Origin: Octopus bimaculoides
Taxonomy: Eukaryota
Direction: 5' to 3'
NCBI RefSeq assembly: GCF_001194135.2
Contig: NC_068991.1
Location: forward strand, 48,986,008-49,050,007
Length of the DNA: 64,000 nt
Positions 1 to 64,000 of the stretch are shown in pieces. Each line of letters starts with the position of its first letter. The first letter of the stretch is position 1. Under the pieces are notes generated by a model, which did not search any database, was not told the origin of the DNA, and saw only the letters and a program-made list of their open reading frames with translations. A program made the position numbers and the translations under genes.

Positions 1-542
1 GATGGGAAGGAGGGTGGTTATCAGAGCGTCAGTGGTGGTGGTCGCGGTGGAAGCAGAGTGGATGCTGGTATGAACTTTTATGAACGCAAGAACGCGAAGA
101 AAGAGATAGATTATAAGTGGTGTGTGTGTGTGTGTGTGTGCGTGCGTTTGTATGTGTGTGTGTGTGTGTGCGCGCGAGCGAGTGTGTGGTAGGTGGAGGG
201 GGAGGGATACAGAGAGGGAGGGGGTAGAGAGTGATTGAAAGAAAATGTGAGCTGATAGATTTATTACGAACAACAAATGCAACAACAGTCACTACTACCA
301 TCACCACTTCCTCCGCAACTACAAAACAACACCAAAAGCTGCTGCTACTACTACTACTGCTACTACTATTATTAAAACTACTATTACTACTACTGCTAGA
401 ACTACTGCTACTGCTACTGCTATGTAGAAGACGATAAAAGAAAAAGAACGATAAACATTATGCCGCTTTGGGTTGGACTTAAAAGTGAAACTGCCTGCTG
501 AGAGGCCTATGCATCCTACGCAAGATGGGCAAACCTCTTGCT

Positions 543-550
543 TATAAATA
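543..550 (+). promoter_or_regulatory. Candidate TATA box of the neuropeptide gene
   Basis: TATAAATA about 320 nt upstream of the ATG at 872. The TSS is not demonstrated. AG acceptor-like sites near 641 and 791 mean the 5' UTR could be spliced. Confidence 0.45.
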
Positions 551-871
551 CACGCGTTTCTACAACATCCAGTGTAAAAGCTGCAATACTTATCTAACAG
601 CAGCTTGCATATTGCCTTCACTACACGGTCATTTCTTTTAGAGACAAATAAAACAACAAGGGAAGAAAGCTCTATAACTAGTTTACGAACGAAATCTTAG
701 TAACTTATCGATCTACAAGTAAACCAGCAGCAACATAAAGATAACAGCAACAGCATCAGCAGAAGTTAATATTTTTATCAACTTGCCTTAGAGGAAGAAA
801 GAAGAAAGATAAAAAGACACTGACTGTTGCATGAAACGGATTTGAAATTCCCTATCCTTCAAACCAACGAA

Positions 872-940
872 ATGCATTCTTATGAAATAATTCTTAAATT
901 AAGTCTTGCCGTTTTGGCATCTTCACTGCTTGTGGAAACT
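872..940 (+). other. Predicted signal peptide
   Basis: MHSYEIILKLSLAVLASSLLVET has a hydrophobic core (LSLAVLASSLLV). The cleavage position is estimated by eye. Confidence 0.6.
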
Positions 941-1810
941 CATGACTTTAAAAGCTACTCGAATGCTGACAAAAGGTTTAGGGCGTCTGGTGATAGGATA
1001 AAAGGCCTGCTAAGAAAAAGAAATGTTAACAGTTTCATGGAAATGGAAACCCCAGAGAATTACATTCGCGAACTGGCTGCTAATCGAGGTATTGAAATTG
1101 ATTATCCTGAACATTTTGACAAGAGAATTAGAGAATTAGTCGGCAAACGATATCCTGAAAATTTTGACAAAAGAATTCGAGAATTGGTTGGCAAACGAGG
1201 AACAGAAATTGACTATCCTGATCACTTTGACAAAAGAATTAGAGAATTGGTTGGCAAACGTGGGACCGAAATAGAATATCCTGATCACTTTGACAAAAGA
1301 ATCAGAGAATTGGTTGGCAAACGAGGAAATGAAGTGGAATATTCTGACCACTTTGACAAAAGGATTAGGGAGTTGGTTGGCAAACGAGGAACAGAAGTTG
1401 AATTTCCCGACAAGAGAATTCGAGAACTGATTGGTAAACGTGGAGGTGAAATTGATTATCCTGACAAGAGAATCCGAGAATTGATCGGTAAACGAGGAGG
1501 CGAAGTTGAATATCCTGAAAATTTTGAGAAGAGAATTAGAGAATTAATTGGCAAACGAGGCACTGAAATCGAATTTCCAGAACAAGTTGACAAGAGAATT
1601 AGAGAATTAATTGGTAAAAGAGGAACCGAAGTTGAGTATCCTGAACATTTTGACAAGAGAATCAGAGAACTGGTCGGTAAACGAGGAAATGAAGCTGAAA
1701 ATCCCGAACATTTTGACAAGAGAATCAGAGAGTTGGTTGGTAAACGAAGTGTTCCATCAAATATCAGTAAAAATGTCGTTAAACGAAATGTAGAAAAATT
1801 AGAAGGTTAA
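872..1810 (+). CDS. Neuropeptide precursor (312 aa) encoding 7x IRELVamide + 4x IRELIamide; PRQFVamide/xREFVamide-family-like
   Basis: The track ORF starts at a TTG (827); the first in-frame ATG is 872. An N-terminal hydrophobic stretch is followed by 11 KR-IREL(V/I)-G-KR units (dibasic convertase sites plus amidation Gly) alternating with acidic spacers. Codons vary synonymously between units while the peptide is fixed. Confidence 0.9.
   Translation: MHSYEIILKLSLAVLASSLLVETHDFKSYSNADKRFRASGDRIKGLLRKRNVNSFMEMETPENYIRELAANRGIEIDYPEHFDKRIRELVGKRYPENFDKRIRELVGKRGTEIDYPDHFDKRIRELVGKRGTEIEYPDHFDKRIRELVGKRGNEVEYSDHFDKRIRELVGKRGTEVEFPDKRIRELIGKRGGEIDYPDKRIRELIGKRGGEVEYPENFEKRIRELIGKRGTEIEFPEQVDKRIRELIGKRGTEVEYPEHFDKRIRELVGKRGNEAENPEHFDKRIRELVGKRSVPSNISKNVVKRNVEKLEG
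1088..1747 (+). repeat. Coding tandem array, 11 units of about 45-63 bp
   Basis: Unit is spacer (GxE[IV][DE][YF]P[DE][HN]FD) + KR + IREL[VI]G + KR. Units 2, 6 and 7 have shortened spacers. Confidence 0.95.
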
Positions 1811-2355
1811 TTGGTTGCCAGGAGCAACGAAAATTAATGCAAATATTGGAATATTTAAATAAGGAAAAACAAAGGTTCTACACAATGACCGGGAGAAAGA
1901 AAACAAGTCACATGAAGAAAAACAAAAGATGATTTTTAAAAAATGTCTATTTCAGGAAACCAAATTTTTCAAAAAAAAAAAAAAAGACAAAATATTTAAC
2001 ATTCATTTCAGAATGAGAAATCAAAGAAATGAAAACCAGGTGAAATGATTTTAAAAATATATATATATTTCAAGAAATATATATATACATATATATATAC
2101 ATTCACAAAATAGCAACAGAAGAAAACGAGATAAAATTTATATTTTGGAAGAAAATAATAATGGTAAAATAATTTTTAATATATTAAGAATGATTATAGT
2201 AATAACAATAAGTAATAATAATTAATAATATTAATGATGATGATGTTGATGATGATTATGATGATATGACACTAAAAATGTCGAAATGGAAATTATATTA
2301 TCTAAAAAAAAAACCAAAAAACACATAACAGAACTTATTTTTAAAAGTTCTACTA

Positions 2356-2361
2356 ATTAAA
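2356..2361 (+). other. Possible variant polyadenylation signal (ATTAAA)
   Basis: ATTAAA about 550 nt after the stop, followed by a T-rich tract. No transcript support. Confidence 0.25.
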
Positions 2362-2779
2362 TTACCTATCTTTTCCTTCCTACATGCTCCAGGCTTTCTT
2401 CTGTCTTTTATTTCTCGTTCCTCTCTCACGATCTANNNNNNNNNNNNNNNNNNNNNNNNNNNNNNNNNNNNNNNNNNNNNNNNNNNNNNNNNNNNNNNNN
2501 NNNNNNNNNNNNNNNNNNNNNNNNNNNNNNNNNNNNNNNNNNNNNNNNNNNNNNNNNNNNNNNNNNNNNNNNNNNNNNNNNNNNNNNNNNNNNNNNNNNN
2601 NNNNNNNNNNNNNNNNNNNNNNNNNNNNNNNNNNNNNNNNNNNNNNNNNNNNNNNNNNNNNNNNNNNNNNNNNNNNNNNNNNNNNNNNNNNNNNNNNNNN
2701 NNNNNNNNNNNNNNNNNNNNNNNNNNNNNNNNNNNNNNNNNNNNNNNNNNNNNNNNNNNNNNNNNNNNNNNNNNATATA

Positions 2780-2830
<51 letters not shown>

Positions 2831-3246
2831 ATATATGTATACATATACATATTCACACTTATACATTCACACATATTTATAAGTATTTATATACATATAG
2901 GTTTTTGTATGTATATATACATATATATATATATCAGAAATGATGCCCAATTACATTATGTTTATTTGTCCTGTTGAAATTATAGTGTTATATTGCTATA
3001 TTCTACAGTTTGTTATTTATTCAAGCAGTGGATATATCTACTTTCACTTTTACTTTCGGATTAGTTGCAAAAGTAGAAGTTGGATTCAAACTTTATTTGT
3101 GCAGTAACATTGCTTTCGTTTGCAAGTGCGTGTGTATGCGTGCGTGTGTCAGTTTGTTTGCCCGTGCATAATGTAAACATGTGTATCGATGCTTCTAAAT
3201 TCCGTATAATTAAAATGTGTATTGGATATAGATTTATATATACTAC

Positions 3247-3303
<57 letters not shown>

Positions 3304-3456
3304 ATATCCATCTATCTATCTATCTATCTTCTGTCTGTCTGTCTGTCTGTTTTCTTTCTGTCTGTTTTCTTTCTGTCTGTTTGTCAGTCTGTTTTTTTCT
3401 GTCTATCTCTCTGTCTCTGCCTCTCTATCTCTGTCTGTCTGTCTCTCTCTCTCTTT

Positions 3457-3522
<66 letters not shown>

Positions 3523-4199
3523 GTCTATCTATCTATCTTTATATATACACGCATACACACATTTACATATATGTATATACACGTAATATATGCATATCAT
3601 TCTGAATAATAGAGGCGTATGCGTGTCAGTATGTATGTATGTATGAAGTAAAAAATCTCTTTGTAATTAACTGTATTAGTACGTGATATGACATTTACAT
3701 TATTAATTACTGTAATTGTACAAAGTTTATATTCTTATATTAGGCTGCTCGTTATTTATTAGAATTTGTCTCTTGTGATTCGTTCATTTTATACTATTTA
3801 TCAGTTATATATGCGTAATTACTATAGCTACAATTAAATTTGACATTTTTTTTTTCCTTGGTGTATGCTTGAGTTTGCGCGTGTATGTTAAATTGTTAAC
3901 AGATATATATTAGGGAAGTTTATTGTTTTTACCACATCATGAAGAGAATGTTGTAGCACGCTTAACTCGGGTTGTTCTGTTGTTCGTAATATCGCAGTTT
4001 ATGTTTCAAGTTTTGTTGATGTTGTTAAGATTAGTATAGTTGTTCTTATTGTTGTTGCTGCTGCTGCTGCTACTGTTATAAGTATTGTTTCTCATGTTGT
4101 TAGTATTGGTGTCGTTAGTATTGTTGTTAGTATTGCTGCCGCTGTTGTTAGCATTTTTGTCCTTATTAATATTGTCGTTTTTTGTTATTAAGTCTCATG

Positions 4200-4520
4200 T
4201 AGACATTGCAGCCGTGGCAATCTCGTCTTCTGCTTAGACAGTGGAACATCTCTGTACATACCCTTCTCCGCGCTCCACTTCTTTTTCTTTAAGACAGTCG
4301 GGTGCAATTTGAGGGATATTTGATTGCTTATTTCTGTCCATCAGTACAACCACGTGGAAACTCCCCTTCCTTTTAGTGAGAAGCGGAGGATGTAGCTGTG
4401 ACAGATCTCTGTTAAGTAGATGCGTGGAATCCAGATATGCTGAGTTGGACGATGATGGGGGTGAGGAAAGCGAATAGCTTTGTAAGTTTGACAGAGATGA
4501 TGATGTGCCAAAAGTCACGA
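4200..4520 (-). mobile_element. Decayed 3' end of a CR1/L2-like LINE ORF2
   Basis: Minus-strand translation (SLSSPPSS...LSQLHPPLLT...) loosely resembles the C-terminal tail of CR1/L2-group ORF2. Heavily degenerate. Confidence 0.35.
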
Positions 4521-6300
4521 AGTGTAACTACATATTGTGATCTGTAGGCATAATCTAGCGGCTTCAGCTGTTACACCAACAGGATTTTTATACTTCGTTG
4601 TTTTTTGGTCCATTCTATGCAACTGAACATTATGCTTGAGGACGATTCGTATGAAACGGAACAGGCGATTGTTCGTCGGTTAGTCGAACAGTCGGTTCTT
4701 CAAGTTCTGTAGAAACGGCAATTGTCGTTTAACCCCAGCTTAATTCTAACTGAGCAGAGCTATAAAACGAAAGTATTCCGTCCGTTATCATGGCATCGTT
4801 TTGGAGCTATCTAGGACTAGATTAATATAATGTATTCCTCCCATTTTAAAAAACTTCAATGTAGGATGTGAGGTAAACTTTGACCATCATTTTTAACAGA
4901 TCGACTAAGCAGATTCGCAAGGTCTTCCTTGTTGGATCAGCAGAAATAGTAGTTCTAGTGGTAATTCGGGTAAAGTCATCGGACAGGAAGGATTCGGCAA
5001 AGGGCATTAACACGAGTTTTAGAAAGCTAGTAAACCAACACAGTAACCCAGAAGCCGAAAGAGACAGAAAGCTATGGGTGTGGATTAAGCGGGTAGACGA
5101 TATTTTTTAATATCTTGCAGTATAGCCGATTATCATTGAAGTCAGTATTTGATGTGTACTTGTTTTATTGTACTTCCGAAAGTGTAAATATGAAATAAAG
5201 TTGATCTGATCGCAGCAGTTTTGAACTCAAAGTTTAAAAGAATTCTCCTAACCGCCCCAGCAGTACAGACACTTGTTGTTGTTGTTGTTATTGTTGTTAT
5301 TGTTGCTGTGGTTGTCGTGGTGGTAGTGGCGGTGGTGGTGGCAGCAGTGGTTAGTGATATTGATGCTTCTGTTATTGTAGCTGTAATCGTTGTTATGGTG
5401 GTGGTAATGCTGTTGTAGCTGTTGTTGTTGTTATTGTTCGAGATTTTGTTTTTGTTATTGTTCCTGTTATGGTTGTGGTGGTAGAGATGGTGGTGATGGT
5501 GATGGTGGTGGTGGTACCTTGTGGTGCTATTGCTGCCGTTCGTGTTACTGTTGTTATTTTGTTGTTGTTGCTGCTGTTGTTACTGCTCTTGCTGACGTAG
5601 CAGTTATTGTGGTTGTAGTTGTTGTAGTTGTTGATGTTGATGTTCTTGTACTTGTTATTACTGTTGCTTCAGCTGTTCCTGTTGTTTAACACCAGGCCAA
5701 AGCTGAAGTGGTAGATCTTTATTCAGATATTTATCACCGTTGGAATATACCGGTCTTCTTTTTCATTTTTTTTTTCTATTAAGGTTCAGGACTACACATT
5801 ATCCAGCGTATTCTTCCTGTTTTTTTTTTGTCTGTTTTGTTTTGTTTTTAAAGACAAGAAAAGCTTTTGACGGAAATTTAGCTCCTATTTCTAGCCGGTC
5901 GAGCGACCATCATCAGTTGCCAAATCCAGGTGTATAACAACCCGAAGGGTTGCAAAGATGTCCAGGAAAAATAGCGAATCTTTAATTTCACAAACACATA
6001 GGTATGTAACTTATAATTAATTGTCAATTTTGTTCGAAAGCTCAAAGCATATTTCTTAAGAGAGTTGTTGAAAGTCTTCACCTTGCAGCAATTTCTAATC
6101 TGTATGCAAACGAAATTTCCTCCAGGGACTAGAATGCTTTCCAGGCCTGCAATACAAACACCGTTGTTAAGAAGTAGATTTATATTTTTCTATGTTTCTT
6201 CGTTTATTTCATTTTTGGTTTATCATATTTAACTTTATATTTAAGTTAGTTAGCACGTTCATCACAAATTATTTCACATTATTATTGATTTCTTTTCAAG

Positions 6301-6755
6301 GAGATGAGCTGGCAAACTTGTCAGCATTTCGAACAAAATGCTTAGATGTACTTTATGCGGCTTTGCGTTCTGTGTTCAAATTCCGCCCAATATATTTTTA
6401 ACCCTTCCGGGGTCGATAGAATAAGTACCATCTAAGCACGAACGACCTCCTCCCAAAATGTCAGGCTCTGTGCCAATAGTAAAAAGGATTATTATTGTAT
6501 CTATAGAAGAAAGGAATACCATTGCATTTATAGCAGAAAGGATTATTGTTGGCAAAATAGTTAGCATTTCGGACAACATGCTTAACTCCATTTCTTATGC
6601 TTTTTTAAGTTCTGAGTTCAAATTCCGCCGAGATCACTTTTGCTGGTACATCTTTTTGGAGTCGTTACAATAAGTATTACTCAACTACTGGAGTCGATGT
6701 AATCGACGAACACCGGTCCCTAACAATTACTGGTCTTGTGCCAACATTTGAGTCC
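6301..6755 (+). mobile_element. Two tandem copies of SINE family A (about 200 bp, tRNA-like head)
   Basis: Shared motifs GAGCTGGCA..., GTTC(T)GAGTTCAAATTCCGCC, GGGTCGATA.AATAAGTACC and TGTGCCAA recur about 19 times in the window. A-box and B-box-like motifs are present. Confidence 0.8.
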
Positions 6756-6982
6756 ACTTTTATTGGTTCATTTGATCCCTTTCTTTTCTTTAACGTTTAT
6801 GTTTTCATTCTATTCATGTTAGTTGTTGCACTTGTTCTTTAATATTTCAACATTGTTGTTCTTGAGGTTGATGATTAGTTTAAAACTAATGGTGGTAGTG
6901 ATAGTAATGGTGGTGTCGCTCTTGTTGTTTTGGGTGGTGGTGATGGGTGGTGATGGTGGTGGTGATGGTGGTGATGGTATTG

Positions 6983-7014
<32 letters not shown>

Positions 7015-9419
7015 GGTAGTAATGATGAGGAAGATGGGTGATGATACTGCCATATTTGTTATTTCTTTTCTTTATATTCTTTTGATGGTTACTGAATGAA
7101 AACTAATATATATACGTACATAAACACACACACACACACACACGCACATATATACACATATACATGTTCATATTCATTGTCTATACATAAAGAATATGTA
7201 TAGATGTACGCATATGCATAAACATATTTATATTCATATATAAATGCATATTTAACATTTACTCAAATGCATTTTATATATACATTCGTATAAATATTTA
7301 TGTGTGTGTGCTATATCTATATAATTATAAATATTTATATGTGTGTGTGCTATATCTATATAATTATAACCATGCTTACATATACAGTTATTTTTCTCTC
7401 TTTTACAACTACTTAGCGAAAATGCTTATATGTGCATGTATATGTATATATCTACATATTTATATCAATATATATATATATTCCTATATATATATATATA
7501 TATATNNNNNNNNNNNNNNNNNNNNNNNNNNNNNNNNNNNNNNNNNNNNNNNNNNNNNNNNNNNNNNNNNNNNNNNNNNNNNNNNNNNNNNNNNNNNNNN
7601 NNNNNNNNNNNNNNNNNNNNNNNNNNNNNNNNNNNNNNNNNNNNNNNNNNNNNNNNNNNNNNNNNNNNNNNNNNNNNNNNNNNNNNNNNNNNNNNNNNNN
7701 NNNNNNNNNNNNNNNNNNNNNNNNNNNNNNNNNNNNNNNNNNNNNNNNNNNNNNNNNNNNNNNNNNNNNNNNNNNNNNNNNNNNNNNNNNNNNNNNNNNN
7801 NNNNNNNNNNNNNNNNNNNNNNNNNNNNNNNNNNNNNNNNNNNNNNNNNNNNNNNNNNNNNNNNNNNNNNNNNNNNNNNNNNNNNNNNNNNNNNNNNNNN
7901 NNNNNNNNNNNNNNNNNNNNNNNNNNNNNNNNNNNNNNNNNNNNNNNNNNNNNNNNNNNNNNNNNNNNNNNNNNNNNNNNNNNNNNNNNNNNNNNNNNNN
8001 NNNNNNNNNNNNNNNNNNNNNNNNNNNNNNNNNNNNNNNNNNNNNNNNNNNNNNNNNNNNNNNNNNNNNNNNNNNNNNNNNNNNNNNNNNNNNNNNNNNN
8101 NNNNNNNNNNNNNATATATATATATATATATATATACGTATAATATGAGTGTATATAAGCGCACATGATAAATGTGTGTGTGTGTGTGTGTGTGTGTGTT
8201 TGTGGACATTTGTTTGTTCGTTGATGATGTGCTTGTGATAATTGCACGTGTTATTTATTGGCATCTTGTGTTTTCATCGCTTTGGATTTGCCCTTCATTT
8301 AGGATTCTAGTTTCGTAAGGATTAAATTTGCATAGAGATTTCTTAGTTTAATGCCGTTTTGTTGTGTATATTACACTATAGTCATATTGCGCGACTGTTC
8401 TGCACTGAAATTCTTTTTCTGGCAAGACTTAAACTTGTTTGGAGATGTATCTGTTGCATATGTGTGTGTGTAGGTGGCGGGTACGTGTATATGTTTACTG
8501 ATGTTCATGTACACTTAATTATGTAGATACCAGGATATTAAACATCATCCTTGGAGCGTGGCATCAAAGACGACAACAATTAAAAGTAACAAACGAAAGC
8601 AAAATATCACGAACAACAATAACAATTACAACAACAGTAATATCAAGAGCAAAAATATATCAATACTAACAAGAACAGGAAGATGTTCTACAGTACCACA
8701 AGGAGCATTCAGTTGTACCAACCCATGCTTCCTAAACCCAGTGGCAATCCCATAAAAAAATCAACTCTTAGACCTTTAGCAATCACCAGCACCAACAACA
8801 ACATTATCACCACCACCACCACCATAAAGTGAATCCTTTGGAACTTCGTCAGTTGAAATTAGTATTTGCAGCTGACACCATCCTACTGATAATCAAGGTG
8901 ATCCATGTGAATCTAAATCTTATTGATTTCACTTTGTCGCAGAAATCCTGAGAAATACATAAAAAAACCCGCTTCCTTCTTAGTAAACCATAAAGGAAAT
9001 ATCTTGCACATTAAAAGGTGATTTTCTTAGTAAATTAATCGTGTTTATCAATCGTTGAAACTATAAATATACCACTGAATGGCAAAACTGTCTCATGGTA
9101 CGAATGCTCCGACTGAATAAAGTAAGCAATATTTCAATTTCCTTTCTTGTAAACGTCATTTTCAGACGTTTTAAATATTTCAGTATTTTTATTTTTATTT
9201 CGTGTTTCATGTGCTCGATTGAGGACAATGTTGTTCGTATTAGGTATGATCACTGTTTTGTCTTGGTTTTGCATTTTTATTATAATGACTGTATTTACAT
9301 AATATGAACCTACGAGAATTATTTTCTATAATACGATCACATTTGTAAGGTTTTAGCTGTTGCTTTGTCCGAATGATCTTCAGTCATAAGCAGCAAAACA
9401 TCTATCTAAATGGGGATAT

Positions 9420-9633
9420 AAGGTGGTGATCTGGCAAAAACGTTAGCAAGCTAGCAAAATGCTTCGCGGCATTTCGTCCGTCGTTACTTTCTAAGTTCAA
9501 ATTCCGTCGGGGTCAACTTTGCCTTTCATCCTTTCAGGGTTGATAAAATAAGTCCCAGTTAAAGCCTGGAGTCGATGTAAGTGACTTCCCCTGCCCCAAA
9601 ATTACTGGCCTTGTGCTAAAGTTTGAAACCAAT
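9420..9633 (+). mobile_element. SINE family A copy
   Basis: Same motifs as 6301-6755 and the reverse complement of 34708-34926. Confidence 0.8.
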
Positions 9634-9763
9634 ATGGGGATTGTTTCTTTTTTCACTCCCTACCTATTGGTTATCTCTATCTCCAGATCTTAAGGCTTGG
9701 ACAATTTCTCCATTTTCTTTTAGAAATATTTCATCATCGGTTGTGACTGATACATAGATTAAG

Positions 9764-9966
9764 TACAGGATGGAACAAAAGGAAAGTCCCAGGTTCATTA
9801 TTTTTGATAAACGTTTCAACAAGTACTCTGGGTGTACTGGCCCAAACCATAATGGTTACAAAAACATAACACATTAGCTACATGAAGACACCATTTCTCC
9901 CTAATTTCTCTGGCCTCATACCAATGACTGTGTAAAATATGAAATGGTTTTCTGTTGCACCCTGCA
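9764..9966. mobile_element. Possible Tc1/mariner-type MITE
   Basis: Imperfect TIRs: TACAGGATGGAACAAAA versus the reverse complement TGCAGGGTGCAACAGAAAA. Confidence 0.3.
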
Positions 9967-10894
9967 TTTCTCAACAATACCAAGTGCATTTTCTTTCATT
10001 TTCTTTCATTTTCCTTTTTTATCTAGATTGCCATATCCTCAGTCTCTTAGAGTATTTCTGTTGCCTGTTCAAACGACTGGGTTTATGTTGGTATTACACG
10101 TTGCAGACAACCTTTCCAGTGTATGAAAACCCTAACTCCGCCTTGCCTCACAGCGTATTCCCGCTGGGTCGACAGGGACAATATCGTTAATTATTTCTTC
10201 TCAACCTCCACATCCAATATCCCCCTACGATTATCTATTTTAACCTTTCATAACTTGGTTTCAGTTAATTTTGAAAATAATGAAAATATATCAAAATAAC
10301 TTTATTATTATTAAGCTGGTGTTTGGATCATAAATCAGCATGGAATTTTAGTGGAGAGTTTTATGTTATATTATTCTAAAACAAGACGTTTGAATAACAG
10401 AACCAGAGTCGATTCCAGGTGATATGCTCTCAAAAGGCTTGTTTCATGATTTTCTTTTGGTAACTTACAATAGGAAGTCTTTGATCTTATGCTTCTGCCA
10501 AGAACCATGGCGTTTCAGCTTAAAAGCTGCCATTTTTGCTTTGTTTAATTCTATCCTGCTCTACGTTTTGCTTTTCGTCAGATATTGGCAATGTAGGGTC
10601 TTTCATCGCCAACATTTTAAACATGGCATTCTGTGGCCCCAATTTTACTTTTTACTTTTTGCACTATTTCTATTGTTTTTTACCATTTTGTTTCATTTGT
10701 GTTTTGTTCGTGCTTTGTAGCTATTTCTATTAGTTTTCATTGTTCTAAACTAAATATTTTTGAAGTCCTGCGGTGGATATTTTATAATGTCCTCCTAACT
10801 TTATAAGACCCTATCTCTCTGTGTTATAGTAAATATAAATTTATGTCAGCTTAGGAGTTTGTATATTCCCTTTGCAGAGAGAATCGCCAAAAGG

Positions 10895-12115
10895 AACGGG
10901 GAAGCTATGCTTCCCGATATATTTACTTATGCATATTTATGTTTCGAGTTCAAATTCTGTCGGATCTAACTTAACTTTTTAATCTACTAATGATGATAAA
11001 TAGGTGCAAATCAAAGTCTAGAACCAATACAATTAATTGTACTCACTCCACCCGCAGTATGCGATTCTATGTTCATGCCAGAAGTCTTTCTATCATCATT
11101 TTAGAAAGGGAGGCGGATTGGTGGAAAGATTAGGGTGTCAGATAAAATGCTTTGCAATATATTTTTAAATCTTGCTGTTCTGAGTTTAGATCTCGCCGAC
11201 GTCAACTTTGCCATTCATTCTTCTGGTACCGATATAATAAAGTTCTCAGTGAAGTACTGCTGGAAAAATAATTGAATAACTTTTTAACCCTTCTTTAAAT
11301 TTAAAAACAATTATTATTGTGTTAAACTATGAATTTTAATACCAACAGGAAGTCGTCTGATAAAATATGTACCAGTAATTCATTGGTACAATTGACACCT
11401 AGACTATAAAATGTTAAGCAATGTGAAAGAAAGTTTATTAATGTTTCCAAAAGGTGGTTGGAGTTCCACAATAGTGGAGTGTTACATTGAATGCCAAAGT
11501 AAATTAAATTAAATATGATGATTTGATTGTAGAAGATTTATAGAATTATTACAGCATTAGACAAAATGCTTCCAGTCATTTCTCCTGGTTCTTTACGTTC
11601 TGAGTTCAAATCTCACAGAACACATCTTTGCTTTTCATCTTTGTAGGCTCGATAGAATAAAGCACCAGCTAAAACTGGGGTCGATGGTACCGATATCGAC
11701 TAACCCCATCCCCTCAAGAAAAGCTTTGTACCGAAATTAGAAACCTTTATTAATAGCAATGGTAGCTGGCAGAATCGTTAGAGCACTGGGCAGAATACTT
11801 TGAGATATTTGTTCCGCTCTTTAATTTCTCAGTTAAAATCTCACCCACTTTAGCTTTGCTTCATTGATGGAATAAAGCATCAGTCAAATACTAGAGTCGA
11901 TGATATCGTATAGTACCCTCCTTACCTAAATGCTGACCTTGTGCCTATATCAGAAACAATTCTGAGTTGGGGGCTACATTGGTAGAACCGTTAGAGCACC
12001 GGAAAAATTGCCTTGAGACATTTGTTTCGGTTCTTGAAATTCCGAGTTCAACCTCCGCTGATCAGCTTCGCCTTTTATCCCTCTAGGATAGATAACATAA
12101 AGAGCCAGTCAAACA
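10895..12115 (+). mobile_element. Cluster of five same-strand SINE family A copies
   Basis: Copies at about 10895-11090, 11108-11310, 11540-11745, 11760-11960 and 11970-12115, separated by ATT-rich relics. Confidence 0.75.
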
Positions 12116-12212
12116 CAGGTGTTATATAACTTATTTTTATTTTGCAAAACTGTTGGTTTTGTGTCTATGTTGTCAAGTATTATTATTATTAATGTTATTG
12201 TATTATTTTCAA

Positions 12213-12582
12213 TCGGCAGATGTTATAAAGTGACTGAAAAGCCGAAACTTTTGTGCAATAGCAATTACAAAACTGTTTTCAAATTTACGAGCCTGCTTCT
12301 ATATAGATTGAATTTTAGTTATAGTTATCTCACGATTGTTCGAGAGAAAAAAAATTAAGATGGAGGGTCACGTGATAAACATATATTTTTCAATATTCTG
12401 TCCATTAAGCAATTCATTAAATAAATGAACGCCCTTTCAATTTTTTTTTCTTGTTCAAACCAGAGACACAATTATAATCATAATTCAATCTATAGAAAAG
12501 CAAACTAACAAATTTAAAGTCAATCCGGTTAGTGTTAGGCACGAAACACTCGGCCCGTGAATCTCTTTGTAACTTCTGCCGA
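12213..12582. mobile_element. MITE-like element with about 160 bp degenerate inverted arms
   Basis: 12213-12370 (TCGGCAGATGTTATAAAG...AAATTT...TATAGATTGAATT...) is the imperfect reverse complement of 12425-12582. The ORF-track translations on the two strands share FKF.SLL.YRLN. Confidence 0.7.
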
Positions 12583-13489
12583 ATAAAAGTAATTAAATAC
12601 ATAGAATCGAGTATTGATTTCTATTTATCCTGTTTATTCAGCCAAACCTAAAATTAATGTTAAAAATTAATATTACTACTACTACTACTACTATGATTAT
12701 TATTATTAATTTAAACATTCATTGCACGCTGATGCATCACACTAAATTAGGTATGCTGAGTTAAATTAAATATCTTTAATTAAATGCCAAAGAGTAATTA
12801 GTTTCCAGTAGCGTTTGGTCCCTTTGCGCAGCGGAAAAATGCTGACATTTGAGACAATGCCCTTTCGACTGGACATAATCACGTAATGGCGATCAGAACT
12901 GAAACCGATGAATATATTATTTGGTAGGGACATTAGGAAGATGAGCAATCATCGTTAAATATATATCTTGGGCAGAGAAGTGGTGGCAGAGATGGAGAGC
13001 CGAGAGTGCGGTTGGCTATGTATATATATTTTTGTCTTTCTACCGTAATCGAACTTATTGACATACTACAATAACTTCTGAATTTACAGTTACCTTTTTC
13101 GCCAGCACAGTTCCTCATCAATTTTCTTGGATTCCAAATTTCATCAGTATATAAATTTATCATTCAAATTTCTAAGTTTGAATTTGAGTAGGTTACATGA
13201 AATAAACACTAGTTGTGTACTGATGATTCTGTTGTTGTTACTGCTGCTGCTGCTGCTGCAGTTGTTGGGGAGTCTATCTTAAGGTTGTTCAGCCCTGACA
13301 GAGCAGATTAATGATCAGCAATTTTCCAATCATAGCCCATTCTTCCTTTTAGGTAATGTAGGATTAGGTAAATAAACGTGTACTTTATTTATATAAGATT
13401 GCATTAAGTGATATGAAGGAAATTTAATTGCTACTTCTACCATTACAATCTACCATATATAGGCTTCCACTAAAACAGGTACGGTTGTT

Positions 13490-13675
13490 AATCACATCGC
13501 TTTGTGGCATTTCGTCTGTCACTACGTTCTCAGTTCAAATTCCGCTGAGGTCGTCTTTGCCTTTCATCCTTCCAGGTCGATAGATTAAGTATACCAGTCG
13601 AGCACGGGGGTCAATTACATCAACTAGGCCCCTCCACCTAAATTTCAGGTTTTATGCCTATAGTGGAAAAGATTA
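13490..13675 (+). mobile_element. SINE family A copy ending in an ATT tract
   Basis: GTTCTCAGTTCAAATTCCGCTGAGGTCG...GATTATCATTATTATTATTA. Confidence 0.75.
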
Positions 13676-13689
13676 TCATTATTATTATT

Positions 13690-14765
13690 ACTATTCTTTT
13701 AATCTCAGGTTTTGTTGGAACTCCTGGAGTTTTACATGCGTAGCGGGCTTGGTGCCTGCAGCTTACAGTACCACGCTATCCGTTCTTTTCAACTAATACT
13801 TTCTTGATTATTCTGGCCGTATCAAGGAGGCAAAACTTTTGTAACAGTTCTACCTATTCCGGCTTCCTTTACATTCCCCTTGATGCCTTCTGATACTGTC
13901 CCCAAGGACCCAACAATAATTTGCACTATCTTCACCTTCTTCATTTTCCATAGCGGGGCTATTTCATACTTAAGAGGATGGTATGTATCTATTTCTTCGC
14001 CTTCCTTCCTGACTATTCGTAGGCAAAAGGGGCAAACAACATCAACTATATAGCAAATGTAGTGCATCTTATCGACCACCACTAGGTGCGGTCTGTTATG
14101 CTCTAGCACCTAATCTGTTTGGATTGGAAAATCCCAGAGGATTTTGCTAGTCTCCGACTGCGTCACTTTTTGCAGTTTATGCTCATACCACGTCTTGTCC
14201 CCACTTTTCGCGCAGTTTCCAGTGTAGCACTTTCGCTACCTCGTCGTGTTGTCACAACTTACAGTGGTTTTGGAGAAGTCTAGGGCATTCGTTCGTGTTA
14301 CGGGCAATGGTTCCGTCCACTCTATTACACATGCGGCACATCGGAAACACTTGTTCATTCTTTAAGTTGACTCTCCAATTCGTGGCCAAAGCTTGGTCTT
14401 GTGCTGCCTGTATATTGCTCTCAGTCTCTTTTTCAGTGTTCCCTTCATCCGCCAATCCCACCTATGTTTTCCAGCAACTTCAGTTGTGGCTACACGGAAT
14501 TGATTGCGTAGTCCCTTGTTGCGTAGTCCCTTGTTGCATAGTCCCTTGTTGCGTAATGATTCTTCATGTCCTTTTTGTACATCTTCCTTTGTTTTTCCTT
14601 TTTTTCTCCACTTTCAATAATCCCTCATTCCTAACTCATTCCTCACTTAGGGATAGGTATCTCAGTACACTCCCTAGTTCGATATGCAGTCTTCCGCATT
14701 TATCAGTCCCCTTCCAACATTTTATTCTCTTCATGTATAGGCGATTAGTGTCTGCACGTGGATGA
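13690..14765 (-). mobile_element. 3' relic of an R4/Dong-clade (RLE-type) non-LTR retrotransposon
   Basis: Minus frames give RGLINAEDCI, ETESNIQAAQDQAL..CRMC..TI..EC (CCHC knuckle), HNRPHLVVVDK..DVVCP..KE.E.ID.Y..LK.EIAPLWKMK (restriction-like endonuclease) and TARIIKKVL. The 3' end abuts (TAA)n. Contains stops and frameshifts. Confidence 0.85.
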
Positions 14766-15655
14766 TGGGTTCGATTTTTGTCATTATATTTATTATACGC
14801 TGAGGCATCAAACTAAATTAAGCATTTTGAGTGAAATTAAATGTGTTTAATTAAATGCCAAGCAGTAATTAGTTTCCAGTAGCGTTTGATCCCTTCGCGC
14901 AGTGGAAAAAACTGACGTTTCAGACAATGCCCTTTCGACAGTACCTCGAATGGATGCACATAAAGTTTGTCATATATTGTGACATATCATATATGTCATA
15001 TATTGTCATATATTGTGTTACGCTAGTCTAATTCGGATCTGGAATTAAATTAAAGGTACACTTGTCTGTGGAATACTCAGCCACGTAGGGATTAATTTAA
15101 CGAGTCGGACATGCACTTGATCGAACAACTGAATACTCATCGTTGAAACCGATGAAGGACCCGTAATTTGTTTATATTTCAGCTATTTGTCATTTGTAAC
15201 ATGTTTTTTCATTGTTTTCAGTCAGGTATTTGGTGTTCAGTGTTTCTAACAGAATAACAAGGTTACAATTCGAAGTTCTCATGAGCCGAATTTTTGTTTT
15301 CATGTTTCACTTAACTTTGTTATTAATTTGAGAGAAAAAAAATAATTGCATTTATGACCCACTCAGAGATCAAACAACTATAGTTGTAAATTCTAAGCAA
15401 AAATATTCTGTCGTTTCGATTTCGAGTCTCGTTATAATTGGTATTACATAAACAGCATCTGTTTCCTTTCATCCCAATTCTCATTTTTCTAAGACAATTA
15501 GAAGCAGGCATGCTTATGTAATAAAGAAACTTGCTTTGGTGGTTTCATGCTCTGCTCCACTGCGCGACACCTTGGGTAAAAGCCTTCCACTACTGCATTG
15601 GATTGACCAATATCATGTGAGTGTAATTGGTAAGAGGAAAGAGTGGGGAAGATAG

Positions 15656-15700
<45 letters not shown>

Positions 15701-16439
15701 CGTGTGTGTGTGTGTGTGTGTGTGCGTGTGCGTGTTTGCCCTTCCCCCGCCGAACTGCTTGATAACTTGATTCGGTTTGTTTAAATTCCTGTATCATAGT
15801 GGTTCGGCAAGAGATCAATATAATATGTTTTCATAGCGGTTCGGCAATAGAGATCAATATAATATGTTTCAGGCTTAAGTACTGCGGTCAATTTGTTCGG
15901 CTTAACCCTTTAAAGCAGTGCCCGAGCATGGCAACAGTCCAAAGACTGAAACATTTAAAAGATAAAAGATAAATAATACAAAATCTTGAATCATTTAAAT
16001 TGATGCATATCGTAGAGCTGAGCTAATGGAAATCGACTGGATATGTCACCATGTTGAGTTCAGATCCTTCAATGGATACTTAATATAAAATTAGCTCCCT
16101 TGACGCCTGGGGTTGAAACATTTATGAGATCTAAGTGACTGCTAATTGAACTTAGAAGTTCAACACGCAATCTTAATCTTTTTAAATACGGTGATCATCC
16201 ATAATCGATTAGCTGAAAGCTATCAATAAGCATAAAATTTCGATTTTAGAATGTTAATACTTGCTGCTGTTTAAGCCGAGTGTGATATTCTCAAATATTA
16301 ATTAGTATAACTTAATTTCAAAGGTGTACATTAATTATTGGATCTATTTACTCCTGTATGAACTGGAGCATTGAATGTTAGAAGGCCAGCAGCCATGTAC
16401 ACTTCTCTTAGCTGATGTGACAACAGGCTCGTAGGCACC

Positions 16440-16795
16440 TTAAAAACGTGGCCGAATTACGCTTAATGGCATTTCGTCAGTATTTACATTATAAGTTCAA
16501 ATTCTGCCGAGGTCGTCTTTGCCTTTCATCCTTTCGAGATTGATAAAATAAGTACCAGCAGGGACGGGCTCAAGGTGGGGTGGCATGAGGGGCACGTGCC
16601 CCGCCTCAATAGAAGAACTGCGCCTTTCTAAATAATGATATTACGCCCTTTTCTCCTAGATTTGTATTCCGTTCTGACCTTGTACCCTCTCTTCGAAAAA
16701 TTCCTGAGACTGCGCCTGACCAGTTGAGCGCTGGGGTCGGTGTAATCAACTTACCCCCGCCCCCGTAATTGCCGGTCTTGTGCCAAAATTTAAAT
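16440..16795 (+). mobile_element. SINE family A copy interrupted by a 160 bp insertion
   Basis: SINE sequence AAGTACCAG|TTGAGC is split by 16559-16718. Confidence 0.75.
16559..16718. mobile_element. MITE with CAGG...CCTG termini nested in a SINE
   Basis: TIR-like CAGGGACGGGCTCAAGG / CCTGAGACTGCGCCTG, internal palindrome GGGGCACGTGCCCC, and ACCAG duplicated on both sides. Confidence 0.65.
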
Positions 16796-17044
16796 GTGAC
16801 ATTCTTGTAGAGAGGCTGGTGGCTGAACTGATAAACTGCCAGACAATATACTTTATGGTATTTAGCACTTAGTTCAAATCCCTTCAGGGGTGTATTTGTC
16901 TCTCATCGATTCAAGATTGATAAAGTAAGTTTTACAAGTTATCTTAGTTCAGCCCCAAGGACAGAGCAAACCTATGATGACGGATATTCCAGTAATGACT
17001 ATACAATCTTTTTAAACCTCAGGCATACATAGTCTCAGTGATCT

Positions 17045-17270
17045 TTCATTTCTTTTAACTTCCTTTTATCTTTTAATTGTTTCACCCATTAGACTGCGGC
17101 CATGCTGGGGCACTCCCTTGAAGAATTTTAGTCGAACAAATCAAACCTAGTACTTATCTTTTTAAAGCCTGGTACTTATTCCATCGCATCTTTTGCCGAA
17201 CCACTAAGTTAAGGGTACAAAACACTCCAACGCAGATCGTCAAGTGATGTTGTGGGACAAACACACGTTG
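17045..17270 (-). mobile_element. SINE family B partial copy
   Basis: Reverse complement of the 3' half of 51873-52290 (GACTGCGGCCATGCTGGGGCAC...). Other partial copies at about 15735-15970 (+), 18265-18430 (-) and 42475-42690 (+). Confidence 0.75.
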
Positions 17271-17354
17271 TTCTGAATTCACTTCGACACCTGATGTGTG
17301 GTACAGGCAATGTCGATTTTGAGGACAGAGCGACCTAATGTACAGCCCCAAAAT

Positions 17355-17445
17355 TATCATCATCATCGTCATCAACATCATCATCGTCATCAACATCATC
17401 ATCGTCATCAACATCATCATCGTCATCAACATCATCGTCGTCATC
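17355..17445. repeat. 18 bp minisatellite CATCATCATCGTCATCAA, about 4 copies
   Basis: Direct reading of the sequence. Confidence 0.8.
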
Positions 17446-18659
17446 TTTATTATAATCATCATCACCTTTTGTATGTTTATTGAAAGGAGACAGAGTGAGG
17501 GACAGTGTTCATAAAATGATGTTGTAGCGTTCTGGCAATTTATCTAGCTATTCAAGAACGATTAAACTTCTATGTAACGACAACGACTGTGAGGGTTGGA
17601 ACTGTGAGGGTTTGAATATGCTGCTATTTGCATGTCCAATTGTTTTACCATTTTATTTTATTGTTGGTGTTGCTGTTATAGCTTAACCTCGGGTAAATCA
17701 AACATACCTTTCGTTAAAAGAGTTCCATCTGTGTCCACCTCTCCTTTTCTAGTTTATCTAAACGCATGATTATCTAATAAGTACTCGTTTTATTTTAGAC
17801 AATAGCATGCGATTGATTAACAGGAAATTTGGATGTTACTTCTAGCAGAGCAAACGCAACATAGAGAAGATTTTGTTGGTTCATTCTGTTGGTATTGTTG
17901 TTTTTGTTGTTGTTAATGCTCTTGTTGTTGTTGTTGCTTGTCCTCAGGTGAGTCTTGACGGAAGGATTTCCAACAGTTACTATTCCGTCTACTGCATTGT
18001 AGCAACGAATAGATGATCAAATGTGTCTTCGCCTTATTTCAGATAGTAGGAAGTGGTTTGGTTTTAGCGAGATTTAATTATTAATTTTAGCAGGACAAGT
18101 AGCAACGTAGAGAAGCCCTCTTTGGCTCATTCTCTTAACTACCGTTGCTCTTATTTTGCTGTTACTGTTTAGTTCTCAGTTAGTCCTGACCGAGCAGATC
18201 TATTATCAAAGGAGTTTCAGCTGTGACAACCTCATCTCGCTTTATGACGGTCTGTATCTAGCTTCCTTTTCAATGACACTAGGCTGTGGTGCAAGAGAAG
18301 TTTGACTGCTACTTCTTGCAAAAAGTGCAATCTACCAGAAGCTCTTTTGGATTCGATTGTTCACTAGTGGGATTGAACCCGGTACCATATGTTTGGGAAG
18401 TAAACTTCTTACCGCACAGCAACACCTTCACCTATATATATANNNNNNNNNNNNNNNNNNNNNNNNNNNNNNNNNNNNNNNNNNNNNNNNNNNNNNNNNN
18501 NNNNNNNNNNNNNNNNNNNNNNNNNNNNNNNNNNNNNNNNNNNNNNNNNNNNNNNNNNNNNNNNNNNNNNNNNNNNNNNNNNNNNNNNNNNNNNNNNNNN
18601 NNNNNNNNNNNNNNNNNNNNNNNNNNNNNNNNNNNNNNNNNNNNNNNNNNNNATATATG

Positions 18660-18706
<47 letters not shown>

Positions 18707-19149
18707 GTGCAACATCGATATTCCTCCCTGTGCCTGTGAAACTTTGTATCCCTGCTGTAAGGCTTTATTTCCACACACGCCAGCTTAATTTAATTCGTCC
18801 TTAGTCAAAAGATTCCTGCTGTTATGTCCTGTTATTATTTTTATTGTATTTGTATAACATTGTCCGTTTTTTACCGTCCTTGTTTTTGTATACATTCGCT
18901 GCTTTCTTCCAAGGAATTTAATGCTCTTAGCTTAGTTTTTCCTTGGGGCTGACCAGATTGGAGCAGGGTATATAATATCACTTGCCAAAATCAAAGCCAT
19001 TGTTCTAAAGACAACCATAAAAATTACGAGAAAGATACTCACGAATAGACGTTTATATAGTTACATAAAAATATTGCTAAGATCGTGATGTATTTTATCT
19101 TCAACTTGAGAATATAGTTCTATATGTATATTTTCTTTTTTTTATCATA

Positions 19150-19690
19150 CTGGCATGCGAAGCCAATCGTGGTTCTTCATGCGATTTTGGATTTCACACA
19201 AGTGATTTCACACTATCGCCTATCCAGTATCTTACTATACCTTCCCTGGCTTCTTTTCCCCTTTAGATTTCCAGTAGATGTTCGAGACTGTATCTACTTC
19301 GCTGCTGTCCAATGAACTTAACCTTCTGTTTCATGACGCTGTTAAGAAGTTTTCTGATGGTTTTTGTTTGTCTGAGTACTTCAGCGTTTGTTACTCTCTC
19401 TGCATAGTATTTATTCGGGTTTCGTCAAAGAACGACATTACTACAACATTTATAAGCTTTTGCACTTGTCTGTTGATATTCAAGAAGACGTGTCCATATG
19501 TAAGTATGGGTTTTATGTCTTCTAGGATTTTTTTCCTCACCAATGCCAGACGAATATTTGAACAGACATATTTCATCTTCCAAAACCAACTTTGGCCTCT
19601 CCAGTCTTTGATTAAATGTTTTTGATGTTTTTCTCCAACTGGTTCATAAATATTTAAAATTATCGATGCTTTTCAAAATCGCTCCAATAA
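19150..19690 (-). mobile_element. RTE-clade LINE RT/3' relic
   Basis: Minus frames give LKSIDNFKYL...YIWTRLLEY...ERVTNAEVLRQ..RKLLNSVMKQK.K.IG, matching the RTE ORF C-terminus. Many stops. Confidence 0.7.
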
Positions 19691-20019
19691 TTCTTATGTT
19701 GCAAACTGGTGATGCAGAAGACGCAAAAAAAAAACGTTCGAATTTTTATAGCCATCGGTCTGGAACTAGTGGAGTTAAAGTAGATGATAATGATTTCGTC
19801 ATGTAGCTAACATCTTATTGCTTGGGGATTTTTTAGTTACCATTGTGACTGAGACTTAGGCACACTGTGCTATTGAAACGTTTATCAAGAATGGGAAAGG
19901 TGAAGTGTTTTTATCGTACCTTGTACTTTCTTTTAAATTGTCATAATCGCCATTAAAACCCAAGTTTAACTTTTCACTCTCATAATTAATATTTTTTATA
20001 TTATAAGCAAAATGAAATC

Positions 20020-20520
20020 TTTCTACTACAGGCCTGGAAATTTAGGGGAGGGGCTAGTCGATTACATAAACTCCGGTGCTCCACTGCTACTTATTTTATC
20101 GATTCGAAAGGCGAAGTTGACCTCGGTGGAATTTGAACTCAGAACGTAATGCTGTAAAACATACTGCTGCGCATTTTGTCCGTTGTGTTAACGATTCTGC
20201 CAACTCGCCAGTCTCCTCTCACAAATAATTATTTTCTACTATAGGTATAAGGCCAGGTGTTAGCGTAAGCGGATAGCTTGTGCTAATTTCATCGGATGAA
20301 AGGCAAAGCCAACCTCAACGAAATTTGAACCCAGAACGTGAACGTAAAGAGTCGGAAGAAATGCCGCTAAGCATTTTTTTCAGCGTGCTATCAATTCTGC
20401 GAGCTCACCACCTTACTCCCATAAATAATAATCCTTTCTACTATAGGCACAAGGCCTGAAATTTTGTGAGAAGGGCAAGTTAATTACATCGACCTCAGTG
20501 CGTGATTTGTGCTTATTTCG
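20020..20520 (-). mobile_element. Three minus-strand SINE family A copies
   Basis: GGAATTTGAACTCAGAACGTAA...GATTCTGCCAACTCGCC motifs at about 20020-20205, 20230-20412 and 20440-20520. Confidence 0.75.
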
Positions 20521-20726
20521 TACTTAATTAATTATACAAACTAACTTCTGTAGATCTTTCTCTCATATTTCTGTGGTTACTGTATCGTCTGCATAAAAGG
20601 ATATTGTTGATATTTTGCCCTACTATGGGTACATCCGATGGATGTTCAATACATCGCATGATTAAAAAATCGAAGTGATTACAACTAATAAATCTATTCT
20701 TGTTGTACACGTTCTTTTATGTACGG

Positions 20727-21112
20727 TGGAAATGTTGTTGTTGGCACTCCGTCGCTTACGACATCGAGAGTTCCAGTTGATCCGATCAACAGAACAGCCT
20801 GCTCATGAAATGAACGTGCAAGTGGCTGAGCACTCCACAGACACGTGTACCCTTAACGTAGTTCTCGGGGATATTCAGCGTGACACAGTGTGACAAGGCT
20901 GACCCTTTGAATTACAGGCACAACAGAAACGGGAAGAAAGAGTGAGAGAAAGTTGTGGTGGAAGAGTACAGCAGTGTTCGCCACCATCCCCTACCGGAGA
21001 GTTTTAGGTGTTTTCGCTCAATAAACACTCACAACGCCCGGTCTGGGAATCGAAACCGCGATCCTTTGACCGCGAATCCGCTGCCCTAACCACTGGGCCA
21101 TTGCGCCTCCAC
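20727..21112 (-). mobile_element. tRNA-derived SINE family C, near full length
   Basis: Minus-strand head GTGGAGGCGCAATGGCCCAGTGGTTAGGGCAGCGG...GGTTTCGATTCCCAG with A and B boxes. The 3' domain GTACACGTGTCTGTGGAGTGCTCAGCCAC recurs degenerate at about 15055-15150 and 41235-41340. Confidence 0.8.
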
Positions 21113-21586
21113 GCGGTGGAAATACTCCAATAATATTTCATTCATGACGTCATTATTGACTTAGTGCAAATTCATATCAGTAAGAGTACAGTTTTTATTT
21201 TTCGTTTCTGAGCTGACTTTTACACCATACTAATAAAAAAAATATTATTAGCTCTTTCTTTTTCGTTAATGAGGTGACATGTATAGCTTTTACATACTTT
21301 GCATCACTCATGTAAATGGAATTAAAATGTGTCAGAAATCTAATGCATTGTGTCTGAGATTTGACATAATTGGCTTCAATATTCGCTTCTCAAAGTAATT
21401 TTCATGTGTGTCTTTTATAAGTATTTCGAACATATATTTTAGTAATAACAGTACTTTTAATGATATACAGCCTTTCCATTACATAATCTGATGATGATAT
21501 TGGGAGGGATTGTGATTAAAACTTAGCAGAGAAACAGTCGATATATACACACGTACACATATACTTATATATGTGTCGGTGTCAGA

Positions 21587-21618
<32 letters not shown>

Positions 21619-21726
21619 GTATTTACACATATACATACTTATATTTATTAATTCTTTTATACGTTTCAGCCCTAATGCTGTGCCTATGCTGGAGCACCAT
21701 CATGTGTGTGTTTGTGTGTATGTGTA

Positions 21727-21761
<35 letters not shown>

Positions 21762-21849
21762 CATATCATCTCATCTTCTTCACTCATTTATCCTGGGAGG
21801 GTGTGGGGCAGTGTCCTCAAGCACGCTATCCATCGGCTCCTGTCAGAAG

Positions 21850-22560
21850 CAACTGTTTCCAATTGATCTGGCTGGATCCTCAACCAAGACCAACCAAGCT
21901 CACGGATACTATCCAAAACATCTTGCACGTGGTCCACTCCTGGGCTCTTGTTTAGTCTTGCCCATTAAACCTGTCCAGCGATTCTTTCCTGAAACATTTC
22001 TAGTACCTATCCGTAGTATAGTATCGTTGCTGTGATTTCTCAATTCGGAAAAGTAGCGTCTAGCGCTTCTCTAATCTCCGAGCTGCATACTCTGTCGTGT
22101 AAAGTTACTCCAAAGACTCTTCCGACGAACCCTATCTTGGCCGCTTGTATTCATGATTGTATTCTTTCTATCAGTACACTAGATACATGACCATAAGTAA
22201 AAGCAGGCACGAACACCAAATTGAAGATAGAGAGTTTGCCTTTTACACCTACCTCCATCTTAATGATGAGCGTATGGTGAAACTGGTGCATTGCTGCACC
22301 AGCTCCTGCAATTCTTGTACTTAGTTAAGTCTTCTACTTTCCATCATTCATGAAATGGCCCTGAAATGCATTAACTTCTCTACCTGTTTCAATAGAACTC
22401 ATTCACATGTAGAGTGCATTGCGCAGTCTTCCTTGAGAGGACGAGTGTCTGTCTTCGCAACACCGATTTTCATTCCTGCCAGCAGCACTCGGCAGCAAAA
22501 CTATCAACTACATGTCGAAGATCACCTATGTATAACAGTTAATTGTAAGATGCAAATGTC
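21850..22560 (-). mobile_element. RTE-clade LINE relic
   Basis: Minus frames give GMKIGVAKT...RIAGAGAAMHQFHHTL...KLSIFNLVFVPAFTYGH...IQAAKIGF.GRV.GVTLHDRVCSSEIREAL. Confidence 0.8.
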
Positions 22561-23312
22561 AACAATTATGACATGTTGAAAGTCGAAATGTAGCCATTTG
22601 TAAGAGACTTGATGCGTCGGTTTACCAGATGTAAGTGGCACGTTGGAGTCAGGAAATGTTAACGGTATAATTATAACTGGTAGACCGTAGAAGGTTGAGA
22701 CGTGGCAGAATGGAGATACAAAGAGGCTGAGAAAGGTTGTCTGTGATAGTTAATTATTTCTGGATACACTGAGAGAAACTGAAGCGAGATGATTTATACT
22801 CATACATTTTATTCAACCTTACGAATTTTTTTCAGAATTACGACGATTTGGAAGTAATTACAAATGTTAGAGAATCTTTTGCAGTGGGCTGCTGCAGAGT
22901 TTATGTGAAGCTGACGTGAGGTTATCATAGATGAGAAAGTAAATGTCTACAAGCGGTAGAGTAATATATTAGGGAAATTAATTCTCAGAAAGTTGCATAG
23001 AGAAAGAGACTGTTTCTCAACAGGTAAATCGAATTTATAGCTGTCCTAAAGTTGAACTAGGTCAATAACAATGAAATTGGATGATCTATCTAAATCAAAT
23101 TCTGTCTCATTTAAGATGGTGGAGAATTTGACAGGTTGAAACCATGGAATCAAGCATGAAGACTGAGGTTTCCATTCTTGTTTACGAATTCATTATGTCT
23201 CCCGAACACACGCATACATACTTACACATACACACACACATATATGAATGGTGTATGTACGTACACACATACATATACATATATGAATGGTGTATGTATG
23301 CACATACACACA

Positions 23313-23356
<44 letters not shown>

Positions 23357-23589
23357 AAGTTTGTACAAAAGATGGTGATTTACGTCGTTGCTGTACAGAC
23401 ATTTTTGCTTCAAGCAATAATTTCTCCACGCAAGTGTCGTATTAAGCAACAAACTTTGGAAAATGATAGAATCAATCCCCATCGTCTTACAAATTCATAT
23501 ATTAATATATGTATTGAATAAAACATTTGACAGATTTTTTAATCAAAGAGAACATATATCGATCTATATATTTATTCACTTACCCGCCA

Positions 23590-23667
<78 letters not shown>

Positions 23668-23873
23668 ACAGATATATGTTTATATATAACGATGACCATT
23701 AAGTGGACATTTAATGTGCTAGAAGAAGATCACATGTTGTGTCTACTAAGACCTAATAGTTCTCAAAAGAAATTCAGCGAAATACCAAACCGCATGCTGG
23801 CAAGACAGTGAAAATTACATAAATAAAACATTGTTATTCGGGGACCGGTTTCGGAATTAATATTCTCTTACCG

Positions 23874-23925
<52 letters not shown>

Positions 23926-23934
23926 TTTATCTTT

Positions 23935-24144
23935 TTTTAATTGTTTTAGTAATTTGACTGCGGCCATGCTGGAGCACCGCCTTGAACCGTTTTACTCGAA
24001 CGAATCGACTCCAGGCCATTTTAAAGCTTGGTATTACTCTATCGATCTCTTTTGCACAATCTCTAAGTTACGGGAGCGTAAACACACCGTCACCAGTCGT
24101 CAAGCGGAGATGAGGGACAAGCACACGCATACACACAAACATAC

Positions 24145-24190
<46 letters not shown>

Positions 24191-24209
24191 TACATACATA
24201 TACTTGTAT

Positions 24210-24242
<33 letters not shown>

Positions 24243-24455
24243 AAGAGAGAGAGAGAGATTACATATATACACATACATACATACATACATACATATACAT
24301 ACATGCGACGGGCTTCTTTCAGTTTCCATTAACCTGATCCACTAACAATATTTTGGTCAGCCCGTGGCTATAGTAGCGAACACTTGACCAAAGTGCCACA
24401 CTGTAGGATTGAACCCGAAACCATGTGATTGGTAAACAAGCTACTTAAAACATGG
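23935..24455 (-). mobile_element. SINE family B copy split by (TA)n/(TAGA)n/(TACA)n expansion
   Basis: 3' half at 23935-24130 and tRNA-like head at 24305-24455. Confidence 0.75.
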
Positions 24456-25330
24456 CCAGTCATATATGTATAAATGTACGCATATATGCATGTACATGTG
24501 ATGGTTGTCTACTTGTAAGCTGAACTTGTAAACTGAACTTGTAACCTGACAGATAATGCCAACAATGCTCATGTGTGTGTTTTAAGTCGAGTGTGACATA
24601 TACACCTCAATGACTCTCACAGGTAATACCAAGAAACCCAGAGATAAGCAAAGTGCAATATATCTGGTTCAATAGAGCAGCAATTTTTATATAAGAGTTA
24701 GTCTTCTAAGGGGATGCATTAGAAAAGAACCAGGCCTCCCTCGCTCCCTGTGGATTTACTGCACCTCTGGCACCAACCCGAGTATTTTTATGCAAGACCA
24801 CTCACATACAAGTTAATGCATGACTGGGACGCGTTAGTGCTACTATTCCAGGTCAGAGTAGACCTGGGGACAGCGGTGTCTAAGAGGTTGATTCACACAC
24901 TTCAACAGAACGTTTGAACTCTTGATTCAGAGCCCCAGTAGCGCAACTTGAAGTCCTACTCATGAATACATTCATATATATATNNNNNNNNNNATGTATG
25001 TATGTATGTATGTATGTATGTATGTATACATACATATATGTACAGATACGTATATTATATATACTGCTAGCCACTTGATAATATTTTCACATTTGATTCC
25101 AATTCATAAGAATTTTTATATTTTTCGTCTAATTATTTCTTTTTATAATAGTGCTCGCTTGCTTAGAAAATATTGCTTTCATTATTTTATGACAGTCATA
25201 ATCTCTCTTTCTGAAACAAACATCACAGCAGTCCATCAACAGAGGGAGAAGCAGTTTATCAAGTTTTACCTTCCCCTCAAAGCAACATAGACATTTCAAT
25301 TCAGCAGCCCATCTGTAAGCTTTACAGCGT

Positions 25331-25378
<48 letters not shown>

Positions 25379-26569
25379 NNNNNNNNNNNNNNNNNNNNNN
25401 NNNNNNNNNNNNNNNNNNNNNNNNNNNNNNNNNNNNNNNNNNNNNNNNNNNNNNNNNNNNNNNNNNNNNNNNNNNNNNNNNNNNNNNNNNNNNNNNNNNN
25501 NNNNNNNNNNNNNNNNNNNNNNNNNNNNNNNNNNNNNNNNNNNNNNNNNNNNNNNNNNNNNNNNNNNNNNNNNNNNNNNNNNNNNNNNNNNNNNNNNNNN
25601 NNNNNNNNNNNNNNNNNNNNNNNNNNNNNNNNNNNNNNNNNNNNNNNNNNNNNNNNNNNNNNNNNNNNNNNNNNNNNNNNNNNNNNNNNNNNNNNNNNNN
25701 NNNNNNNNNNNNNNNNNNNNNNNNNNNNNNNNNNNNNNNNNNNNNNNNNNNNNNNNNNNNNNNNNNNNNNNNNNNNNNNNNNNNNNNNNNNNNNNNNNNN
25801 NNNNNNNNNNNNNNNNNNNNNNNNNNNNNNNNNNNNNNNNNNNNNNNNNNNNNNNNNNNNNNNNNNNNNNNNNNNNNNNNNNNNNNNNNNNNNNNNNNNN
25901 NNNNNNNNNNNNNNNNNNNNNNNNNNNNNNNNNNNNNNNNNNNNNNNNNNNNNNNNNNNNNNNNNNNNNNNNNNNNNNNNNNNNNNNNNNNNNNNNNNNN
26001 NNNNNNNNNNNNNNNNNNNNNNNNNNNNNNNNNNNNNNNNNNNNNNNNNNNNNNNNNNNNNNNNNNNNNNNNNNNNNNNNNNNNNNNNNNNNNNNNNNNN
26101 NNNNNNNNNNNNNNNNNNNNNNNNNNNNNNNNNNNNNNNNNNNNNNNGGGGTTGGGGGGCATCTTTGTATGGCAAAAGTTTTGAAAGCTCTATTTTATAC
26201 ACCCCCGCTCTCATCATCCCACTCCGGACCTACTTGGGCCAATTTTTGTTTTGCACTTCAAAACCATGGGATGAGCATTTTCGGCAAAAAAGTTGGAAAA
26301 TTTTGTTAATATTTTCGGAGGGAAACGTGATTTAAGGGTGATTTAGTTGTTGCTTCTTGCACATCCAAAGAAAACCCTCCTCGTTTCTTTATCACTCGCA
26401 TGTATTGATGGTTTTCAATGTTTTCCCCTATAAATACATTTATATGCTATAAAAAAGAAAATTTGAGAAATTATGAATTTTTTTGCACCCCCACTCCCTG
26501 CCCCTGATTGTTTGTGTAGAAATTAAAATACTGGAGACACTGAGAAGGTCATTGACGACATTTATCCAC

Positions 26570-26822
26570 AGTGGTTTTAAAAAATTACGGAGATGTACTT
26601 GTATAGCAAGTGACTTGATCTGAGATCGTGTGCTGAAACAAAAGCAATTACAGCGTGGAAAATGTTTGTAAATCATTCAAGAACACACAAATACCGTTAG
26701 TTTCACTTCAACATTAAAACTTCATTTGTGTCAAAATATTTTCGTCGCTTTGAAACCGCGACCTGTTCACTGACAAAACTTCACAAAAGTAAAGCAGCAC
26801 GGAGTTTTGTCAGTGAATAGCG
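26570..26822. mobile_element. Short Penelope-type element with inverted termini
   Basis: TGTTCACTGACAAAACT (26764-26780) and its inverted copy AGTTTTGTCAGTGAATA (26803-26819) flank a short spacer. The left arm carries the hammerhead fold. Confidence 0.5.
26726..26778 (-). ncRNA. Minimal type I hammerhead ribozyme fold with G3:C8 variant core
   Basis: Minus strand: TTTTGTCA-GTGAACA-G-GTCGC(GGTTTCAAA)GCGAC-GAAA-ATAT-T-T-TGACACAA. Helix I TGTCA/TGACA, 5 bp helix II, GAAA, palindromic AATATT helix III. Confidence 0.6.
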
Positions 26823-27726
26823 CGCAAACACACACACACACACACACACATTCATTGCCTTTCCTTTGTGTGTATGTGTATCTATGTGTGTGTGCGAGTG
26901 TGCATTAGAGTGTGTGTGTCACTGTTGAAGTTGTGTTTGGAAACTGTGAATAAGGTGCAAGTCTCGAGTACTTGTTAACTTTTTTCTCCTCGTCTTCTAA
27001 TAGTAATTACCCAACTTTCTTGGCTCTTCTCACAGCTATCCTGCGTTCAAAATTTATACGGGTATTTTAAAAAATTTTCATTCAACAAATAATATTTTTA
27101 CATTACGTATACATTAATACCGAATGAAAACTTACAAGAGAAAGTGAGAGACTTTGCAAATGAAAATGGAATATTCCGCAGTGAATGCAATGAATATTTA
27201 TTTTTGTGATGAATTTGACGNNNNNNNNNNNNNNNNNNNNNNNNNNNNNNNNNNNNNNNNNNNNNNNNNNNNNNNNNNNNNNNNNNNNNNNNNNNNNNNN
27301 NNNNNNNNNNNNNNNNNNNNNNNNNNNNNNNNNNNNNNNNNNNNNNNNNNNNNNNNNNNNNNNNNNNNNNNNNNNNNNNNNNNNNNNNNNNNNNNNNNNN
27401 NNNNNNNNNNNNNNNNNNNNNNNNNNNNNNNNNNNNNNNNNNNNNNNNNNNNNNNNNNNNNNNNNNNNNNNNNNNNNNNNNNNNNNNNNNNNNNNNNNNN
27501 NNNNNNNNNNNNNNNNNNNNNNNNNNNNNNNNNNNNNNNNNNNNNNNNNNNNNNNNNNNNNNNNNNNATATATGAGTATATGTATATATGTGTATATGCG
27601 TATAGGCAGTTAGGTAGTTGTAGATACGTGTATACATTATGAGGATTTGAAGGTCCACTTCCTTTAGTTAGAAGTGATATTATCGTGGATGGGAATCTGT
27701 ATTGATATAAATACATATATACATAC

Positions 27727-27770
<44 letters not shown>

Positions 27771-28262
27771 GTACATAATACAAACATGCATACATACATA
27801 CATACATACATACATACAACCCATAAATACACTCATCCCATGGGAATTAAACTATCAGGAATTAATGTCACAGTCATGTAAAACAGAGAGCGAGAGTGAG
27901 ACGAGAGGGCGGGAAAGAGAGACAAAGAGAAAGAGCGAGAGAGAAAAACATCACAAAGAATGTCGAACTTCATAAATTCATTACCATAACATGAATTCAT
28001 TAAACAAACATTTTAAGTTGCTTATTAGCTGACACTACATGAATTGTACACAATAATATCGTGATTAATATTCTGATATCAGATGGGAAGCGAAATCAAA
28101 TTTCTAATCGATATTTCAACGTCTTTTCTCTGAGAAAATAACTTATGGCTTCTTTTTTTTCCTGTATTCTGGTGCGAGTATGTGTGTACGTGCGCGTGTG
28201 TGTAACTGTGCGTGTGTGCGTGCATGTGTGTGTGTGAATCTATCTATCTATCTCTCTATCTA

Positions 28263-28308
<46 letters not shown>

Positions 28309-28673
28309 AGTCAATCTATCTATCTATCTATCTATCTATCTAGTCTTTGGAGCTGTAGTTCTCTTAAAAGTTTGTTAAAGTGTTATGACCTCAGCAACAT
28401 ACATACAATTCTCGCTGATAAAATTTTGAAAATGGACAGAGAAATTCGAAGGTTTTGGTCCAATGATACAATAACTGTCACGTGTACAGGATATGTCAGC
28501 GCATGCACCACGGACAGCCTTAACGAAAAGAGTGTTTCAACCCAAAATTTACATGCTATTCTTTATAGGAGAATATGTATCGCTTCCAGAATTATTATTT
28601 CCAGAAAAGAATCATTTTTGACATCCTCTCAAAAGTTTTATATACAATGCATATATATATATATATATATATG

Positions 28674-28891
28674 AATTGAAGTGTACATTATTATTTATCC
28701 ATTACGGCCGATTTTACTAGTCGGTTTCGCGCTACAGATTCGAAAGAGTGTTATGTAACAATCCGATTATGTAACCCTGTGATTATCAGAGGTACTCGTT
28801 GTGGAATGAAATATAGCGATTCCGTTGAATCCCAAGCACGAAATCGATTAAGATCGGCCGCAATGAGTATATAACTCTGTACACTTCGATT
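28674..28891. mobile_element. About 220 bp MITE with bipartite TIRs
   Basis: AATTGAAGTGTACA..CATTACGGCCGATTTT versus AAGATCGGCCGCAATG..TGTACACTTCGATT (reverse complements). Confidence 0.7.
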
Positions 28892-28998
28892 AATACACCC
28901 AGTCTATTGACACGTGTGTTTGTGTATGGGTGTGTGTCTATAGACACACATACACATACACGCAAACACGCACATTTTTACACATACATGAGTATGTA

Positions 28999-29042
<44 letters not shown>

Positions 29043-30510
29043 TATGTCAATCAGTTGGATCTGATCAGGGGACACAAGGAACAAATTTTATAGGGATTGT
29101 TTGTTATACAGGCGTGGAAACAAGCGGACAAGTAGTTATTAGGAAAAACAACGAAATGGTTTTAGAATTTCCCAAGTATTTCAACAGAAACGAATGGAAC
29201 AATTCTGGATAGGACACACAGTAAGAGTTTAGTACACTAGGCGACCGCCTAAGGCACCAAAATTAGATGGGATTAGATATCATTTCTTATTCTATCTAGA
29301 ATAAAAGAAAGCATACAAATTAAAATTCTCTTGCCTAAGTTTTCGGGTCAGGGATACATTAACACCCTCCCCACTTTCCTCAACTAATCTTGGAATCCGT
29401 GAACCGTGTCATAGATACTGCCTAGCCGTATGACTAAATGATAAAAAGTCATGTTATTCACACATACGCACGTAACCTTCACCACTCATTTTCTCTAGCG
29501 AAGTATCGAACCGTACTGCGTCACTTCTCCAGTGCACAATCACTGCCTACTCTTATAATACCCTCCCACAAACATAATGTCTTACTCGAAGTTGTACACG
29601 AAGCTGTACACATTCACCCAAGACAATGTTTGCACAGTTATCTTTTCGCTCACACACATACACACCCATCGCGCACGCACACATGCGCACAACTGTTTAA
29701 ACATCTAATTCACTTCAATTGCTCATCATTTTTCCCCAACTATTTCCCAGCACACATCCACAAAATCATTTTACGAAGCCTCGCATACCACACACCACCC
29801 ACCAACGGCTTCCTCCATTCGCAATCCGCATATCACACATATTTTGTCCATACATCTTATACATAAATGGCAATTTCGGTCTGTCGATTTGTCTGCTATC
29901 ATCTTGTTGTCTACACCAGTGAGCCAATCTTGAAACTTTGCATACATGTTATACTAACATCCAGGTCACTTATAGGCTAAATGAATTGCAATGAAAATCT
30001 ATAATGGGCCCCCTAGTAGGTTTGGGCTATTATTTGATAAAATGAGAATGGCTCAAAGAGTGTTAGTGTGAGGGAAATGTGGTGGCATATTGAGTGTGGC
30101 TGATATCAGGGAAAGGGAGGACAGCGTTGTGTAAGCGACAAATACGAAGTGGCAATGGAATGGTAATGTTAATACAGGTGTCATTCATGGATGGTAAACG
30201 CGACGCTGATTACCTACTTTCGTAAATACATAGATACATGCATACACACACTACACACACACATACACACACACTTATGCACATACATATAACTAACTTT
30301 TAAAACGCCAAGGAAGGGAAAGAAAGGTGTGAGGAATACGTAGCTTTAAGGAGAGGAGCAGCTGGCTTTTCTGCTGTCCATCGCAAAGAAACACTCACAC
30401 ACACACATTCATACATACACATATATACGTATATACATACATATGTTTACTATACACCATTTTAAACTCGTGATTACCTGTGTGTACACTTGTAAATGTG
30501 TGCGTGTGTG

Positions 30511-30603
<93 letters not shown>

Positions 30604-32632
30604 TTTTCTACAAGTGTCTGTTTCTTTACTTTTGTAGTGTCTTCCCTGCTGCTATCATATACTGTGAAATTTTGAAATTATGTCAAAATTTTCAAATTTC
30701 GTATGTTGAGATAATTTTCCACGTTACATCTGATTTTGCTATTTATTTGTTCCAGAACAATTTCAGAAAAATGTTACTGAGGTTTAAAATTTAATCAGTT
30801 TTACCTGATCAGAAAACAGAATTTGAAAGCTGGCATTTTTTTTTACATGATAGCTGTCTATCACAAAATGAACGCAAAATCATTACGCGGAAGAACTTTT
30901 ATTAAACAAACGAAAGCAAAGCATCACGACAACCAAAGTTGTAAGAATTTATGAAGTTTTCATAAGTGAAATGGTCGAACAGACACGCAAATAATTTAAA
31001 AAGGAAAAAATCCTCAACGAAGCTTTTTTGCAAAATTTGCACAAATCTGTCCCGATCGAGACACCTGTCTGTCGGGGAAGGCATGGTCTGACATGGAATA
31101 CACAAAAATTTGTTTATTGTACATTTTATTGTAAAACTTGCACGGCAACAACGGGCTATTCAGCTAGAACACGCATACTTAATTCATTTCAGTACAACAA
31201 ATTATACCACGCACACTTGTCACGCTTATCTTTTTTAATCTTCACTCTCCTTTATTGAAAACAATTTGTTCATTCCTTGACTTCCAGTATAGTACACGCT
31301 CGTTTTCCCCAACTTCCTTTCTTTTTTTCCATTTCCTTTCTTTCTCTTACCTTTTCTAACGGAAACGTAGCCTTCTTTTCCTATCTCTTCCTTTGCCAGG
31401 TTTGCATTGACTTCGATTTTGTTTTTTTTTGTTTTTTTTACTTCATGAATTGGTTTTTGTATACTCGTATTATTTACGTAGATAAGTACTGCTAATACTT
31501 GTGATGAAGACGAAGTTGTTTAAGGCAAATTAACAAACTGGTAGATGCAAGATCAGAGAAAGAAACAAAAAGCCATACTGCAGTACCTGTCGCAGTTTTA
31601 ATAAAAGTAGACTGTTTAGAAAGATAACTGACGATAGACATAGCATAATCGTACATAAGTACATATGACGGTCGTTAGATGCTGAAAGAGAGAAAAATAT
31701 GATGAAATTCAAAATGAGATGTTCTGTTTCGTTTTTAATTTCTAATACAAATATCGGAATAACAAATGCTAGCAAAGAAATTGTTAGGAAGAACATGAAT
31801 CAGGAAATACTTCTACGAACTGCTGAAAGATGAAAAATAGAGGGGCGTGTTTACTTAAAACGGCACCATAGATCAAACTACTAATGGTTATACTAGAAAA
31901 CCCTGGCTAGTGACACAAAACTACTAAATGTGCAACTGAGCACCAGTAAGGAATATTGAAAATATAGGGGTTGAGTGATCTCAAAGATTTCAGATGGAGA
32001 TTGCCTTTGTTAATCTCTATAAACCTTGATCTTTGATAGTGTGTATATATATATATATACACAAATCCTCTGTGTGGTTGTCCAGCAAAGAATTGCGGTA
32101 ACCTCATACCTCGTCTAACGCCGGAAGGATCCTTCGTATGTATGTATGTATGTATGTATGTATGTATGTACGTATGTATTCATGTATGTATGTATGTATG
32201 TATGTATGTATGAGTTCTTTTCGGTTTGGCGTGCCAGTACGAGGATATTTGGATGGATATTTTCGATACATAATTCGCGGAACTTTACATGTTCTCTGTC
32301 GTGGAGACGATTTGTATCTATTTCCGTTGATTATGTTTTGCAACGACATCACTGATGAGCTACAGATGATTTCGTTGGTAATCATTAATAGCGACATCTT
32401 AAGGTATGAAGTTAATTGCTTTATTTTGTCTCCTCCCATTTGTCTTGCTCGCATACATTCTGGCGTTTGCTAAACGTTTTTGAGAAAATATTCTTCGTGG
32501 CAAGGCGATTTGGCTTCTTCTATCGTACTAGGTATCCATCCTGGTGGCTATTCCTCTTATTTATATATGTAATATATGTGTATGTGTGTGTGTGTGTGTG
32601 CGTGCGTGCGTGCGTGTGTGTGTGTGCGTGTA

Positions 32633-32669
<37 letters not shown>

Positions 32670-32680
32670 ATACATACATC

Positions 32681-33801
32681 CACACACAGACATGACTGAA
32701 GTAAATAGATACCCTTTTAATCGTCAAAATTTATTTAAATCTGAAAATATATTCAAATTACATATTGATTGTCATCATAATGTGAATATTTAATATTTAA
32801 TAGACATGTCCTTTGCATTTTTCAATGCAAGGACCCTCTTAGGGACGCTATTGATCAGATGACGAATATTCCCTTGAGAAATTTCTTGCCAAGCTTCATG
32901 CAGTAATCTCAAAAGATCTAGCTTTGAGGATGCTTTCTTGTCCTTTTTACGAAGTGTCCTGTCCATTATGCCGCAGATGTGTACAATAGGGTTCATATCT
33001 GGTGACACTAGTTGGCATGGAAACTTTTCTAATGCCATTCTCTTTCAACCAATCTTGGGTTCTTTAGCCGTGTGACAAGTAGCTCCATCTTCCATTAATA
33101 GTGAGTCTTGTTTAATCATTTCATTACTAGTGAAGATTGAAAGGAGATCTTTACAATATAAACACATATTTATCTGTGTTTATGCTTCCCTCACACTCCA
33201 ACAGCGAATCTGAACTCATCAGAGAATATGACAATGTCTCAAAATGCTAGCGGCCTCTCCACAGTCTCATTAGCCCAATCTTTTCTCCGCTTGATATTGG
33301 TTGGTCGAAGAAGTGGCTTCCTTCTTGCTGCTATGCCATGGTAGCCAAGTTTGTGGAGATACCCGACAGCTGTTCTGGGACTGATATCAACATGTTCCGC
33401 TGGTTCAGAAGTCATGCAACGAGGATTATCCTCCACACTGCTCTTAACATAGCGAAGGATCCTGCTAGAAGGCCCTCGTCGACTAGGCGAGGTGATGTGA
33501 ACAGCTTCTTCTCTCTGATGAATTGCACAATTACTCTATTAACTGTAGAAAGCGGGATCCCTGGGTTTTCTGCGATTTTATGCTAAGGCTACCTTCAGAT
33601 CGACCTACAATGCAGCCTCTTTCAAATTCGAACAGTTCCAACGCTTCTTTTGAACGTAGCATGATTAAACAGTCACATATAGAACCTGAAATGCAAAAAT
33701 GTCAATTAATAAAAAAATAACCTTTTCAAGTTAAAATATGCATAAAAACATAAAACGATGTTTTAGAGTGTCTAATTAATTCTGTCATGTTCGAGTGTGT
33801 G
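32681..33801 (-). mobile_element. Tc1/mariner (DD34E-type) transposon relic with both TIRs
   Basis: Left TIR CACACACAGACATGACTGAAGTAAATAGATAC versus right TIR reverse complement CACACTCGAACATGACAGAATTAATTAGACAC. The right end is followed by TA. Confidence 0.85.
32790..33662 (-). pseudogene. Tc1 transposase pseudogene
   Basis: MLRSKEALELFEFERGCIVG (HTH), LHKLGYHGIAARRKPLL, IFSDEFRF (D1), MEDGATCHTAK (D2), SPDMNPIVH (catalytic E changed to V) and AWQEIS..LINSVPKRV..AK..IKY. Frameshifts and an internal deletion are present. Confidence 0.9.
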
Positions 33802-33835
33802 TATATGTGTGTGTGTGCAACTATGTATACATATT

Positions 33836-33879
<44 letters not shown>

Positions 33880-34180
33880 NNNNNNNNNNNNNNNNNNNNN
33901 NNNNNNNNNNNNNNNNNNNNNNNNNNNNNNNNNNNNNNNNNNNNNNNNNNNNNNNNNNNNNNNNNNNNNNNNNNNNNNNNNNNNNNNNNNNNNNNNNNNN
34001 NNNNNNNNNNNNNNNNNNNNNNNNNNNNNNNNNNNNNNNNNNNNNNNNNNNNNNNNNNNNNNNNNNNNNNNNNNNNNNNNNNNNNNNNNNNNNNNNNNNN
34101 NNNNNNNNNNNNNNNNNNNNNNNNNNNNNNNNNNNNNNNNNNNNNNNNNNNNNNNNNNNNNNNNNNNNNNNNNNNNNNNN

Positions 34181-34256
<76 letters not shown>

Positions 34257-34604
34257 TGAATATGTACGTAGATAACCGTCTATATCTGCATTTATGTACA
34301 TGTATTTATTTGCATTCTTTGTTATTGTTATGGAAGTGTTCGAATACTATAAAAGTGTGTGATCAAACTTTCTCTCAAAAACAGGAGTTTGATATCTTCC
34401 ACTTTACTTTTCAAGTAGTTCCGAAAGCTGGCAAAGCTATCATTTAGATAAAGAATCTGTCAAAGAATATTATAGCTTTGGCATTCTGATCCCTTTTCCA
34501 TGGATTAACCCACCAACCCATCACGTTGTGTGGAGAGAGATAACACTTACCTTCTCGTTGTCAATGATGAACTGCAATTGGAAGAGGAGTTGAACAAATT
34601 GAGG

Positions 34605-34609
<5 letters not shown>

Positions 34610-34677
<68 letters not shown>

Positions 34678-34929
34678 AACAACAATAATAATAATAACAA
34701 TGATAATTATGGTTTCAAATTTCGGCACAGGGCTAGCAATTTCGGGGGAAGGGCTAAGTCGATAACATGAACCCCAGTGCTCAACTGTTACTTATTTTAT
34801 TGGCCCCTAAAAGATAAAAAGCAAAGTCAATCACGACGGAATTTGAACTCAGAACATAAAGAAGGACGAAATGCCGCTAAGCATTTTGCCCGGCGTGCTA
34901 ACGATTCTGCCAGCTCACCGCCTTAATAC

Positions 34930-35027
<98 letters not shown>

Positions 35028-35030
35028 GAG
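34610..35030. repeat. (AAT)n array containing a minus-strand SINE A (34708-34926), switching to (ATT)n near 34990
   Basis: Direct reading of the sequence. Confidence 0.9.
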
Positions 35031-35620
35031 TGAGAGAGCAGTTCATGCTATCAAAGTGACGCTGGGGTAAAATATACGAAGCCCAATACACCCATCATGG
35101 CTACCCGTCTGATAAGGGTACACCAGACACAACCATACGTGCATCACAACCATACGTGCATCACAACCATACGTGCGCGACATGGTAATCTCATACCAAG
35201 ATAAACAGCGCATGACCTCGCAGGTGGGGCCCAGTTAGAATTTTCTGCAGGTCGCGTAGCCTATCTTGCTCAAAAGGTCCCTGAATAAATGGATGTTTAA
35301 GGATGATGAACAAAGCACCCACGCCTCCAGAGGTGGATTATACAAACTCTAAAGAATTCTTCTCAAGACATGGCTATGATGCTCCATCGCTACTTCTGCA
35401 CGTGATTATAGATACACATATTGTCAGCCACTAAGGGACATGCTCAACTGGTTAAGGTCAAACAACTGACAAGCAAATCTGTGGTATTGAGCAGAATATT
35501 TGCTGTAGCTCATCTTTTATACCAAGTCAAAAGAATGTACATGATAACACTTCCAATCAGTTAAGATCAGAAGTCATGGGAGCCACTGCCTGGTACTGCA
35601 TCAGGGCAGTGGAACTGCAT
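35030..35620. mobile_element. Unclassified about 600 bp repeat-like element with an internal 17 bp tandem (ACAACCATACGTGCATC, about 3 copies)
   Basis: GC-richer non-coding block abutting the (ATT)n tract. Tandem at about 35128-35176. Class not determined. Confidence 0.4.
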
Positions 35621-36878
35621 CAGAGCAGAAGGTACTCTTGTTATTATTATCATTATAATTCTTTCTGCTATAGCAAAACCTGAAATTTTGGGGTTGGCAG
35701 CTAGTCGATTACATCAACTCTATTTGTTCGACTGGTACTTCCTAATGATACTTTCGTTATTGACTACGGGGGCTGCAAATTAACAACAATAATAATAACG
35801 CTATCAGCATTAGCAATAAAATGAAGCATCAATAATAGCAAAGAATAACAGTATCAATACCAACCACCATGATATCAACAACAGCAACATTAGCAAGAAT
35901 GATATCAGCAACAACAACAACTACAGCAACAACAACAGCAACAACATCAGTAGAAAAAGGTTGGTAGCAAAAACATCAGCACCAGCAAAAATGACACCAG
36001 TAACAAGAAGAATACCAACGAACACAACAACATCAGCAACAACGGAATCAACAATAAAGATCCTCCCTCATATCCAGTAGGGCCTCCTGCTCGGTTAGAA
36101 ATGGTAATGAAATTCCCCTCAAATACACTCCGACATTTGTAAAAAACAGATATATTTGATAATGCAGTTCTAGACATCGCGAAAAAAAAATTAGAGGAGA
36201 TGGTCATGGTTGGAATATACTTGATTATAGGCTTACTCAATCAGGGATTTAGGTTTTAAGTAACAACAGAAACAATAATGGCGATTAGAGCAAGAAACAT
36301 TACAACAACAGCAACAACACCTTCATCAATGGCTGCAATGCATTAAGAGCAAACATGAAAACGTAAGGACGTTCCCCGTTGTTAATAAAAATACCAGTGG
36401 TTCCATCAGTGTCCCCCCCTACCAGCCTATCTATCCTCACTCTCCCTTAGATGCCGACATTTTGTTTATCTACTCCCGAACCGACCTTCACGCCTCCTAC
36501 CGACCTACCAGACATTATAGATTTCATTGATTTCGCAAATATGTATGTATTTTTCGGTTATTGCCTTTCTCGGCTACAGCAAAGTCTGCGACACTGGCAG
36601 CAGCTATGATGAGAGAGCTTCCGCATACTAACTTAATCTGTTAGACATAGCAACCAATTATCCCGCAAACCTAGTAATGCTGTTATAGGGAAAAAAAGGA
36701 AAGTGATTGAACTATATACATCCGGACTTCGATATAGTACTCTTCAAACAAAGACGAGATGAATAAGACTGCAACAGTCAGGACTAAACTGGGGCTAACG
36801 ACGACGGAGACATCAACAGCAACTGCAAAAACAACAACAAACCAGTACTAAGGATTTATCTATACGGTCGTTAGAGCA

Positions 36879-37368
36879 TGTATGTATGTATGTATGTAGG
36901 TAGGTAGGTATGTATGCATGTATGTATGTATGCATCTATCTATCTTTTTTATCTATCTATGTATGTATGCATACATGCATGTATGTATGGATGCATATAT
37001 GTATGAATGCATGTATATATGCATGCAAATATGTATATATGTATGCGTGAATGAATGTATATACCTATATGTAAGCATGCATGCATGTATGTATGTATGT
37101 GTGTATATATGTATGTATGTATGTATGCATGTATGTATGTGTGTACGTATGTGTGTATGAATGTAAGCATGCATGTACGTATGCATAAATGTACGTGTGT
37201 ACCGATGTATGTACGTATGTATGTATGTACGCAAGTATGGATGTATAAATGCTTGTATGTATATATGTATGTATGTATGTATGTGTGTGTGTATGTGTGT
37301 ATGCGTGCATGTATGTATGTATGTATGTATGTATGTATGTATGTATGCATGCATGTATGTATGTATGT
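36879..37368. repeat. Degenerate (TATG)n/(TGCA) microsatellite field
   Basis: Direct reading; explains the overlapping MYVC/HTYI ORFs. Confidence 0.9.
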
Positions 37369-37609
37369 AAGAATAACCACAAATCTAATTACTGATATTT
37401 CCAATGCATCTAATACATACGATTCAAGGTTAGGCAACAAATTGTTACGTGGATATCCTCTTCGGTCGTTATAAGCGAAAAACGCTGATGAAAATGCCCT
37501 CTATGGAATATATTTGTAAATGTATGTATGCGGGAGTGAGAGAAAGTACGTATCGAATTTACATCTGTATAATGCACGACAAAAAACAACTTTATCATCC
37601 AAAAGTGCA

Positions 37610-38050
37610 TTGTACATAGTTTTGCACATTATACAAATGTTCAAAAATCAGAACGTTAGTGCATTGCATATAATCTGCTCCAAATACGTCTGAAATATGG
37701 ATTTTTCATTTCCTTAATTGCTTCTGCTGACTATAGATTTTATTTGATTCTAAAAAGCACTAAGAACTTTATGAGAGGTTCTTCATATGTGGACAAGATG
37801 TACCCACTTTAGTGAAAAGGACATGACTGGACATTTCGCATTTCAGCACAATTTAGCCCTTCCTCTTCGAAACAGGGAGATTGTTAGCATGCCAAAATTT
37901 TGTTAACACACTTGGTTGATTGATCAATGTAGTTGCTACGAACATCCTTTGTCTTTTAAGATACGTAGTTCAATTTGAAAATGCACAAATTGATTCATAT
38001 ATTCGCTTTTCTTTACGTCTAATGTATAACCTTTTGTATACAGGTTACCA
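37610..38050 (-). mobile_element. Possible decayed hAT transposase C-terminus
   Basis: Minus frames FQIELRILKDK..FWHANNLP..VLFT.VGTS..HISDV..NVQ loosely follow the Buster/SPIN-type dimerisation region. Very degenerate. Confidence 0.3.
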
Positions 38051-38982
38051 CAATATTATACCAAATATCAATTGTTCGAATTAGTGCCGTTCCTGTTCAG
38101 CTGGAGAAGTGCTTCAACTATCAATAGTTCCAGAGATTGAAAACAGTAGTTTATGTGGTTATATGGCTAAAATAAAAGTAATTAAATAATGTGTTCTAAT
38201 TGTTTTTATTCATTTTTTACATGTACTAGTATAAAGTACGCAATATACAGACATACTTTTCTTTATCTAAAAACAAAAAAAAAACTGCGAATTATACACG
38301 GGGTGGAGCGCATTATGTTGATTAATACATCACACACACACTAACAAACACACGCGTGAACATACACACATGCATACACACACACTAGTAGTTAGAGTAT
38401 TGCACGCACGATCGAAAGTTCTTGAGCAAAATATTTCAGGTTTTCTCCGATCCCTTTCACATCTGACGTGTAGCACACCATGCACCAGTGAAAGCAATGT
38501 CAATTTGATAAGAGGAGTGACCTAGTGTATAGCACAAACATTTGACAACTATAAACAATTCATCTGTGTATTTGTTTAGCAATAAATCGAGGAAACATTC
38601 ATCTGTAGTCTACAAAAGGAGAGTCCACAATATGCATATATATATATATATATGTATAGGTCTATATGTATGTACGTAAGTATGTATATATCTATATCTA
38701 TCTATCTATATCTATATCTATCAAAATAAGCGACAAAGATATCCAGAGGTAATGCAGTACGATCGTTTCATTCAACTCCATTTAATTGAACAATGCTATG
38801 ATTACATCGATTTAAAATGCAGAGCAATCCTCAGCTGCACAAAGACATAGAATTTAATTAAATTAGAAAAGATGGACACATTAGTATAATTATACCTAAA
38901 ATCGCCAAGAAGTTAAGGAGATAGACAAAGAACGGGTTACCTCTACTGCAGCATATAGCTGTATGTAGCATATCTCTCTCTT

Positions 38983-39013
<31 letters not shown>

Positions 39014-39035
39014 TTATATATATGTGTGTGTGTGT

Positions 39036-39069
<34 letters not shown>

Positions 39070-40369
39070 TCAAGTGACATCTAGAGATTCTCATTGTAGA
39101 AAACACGTAGTAAAGCTCAAATGATTTGCAGTTTCACTTCGTTATCTTTATTAAGGACTAAGTCTGCATAGTAAAGAGTGGCCATGAGAGGAATGCAAGT
39201 AATCTGATATGGAGATAACAATGCAAATAAACAAATAAACACGCTTGCGCTTGATATATAAAATTTATATACATATAAACATGTAAGTATCTACAGGAAT
39301 ATATACAGAGAAAAACAAACCTGAAAGTATTCAGATGAACATTTATGTATAAACATATAGATGCAGAACAAATTTATATGGAATACAAAACATAGTATGT
39401 CAGGTCAGACAGCTGTTTCTGGGCGCTCGGAGTTATGTAATTGTTGTAATGTTGGCAGATGGAGTGGTGCAAAAAGTGAAGAATATGCAACCAAAAGTGG
39501 ATGCATATAAACATTAGCGTAAATCCAGCTTCCATATTCTGGGTGGAGAGATTGAATTTTACCATTAAATTATCTGCATTATAATATGAAATGTCAGATG
39601 CCAATCTCGCCAATCTGAAGTTGTGGGAACTCATGGCTGGGCCTCCCACACGGGATAGTCAAAGGATAGAGGCCACACTAATATGGATTACTTCTTTACA
39701 GAGGTAAAATTGGGTTTGCGTAGGACTAATACCTCTGCCAAGAAAAAAAAAAGCAAAGTTACAGAAGCATCGATGACACTTCAAAGCCAACAGTTCTTGC
39801 AATTGCAAAGCCTTTCCTCGGCGTTAGGCCCTGAACTGTAAACCACATTGAATTCACTATCGAACGACGGAGGTCCACCACCACATCCACCACTTCAAAT
39901 ATCAACTGATTAAATAATACACCAACAATTCTCACTTTAAAGGTTTATTCCATAATCAGCTATAAAAAATATATACAACCGACAACTTCTTACTGAACTT
40001 AACTGCAGTTCTATTCAAAGAACTGAATTATAAGAAAATTGGTACACGACTAATGTCAAAGACGTTCTATAAAAGATGGGACAAATAAAATTTTATAGTT
40101 ACTACCATTAACAAAACATAAACTGGAAATGTCTAGCAATAGTTTTATGTTGCAAATCAGAAAAAGAATCCAGACCTTTGGTTTATAAACTCTTTTTTAC
40201 AGAATCAGTATAAATGTTGATAAGTAGCACATTTATCAAACGTAACCGACACTGGAACGAAAAATAATCTTCTGACGGTTGGTCATTTAAAGCATATAAT
40301 ATACAAATGTATGAATATTAGAGCAGTAAGTGACAGAGTTAGTAACAATAATTATCATTTCCTACATAG

Positions 40370-40575
40370 AAGGCGATGAGCTAGCAGAATTATTAGCACG
40401 CTGGGCAAAATGCTTAACAGCTTTTCGTCCGTCTTCACATTCTTTGTTCAAATTCCGCCAAAGTCAGCTTTGCCTTTCGTCTTTTCGGTGTTAATAAAAT
40501 AAGTATCAGTTGAACTGGTATTCGACGTATCCCCTACCCCCAAGCCTCCTGACCTTGTGCCAAGATTTGAAACTG
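40370..40575 (+). mobile_element. SINE family A copy
   Basis: AAGGCGATGAGCTAGCAGAAT...GTTCAAATTCCGCC...GTGCCAAGATTTGAAAC. Further copies at about 44728-44830 and 45075-45260. Confidence 0.8.
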
Positions 40576-40674
40576 TCATTTTCTACAAAGACTCAAGGTT
40601 AAAAATTCTAGCGGTGTGAAGAAACATTGATTTAATCCGACTGTTATTCTACAGATACCCTCTTATAAGGCTCA

Positions 40675-40920
40675 CACGTGGCTTAGTAGTTAGGGCGTTG
40701 CACTCCTAATCGTAACATTCTAGGTTAGATCCCTGTAGCAGGCGAATCGTTGTGGTCCTGGGCGAAACAGCTTCAGTTTACGTTGCTCAGTTTTACTCAG
40801 CGGGCTAAAATAAGCAATCCTGCAACGGACTGGCGTCCCTCTAGGGAGTAACTATATACGCTACAGAAATCGGGAACCTGGCCCTATAAGTCTATATGAC
40901 TCAGGACGGGGCTTTATCCT
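40675..40920 (+). mobile_element. tRNA-derived SINE (fourth family)
   Basis: GTGGCTTAGTAGTTAGGG (A box) ... GGTTAGATCCC (B box-like) followed by GCAATCCTGCAACGGACTGGCGTCCC. Confidence 0.5.
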
Positions 40921-41384
40921 TTATATTTTGAGACTCAGAAATGAAAGACAAAACTCACCCAGGTTATACATTTTAGCGGGGTGAAGTAGTTTCCGTTCAG
41001 TTCATTCAGCATTTGACAAACACTTTATTTATCAGTTTCAGAAACGTAAGGCAAAATTATTAAGGCTATTATTATTAAAGAGATAAAATAGACTTGATTT
41101 AATCTGTCCAGTATTTCACATGTATCATTTTTATCGGCCCTATGAATGAATGAAAGATAGTCAGTCAAACTGCAATTCAAAAGGCCGGGGTTTTTTTTCA
41201 CTCATTGTGCTACACTAATTTTGCCCGAGGATCACGTTATGAGTACAAGCATTTATGGAATACTCAGCCATTTGTACATTAGCTTAATTCGCAGGTAATT
41301 CAGTTACTTGAACAGCTGAATGCTCATTGTGGAAACCGATGGAGGATACGTGAACTATCAGTAGTACATAGTGATTTCCCTCTT

Positions 41385-41386
41385 GA

Positions 41387-41420
<34 letters not shown>

Positions 41421-41645
41421 GGTGGTGGTGGTGGTGGTGGNNNNNNNNNNNNNNNNNNNNNNNNNNNNNNNNNNNNNNNNNNNNNNNNNNNNNNNNNNNN
41501 NNNNNNNNNNNNNNNNNNNNNNNNNNNNNNNNNNNNNNNNNNNNNNNNNNNNNNNNNNNNNNNGAGGAGGAGGAGGAGGGGAGGAGGAGGAGGGGAAGAA
41601 GAAGAAGAAGAAGAAGAAGAAGAAGAAGAAGAAGAAGAAGAAGAA
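41385..41645. repeat. Compound trinucleotide repeat (GAT)n-(GGT)n-gap-(GGA)n-(GAA)n
   Basis: Direct reading of the sequence. Confidence 0.9.
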
Positions 41646-42224
41646 AGTAGAGACAGACCACTGGATAACAAATGCAGATCCTGCTTTGATTTCCCACGAC
41701 AACCACGTTCCAATTATCAAGCTAGTAATAGTGAATTAACTTCAAAACTGTAGATGCCAGCTAAGAAACTTCAGAGACTTAACTGTCGAATTAAACACAT
41801 TAAGGCTGCTCTTACATGCATCTTGGCAGTTAAAGAATGTAGTTATAATCTGCACTTGTATTTGGCAGATTGTGGTAATTATTGTACCCATCATTCAAAG
41901 GCCCAGCCTTATTATATGTTACACTGATTTGGTTTGAGAATAGGATTAATACTGCGTAATTGGAAATGTTCAAATACAAGTTAATAACGCAAGTGATTTT
42001 CAAAATTTTTTAACAATCCCTTTTCTGTTGCTAACACTTTATTCAACAGTCCCTTGGTACTTAAATACTCACTGTAACCAGAATAATTTAGATTCAGGTA
42101 CTAGTTTGAGATGGGTAACTACTAACCATAGCACCTCATTGATATAGGGGAATATTTGATGCACCACTCGGTAAATTGGACAGCTTTAAAAAAATAGCAC
42201 TGAATCGATTCGTTGAAGGAAGAA

Positions 42225-42380
42225 TCAACAGAGGAAGAAAGAAAACGTCTAACCTATATGGACAACTTGCTTCAGGACAGTGGAATGACAAATGTTAACG
42301 AATTAAGAACATCCATGAAGGACTGTGATGGCGTGCTCGCGTGGAAATACTGAAGCGTCCGAGAGGACGGCTAGACTAAC
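42225..42380 (+). mobile_element. RTE LINE 3' tip
   Basis: RGRKRKRLTYMDNLLQDSGMTNVNELRTSMKD matches the RTE C-terminal motif. Confidence 0.55.
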
Positions 42381-43794
42381 TGTAAATGAATATTTGATGC
42401 ATCACCGCTTGACCTTAATTATTGACCCAATGTTTAATACGTTCCTTCGACCAAACTCAGGAACGTATTTTTTGTGATCACCACCCCACCCACCACCGTT
42501 TAATAACTGGTGTTGGTTTGTTTACTTTACGTAACTTAGCGGTTCGGCATGAAGAGACCGACAGAATAAGTGTCAGCTCTAGAAAAGAAAGTAAGAAATA
42601 GGGAAGATTGTTTTCCACTACACGCTTCGAGGCGGTGTAGCAGCATGTCCGCAGTTCAATGGGTGAAACGAGTTGAAGGATAAAAGAACCTCCTTTATTC
42701 CACTCCCATCCTAAAAGCCGGTGTCACCCACTTGGAGTAAATCTGTGAGTAATTCTGTAAATCAAACAACTCAATGTTCCTCGACGAAAACAACGGAGAA
42801 ACCGTGACTAAAAAAAATGGTACAACTGGAATTGTAGATGATTTTCATGAAGATTTTTATGCATATTTTTGGTAGACGGCAGGAGCACAGAAATTCGTTT
42901 GATGTATTTTTCAAATCGCAAATCATCTTTATCATTTACTTTTTACTTGTTTCAATCATTGCTTCTGCACTGATTGGTACATTGGAATTCGTTGTATAGT
43001 TTTCCACTAACAAGGGGGGCGTTGCAGAATGTGGCGAAACGATCGTTGTGATAAATAAAGTTTCCAGTATATTCTGTCTTCCGTATCAATTGTTTATACT
43101 ATACTCAACATGCACTGTGGAATTCCTTACGTAGATCCAGCAGTGATTGTGCAAATACCGTGGATCATGCCAGGTAGCCATAAGCAGAGAACGTACTTTG
43201 CGGGCACACGACTAGGGACATACCTAAAACGCAGTTTGAATTTGAAAATTAAAAAATTAAATCTAAACTTTAAAAATAACTTACACACACACACACACAC
43301 TCGTACATACACACTTACGCGCGCGCGCGCCTAGAAATCCTTTAGAATTTGATACAGACGGGAAATTGAGATTAGTAACGAATAATACACGTAACTCAAC
43401 ATAATTAACTTTAATTATTTCAATTATTTTTCGCAGCTGTCGACTTTTCGAAATGATTCCTCGAAGAACCTCCTCTTAGATACTCTATTCTTCCTTTTAG
43501 CGAGACTATTTGTTTGGTGACAATGCCTGGTTAATTTGAAATAGCGTTGAAATTAAAAGAGACCAAGTAATGAATTGAGTTAAATGAATTTTATTACAAA
43601 CTCCTGTTCTCTTAAAATTTTGGAGAAAACTAATTATTTTTTAGTGTGGACAAATAAGATTCTGGGTTTATTGATTTCATTAAATATACCTCATAGACCG
43701 AGACTCAATAACAAATTTAACGCTGACCACTGCGTCTATGCATACATACAATGGCTATGTTTTAGATATATTATGTAAACTTTGCAATATAGAT

Positions 43795-44210
43795 GCAAGC
43801 GTAGCTGTGTGGTAAGAAGTTTGCTTTCCAGTCACATAGTTCCGTGTTCCATCCCATTGCGTGCCACATTTGACAAGTGACTTCTGCTATCGCACCGACC
43901 CGGTCAGATTTTTGTGAGTGGATTTTGAAGACGGAAACTGAAAGAAGCCCACTATGTATGTATGTACGTGTGCGTGTGTGATTGTTCCATTGTGTTTGTA
44001 CTTGTCTACCGCCACCACCTGACAACTAGTGTTGGTTTCTTCACGTCCCCGTAACTTAGGAGTTCAAGAAAAAAGACCGATAGAATAACAGGCCTAGCAA
44101 AAAATAAGTACAGGGTCCAATTCGGTCGACTAAACCCTTTAAGGCGATGCCCCAGTATGGCCGAAGTATGGCCGCAGTCCAATGAGTGAAACAATTAATA
44201 GATAAAAGAT
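43795..44210 (+). mobile_element. SINE family B, near full length
   Basis: Colinear with 51873-52290. Confidence 0.85.
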
Positions 44211-44249
44211 AACAAAAAAGTTATTAAAAAACAAAATTCATCTCATAAA

Positions 44250-44480
44250 AGCAGGATGTGTTTTTTTGGTAAAACCGCAGAAAACGATCGCAAGACAGTC
44301 TTCAAGCCAAAACCAAGCGGCAGGAGAATTAGGGCTAGACCACAAGCGAGATGGTTGGATAATGACTAAAGTCTCAGTTGGTCACGCTTGAGACGGTTGC
44401 TTCTGACAGGGTCCTATGGAATAGATGCCTGAGGGATTTACTCCATGACTCTTCCAGAAATAGCGAACGGTGAAAATGGA
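44250..44480 (+). mobile_element. RTE LINE 3' tip
   Basis: KPKPSGRRIRARPQARWLDN..LSWSRL. Confidence 0.65.
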
Positions 44481-45329
44481 TGGTTAAGTTTGTCATTGAT
44501 AGAGGTGAGACGATTGCTAACCATCAAGATTTGATTAAACGAAGCACAACATATAAAAAGAAAAGTGAAGAAAGAATCGAAAGGCAAACTAAACCTTGGT
44601 GCTATCTGAACTCTACGCACAAACACTTGGAACAAATACTGAGTGGCACACTATCCAAAGTTCTAATGATTCTGGCAATTCATCACCTTGCTAAATGCAT
44701 ATATCTGTTCTTAAGATAACGCTATACGAAGGCAGCGAGCTGGCAGAAGCGTTAGTAGCTTTTCATTTGTCTTTATCTTCTGAATTCATTTTCCATCGGG
44801 GTTGACATTAACTTTCATCCTCCCGGAAGTGCTTATTAGTTTTGGGAGGACTTAAACAAGTAAGAAATTCGTTTTATTCAATCTTTTTAAGGCAATATAT
44901 ATTTTTATTTTGAAAATCGGTATTCATTTCATCAGAGAAGCACCAAGTTAAATTATGATTATTGGCTGTACGACTAATTTCTTGATGTTACCCACGGGTG
45001 GCAAACGTATACGTTCAAAGTTACCCGTCATAAGAAGTGTAACTCTTTAGTATTAATATAATTTGCTTTAAAGACGGTCACCTGGCAGAATCGTTAGATT
45101 GTAGGTAAAAGTATTTTTCTATATTTCTTCTGACTCTATATTTTGAATTCAAATCTCGCCGAAATCTGCTTTGCTTTTAATTCTCTCGGAGTCGACAAAA
45201 ATAAAGTACCAGTCGAGTACTGACACACTCCGCTCAAAATTCCTGGACTTGTTCCTAAATAAGGAGCCATACATCCATCAATTTTCTCCATCCACTTATT
45301 CCTGCGCGGGTTCTATAGTTAGAGCCTCC

Positions 45330-45660
45330 TCCATATGTACTTATCAACAGCAACCATCATTACACTTTCCAGCGTGACCAAATAAGTCTATGGATAGTAT
45401 CCAACCATTTCATTTTTCGTCTATTCCTATGTCTCCTACTGGTTGGTTTGGCTTGAAAAATCCATCTTGCGATTCTTTTCTGCGCCATTTTCATTACATA
45501 TCCGTAACATATCTCGATGTTGTGAAGTAGCGGCTCAATCCGAAAAAACTCGGGAATCACCGAACAGCTTACCCTGTCGAGTAACATTACTCTAGAGACC
45601 CTTCGGACGAACATCACTCATGTTAATTCTTCCTTCAATGTTGCGTGGTCGAATCTCGCT
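45330..45660 (-). mobile_element. RTE LINE 3' relic (same family as 21850-22560)
   Basis: FVRRVSRVMLLDRVSCS..IEPLLHNIE..YGYVMKM..AKPTSRRHRNRRKMKWLDTIHRLIWSR. Confidence 0.75.
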
Positions 45661-46279
45661 TGAATATACACAACCATTGTATATATCAGTAATATATCTG
45701 CTCGACTGCGCGAACCATTCTTGTATAAAAATCAGATTTACAAATCTTTTTATATACGAAATAAATTAACAACTATCATGGTCCAAGACTATCATAACAG
45801 CACTCACATCTGCTGCTTTGATCAATCTGTTCTGTGATCACTGAACAATTTTAAACTTGATGTGATCGAATTGAAATTTCCAGCCACGTATAAAACTCAT
45901 AAAGCTTGATTGATCCCAGTTATCGGAAGCCTGTACTGATTGGTTAAATTGGATAGTTTTATTTTAAATTGAAGTGAATACAATCAACAGTTGCCATCTG
46001 GTGTTTCGGCTTCTTTAATATCGACCTCAAATAAATATTGATGAAATGATATATTCGGAATATTTCGATAAGATATTGGCTAAAATATATTACCATTTCC
46101 ACATTCTGTGCATTTCAGCCATTTTGCATTTATGCATTTATACTCTCATTAGAAAGACTTACTATTGGCATTTCAAACGCGCGCGCGCAGACACATACAT
46201 ATACACGCGCACACATGCACACACGCACGCACACATATATATATGTGCATGTATGCGCCTATGTATATATGTATATAAG

Positions 46280-46312
<33 letters not shown>

Positions 46313-46728
46313 GGAAAACGAATTTCCGAATCAATCAGGTACAACCCTTCAGCATTACATGCATCTGAATATCGTACCTTGGGAGTCTTCTTTATCATAT
46401 ATTTATATATTTATCTAGAAATATACAAAGTATCGAATAAAAGTCAATAATAATTCAGTTTGGTGGGATTAATAGATATGCGGGTATTCTATTTCAGATA
46501 ATACAAAAAAAAAAAAATAACCTAATGAGTATATCTGAAAGTAAGCTCATGGTATCCATTTGCACATCATAAAATAATGCTTTAAAGGATATGACCAGTA
46601 TATCAGCAGGGTACATAATATAATTCTTTAATTATTTCCATCTTAAGCTAACACTTAAATTTATTAATTATGACGGAACTACACGTGTTTCAGTATTGGA
46701 AGATTACAATATATATACATACACACAA

Positions 46729-46773
<45 letters not shown>

Positions 46774-46776
<3 letters not shown>

Positions 46777-46969
46777 GAGAATTTATGAAAAAACAACAAC
46801 AAACGAGGACAGGTGGTGTAAGCAACAAAAGGATGTATTAGTTTAACGCTCGGGAATAGAGAAAGTCTTTAACGTTTCGAGCTACGCTCTTCAACAGAAA
46901 GAATAAAGAGAAAAACAAGGAGAAAAACAAGGAGAAAAACACGGAGAAAAAAATTTGAATGTTGTGGTC
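46774..46969 (-). mobile_element. About 200 bp (TA)n-embedded element carrying a hammerhead-like fold
   Basis: Flanked by (TA)n on both sides; reverse complement of 50712-50885. Confidence 0.7.
46866..46902 (-). ncRNA. Minimal hammerhead-like fold with CUGUUGA core
   Basis: Minus strand: TCTTT-CTGTTGA-A-GAGC(GTA)GCTC-GAAA-CG-T-T-AAAGA. Helix I TCTTT/AAAGA and palindrome AACGTT; A6 is replaced by U. Confidence 0.5.
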
Positions 46970-47245
46970 ATATATATATATATCTATATATAAATATATA
47001 TATATGCAATCATCAGATTTACAATTATTCCAACACATCTGCAGGTTCTTTTTCAAAGTATTGTTAATCTGATTTTACATCCCTTCAAAAAATATGCAAC
47101 AAATTAAACGTTAAAAATTGAAAATTAAAAATTAAAAATAAAAATTATACTTTGTAATATTATGAATTAAAACTTATAAATTATACATTATAAATATGAA
47201 TTAGTATATATATCAACTTTATATGTATGCATGTGTCTATATACG

Positions 47246-47284
<39 letters not shown>

Positions 47285-47310
47285 ATACGTAAATATGTAT
47301 ATGTGTGCAC

Positions 47311-47350
<40 letters not shown>

Positions 47351-47539
47351 NNNNNNNNNNNNNNNNNNNNNNNNNNNNNNNNNNNNNNNNNNNNNNTATA
47401 TATATTATATTATATTATATCATATTATATTGATAAATATTAAACCGAAATAGATTCAGTACTAATTTGTTTTGGCTATACACACGTGGCCGAGATGAAC
47501 GTGTGAGAATATCTGAAATAAACTCGACTGCTCTCACAA

Positions 47540-47797
47540 ACTAGAATACTAAAAATGAACTCGACCGATCTCAAAAGTTTTTTTAAAAAACTGGAAAAAT
47601 AATCCAGATCCCTTGTCTTGTATCGGATCAGTCCCAAAATTTAATCAGTTCATGCCAGTCACGAGGCCAAACATCCCTGAAAGTTTCATTCGAATCCATC
47701 TAGCGATTCTTGAGATAATTGTCTACGGGCAAACAAACAGACAAACAAATACGACTGAAAACAATACCTCCGCCTTCGCTAAGGCGGTGGTAATAAT
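47540..47797 (+). mobile_element. Helentron/HINE-like non-autonomous element
   Basis: Starts ACTAGAA, has an internal AAAGTTTCATTCGAATCC motif and an (AAAC/AGAC) tract, and ends in hairpin CCTCCGCCTT-CGCT-AAGGCGGTGG followed by TAATAA. Confidence 0.6.
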
Positions 47798-49405
47798 GAC
47801 GTAAAATCTTTTTGCAACTGCAGTGTCTTTATAGTAGTGTGTTCAACTCCAAATAATGTTATTGTCTATAAGAACTGAGTACAGTTTTGTAACATGGAAG
47901 TCGAATTTGTTCGTAAATAAATACCTTGAAAATTGCCAAACACCTACCATGATGCCAGTTAAGAACTATTTTTTCGTTGGTTGGTGTTTTTTATTAACTT
48001 ATCAATTGTGGTTGTCTTAGAGATAACTGAAATCAGCTCCCTGCCAAGACTGTTATTTCAATACTTTGCAATCGAAAATATTTTCTATACTATAAAACAT
48101 TTCATTGAACTAACATTGTTGACATAAATATCACTAATCAGTAAACGTAAAATAGTTTGTTTTTTAACTCTACTGTAGCCACAATGCCCCTGCTGCTGTC
48201 TTGTTTGTTAACTAATGGCAGTGTTACGAAACAGAGTTTCATTTTATTTGATTTGATTTTTTCTACTTTTCAGTGACTAGAATTTTGTTTATTTGCTACC
48301 AAACCGTCACTGGACTCACAAGCCGTTTTCATTTAGGAAATAATCTCCATCTATGGCAGGTGTACGAAGGCGATATAAATGTAAAATGGTATTTGAAATA
48401 ATGCAATACTGTCTAGTAATTGTTTGTTGATTTTGCTCAACGACGGGTATGAGCACAATTTCATCTAATAACAAGCACTTAGTGTGTGCTCCACTTAAAC
48501 TAGAGTTCAAAACTTTGATAAGTATTAAAAATTGTTTTCTATGTATTTCATTTTCCAAATCAGAGTGCGTCTTCCACGACTCAGCGTCTACGAAGATACT
48601 TAATACTCTCATTCTAAAGGTAAGTATAAAGAAATTCCAAATTCTAAGTTCTTTATCTTGTATGATTTAGAAGAAAGTATATTCACAATTTTTGGAAGTA
48701 AACACATCTTCATGTGTGTCTTCATTTGTGCAATAAAGAATCAGTTATGCTACACGTCGTAATTCCATTTAAACTTTGGTCTTCTTGCAGCTCAAATCTT
48801 GTTTATCAACTGAAGATAGCGCTACACCAGTATTCATAAGAATCACAAGTACAAACTAACAAGAATAAGTAAGGAAAACTGAGGTGAAGTATAATAGATG
48901 GGATGCTGCAATGTGCGAAGCGTTTTAGACTTTCAGAATATTTAGGTGGTGCGTATTGCTAAATAACAGGTGGTTATGAAGGGTGGAAAAGAAACGAAAG
49001 ACATGAAAGGAGTTAAAGCTGGAAAAAAAATTAAAAGATGAGAGAAAGATAGAGAAAAATATTAACATCCTAGCGACATGATGTGAGGCGTGATCAAGCA
49101 TCGTTATGAATGCTGACTGATATATACTCTACAATATAAAAAGTTATAATACATTTTACATTTTATAAGTATATAGAATACAAAAGAAAACAAGATCATT
49201 TAGGTCGATATATTTATGGTTATTGGGATATACTCTTAAATACATATACACGCATACACATCTATGCGTGTATGTAGTTTATCCAGTATATTCGATATTC
49301 ATCTTTATCGTATATTTTATGAATATACACATTGATCATATACCCGGCTAACTAGCCGTAGAGATCTCTAAATGGATATATACCCCGACTAGACGAGCTA
49401 AGATC

Positions 49406-49482
<77 letters not shown>

Positions 49483-50112
49483 ATGTAATTAGAGTTACAA
49501 GGTGAATTAGCACATACATATTGTAAACGTTCTATCATATAAACTGGAAACGTTCCCTATGTCTATCCCAGGCCTTTAGTTATTCCCGTTTTGGTGCAGG
49601 TAAACATCTATAATGCGGTAGGACATCAATCACAGCACCGGCTGAGGAGCTAAACTGCTGTCGAAACATAGTCAAGGGAAGGCATCCATAGCTAAATATA
49701 TCCACATGTCCTTTTTATGGTATTTTCGAAGGTATCTGTATCCGTCATAAATGCAACCACCTTAGTCATAGAGTATACTCAGTCGATAACTTTTCCCTAG
49801 TAAGAACGAACTAAATACAATATGTATAGCAAGAGAGTCTATAAATATATGTATATATATACATATATACATACATACATGCATGCATATAGATATATAT
49901 ACATACACACATATATATGTATATATACATATATGTATGTACGTATATATATANNNNNNNNNNNNNNNNNNNNNNNNNNNNNNNNNNNNNNNNNNNNNNN
50001 NNNNNNNNNNNNNNNNNNNNNNNNNNNNNNNNNNNNNNNNNNNNNNNNNNNNNNNNNNNNNNNNNNNNNNNNNNNNNNNNNNNNNNNNNNNNNNNNNNNN
50101 NNNNNNNNNNNN

Positions 50113-50560
50113 AGGATATTTATTATATCCCTTCATCGGAGACGGTGTGAGAAGATGGTTAATCTGTAGTTAATTTAGATAACTTATTTAAATAACACTT
50201 TAAATAAAACTCTTGATTCGTTAGCAATGTGTACAAACTCTTGGAATGACCAATTTTAGATACTATTGGATTTTACTCACAAGATATTGTAATCTTATAT
50301 GTATACCATCCTGCCTAAATAATGGATTTGCAAATGCGATATCCCTGTATATCTCAGATCTATTTTCATTCCTCCACTTAACTCTCTATTTCGTATCTCA
50401 TCTAAATTAACTATTGCTTAACCATTTTCTCACATCGTCTCCGATGAAGGGTTATAATAAATATCATGGAAACAGCTGTAAGACCTTCTATTTATAAATG
50501 TTCTAAAATCTTCATAGCCTTGGTTTTTTTATCTCATTCTGAAAGATATTTTTTTTATAT
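50113..50560. mobile_element. Penelope-type short element with outward-facing inverted arms
   Basis: 50113-50180 is the reverse complement of 50400-50467. The left end is lost in an N gap. Confidence 0.75.
50437..50484 (+). ncRNA. Minimal type I hammerhead fold with CCGAUGA core
   Basis: GTCT-CCGATGA-AGGGTTATAATAAATATCATG-GAAA-CAGCTG-TA-AGAC. Helix I GTCT/AGAC, palindromic ACAGCTGT helix III and a GUA triplet. The inverted copy at 50113-50143 has the same core and a better helix II. Confidence 0.6.
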
Positions 50561-50711
50561 ATACACAGGCTGGTATATGACCTACGTTGGACTTCTTATT
50601 CGCATCATCACCGAACCTGGAGCTTAACTATGGTCTATCCATAGCACTTACTCAGCATTACCTGGCATATTTGGGTCTTACTGACACCATTTCCGCTCAT
50701 ATATATATATA

Positions 50712-50881
50712 TAGCCACTAAACCTTTTTCTATTTTCTCTCCCTGTTTATTTCTGTGTTCCTTTCAGTCCGAGGAGCGTAGGCTCGAAACGTAAAAGACT
50801 TTCTCACTTCTCGAGCGTTAAACTAATACATCTGTTTGTTGTTTACACACCCGTCTTCGTCTTTTCTTCTTTTGTAAATTC

Positions 50882-50885
<4 letters not shown>
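50712..50885 (+). mobile_element. Second (TA)n-embedded copy of the 46774-46969 family, decayed hammerhead core
   Basis: CCTTT-CAGTCCGA-G-GAGC(GTAG)GCTC-GAAA-CG-TA-AAAGA and shared GAGCGTTAAACTAATACATC. Confidence 0.7.
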
Positions 50886-50916
<31 letters not shown>

Positions 50917-51106
50917 NNNNNNNNNNNNNNNNNNNNNNNNNNNNNNNNNNNNNNNNNNNNNNNNNNNNNNNNNNNNNNNNNNNNNNNNNNNNNNNNNNNN
51001 NNNNNNNNNNNNNNNNNNNNNNNNNNNNNNNNNNNNNNNNNNNNNNNNNNNNNNNNNNNNNNNNNNNNNNNNNNNNNNNNNNNNNNNNNNNNNNNNNNNN
51101 NNNNNN

Positions 51107-51172
<66 letters not shown>

Positions 51173-51530
51173 TTCATACGCACACAAGCACTTACATACA
51201 CACATACAAACCATTTCTTATAACCAAACCCTAGTCTTCACACAGACCATCTCAGTACGCCTTTCTAGTATTACACTCCCATTCCACATCTGAATATATT
51301 TCTCACTCACTCTCTCTCTCTCCTTCTGTCTCCACCTCCACTTTCTGTACCCACAACTCTCCCTTCATCACTCCCACTCGACGCCGTTGTTCCTTGCATA
51401 TACCTCTTTCCTTCCCCCTTTCTTTGTCTCACTTTCTCCCTCACTCTTCAGCTTTATGTCTCTGTCTTAATGTCTCACGTTTCGTTCTCTTCTGTTTCTC
51501 GTTTCTCTCTCTCTTTCCAACTTTCTCACC

Positions 51531-51570
<40 letters not shown>

Positions 51571-51872
51571 TTCTCTCTATTTCTATCTCTCTCTCCCTCT
51601 CTTTCACTCACTCATTCTTTATCTCTCTCCTTTTCCTTTCTCAATCACGATTCAGTTTTTCATATTTTTTATATTCGTTTTTACTTCTTTCTTAAACTAA
51701 TTTATTTATTTATTTTTTTACTTATTTTTACCTTTTCTGCTTTCAGTTTTCATTCCCAATCATTTATTTCATATTTTTATATCATTTTTATACGTTTTAG
51801 AATATTTTTCTCTGTGATTTTCGGTTGACATTTTTGCGTTTCGTATGTTCATTTGTGTAATATTTAAGGAAA

Positions 51873-52290
51873 ATGCGTGGCTGTGTGGTAAGAAACTTGT
51901 TTCCCAACCACATGTTTCCGGGTTCAGTCCCACTGCGTGGCCCCTTGGGGAAGTGTCTTCTACTATAGCCTCGGGCCGACCAAGACCTTGTGAATGGATT
52001 TGGTAGACGGAAACTGAAAGAATCCCTTCGTACGCATATATTTATATGTGTGCGTTTATGTGTGTGTTTGTCTCACTGTTATCGCTTGACAACTGATGCT
52101 GGTGTCTTTATGTCCCTGTAAGTTAACGATTCGGCAAAAGAAACAGATAGAAAAAGTTCTAGGCTTACAAAGAATAAGTCCTGGGGTCGATTTCTTAGGC
52201 AAAATCCCTTCAAGGTGGTGCTCCAGCATGGCCGCAGTCAAATGACGGAGACAACTGAAAGAACAAAAGAATCAAAGAATCAAAGAATAT
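51873..52290 (+). mobile_element. SINE family B, full length
   Basis: Head GCGTGGCTGTGTGGTAAG (A box) ... GGGTTCAGTCCC (B box) and tail AAAAGAATCAAAGAATCAAAGAAT. Confidence 0.85.
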
Positions 52291-52939
52291 ATTTGTGTAC
52301 ATGCATATTTAAATATAGCATATATATACATATACATACATCAGCACGTATGCGTGAGTGAAGGCGTGGCCTGTGTGAGGGTGGAAGACGCACGTGGATG
52401 TACAATGCATGCTGCTGTATGTGCACTCAACATGAAAAAATGTGTTTATATGACCGCATATAAGTGCATAAGTATGCAAGTATATTTTATATATACGTGT
52501 GTATATGTGTATACATATTCATATATCCATACACATATGTATACATGTTTGTGTGTGTATACCCATATATATGTGTATGTGTGTGTGTTTATATATTTTT
52601 TTGTTTGTATATTATATGTATAACATAGGCGCATACAACCTTACGAGCACATGCAAGCAAATACATTTATATTCATTATAAATATATGGCAGTCAAGCTT
52701 CCCCATACACACAAGATAGTAGGCTTGTAAAAGCTTGTGTATGTGTACGGAGCGTGTTTATAAACATACATGAGACTTGTATCCAGCATAAATATGCATC
52801 AGAACATTTGGAAAATATGATGTATATTTTGATAGATAGAAATATATACCTATCTATGTATCAAAATGTACATAAAAATGCATACATATATATAAATACA
52901 CACACACACATATACGTACATACACATATACATATATGT

Positions 52940-52978
<39 letters not shown>

Positions 52979-53640
52979 NNNNNNNNNNNNNNNNNNNNNN
53001 NNNNNNNNNNNNNNNNNNNNNNNNNNNNNNNNNNNNNNNNNNNNNNNNNNNNNNNNNNNNNNNNNNNNNNNNNNNNNNNNNNNNNNNNNNNNNNNNNNNN
53101 NNNNNNNNNNNNNNNNNNNNNNNNNNNNNNNNNNNNNNNNNNNNNNNNNNNNNNNNNNNNNNNNNNNNNNNNNNNNNNNNNNNNNNNNNNNNNNNNNNNN
53201 NNNNNNNNNNNNNNNNNNNNNNNNNNNNNNNNNNNNNNNNNNNNNNNNNNNNNNNNNNNNNNNNNNNNNNNNNNNNNNNNNNNNNNNNNNNNNNNNNNNN
53301 NNNNNNNNNNNNNNNNNNNNNNNNNNNNNNNNNNNNNNNNNNNNNNNNNNNNNNNNNNNNNNNNNNNNNNNNNNNNNNNNNNNNNNNNNNNNNNNNNNNN
53401 NNNNNNNNNNNNNNNNNNNNNNNNNNNNNNNNNNNNNNNNNNNNNNNNNNNNNNNNNNNNNNNNNNNNNNNNNNNNNNNNNNNNNNNNNNNNNNNNNNNN
53501 NNNNNNNNNNNNNNNNNNNNNNNNNNNNNNNNNNNNNNNNNNNNNNNNNNNNNNNNNNNNNNNNNNNNNNNNNNNNNNNNNNNNNNNNNNNNNNNNNNNN
53601 NNNNNNNNNNNNNNNNNNNNNNNNNNNNNNNNNNNTATAT

Positions 53641-53924
53641 ATATTGATAGAAATGGTAAGACAACAAAAGAATGAAAGAGACCTCGATATTATGTAAATA
53701 GAGGAATTTATCTGTAAATATAATGTGTGACAATTATACGGTAGCCATGATACAACTCCGAGTTTCGGATGCCGGCATGGGTTTCCACCCCGACATCCGA
53801 AAGTCGGAGTTTTATCATAGCTACCGAATAATTGTCACATATTATATTTACAGATACATTCCTCTATTTACATAATATCGAGGTCTCTTTCATTCTTTTG
53901 TTGTCTTACCATTTCTATCAATAT
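53641..53924. repeat. Near-perfect about 285 bp palindrome (about 135 bp arms, about 14 nt loop) in (TA)n
   Basis: ATATTGATAGAAATGGTAAGACAACAAAAGAATGAAAGAGACCTCGATATTATGTAAATAGAGG... and its reverse complement ...CCTCTATTTACATAATATCGAGGTCTCTTTCATTCTTTTGTTGTCTTACCATTTCTATCAATAT. Confidence 0.95.
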
Positions 53925-55152
53925 ATATATATATACACACACATATATATTGTCAGTCCAATGGAGCTATAACCTCATTACAGAATATGTAATCCAGGAG
54001 ATTCCACTGGTTGATTTCTACCATATGATACGAAGGTCACTTGTATAAATTAAGGATTATTATAATTATATATATTATTAATATTGAAGGAAAGAAAATG
54101 GAGAGAATTAAATGTGTGAAAAATGTATTTGTATGTTAAAAAATGTTGAAACATTTATTTTAAAAACATTAAAATATATTCCTGTTTTATCCCCTAGTTA
54201 ATTAAAAATTCTAAGCATTTGGTTAAATGCTAAAAAAAATATCATACTCTAGCTATATGGGGTAGAATTTCTTCAGGGTTTTTTATGAGCTTGTACGGCT
54301 CAGGTTATCATTTTTAAAGGATGCATGGAGAGTTTGTAGTGGGTTAAAGAAGTTAAATGCTATATATAATAAGTGTATCTAGGGGTGAGTTATAAATATT
54401 CATGAATTGATCTTATATTAGAAAATAACATAAAAAGTAAAATAAAATAATAACGATAAGAAACATAAAATAAAAATAGAATAACATAATATAATGAAAT
54501 AAAACAAAGTAAAAACTAATTAAAAGTAGAAATACATAAATAGATGGAAATTAGGTAATACATATGTATATACATATATATATAGATGTGTGTGTGTATG
54601 TGTGCATGTATATGTAAGATATATGTAGGAAAAAAATATATTGCTTCGAAAAAAAGAAAAAAAGGAAAATATATATGCATAAGATATAAATAAATAAATA
54701 ATCATTTGAAAGGAGAAGAAAAATAACACTTTAGAATGTGGGGGAGACTAAAACTAATATAGTAAATAAATGAATGATAGGTGAGAAGATAAAGATTATT
54801 ATACAACGGTTTTATAAAAATAAATCGATTTTTTCTATTAGTTTGTTGATAGATACAGTTGTGGAAAAGTAATGATGAGTAGCAATATGGGGTGTAATGA
54901 GGATCGGGGATAGACGAAAGTTTGAAAATTTACCGTTATGATATGTATCTAGTACAACTTAGCTTATAAGCGGTTATTCGTAGGTATGTATATATAAACT
55001 ATACTATTTTATATAGAGATTGTTAACATTAACAATATTCAGAAACAGACTAGAATTGAAGTGCTCAAAATGAGCTAAGTTCCAATTTATAATTTGAATG
55101 GAGGCAATACGAGCGGAAAACTAGAACGCCACGCATTCTTTTCGAAGTAAGT

Positions 55153-55216
<64 letters not shown>

Positions 55217-55248
55217 TTAGTAAATAGTGGTGTTGTGTTAACTTTCAT

Positions 55249-55286
<38 letters not shown>

Positions 55287-55707
55287 ATTAATGTATTCAC
55301 GCGTTGGGCTGGAAACATACTTACTCGGAAGTATCTATTTGAATATATAAATGTACAGACTAATATATTTGTGTATATATCATCTATTATGTGCTAGTGT
55401 CAATAGCTTACTAAAATACATTGGGATTATTTAATGCATGTACCGGGTTTATACTTAGATTAAACAATAACGAAAATAAAAATGAAATTATATGATAATG
55501 TACGTTAGTGGGGGAAATTTGTAAATACATAAATAAGGATATGGACAAAAACATACAATCAAGGGAATGTTATTAAGATTGAGGCATTTTATACTTATAT
55601 AGCAAGTTGTGGATTTAATAGGTATCTAATTAATTGAGAAACATATTTAGTAGAATTAATGGTGTATGTTTGATCAGAAGATATAAGAGATGTTGATTAT
55701 AGAATAA

Positions 55708-56150
55708 TTAATGGTATTTATAGAATAGATATTTATGGGTATGTAAACAAGGGTAGATATTCGACCCTCCCGTTTAGTAATCTTTTAGTAGAGGAAAGAA
55801 TATTATAGCGTCCATATGTACAAAGCTGACAATACTTATCCAGTGGAAAAAACAATTTTGCAGAAGAAAGAGTATTCCATTTAATATTATACATTACATT
55901 GCTGTCTTTTAATTTCCAAATTAATTTACTTAGACTAAGTTTAAGCGGATTATCAGAATTACGAAAAGAATATTGGTGGTTCGAAATTCTAACCTTAATA
56001 AATGTCGAGGAAGTACCAATATAGTAGAATAAGAACCAATATAGTAGAAGTGTTTACCGCCAGTTTCAACTATAGCTTGGTACACTACATTTTTTCTTTT
56101 CCAGTAATTTTAGAATTTACAATGATCTTTAAATCTACAATCGCAGAAAT
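55708..56150 (-). pseudogene. Penelope-type GIY-YIG endonuclease relic
   Basis: CDCRFKDHC..NVVYQAIVETGGKHFYYIG(S/T)SSTFIKVRISNH...CLHTHKYLFYKYH*, with stops and a small duplication of the YIG codons. Confidence 0.8.
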
Positions 56151-56799
56151 TAGTTATGTTACGGCTGGAAGTAAGAGGTGCGTTGGGGCGAGCAATCTCC
56201 CATGACACCCGTGCATGAACGAATGACCTGTAATAATATGGTCCAAATTGTTCACACTCAGTACAAAATTTATCTAATTTAGTAGAATTTAGAGAAGATA
56301 TATATATATATAAATAAATTATGAGTAACTAAAAAGCCACATCGAAAAAGTCTGCCATAGTTAATAAAATAATCACAAAAATAAAAATAACATATTAGCC
56401 TCCGTCAATGTAAATAATAACATTTATCCAACCATAAAAAAATTATTATTATTATATTGATAACATTAAGTTTAGCACTGCTTACAGTGTTGGAAGAGAT
56501 AGGAGCTGTATGCTTTGTATTGGATCCAAAATCGAAAAATATCGTGGTGCCACTTTTGGTGTTGGCAGGATGGAGGGAAATATTGTATGGTTGATTTTGC
56601 ATTTCGCTGTGCAAGTAAAATCTGACCTTTTCAATATAATGCCCTGGTTGGTAGATGAACATTTTTCTCCTAATAAAAATTACAGTGAATTGCTCCATGA
56701 CAGAATTTTTTCGATGTGGCTTTTCAGTTACTCGTAATCTATTTATATATATATATCTTCTCTAAATTCTACTAAATTAGATACATTTTGTGCTGAATG

Positions 56800-57103
56800 T
56801 GCTTCTTCGACATTTATTAAGGTTAGAATTTCGAACCACTAATATTCTTTTCGTAATTCTGATAATCCACTTCGACTTAATATATTAATCTGGAAATTAA
56901 AAGACAGCAATGTAATTTGTAATATTAAATGGAATACTCTTTTTTCTGCAAAACTGTTTTTTCCACTGGATAAGTATTGTCAGCTTTGTAAATATGGACG
57001 CTATAATATTCTTTTCTCAATTAAAAAATTGATAAACGAGAGGGTCGAAAGATTCTGCTCTTTTTTACATACCCATAAATATCTATTCTATAAATACCAT
57101 TAA
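56800..57103 (+). pseudogene. GIY-YIG C-terminal relic (right arm, VVY..YIG segment deleted)
   Basis: SSTFIKVRISNH*YSFRNS..IWKLKDSNVICNIKW..CQLCKY..LINERVE..HTHKYLFYKYH*. Confidence 0.8.
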
Positions 57104-58862
57104 TTATTCTTGAATCAACAACATCTCTTATATTTTCTGATCAAACATACATCATCAATTCTACTAAATATGTTTCTCAATTAATTAGATACCTATTAGA
57201 TCCATAGCTTATATCTTTAACTGTTGACGCTATATAAATATAAAATAATATGCCTCAATTTTGATAACATTCCCTTAAATATATATTTTTTCTCCATACC
57301 CACTATTTATTTATTTACAAATTTTCTCTACTAAAGTACCTTATCGTATATTTCCTTTTTTCGCTAATTTTAAATCTAAGTATAAACCCAGTGCATACAT
57401 TAGATAGTCCCAATGTATTTTAGTAATCTATTGACAATAACACTTAAATATTAATATAGATGATATATACTCACATATATGAGTCTATACATAAATATAT
57501 TCAAATAGATACTTCCGAGCAAATATGTTTTGGTATGTGCATCCAAAAGTGTGAATACATTAATTTGAATATATATATATATATATTGTCATTACACCCC
57601 ATATTGCTACTCATCATTACTTTTCCACAACTGTATCTATGAACAAACCAATAGAAAAAAATCTATTTATTTTTATAAAACCGTTGTATAATAATCCTTA
57701 TCTTCTCACCTATCATTCATTTATTTACTATATTAGTTTTAGTCTCCCTCACATTCTAAAGTGTTATTTTTCTTCTCCTTTCAAGTGATTATTTATTTAT
57801 ATCTTATTGCATATATATTTTCGTTTTTTTTTTCGAAGCAATATATTTTTTACTATATGTATCTTACATACACACNNNNNNNNNNNNNNNNNNNNNNNNN
57901 NNNNNNNNNNNNNNNNNNNNNNNNNNNNNNNNNNNNNNNNNNNNNNNNNNNNNNNNNNNNNNNNNNNNNNNNNNNNNNNNNNNNNNNNNNNNNNNNNNNN
58001 NNNNNNNNNNNNNNNNNNNNNNNNNNNNNNNNNNNNNNNNNNNNNNNNNNNNNNNNNNNNNNNNNNNNNNNNNNNNNNNNNNNNNNNNNNNNNNNNNNNN
58101 NNNNNNNNNNNNNNNNNNNNNNNNNNNNNNNNNNNNNNNNNNNNNNNNNNNNNNNNNNNNNNNNNNNNNNNNNNNNNNNNNNNNNNNNNNNNNNNNNNNN
58201 NNNNNNNNNNNNNNNNNNNNNNNNNNNNNNNNNNNNNNNNNNNNNNNNNNNNNNNNNNNNNNNNNNNNNNNNNNNNNNNNNNNNNNNNNNNNNNNNNNNN
58301 NNNNNNNNNNNNNNNNNNNNNNNNNNNNNNNNNNNNNNNNNNNNNNNNNNNNNNNNNNNNNNNNNNNNNNNNNNNNNNNNNNNNNNNNNNNNNNNNNNNN
58401 NNNNNNNNNNNNNNNNNNNNNNNNNNNNNNNNNNNNNNNNNNNNNNNNNNNNNNNNNNNNNNNNNNNNNNNNNNNNNNNNNNNNNNNNNNNNNNNNNNNN
58501 NNNNNNNNNNNNNNNNNNNNNNNNNNNNNNNNNNNNNNNNNNNNNNNNNNNNNNNNNNNNNNNNNNNNNNNNNNNNNNNNNNNNNNNNNNNNNNNNNNNN
58601 NNNNNNNNNNNNNNNNNNNNNNNNNNNNNNNNNNNNNNNNNNNNNNNNNNNNNNNNNNNNNNNNNNNNNNNNNNNNNNNNNNNNNNNNNNNNNNNNNNNN
58701 NNNNNNNNNNNNNNNNNNNNNNNNNNNNNNNNNNNNNNNNNNNNNNNNNNNNNNNGCTACAATTTATTTGTATTGTAATGTTTTAAAAAGAAATTTTTAA
58801 ACATTTTTAAACATACTAATAAATTTTTTATACATTCAATTCTCTCCATTTTCTTTCCTTCA

Positions 58863-58896
<34 letters not shown>

Positions 58897-59274
58897 TTGT
58901 CTGTCTGTCTGTCTGTCTGTATTTATGTGGGCCTGTGAGTGTGTGTATGTGTATGTGTATGTGTGTGTGTGTGTGTATTAAATGAAGTATAAGGAAAGGA
59001 AAAATTATCGGTTTAAACGATTTTAATTCATATTCCAGGTTGGTACAGCACCAATATACATTCTACAAATTCTTTCGGGGTCTAGTTAATTCCAAAGACA
59101 AAAACGAAAATCTCTTATTGAAATAAAAATTAGATTCTTCGTCAGGAATTACATATCGGTATGAATAATTATGATCAACAAAAATATACAAAGATATTTC
59201 GTTGCCCAGACGAGAACGAACAAATAACAATAGAATGAAAGATAACTAGAACGCCACATAATTCAAAACCAAAA

Positions 59275-59305
<31 letters not shown>

Positions 59306-60407
59306 GACCGCTCCAGCTTTTTTTAACATGTCAATTCACGATATGAAAGTATCTAGTAACGACAGATAAATTTAATGAAGCGAAAATTAGCTACAAAAAT
59401 AATAGGGTTGACTAATCAAAAATTAAAAATTAAAACTACAAACCGATGTATTACCCACTAAAAAGTAATAAATGCCCTAATTTAATGTTAATAATATGGT
59501 AATATCAAACGAAAATAAAAAGAAAAAGAAAGAGCAATTCTTTTCTTTATACAATAGCCATCTCCGAGCAAAAGAATACAACGGAAAGAGAGAAAGAATA
59601 GTATCAGTGAAAGGAGAGGACAGAAAATAGTAATACAGTGAAGGATAGGTAGAGAGAGTAATAACCATGACAGAAAGGGAAAGAGAAAGTAATAACCGTC
59701 TGAGAAAGAAAAACGCGGAGAAAGGAAGGGGCGAATAAAGTAAACAAACAGCCATTCAACTCTGTGTGAGTATATGTATATATGTGTGTATATGAAAAAG
59801 GAGGTATGTGAATGTTTGTGCGTGTATATGTGTGCGTGTGTGTGTGTGTGTGTGCGTACGTAATGGAAACGTACAACTATGAAAATTAAAAAACTGACAT
59901 CATTCCAATTCAGTTTGAGTACATGTGTGTGCTTAGGAAATATGTAAATGCGTGTATCTGTGATTATTCTGTACTTCATTTTGTACCTTGTTTAGATAAC
60001 AATTAACCATCAATTATAAATGGTACGGGGTCAGTTAATATGTATGTATATNNNNNNNNNNNNNNNNNNNNNNNNNNNNNNNNNNNNNNNNNNNNNNNNN
60101 NNNNNNNNNNNNNNNNNNNNNNNNNNNNNNNNNNNNNNNNNNNNNNNNNNNNNNNNNNNNNNNNNNNNNNNNNNNNNNNNNNNNNNNNNNNNNNNNNNNN
60201 NNNNNNNNNNNNNNNNNNNNNNNNNNNNNNNNNNNNNNNNNNNNNNNNNNNNNNNNNNNNNNNNNNNNNNNNNNNNNNNNNNNNNNNNNNNNNNNNNNNN
60301 NNNNNNNNNNNNNNNNNNNNNNNNNNNNNNNNNNNNNNNNNNNNNNNNNNNNNNNNNNNNNNNNNNNNNNNNNNNNNNNNNNNNNNNNNNNNNNNNNNNN
60401 NNNNNNN

Positions 60408-60446
<39 letters not shown>

Positions 60447-60449
60447 CTC

Positions 60450-61079
60450 TTAGAGGAAAAAGGACAAGGAAAACCAAGGCAGGACGAGTTTCTCAAGTCG
60501 TTTAGAATATTTAATTAGAGTCAGGTGAGTTTGAGATAATTAATTAATTAATTAATTATTGTATGTTTTACAGTTGTTTCCGGGATATCCCAAGGGATAG
60601 GTGAGCATCTCCATACACTGAGTTATCTGTCATCAGAGACAAAGTGAGTATGTATGAAAGTTTATAAAGGAATAAAATAGGAGATAGAAGAATAAAGAGT
60701 AAAACAGTAAATAAAATACAGACAGGAGAATAAAGTTCACAGCTCATCTTCTTTAAGAGGGTATGGAGGTTAGTCCATACTTCCGTGAAATTATAGATCC
60801 CAGGTAAATCCAGATAAGGCAGTATTTTGAATGTTGAGTTCATGTCGAAGGAATAGATCAAGCGGATAGCTAGTATGAAAATGGTCCACGTGGATATATA
60901 AAGTGAGAAAACAGACATTATGATAGACAGATATGGGTTGTGCATCTCACAGAAACGGCTGTAAGAATCCAATAATTAATTAATTAGCTAATTAATTCAT
61001 TCATTCATATGACTCTAAATATTCTAAATGACTTGAGATACTCGTCCTTCCTTGGTTTTTGTTGTCCTTTTTCCTCTAA
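60450..61079. mobile_element. About 630 bp element with about 130 bp inverted arms, each ending in a hammerhead 3' half
   Basis: TAGAGGAAAAAGGACAAGGAAAACCAAGGCAGGACGAGTTTCTCAAGTC versus GACTTGAGATACTCGTCCTTCCTTGGTTTTTGTTGTCCTTTTTCCTCTA. GAAACAACTGTAA (-) and GAAACGGCTGTAA (+) are in inverted orientation. Confidence 0.8.
60564..60641 (-). ncRNA. Type I hammerhead fold with canonical CUGAUGA core and long helix II region
   Basis: Minus strand: TGTCT-CTGATGA-C..about 48 nt..CCCG-GAAA-CAACTG-TA-AAACA. One mismatch in helix I, and helix II is imperfect. Confidence 0.55.
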
Positions 61080-61700
61080 TATATACCTGCTAACTCGGAA
61101 GCCTACTACCGAACCCTAGGCTCCAACTTCAGGTTTGAACTAGAGGAACCCAATGGATGACCAGTTATAGCACTAAGACAGCGTACCTATTCATTTAGAT
61201 CACTAATGAACTAAACCACTCATATTCTGTGTGTATATATGTATATATGTATATATGTATATATANNNNNNNNNNNNNNNNNNNNNNNNNNNNNNNNNNN
61301 NNNNNNNNNNNNNNNNNNNNNNNNNNNNNNNNNNNNNNNNNNNNNNNNNNNNNNNNNNNNNNNNNNNNNNNNNNNNNNNNNNNNNNNNNNNNNNNNNNNN
61401 NNNNNNNNNNNNNNNNNNNNNNNNNNNNNNNNNNNNNNNNNNNNNNNNNNNNNNNNNNNNNNNNNNNNNNNNNNNNNNNNNNNNNNNNNNNNNNNNNNNN
61501 NNNNNNNNNNNNNNNNNNNNNNNNNNNNNNNNNNNNNNNNNNNNNNNNNNNNNNNNNNNNNNNNNNNNNNNNNNNNNNNNNNNNNNNNNNNNNNNNNNNN
61601 NNNNNNNNNNNNNNNNNNNNNNNNNNNNNNNNNNNNNNNNNNNNNNNNNNNNNNNNNNNNNNNNNNNNNNNNNNNNNNNNNNNNNNNNNNNNNNNNNNNN

Positions 61701-61760
61701 GGGAGCGACAGGGGGAGGGGAAGGGAGCGACAGGGGGAGGGGAAGGGAGCGACAGGGGGA
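61701..61760. repeat. 22 bp G-rich minisatellite GGGAGCGACAGGGGGAGGGGAA bordering an N gap
   Basis: About 2.7 copies are visible immediately after the 61266-61700 gap. Confidence 0.85.
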
Positions 61761-61869
61761 GAGATAGAGGAAGAGAGAGGGAGAGATAGAGAAAGACAGA
61801 GGGAGAGAAATGAGAAGCAGATCCTGATTGACATCTACTAGTACTATAAATTTTTTACTACTTTCGTGA

Positions 61870-62090
61870 GTAACTTTCACACCTTGATGACCATACTTCT
61901 TCGCATTGCTTTCACGTCATACACCGGTCATTCATTCATCTAAGCCCAGTTTTCTTTGTGACCGTCAGGATATGGACTCTACTGAAGGCTTCATTCAGGT
62001 CAACAGAGATTAGATACAATGGCTTGCTCTTAGCTAAGCGTTCTGTGGTTTTTACACTATAGCTAACACCATCACCTAGAAGTTTGGATA
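61870..62090 (-). mobile_element. RTE RT fragment
   Basis: LAKSKPLYLISVDLNEAFSRV..RKLGLDE matches the YLAKNKPLYLAFVDLEKAFDRV-type RT motif. Confidence 0.6.
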
Positions 62091-62519
62091 CTTTTAACGG
62101 TGTTTTAAGTATTCAGGCTTGGTCTCAGGTTCGATAATAGCTTTCTTGCTTTCTCGCATGAGTCTTGGAGGACTTGTAAATCAGCATAGGCAATACATTT
62201 CTTCTTCTGGCTAAAAGTTTTAGAAAATTGGGCTTTTCTCGGTAACCACTGGGGATTACAAACAAAAGATACCAATGCAATTAAATACTCTAGAAGAAAT
62301 CGAAACCGAAGCTGTTGTAGAACGGTGGTTTAGCAGCATGCTACAACATGGTGGTACACTGCCTGATAGAAATAACTACCAAACCTCTTTTTAGAATTCT
62401 ACTTAACCGTCTTACAAAGGGACAGACTGGATAATAATGCTGCAGGTTTCTTTGGTTGTATCAGCTTGTTGAGAGCTAAGAAAGGGTTAAACAACAACGG
62501 CGCACACTGGAGATTCAGT

Positions 62520-62900
<381 letters not shown>

Positions 62901-63507
62901 TCAGAACCTGAAATCCGCTCGGTAAAGCTCAACTTAGTACGACATCTAAATACATTTGAAAATGTACAGACAGTAATGAACAAGAAAATGAAGTACCGTA
63001 AAGTGGTTTTATCATTAGATTGAACCTGAAGTGCCGGCGCTCAGCTTACCGGAAGCTAAGCACCAATTTACGACGCAAGGGCCGAGAATCAATATTCGTT
63101 TCATAAGAAATTTTTCTGAGACTGTACTCATATTGTTTTATCAAACTGAACAATCCACCCTTTTCTCACCTCTCCACCACCCTCTTTTCATACCTGACGC
63201 TCTTCTCCACACTCGAAGATACAATACCCACCATCACAACCACTATTACCAACACCACTACTACCACCACTACCCTTTTCGTTTCCTGTAGAGTGTGTCA
63301 CTTAGTTCCTGTTGCGAAAAGATCAATAACAACATCGGCTCAATAATTTGCAATCACCTAAGTGGTTTTTAAATGAACATAATAATAATAATAATAATAA
63401 TAATAGTGACTGAAGACTGTATCATATTACTTTCATCTTTACATTAGATATGTTTTTTACATTCGTTTTTGCACTACTCCACATCCTATATATGTGTTTG
63501 TGTGTGA

Positions 63508-63547
<40 letters not shown>

Positions 63548-64000
63548 GGATACCTGTCTTTTTCTCATTGTTTCGTTATTAATGCCTTTCGACTCATTGG
63601 TTTCTCCTGTTTCTATCTCCCTCTCATTCTCTCTCCCTCATTCATCTATCTACCTTGTTATCCATCTACCTGTCTATGTCCAGGCTCATGCATACACATA
63701 GGTATACACGTTCATACATATATGCCTATACATATGTACATACATAAATATATATATATACTTATATACACACACACACATATATATATATATACATATA
63801 TATTATACATATATATATCACTCCTTGCGGCAACACCTGTCTGTGTTTGGATTGTCCATGCACAGGGGCCATCCGGACTCCCGTTTGCGCCGTGAACAGG
63901 GATTAATCTTCTATCTTCGCTCCTTTGCGCCACATGGGCTCAACTCCCCTCCACTCTTCATCTAACCCCCTCCTCCTGTCTCTCTCCCCCACCCCCCCTC

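What the first reader, a model, noticed from the sequence alone, without database searches (positions are those of the whole stretch)
872..1810. Precursor of an unusual IREL(V/I)amide pentapeptide family
Seen: signal peptide plus 11 KR-IREL(V/I)G-KR units. Codons vary freely between copies (ATT/ATC, AGA/CGA/AGG, TTA/TTG/CTG, GGC/GGT) but the only amino-acid change is V/I, which points to purifying selection on a secreted amidated pentapeptide. Known: Aplysia PRQFVamide-family pentapeptides have the form xRxFVamide. Inference: this is either a divergent cephalopod member with Leu replacing the family-defining Phe, or a separate family. I cannot tell whether it has been described.
Basis: partly seen in the sequence, partly recalled or inferred. 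Interest (0 to 1): 0.7.

Follow-up and report, generated by a model that had tools for sequence, protein, structure and literature searches.

The report
Octopus IRELVamide (PRQFVamide-type) neuropeptide precursor
This is a real, intact octopus gene for a secreted precursor that should yield 11 copies of the tiny amidated peptides IRELV-NH2 and IRELI-NH2, but it is a divergent member of the known molluscan PRQFVamide family and has already been reported for this same species.

Summary
Window 872-1810 (+) is one 312-aa open frame with a hydrophobic N-terminus and 11 KR-IREL[V/I]-G-KR units (7 V, 4 I). Synonymous codons vary freely. Core pN/pS is 0.04, against 0.35 in the spacers.

The protein is letter-for-letter Octopus bimaculoides gene model Ocbimv22004644 in the supplementary data of De Oliveira et al. 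2019. That data also holds a 96% identical O. vulgaris entry with all 11 cores unchanged. A 2023 O. bimaculoides preprint supplement already names it "IRELVamide/PRQFVamide-like".

A search of 1.84 billion representative proteins gave best hits that are almost all x-R-[E/D/Q]-F-[V/I/L]-amide pentapeptide precursors. These include a Bulinus precursor carrying PRQFV, IREFV, VRDFV and LREFV units. Several bivalve-type precursors carry exact IRELV and IRELI units beside Phe-containing ones, so Leu at position 4 is a minor natural variant that became fixed here.

The novelty is gone. Still untested are the amidated peptides themselves, the receptor and the function.

Side finding: the octopus PMEFLamide gene on another chromosome looks like fulicin and lies next to a giant MIP-type exon.

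The parts
542..553 (+). Candidate TATA box, TTATAAATACAC, 330 nt upstream of the start codon (low confidence)
   Evidence: The 12-mer occurs once in the 64-kb window. The same 12-mer lies 208 nt upstream of the ATG of the orthologue on L003 (753-764). The local alignment score is not above shuffled controls.
831..845 (+). The only upstream ATG between the TATA-like site and the start codon; out of frame, a 4-codon mini-ORF (ATG AAA CGG ATT TGA)
872..1810 (+). Complete coding sequence of the IRELV/Iamide preproprecursor, 312 aa plus TAA stop, on a single coding exon. Identical to O. bimaculoides gene model Ocbimv22004644.
   Evidence: String identity to the sequence in the supplement of PMC6425005. 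The O. vulgaris entry has the same N-terminus.
872..940 (+). Predicted signal peptide, MHSYEIILKLSLAVLASSLLVET. The cleavage site is not determined; after ASS or VET are both possible.
   Evidence: Hydrophobic core at residues 5-20. The N-terminus is conserved in the L003 orthologue as MHPFEIVLHFSILALAST.
941..1120 (+). N-terminal pro-region (aa 24-83) with two further dibasic sites (KR 34-35, RKR 48-50)
1058..1087 (+). Decayed 12th unit, NYIRELAANR. It aligns with KRIRELVGKR but has lost both cleavage sites and the amidation Gly.
   Evidence: It is kept unchanged in O. vulgaris.
1121..1150 (+). Unit 1, KR-IRELV-G-KR
1169..1198 (+). Unit 2, KR-IRELV-G-KR
1232..1261 (+). Unit 3, KR-IRELV-G-KR
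1295..1324 (+). Unit 4, KR-IRELV-G-KR
1358..1387 (+). Unit 5, KR-IRELV-G-KR
1412..1441 (+). Unit 6, KR-IRELI-G-KR
1466..1495 (+). Unit 7, KR-IRELI-G-KR
1529..1558 (+). Unit 8, KR-IRELI-G-KR
1592..1621 (+). Unit 9, KR-IRELI-G-KR
1655..1684 (+). Unit 10, KR-IRELV-G-KR
1718..1747 (+). Unit 11, KR-IRELV-G-KR
1748..1807 (+). C-terminal tail, SVPSNISKNVV-KR-NVEKLEG. The final KR-NVEKLEG may be a decayed terminal unit: the L003 orthologue ends KR-VRELVG and bivalve-type precursors end ...FVGK or IRELLG.
   Evidence: The reading as a decayed unit is inference.
2356..2361 (+). Nearest canonical-type poly(A) signal (ATTAAA), about 550 nt after the stop (weak; an assembly gap starts at 2437)

Best explanation
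The window holds the Octopus bimaculoides gene for a classical multi-copy neuropeptide preprohormone. It is the coleoid-cephalopod representative of the molluscan/lophotrochozoan PRQFVamide family, x-R-[E/D/Q]-F-[V/I/L]-NH2.

Shown here: an intact single-exon 312-aa frame, an N-terminal hydrophobic leader, 11 units KR-IREL[V/I]-G-KR separated by acidic spacers, strong purifying selection on the units only, conservation in O. vulgaris, and best similarity to PRQFVamide-type precursors.

Inferred from established prohormone processing: the leader is removed in the ER. Prohormone convertases cut after each KR. A carboxypeptidase E-type enzyme trims the basic residues. Peptidylglycine alpha-amidating monooxygenase (PAM) converts the exposed Gly into a C-terminal amide. 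One precursor would then give 7 IRELV-NH2 ([M+H]+ 628.414) and 4 IRELI-NH2 ([M+H]+ 642.430), plus acidic spacer peptides.

Inferred from the family and from published octopus expression data: the peptides are released by central neurons and act on an as yet unidentified receptor, probably a GPCR, as neuromodulators. In Aplysia the family peptide inhibits gut contraction and feeding-circuit neurons.

The Phe-to-Leu change at position 4 was already present as a minor isoform in bivalve-type precursors. In this lineage it has taken over every copy.
For: Anatomy and selection
- Searches give the units and the core pN/pS of 0.04 against 0.35 in the spacers.

Conservation
- The O. vulgaris orthologue is 96% identical, with all 11 cores and their V/I order unchanged.
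- An unidentified, more distant species has an all-Leu4 orthologue with IRELV x4, IRELI x2, IRELL and VRELV, and a recognisably homologous leader peptide.

Family
- phmmer against 1.84e9 representatives gave 58 hits. The best are xR[EDQ]F[VIL]-G precursors, with E-values from 2.5e-40 down.
- The Bulinus hit carries PRQFV x7 together with IREFV, VREFV, LREFV and VRDFV.
- Aplysia PRQFV-amide protein is recorded as containing IREFV-amide, one residue from IRELV (header quoted).
- In 297 pentapeptide units from 27 non-cephalopod family precursors, position 2 is R in 295, position 3 is E/D/Q in 297, and position 4 is F in 283 and L in 13. The L units include exact IRELV and IRELI.
- A bivalve-type precursor searched against the whole octopus genome hits this gene best: 2.9e-20 against 2.7e-6 for the PMEFL gene.

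Transcription
- A partial cDNA-derived sequence of this gene was recovered from O. bimaculoides optic-gland transcriptomes.
- An O. vulgaris orthologue, entry octopusVulgaris.12157, is in the supplement of PMC6425005.
Against: - No peptide-level evidence was available. Amidated IRELV/IRELI has not been shown by mass spectrometry in any source I could read.
- Phe4, the residue that gives the family its name pattern, is absent from all 11 units.
- E-values between repetitive KR...GKR precursors are inflated by the repeats.
- The gastropod (Bulinus) PRQFVamide precursor searched against the octopus genome hits the PMEFL locus marginally better (3.7e-10) than this gene (8.7e-9, split into several pieces). 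The reciprocal-best-hit test is therefore clear only from the bivalve side.
- No receptor for this family is known to me, so the mode of action is by analogy.
- Pfam has no model for the family.
Confidence: 0.85

Rival explanations
1. A separate, cephalopod-specific peptide family that only resembles PRQFVamide because all short amidated-peptide precursors share KR...G-KR punctuation.
For: Phe4 is missing in 11 of 11 units. Outside the units there is no alignable similarity to non-cephalopod precursors. The reciprocal search from a gastropod precursor is ambiguous.
Against: Four of the five peptide positions fall on the commonest or second-commonest family residue. Exact IRELV and IRELI occur inside Phe-type precursors of bivalve type. 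The ranked hit list is dominated by one motif class, not by arbitrary KR/GKR precursors.
Confidence: 0.06
2. A member of a neighbouring family instead. One candidate is fulicin/EFLGamide (protostome TRH-type, core E-[L/F]-[L/F/V]). The other is LRNFVamide/FLamide, since the scallop LRNFVamide precursor begins with SRELVamide.
For: SRELVamide is listed under LRNFVamide in the scallop (P0065 and P0067). IRELV fits the E-[L/F]-[L/F/V] core quoted for fulicin/TRH-like peptides, and C. elegans TRH-like peptides are (G/A)(R/N)ELFamide (PMC8398477). Cross-hits between these families exist.
Against: Fulicin-type precursors hit this protein only at 1.7e-5 (P0023). An xRYFV-type precursor hits at 4e-9 (P0116). 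PRQFVamide-type precursors hit at 1e-20 to 1e-40. The octopus genome already has a better fulicin candidate, the PMEFL gene, which lies next to a MIP exon. No MIP-like units exist in this window.
Confidence: 0.06
3. The frame is not processed as predicted. The gene may be non-functional or decaying, or the active products may be the acidic spacers or longer forms rather than the pentapeptides.
For: One internal unit and perhaps the terminal unit have decayed. The spacers keep a loose G-x-E-[IV]-[DE]-[YF]-P-[DE]-[HN]-F-[DE] pattern with pN/pS 0.35. No mass-spectrometry data exist.
Against: Constraint on the cores and their cleavage and amidation signals is about ten times stronger than on the spacers. 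The frame is intact in two Octopus species. The gene is transcribed.
Confidence: 0.03

Closest known systems
'IRELVamide/PRQFVamide-like' prepropeptide of Octopus bimaculoides (supplement of bioRxiv 10.1101/2023.11.27.568875) and gene model Ocbimv22004644 / octopusVulgaris.12157 (supplementary datasets of De Oliveira et al. 2019, PMC6425005)
   Same: It is the same gene. The window protein is identical to Ocbimv22004644. The preprint's partial sequence carries the same units and the same C-terminal tail and gives the same interpretation, a possible octopus variant of PRQFVamide.
   Different: The preprint sequence is partial, lacks the signal peptide, and has repeats out of genomic order. The window gives the full single-exon locus. 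Neither source reports mass spectrometry, a receptor or a function for this peptide.
Aplysia californica PRQFVamide precursor (Furukawa et al. 2003; UniProt PRQFV_APLCA, header quoted) and gastropod homologues such as Bulinus Btru_069890 (P0002)
   Same: A secreted multi-copy precursor of KR-flanked, Gly-amidated pentapeptides with Arg2, Q/D/E at position 3 and Val5. The Aplysia precursor also encodes IREFV-amide. The phmmer E-value to the Bulinus precursor is 9e-31.
   Different: All octopus units have Leu4 instead of Phe4. The octopus has no PRQFV unit. It has 11 units of only two kinds, against a more varied set of units in the Bulinus precursor.
Bivalve-type xR[DE]FVamide precursors (P0006-P0014, including Sinanodonta and Potamilus proteins)
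   Same: They contain exact IRELV-G and IRELI-G units, plus QRELV, PRELV and IRELL, in the same kind of precursor. Searched against the octopus genome, P0006 hits this gene best.
   Different: In these precursors the Leu4 units are a minority, 1-3 per precursor, among Phe4 units. In octopus they are the only kind.
Fulicin / EFLGamide (protostome TRH-type) family, represented in octopus by the PMEFLamide gene on G000:C15
   Same: Short amidated peptides with Glu at position 3 and an aliphatic C-terminus. The precursors cross-hit weakly.
   Different: This family has no Arg2 and has Phe4. The PMEFL gene's best hits are fulicin precursors with FNEFV and PYEFL units. It lies beside a giant MIP (PxFVamide) exon, as in the oyster MIP/fulicin gene. 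The window gene has none of this.
LRNFVamide family (scallop precursor with SRELVamide, LRHFIamide and xRYFLamide units)
   Same: Arg2 and an aliphatic amide. One scallop peptide is SRELVamide.
   Different: Most of its units are xR[YF]FL with an aromatic residue at position 3. Precursor similarity to the window protein is much weaker.

Membership tests
PRQFVamide family | Secreted precursor: N-terminal signal peptide followed by many peptide copies | tested here: met
   Hydrophobic core at residues 5-20 and 11 copies. The sequence sits in a dataset whose pipeline selected secreted, repetitive precursors. SignalP itself was not run.
PRQFVamide family | Pentapeptide units flanked by dibasic KR sites and followed by Gly as amide donor | tested here: met
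   11 of 11 units are KR-xxxxx-G-KR.
PRQFVamide family | Arg at peptide position 2 | tested here: met
   11 of 11 here. The family has R in 295 of 297 units.
PRQFVamide family | Gln, Asp or Glu at position 3 | tested here: met
   Glu in 11 of 11 here. The family has E 147, D 106 and Q 44 of 297.
PRQFVamide family | Phe at position 4 | tested here: not met
   Leu in 11 of 11. Phe4 is not invariant in the family: 13 of 297 units in non-cephalopod precursors have Leu4, including exact IRELV and IRELI. I therefore treat Phe4 as the predominant residue, not a strict criterion, and file the gene as a divergent member.
PRQFVamide family | Aliphatic C-terminal residue (Val most often, then Ile or Leu) carrying the amide | tested here: met
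   Val in 7 units and Ile in 4. The family has V 237, I 33 and L 13 of 297. Amidation itself is predicted, not observed.
PRQFVamide family | Precursor-level homology: best hits are family members, and the reverse search returns this gene | tested here: inconclusive
   The forward search is clear. The reverse search from a bivalve-type precursor returns this gene best. The reverse search from the Bulinus precursor puts the PMEFL locus marginally first. Scores are repeat-driven.
PRQFVamide family | Mature amidated peptides present in nervous tissue, with bioactivity on gut or feeding circuits via a cognate receptor | not testable with these tools
   This needs LC-MS/MS, physiology and receptor assays. 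The Sepia neuropeptidome paper is not held.
Fulicin / EFLGamide (TRH-type) family | Units of type x-[N/Y/S]-[E/D]-F-[V/L]-amide without Arg2, and genomic linkage to a MIP (PxFVamide) exon as in oyster | tested here: not met
   Arg2 and Leu4 occur in all units. There are no PxFV-type units anywhere in the 64-kb window. The octopus PMEFL gene on C15 meets these features instead.
LRNFVamide / FLamide family | Units mostly x-R-[N/Y/H/F]-F-[V/L/I]-amide, with an aromatic or Asn/His residue at position 3 | tested here: not met
   Position 3 is Glu in all units. Scallop-type precursors (P0065, P0067) are not among the hits of the window protein at E <= 1e-3, although one of their peptides is SRELVamide.

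The most novel reading that the evidence does not exclude
The window gene, not the PMEFLamide gene, may be the true and only PRQFVamide-family orthologue in coleoid cephalopods. Its ligand has completely switched Phe4 to Leu4, which implies a co-evolved receptor pocket. A secondary source reports that the Sepia PRQFVamide prohormones yield peptides such as PMEFLamide. The octopus cell atlases use two prqfv-named markers that I could not map to genes. The PMEFLamide gene would then really be the fulicin/EFLGamide (TRH-type) half of a conserved MIP-fulicin locus. If so, published 'prqfv1/prqfv2' marker names conflate two different signalling systems.
Probability: 0.45. Interest if true: 0.35.

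Novelty: already known. Interest (0 to 1): 0.18.

Why it matters
Small amidated peptides are major neuromodulators in cephalopod brains, and PRQFV-named genes are already used as cell-type markers in octopus optic-lobe and brain atlases. Knowing which gene makes which peptide matters for three tasks: interpreting those atlases, mass-spectrometric peptide identification, and pairing ligands with orphan GPCRs. Two peptide sets are involved: IRELV/I-NH2 here and PMEFL-NH2 on another chromosome.

The complete Phe-to-Leu replacement is a tidy example of a minor isoform taking over a multi-copy precursor. It gives a concrete ligand pair (IREFVa versus IRELVa) for studying ligand-receptor co-evolution. 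As a discovery, however, the gene and the predicted peptide are already on record.

Tried and rejected
- Pfam scan of the precursor and four homologues: only sub-threshold noise. No family model exists.
- Full-text search for IRELV, IRELVamide and similar strings in 8.4 million papers: only OCR noise and one scallop SRELVamide. The relevant records sat in supplements.
- The O. vulgaris 'Ov-PRQFV' qPCR primers (PMC5736919) match neither the window nor the PMEFL locus at up to 3 mismatches. Which gene that study measured is unresolved.
- Mapping prqfv1/prqfv2 (Songco-Casey 2022) and prqfva1/prqfva2 (Styfhals 2022) to the two loci failed. No sequences or usable gene identifiers are held.
- The Sepia neuropeptidome paper (Zatylny-Gaudin 2016) is not held. 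Its content is known only second-hand.
- Promoter conservation: a shared 12-mer, TTATAAATACAC, lies upstream of both orthologues, but the alignment score is within shuffled controls. The bacterial promoter/terminator scan is irrelevant for this genome.
- The species of the second all-Leu4 orthologue (Logan runs ERR12921336 and ERR12921338) could not be identified.
- The exact window protein is not in the protein collection.
- The antisense open frames over the repeat array (e.g. 1136-1543, minus strand) are by-products of the repeat and were rejected as genes.
- No tRNA or Rfam family was found in the window.
Full report
**1. What is in the sequence**

Window 872-1810 on the + strand is a single open frame of 312 codons plus TAA under the standard code. 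It begins MHSYEIILKLSLAVLASSLLVET. Residues 5-20 form a hydrophobic core, with an 11-residue Kyte-Doolittle mean above 2. A pattern scan finds exactly 11 units KR-IREL[V/I]-G-KR, 7 with Val and 4 with Ile. Acidic spacers of 6-11 residues separate them, typically G-x-E-[IV]-[DE]-[YF]-P-[DE]-[HN]-F-[DE]. Tandem Repeats Finder sees a 63-bp period with 9.8 copies and 78% matches.

Two further features were not in the finding. One is a decayed unit at aa 63-72 (NYIRELAANR), which has lost both dibasic sites and the Gly. The other is a C-terminal KR-NVEKLEG-stop, which may be a decayed terminal unit, because the orthologue on L003 ends KR-VRELVG.

The only upstream ATG between a TATA-like TTATAAATACAC (542-553) and the start codon is an out-of-frame 4-codon mini-ORF at 831. 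The rest of the 64-kb window holds microsatellites and assembly gaps. It has no other credible coding frame, no tRNA and no Rfam family.

**2. Is it more than chance, and is it under selection?**

Of 12 dibasic-x(3-8)-Gly-dibasic motifs in all six frames of the window, 11 are these units. Codon use differs between units at nine of the ten core codons. The only amino-acid change is V/I. Over the 55 unit pairs, pS is 0.62 and pN is 0.024, giving pN/pS 0.04. The seven 11-codon spacers give 0.35.

The O. vulgaris orthologue in the supplement of De Oliveira et al. 2019 is 96% identical. All 11 cores and their V/I order are unchanged. The 9 substitutions and one 3-residue deletion lie in the leader-proximal region, the spacers and the tail. 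The observation and the inference of purifying selection on the pentapeptide, its cleavage sites and its amidation signal are therefore confirmed.

**3. Whose gene is it?**

The window is G000:C11:48986008-49050007 of a 2.34-Gb assembly. The protein is letter-for-letter 'octopusBimaculoides.Ocbimv22004644' in Supplementary Datasets S2/S3 of PMC6425005. The organism is therefore Octopus bimaculoides, and the gene model dates from the original genome annotation. Because that gene model equals the genomic ORF and the O. vulgaris entry shares the same N-terminus, the coding sequence lies on one exon.

**4. What family?**

Two searches were run with the window protein:
- a word-seeded search of 5.8 billion proteins;
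- an exhaustive phmmer search of 1.84 billion cluster representatives, which gave 58 hits.

Extracting the KR...G-KR units from the hits shows that the top 25 or so are overwhelmingly precursors of x-R-[E/D/Q]-F-[V/I/L]-amide pentapeptides. Examples are:
- Bulinus truncatus Btru_069890 (PRQFV x7, LREFV, VREFV, IREFV, VRDFV);
- a precursor with 13 IREFV units;
- a group of about 260-aa precursors mixing AREFV, LRDFV, QRDFV and MRDFV with exact IRELV and IRELI units;
- unionid mussel proteins (Sinanodonta, Potamilus) with QRELV or PRELV and a terminal IRELL.

The Aplysia PRQFV-amide protein is recorded as containing AREFV-, PRQFV-, VRDFV-, VREFV- and IREFV-amide (header quoted). Octopus IRELV differs from a bona fide Aplysia family peptide by one residue.

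Position-specific counts were made over 297 units from 27 non-cephalopod precursors:

| Position | Family residues (of 297) | Octopus residue |
|---|---|---|
| 1 | Ile is the second commonest | Ile |
| 2 | R 295 | Arg |
| 3 | E 147, D 106, Q 44 | Glu |
| 4 | F 283, L 13 | Leu |
| 5 | V 237, I 33, L 13 | Val or Ile |

Every octopus position lies inside the family's natural range. Leu4 is a rare but real isoform that has become the only one here.

One other source has an all-Leu4 precursor (IRELV x4, IRELI x2, IRELL, VRELV). It comes from two Logan assemblies of unidentified species. Its leader, MHPFEIVLHFSILALAST, is recognisably homologous to the octopus leader, while its spacers are not conserved. 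It is probably a more distant cephalopod, but I could not name it.

**5. Limits of the homology argument**

Scores between repetitive precursors are inflated by the repeats. Reverse searches against the whole octopus genome gave two results. A bivalve-type precursor (P0006) hits this gene at 2.9e-20 and the next locus at 2.7e-6. The Bulinus PRQFVamide precursor hits a second locus on C15 at 3.7e-10 and this gene at 8.7e-9, in several pieces. Reciprocity is therefore clear from bivalves and ambiguous from gastropods.

Neighbouring families score much lower against the window protein. An xRYFV-type precursor scores 4e-9 and a fulicin-type precursor scores 1.7e-5. Pfam has no model for any of these.

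**6. The second locus**

G000:C15:4145677-4146498 (minus strand) encodes 16-17 [P/R/S/G]MEFL-G-KR units. A secondary source says that incomplete PRQFV-amide prohormones were identified in the Sepia officinalis neuropeptidome and that related mature peptides such as PMEFLamide are present in hemolymph (PMC5736919).

Its best hits, however, include fulicin precursors with FNEFV, PYEFV and PYEFL units, at E 2.6e-39. They also include named fulicin of Deroceras and Lissachatina, and Platynereis and Urechis FLamide. One Plakobranchus 'prqfv-amide' protein is also near the top.

Within 1.7 kb downstream on the same strand begins a frame of at least 1,490 aa, still open at the edge of the fetched DNA. 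It holds at least 97 (E)DP[M/F/V/L]F[V/I]-G-KR units, which are Mytilus-inhibitory-peptide (PxFVamide) type. In the Pacific oyster, MIP and fulicin are alternative splice products of one gene, as in the Capitella EFLGamide gene, and fulicin/EFLGamide is regarded as the protostome TRH-type peptide (PMC8398477).

I therefore infer that PMEFLamide is the cephalopod fulicin-type peptide and that the window gene is the better PRQFVamide orthologue. This is a side result and rests on similarity plus adjacency only.

**7. Is it already known?**

Yes.
- The gene model and the O. vulgaris orthologue are in the 2019 dataset.
- The supplement of bioRxiv 10.1101/2023.11.27.568875 (O. bimaculoides peduncle complex) prints a partial prepropeptide headed 'IRELVamide/PRQFVamide-like'. 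It was predicted from optic-gland transcriptomes. [quoted passage not shown]
- That supplement lists no PMEFL sequence. The 'PRQFVamide' homologue named in that preprint, and probably the one in Wang & Ragsdale 2018, is therefore likely this gene. The 2018 study found it enriched in optic-gland samples of unmated females and lower in brooding ones. This link is my inference.
- Two PRQFV-named genes are used as markers in octopus atlases. prqfv1 and prqfv2 label non-overlapping dopaminergic amacrine sublayers and sparse medulla neurons in the O. bimaculoides optic lobe. prqfva1 and prqfva2 are used in O. vulgaris paralarval brain. Which name belongs to which locus could not be resolved here.
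- None of these sources, as far as I could read, reports mass-spectrometric detection, a receptor or a physiological action for IRELVamide.

**8. How it most likely works**

Shown here are an intact secretory-type precursor with conserved processing punctuation, and its transcription.

Inferred from the general prohormone pathway: signal peptidase acts first. Prohormone convertases then cleave after KR, and carboxypeptidase trims the basic residues. PAM then amidates the peptide using the Gly. The products are 7 IRELV-NH2 ([M+H]+ 628.414), 4 IRELI-NH2 ([M+H]+ 642.430) and acidic spacer peptides.

Inferred by analogy with Aplysia PRQFVamide, as summarised: neuromodulatory, probably inhibitory, action on visceral muscle and feeding circuitry through an unidentified receptor.

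**9. Verdict**

The gene and the predicted peptide are already on record for this very species, so novelty is 'already known' and interest is low. What remains open is experimental (peptide detection, receptor, function) and nomenclatural (PRQFVamide versus fulicin assignment of the two octopus genes).

Noticed in passing
G000:C15:4145677-4146498 (minus strand; L002 1399-2220): A second octopus locus, on another chromosome, encodes 16-17 [P/R/S/G]MEFL-G-KR units (PMEFLamide). Its best database hits include fulicin precursors (FNEFV, PYEFL), so it looks like the fulicin/EFLGamide (TRH-type) family. A secondary source (PMC5736919) links PMEFLamide to the Sepia 'PRQFVamide' prohormones. The ORF start and end look like intron read-through, so the gene model is incomplete.
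   Followed up: partly
G000:C15:4139529-4143998 or beyond (minus strand; L010, L017): A giant open frame of at least 1,490 aa, still open at the edge of the fetched DNA, holds at least 97 (E)DP[M/F/V/L]F[V/I]-G-KR units of Mytilus-inhibitory-peptide/PxFVamide type. It starts within 1.7 kb downstream of the PMEFL exon on the same strand. This mirrors the oyster single MIP/fulicin gene with alternative splicing (PMC8398477).
   Followed up: partly
window 1058-1087 and 1781-1807: A decayed internal unit (NYIRELAANR) and a possible decayed terminal unit (KR-NVEKLEG-stop). The internal unit is identical in O. vulgaris; the terminal one is NVEKVEG there.
   Followed up: partly
window 542-553; L003 753-764: An identical 12-mer, TTATAAATACAC, lies upstream of the start codon in both the octopus gene and the unidentified all-Leu4 orthologue. 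It is unique in the 64-kb window but not significant against shuffled alignments. It is a candidate TATA box.
   Followed up: yes
window 1136-1543 (minus strand) and other antisense frames over the array: Long stop-free antisense frames overlap the repeat array. They repeat with the same period and are a by-product of the repeated codons, not evidence of a gene.
   Followed up: yes
window, whole length (e.g. 119-178, 2437-2774, 7500-8100, 25400-26100, 52980-53640, 57880-58750): The other 63 kb has about 30-38% GC and is dense in (TG)n, (TA)n and (TATG)n-type microsatellites and runs of N (assembly gaps). It has no other credible coding frame, tRNA or Rfam match.
   Followed up: partly
PMC5736919 primer table (Ov-PRQFV): The published O. 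vulgaris 'PRQFV' qPCR primers match neither the IRELV gene window nor the PMEFL locus at up to 3 mismatches. It is unclear which transcript that study quantified.
   Followed up: partly
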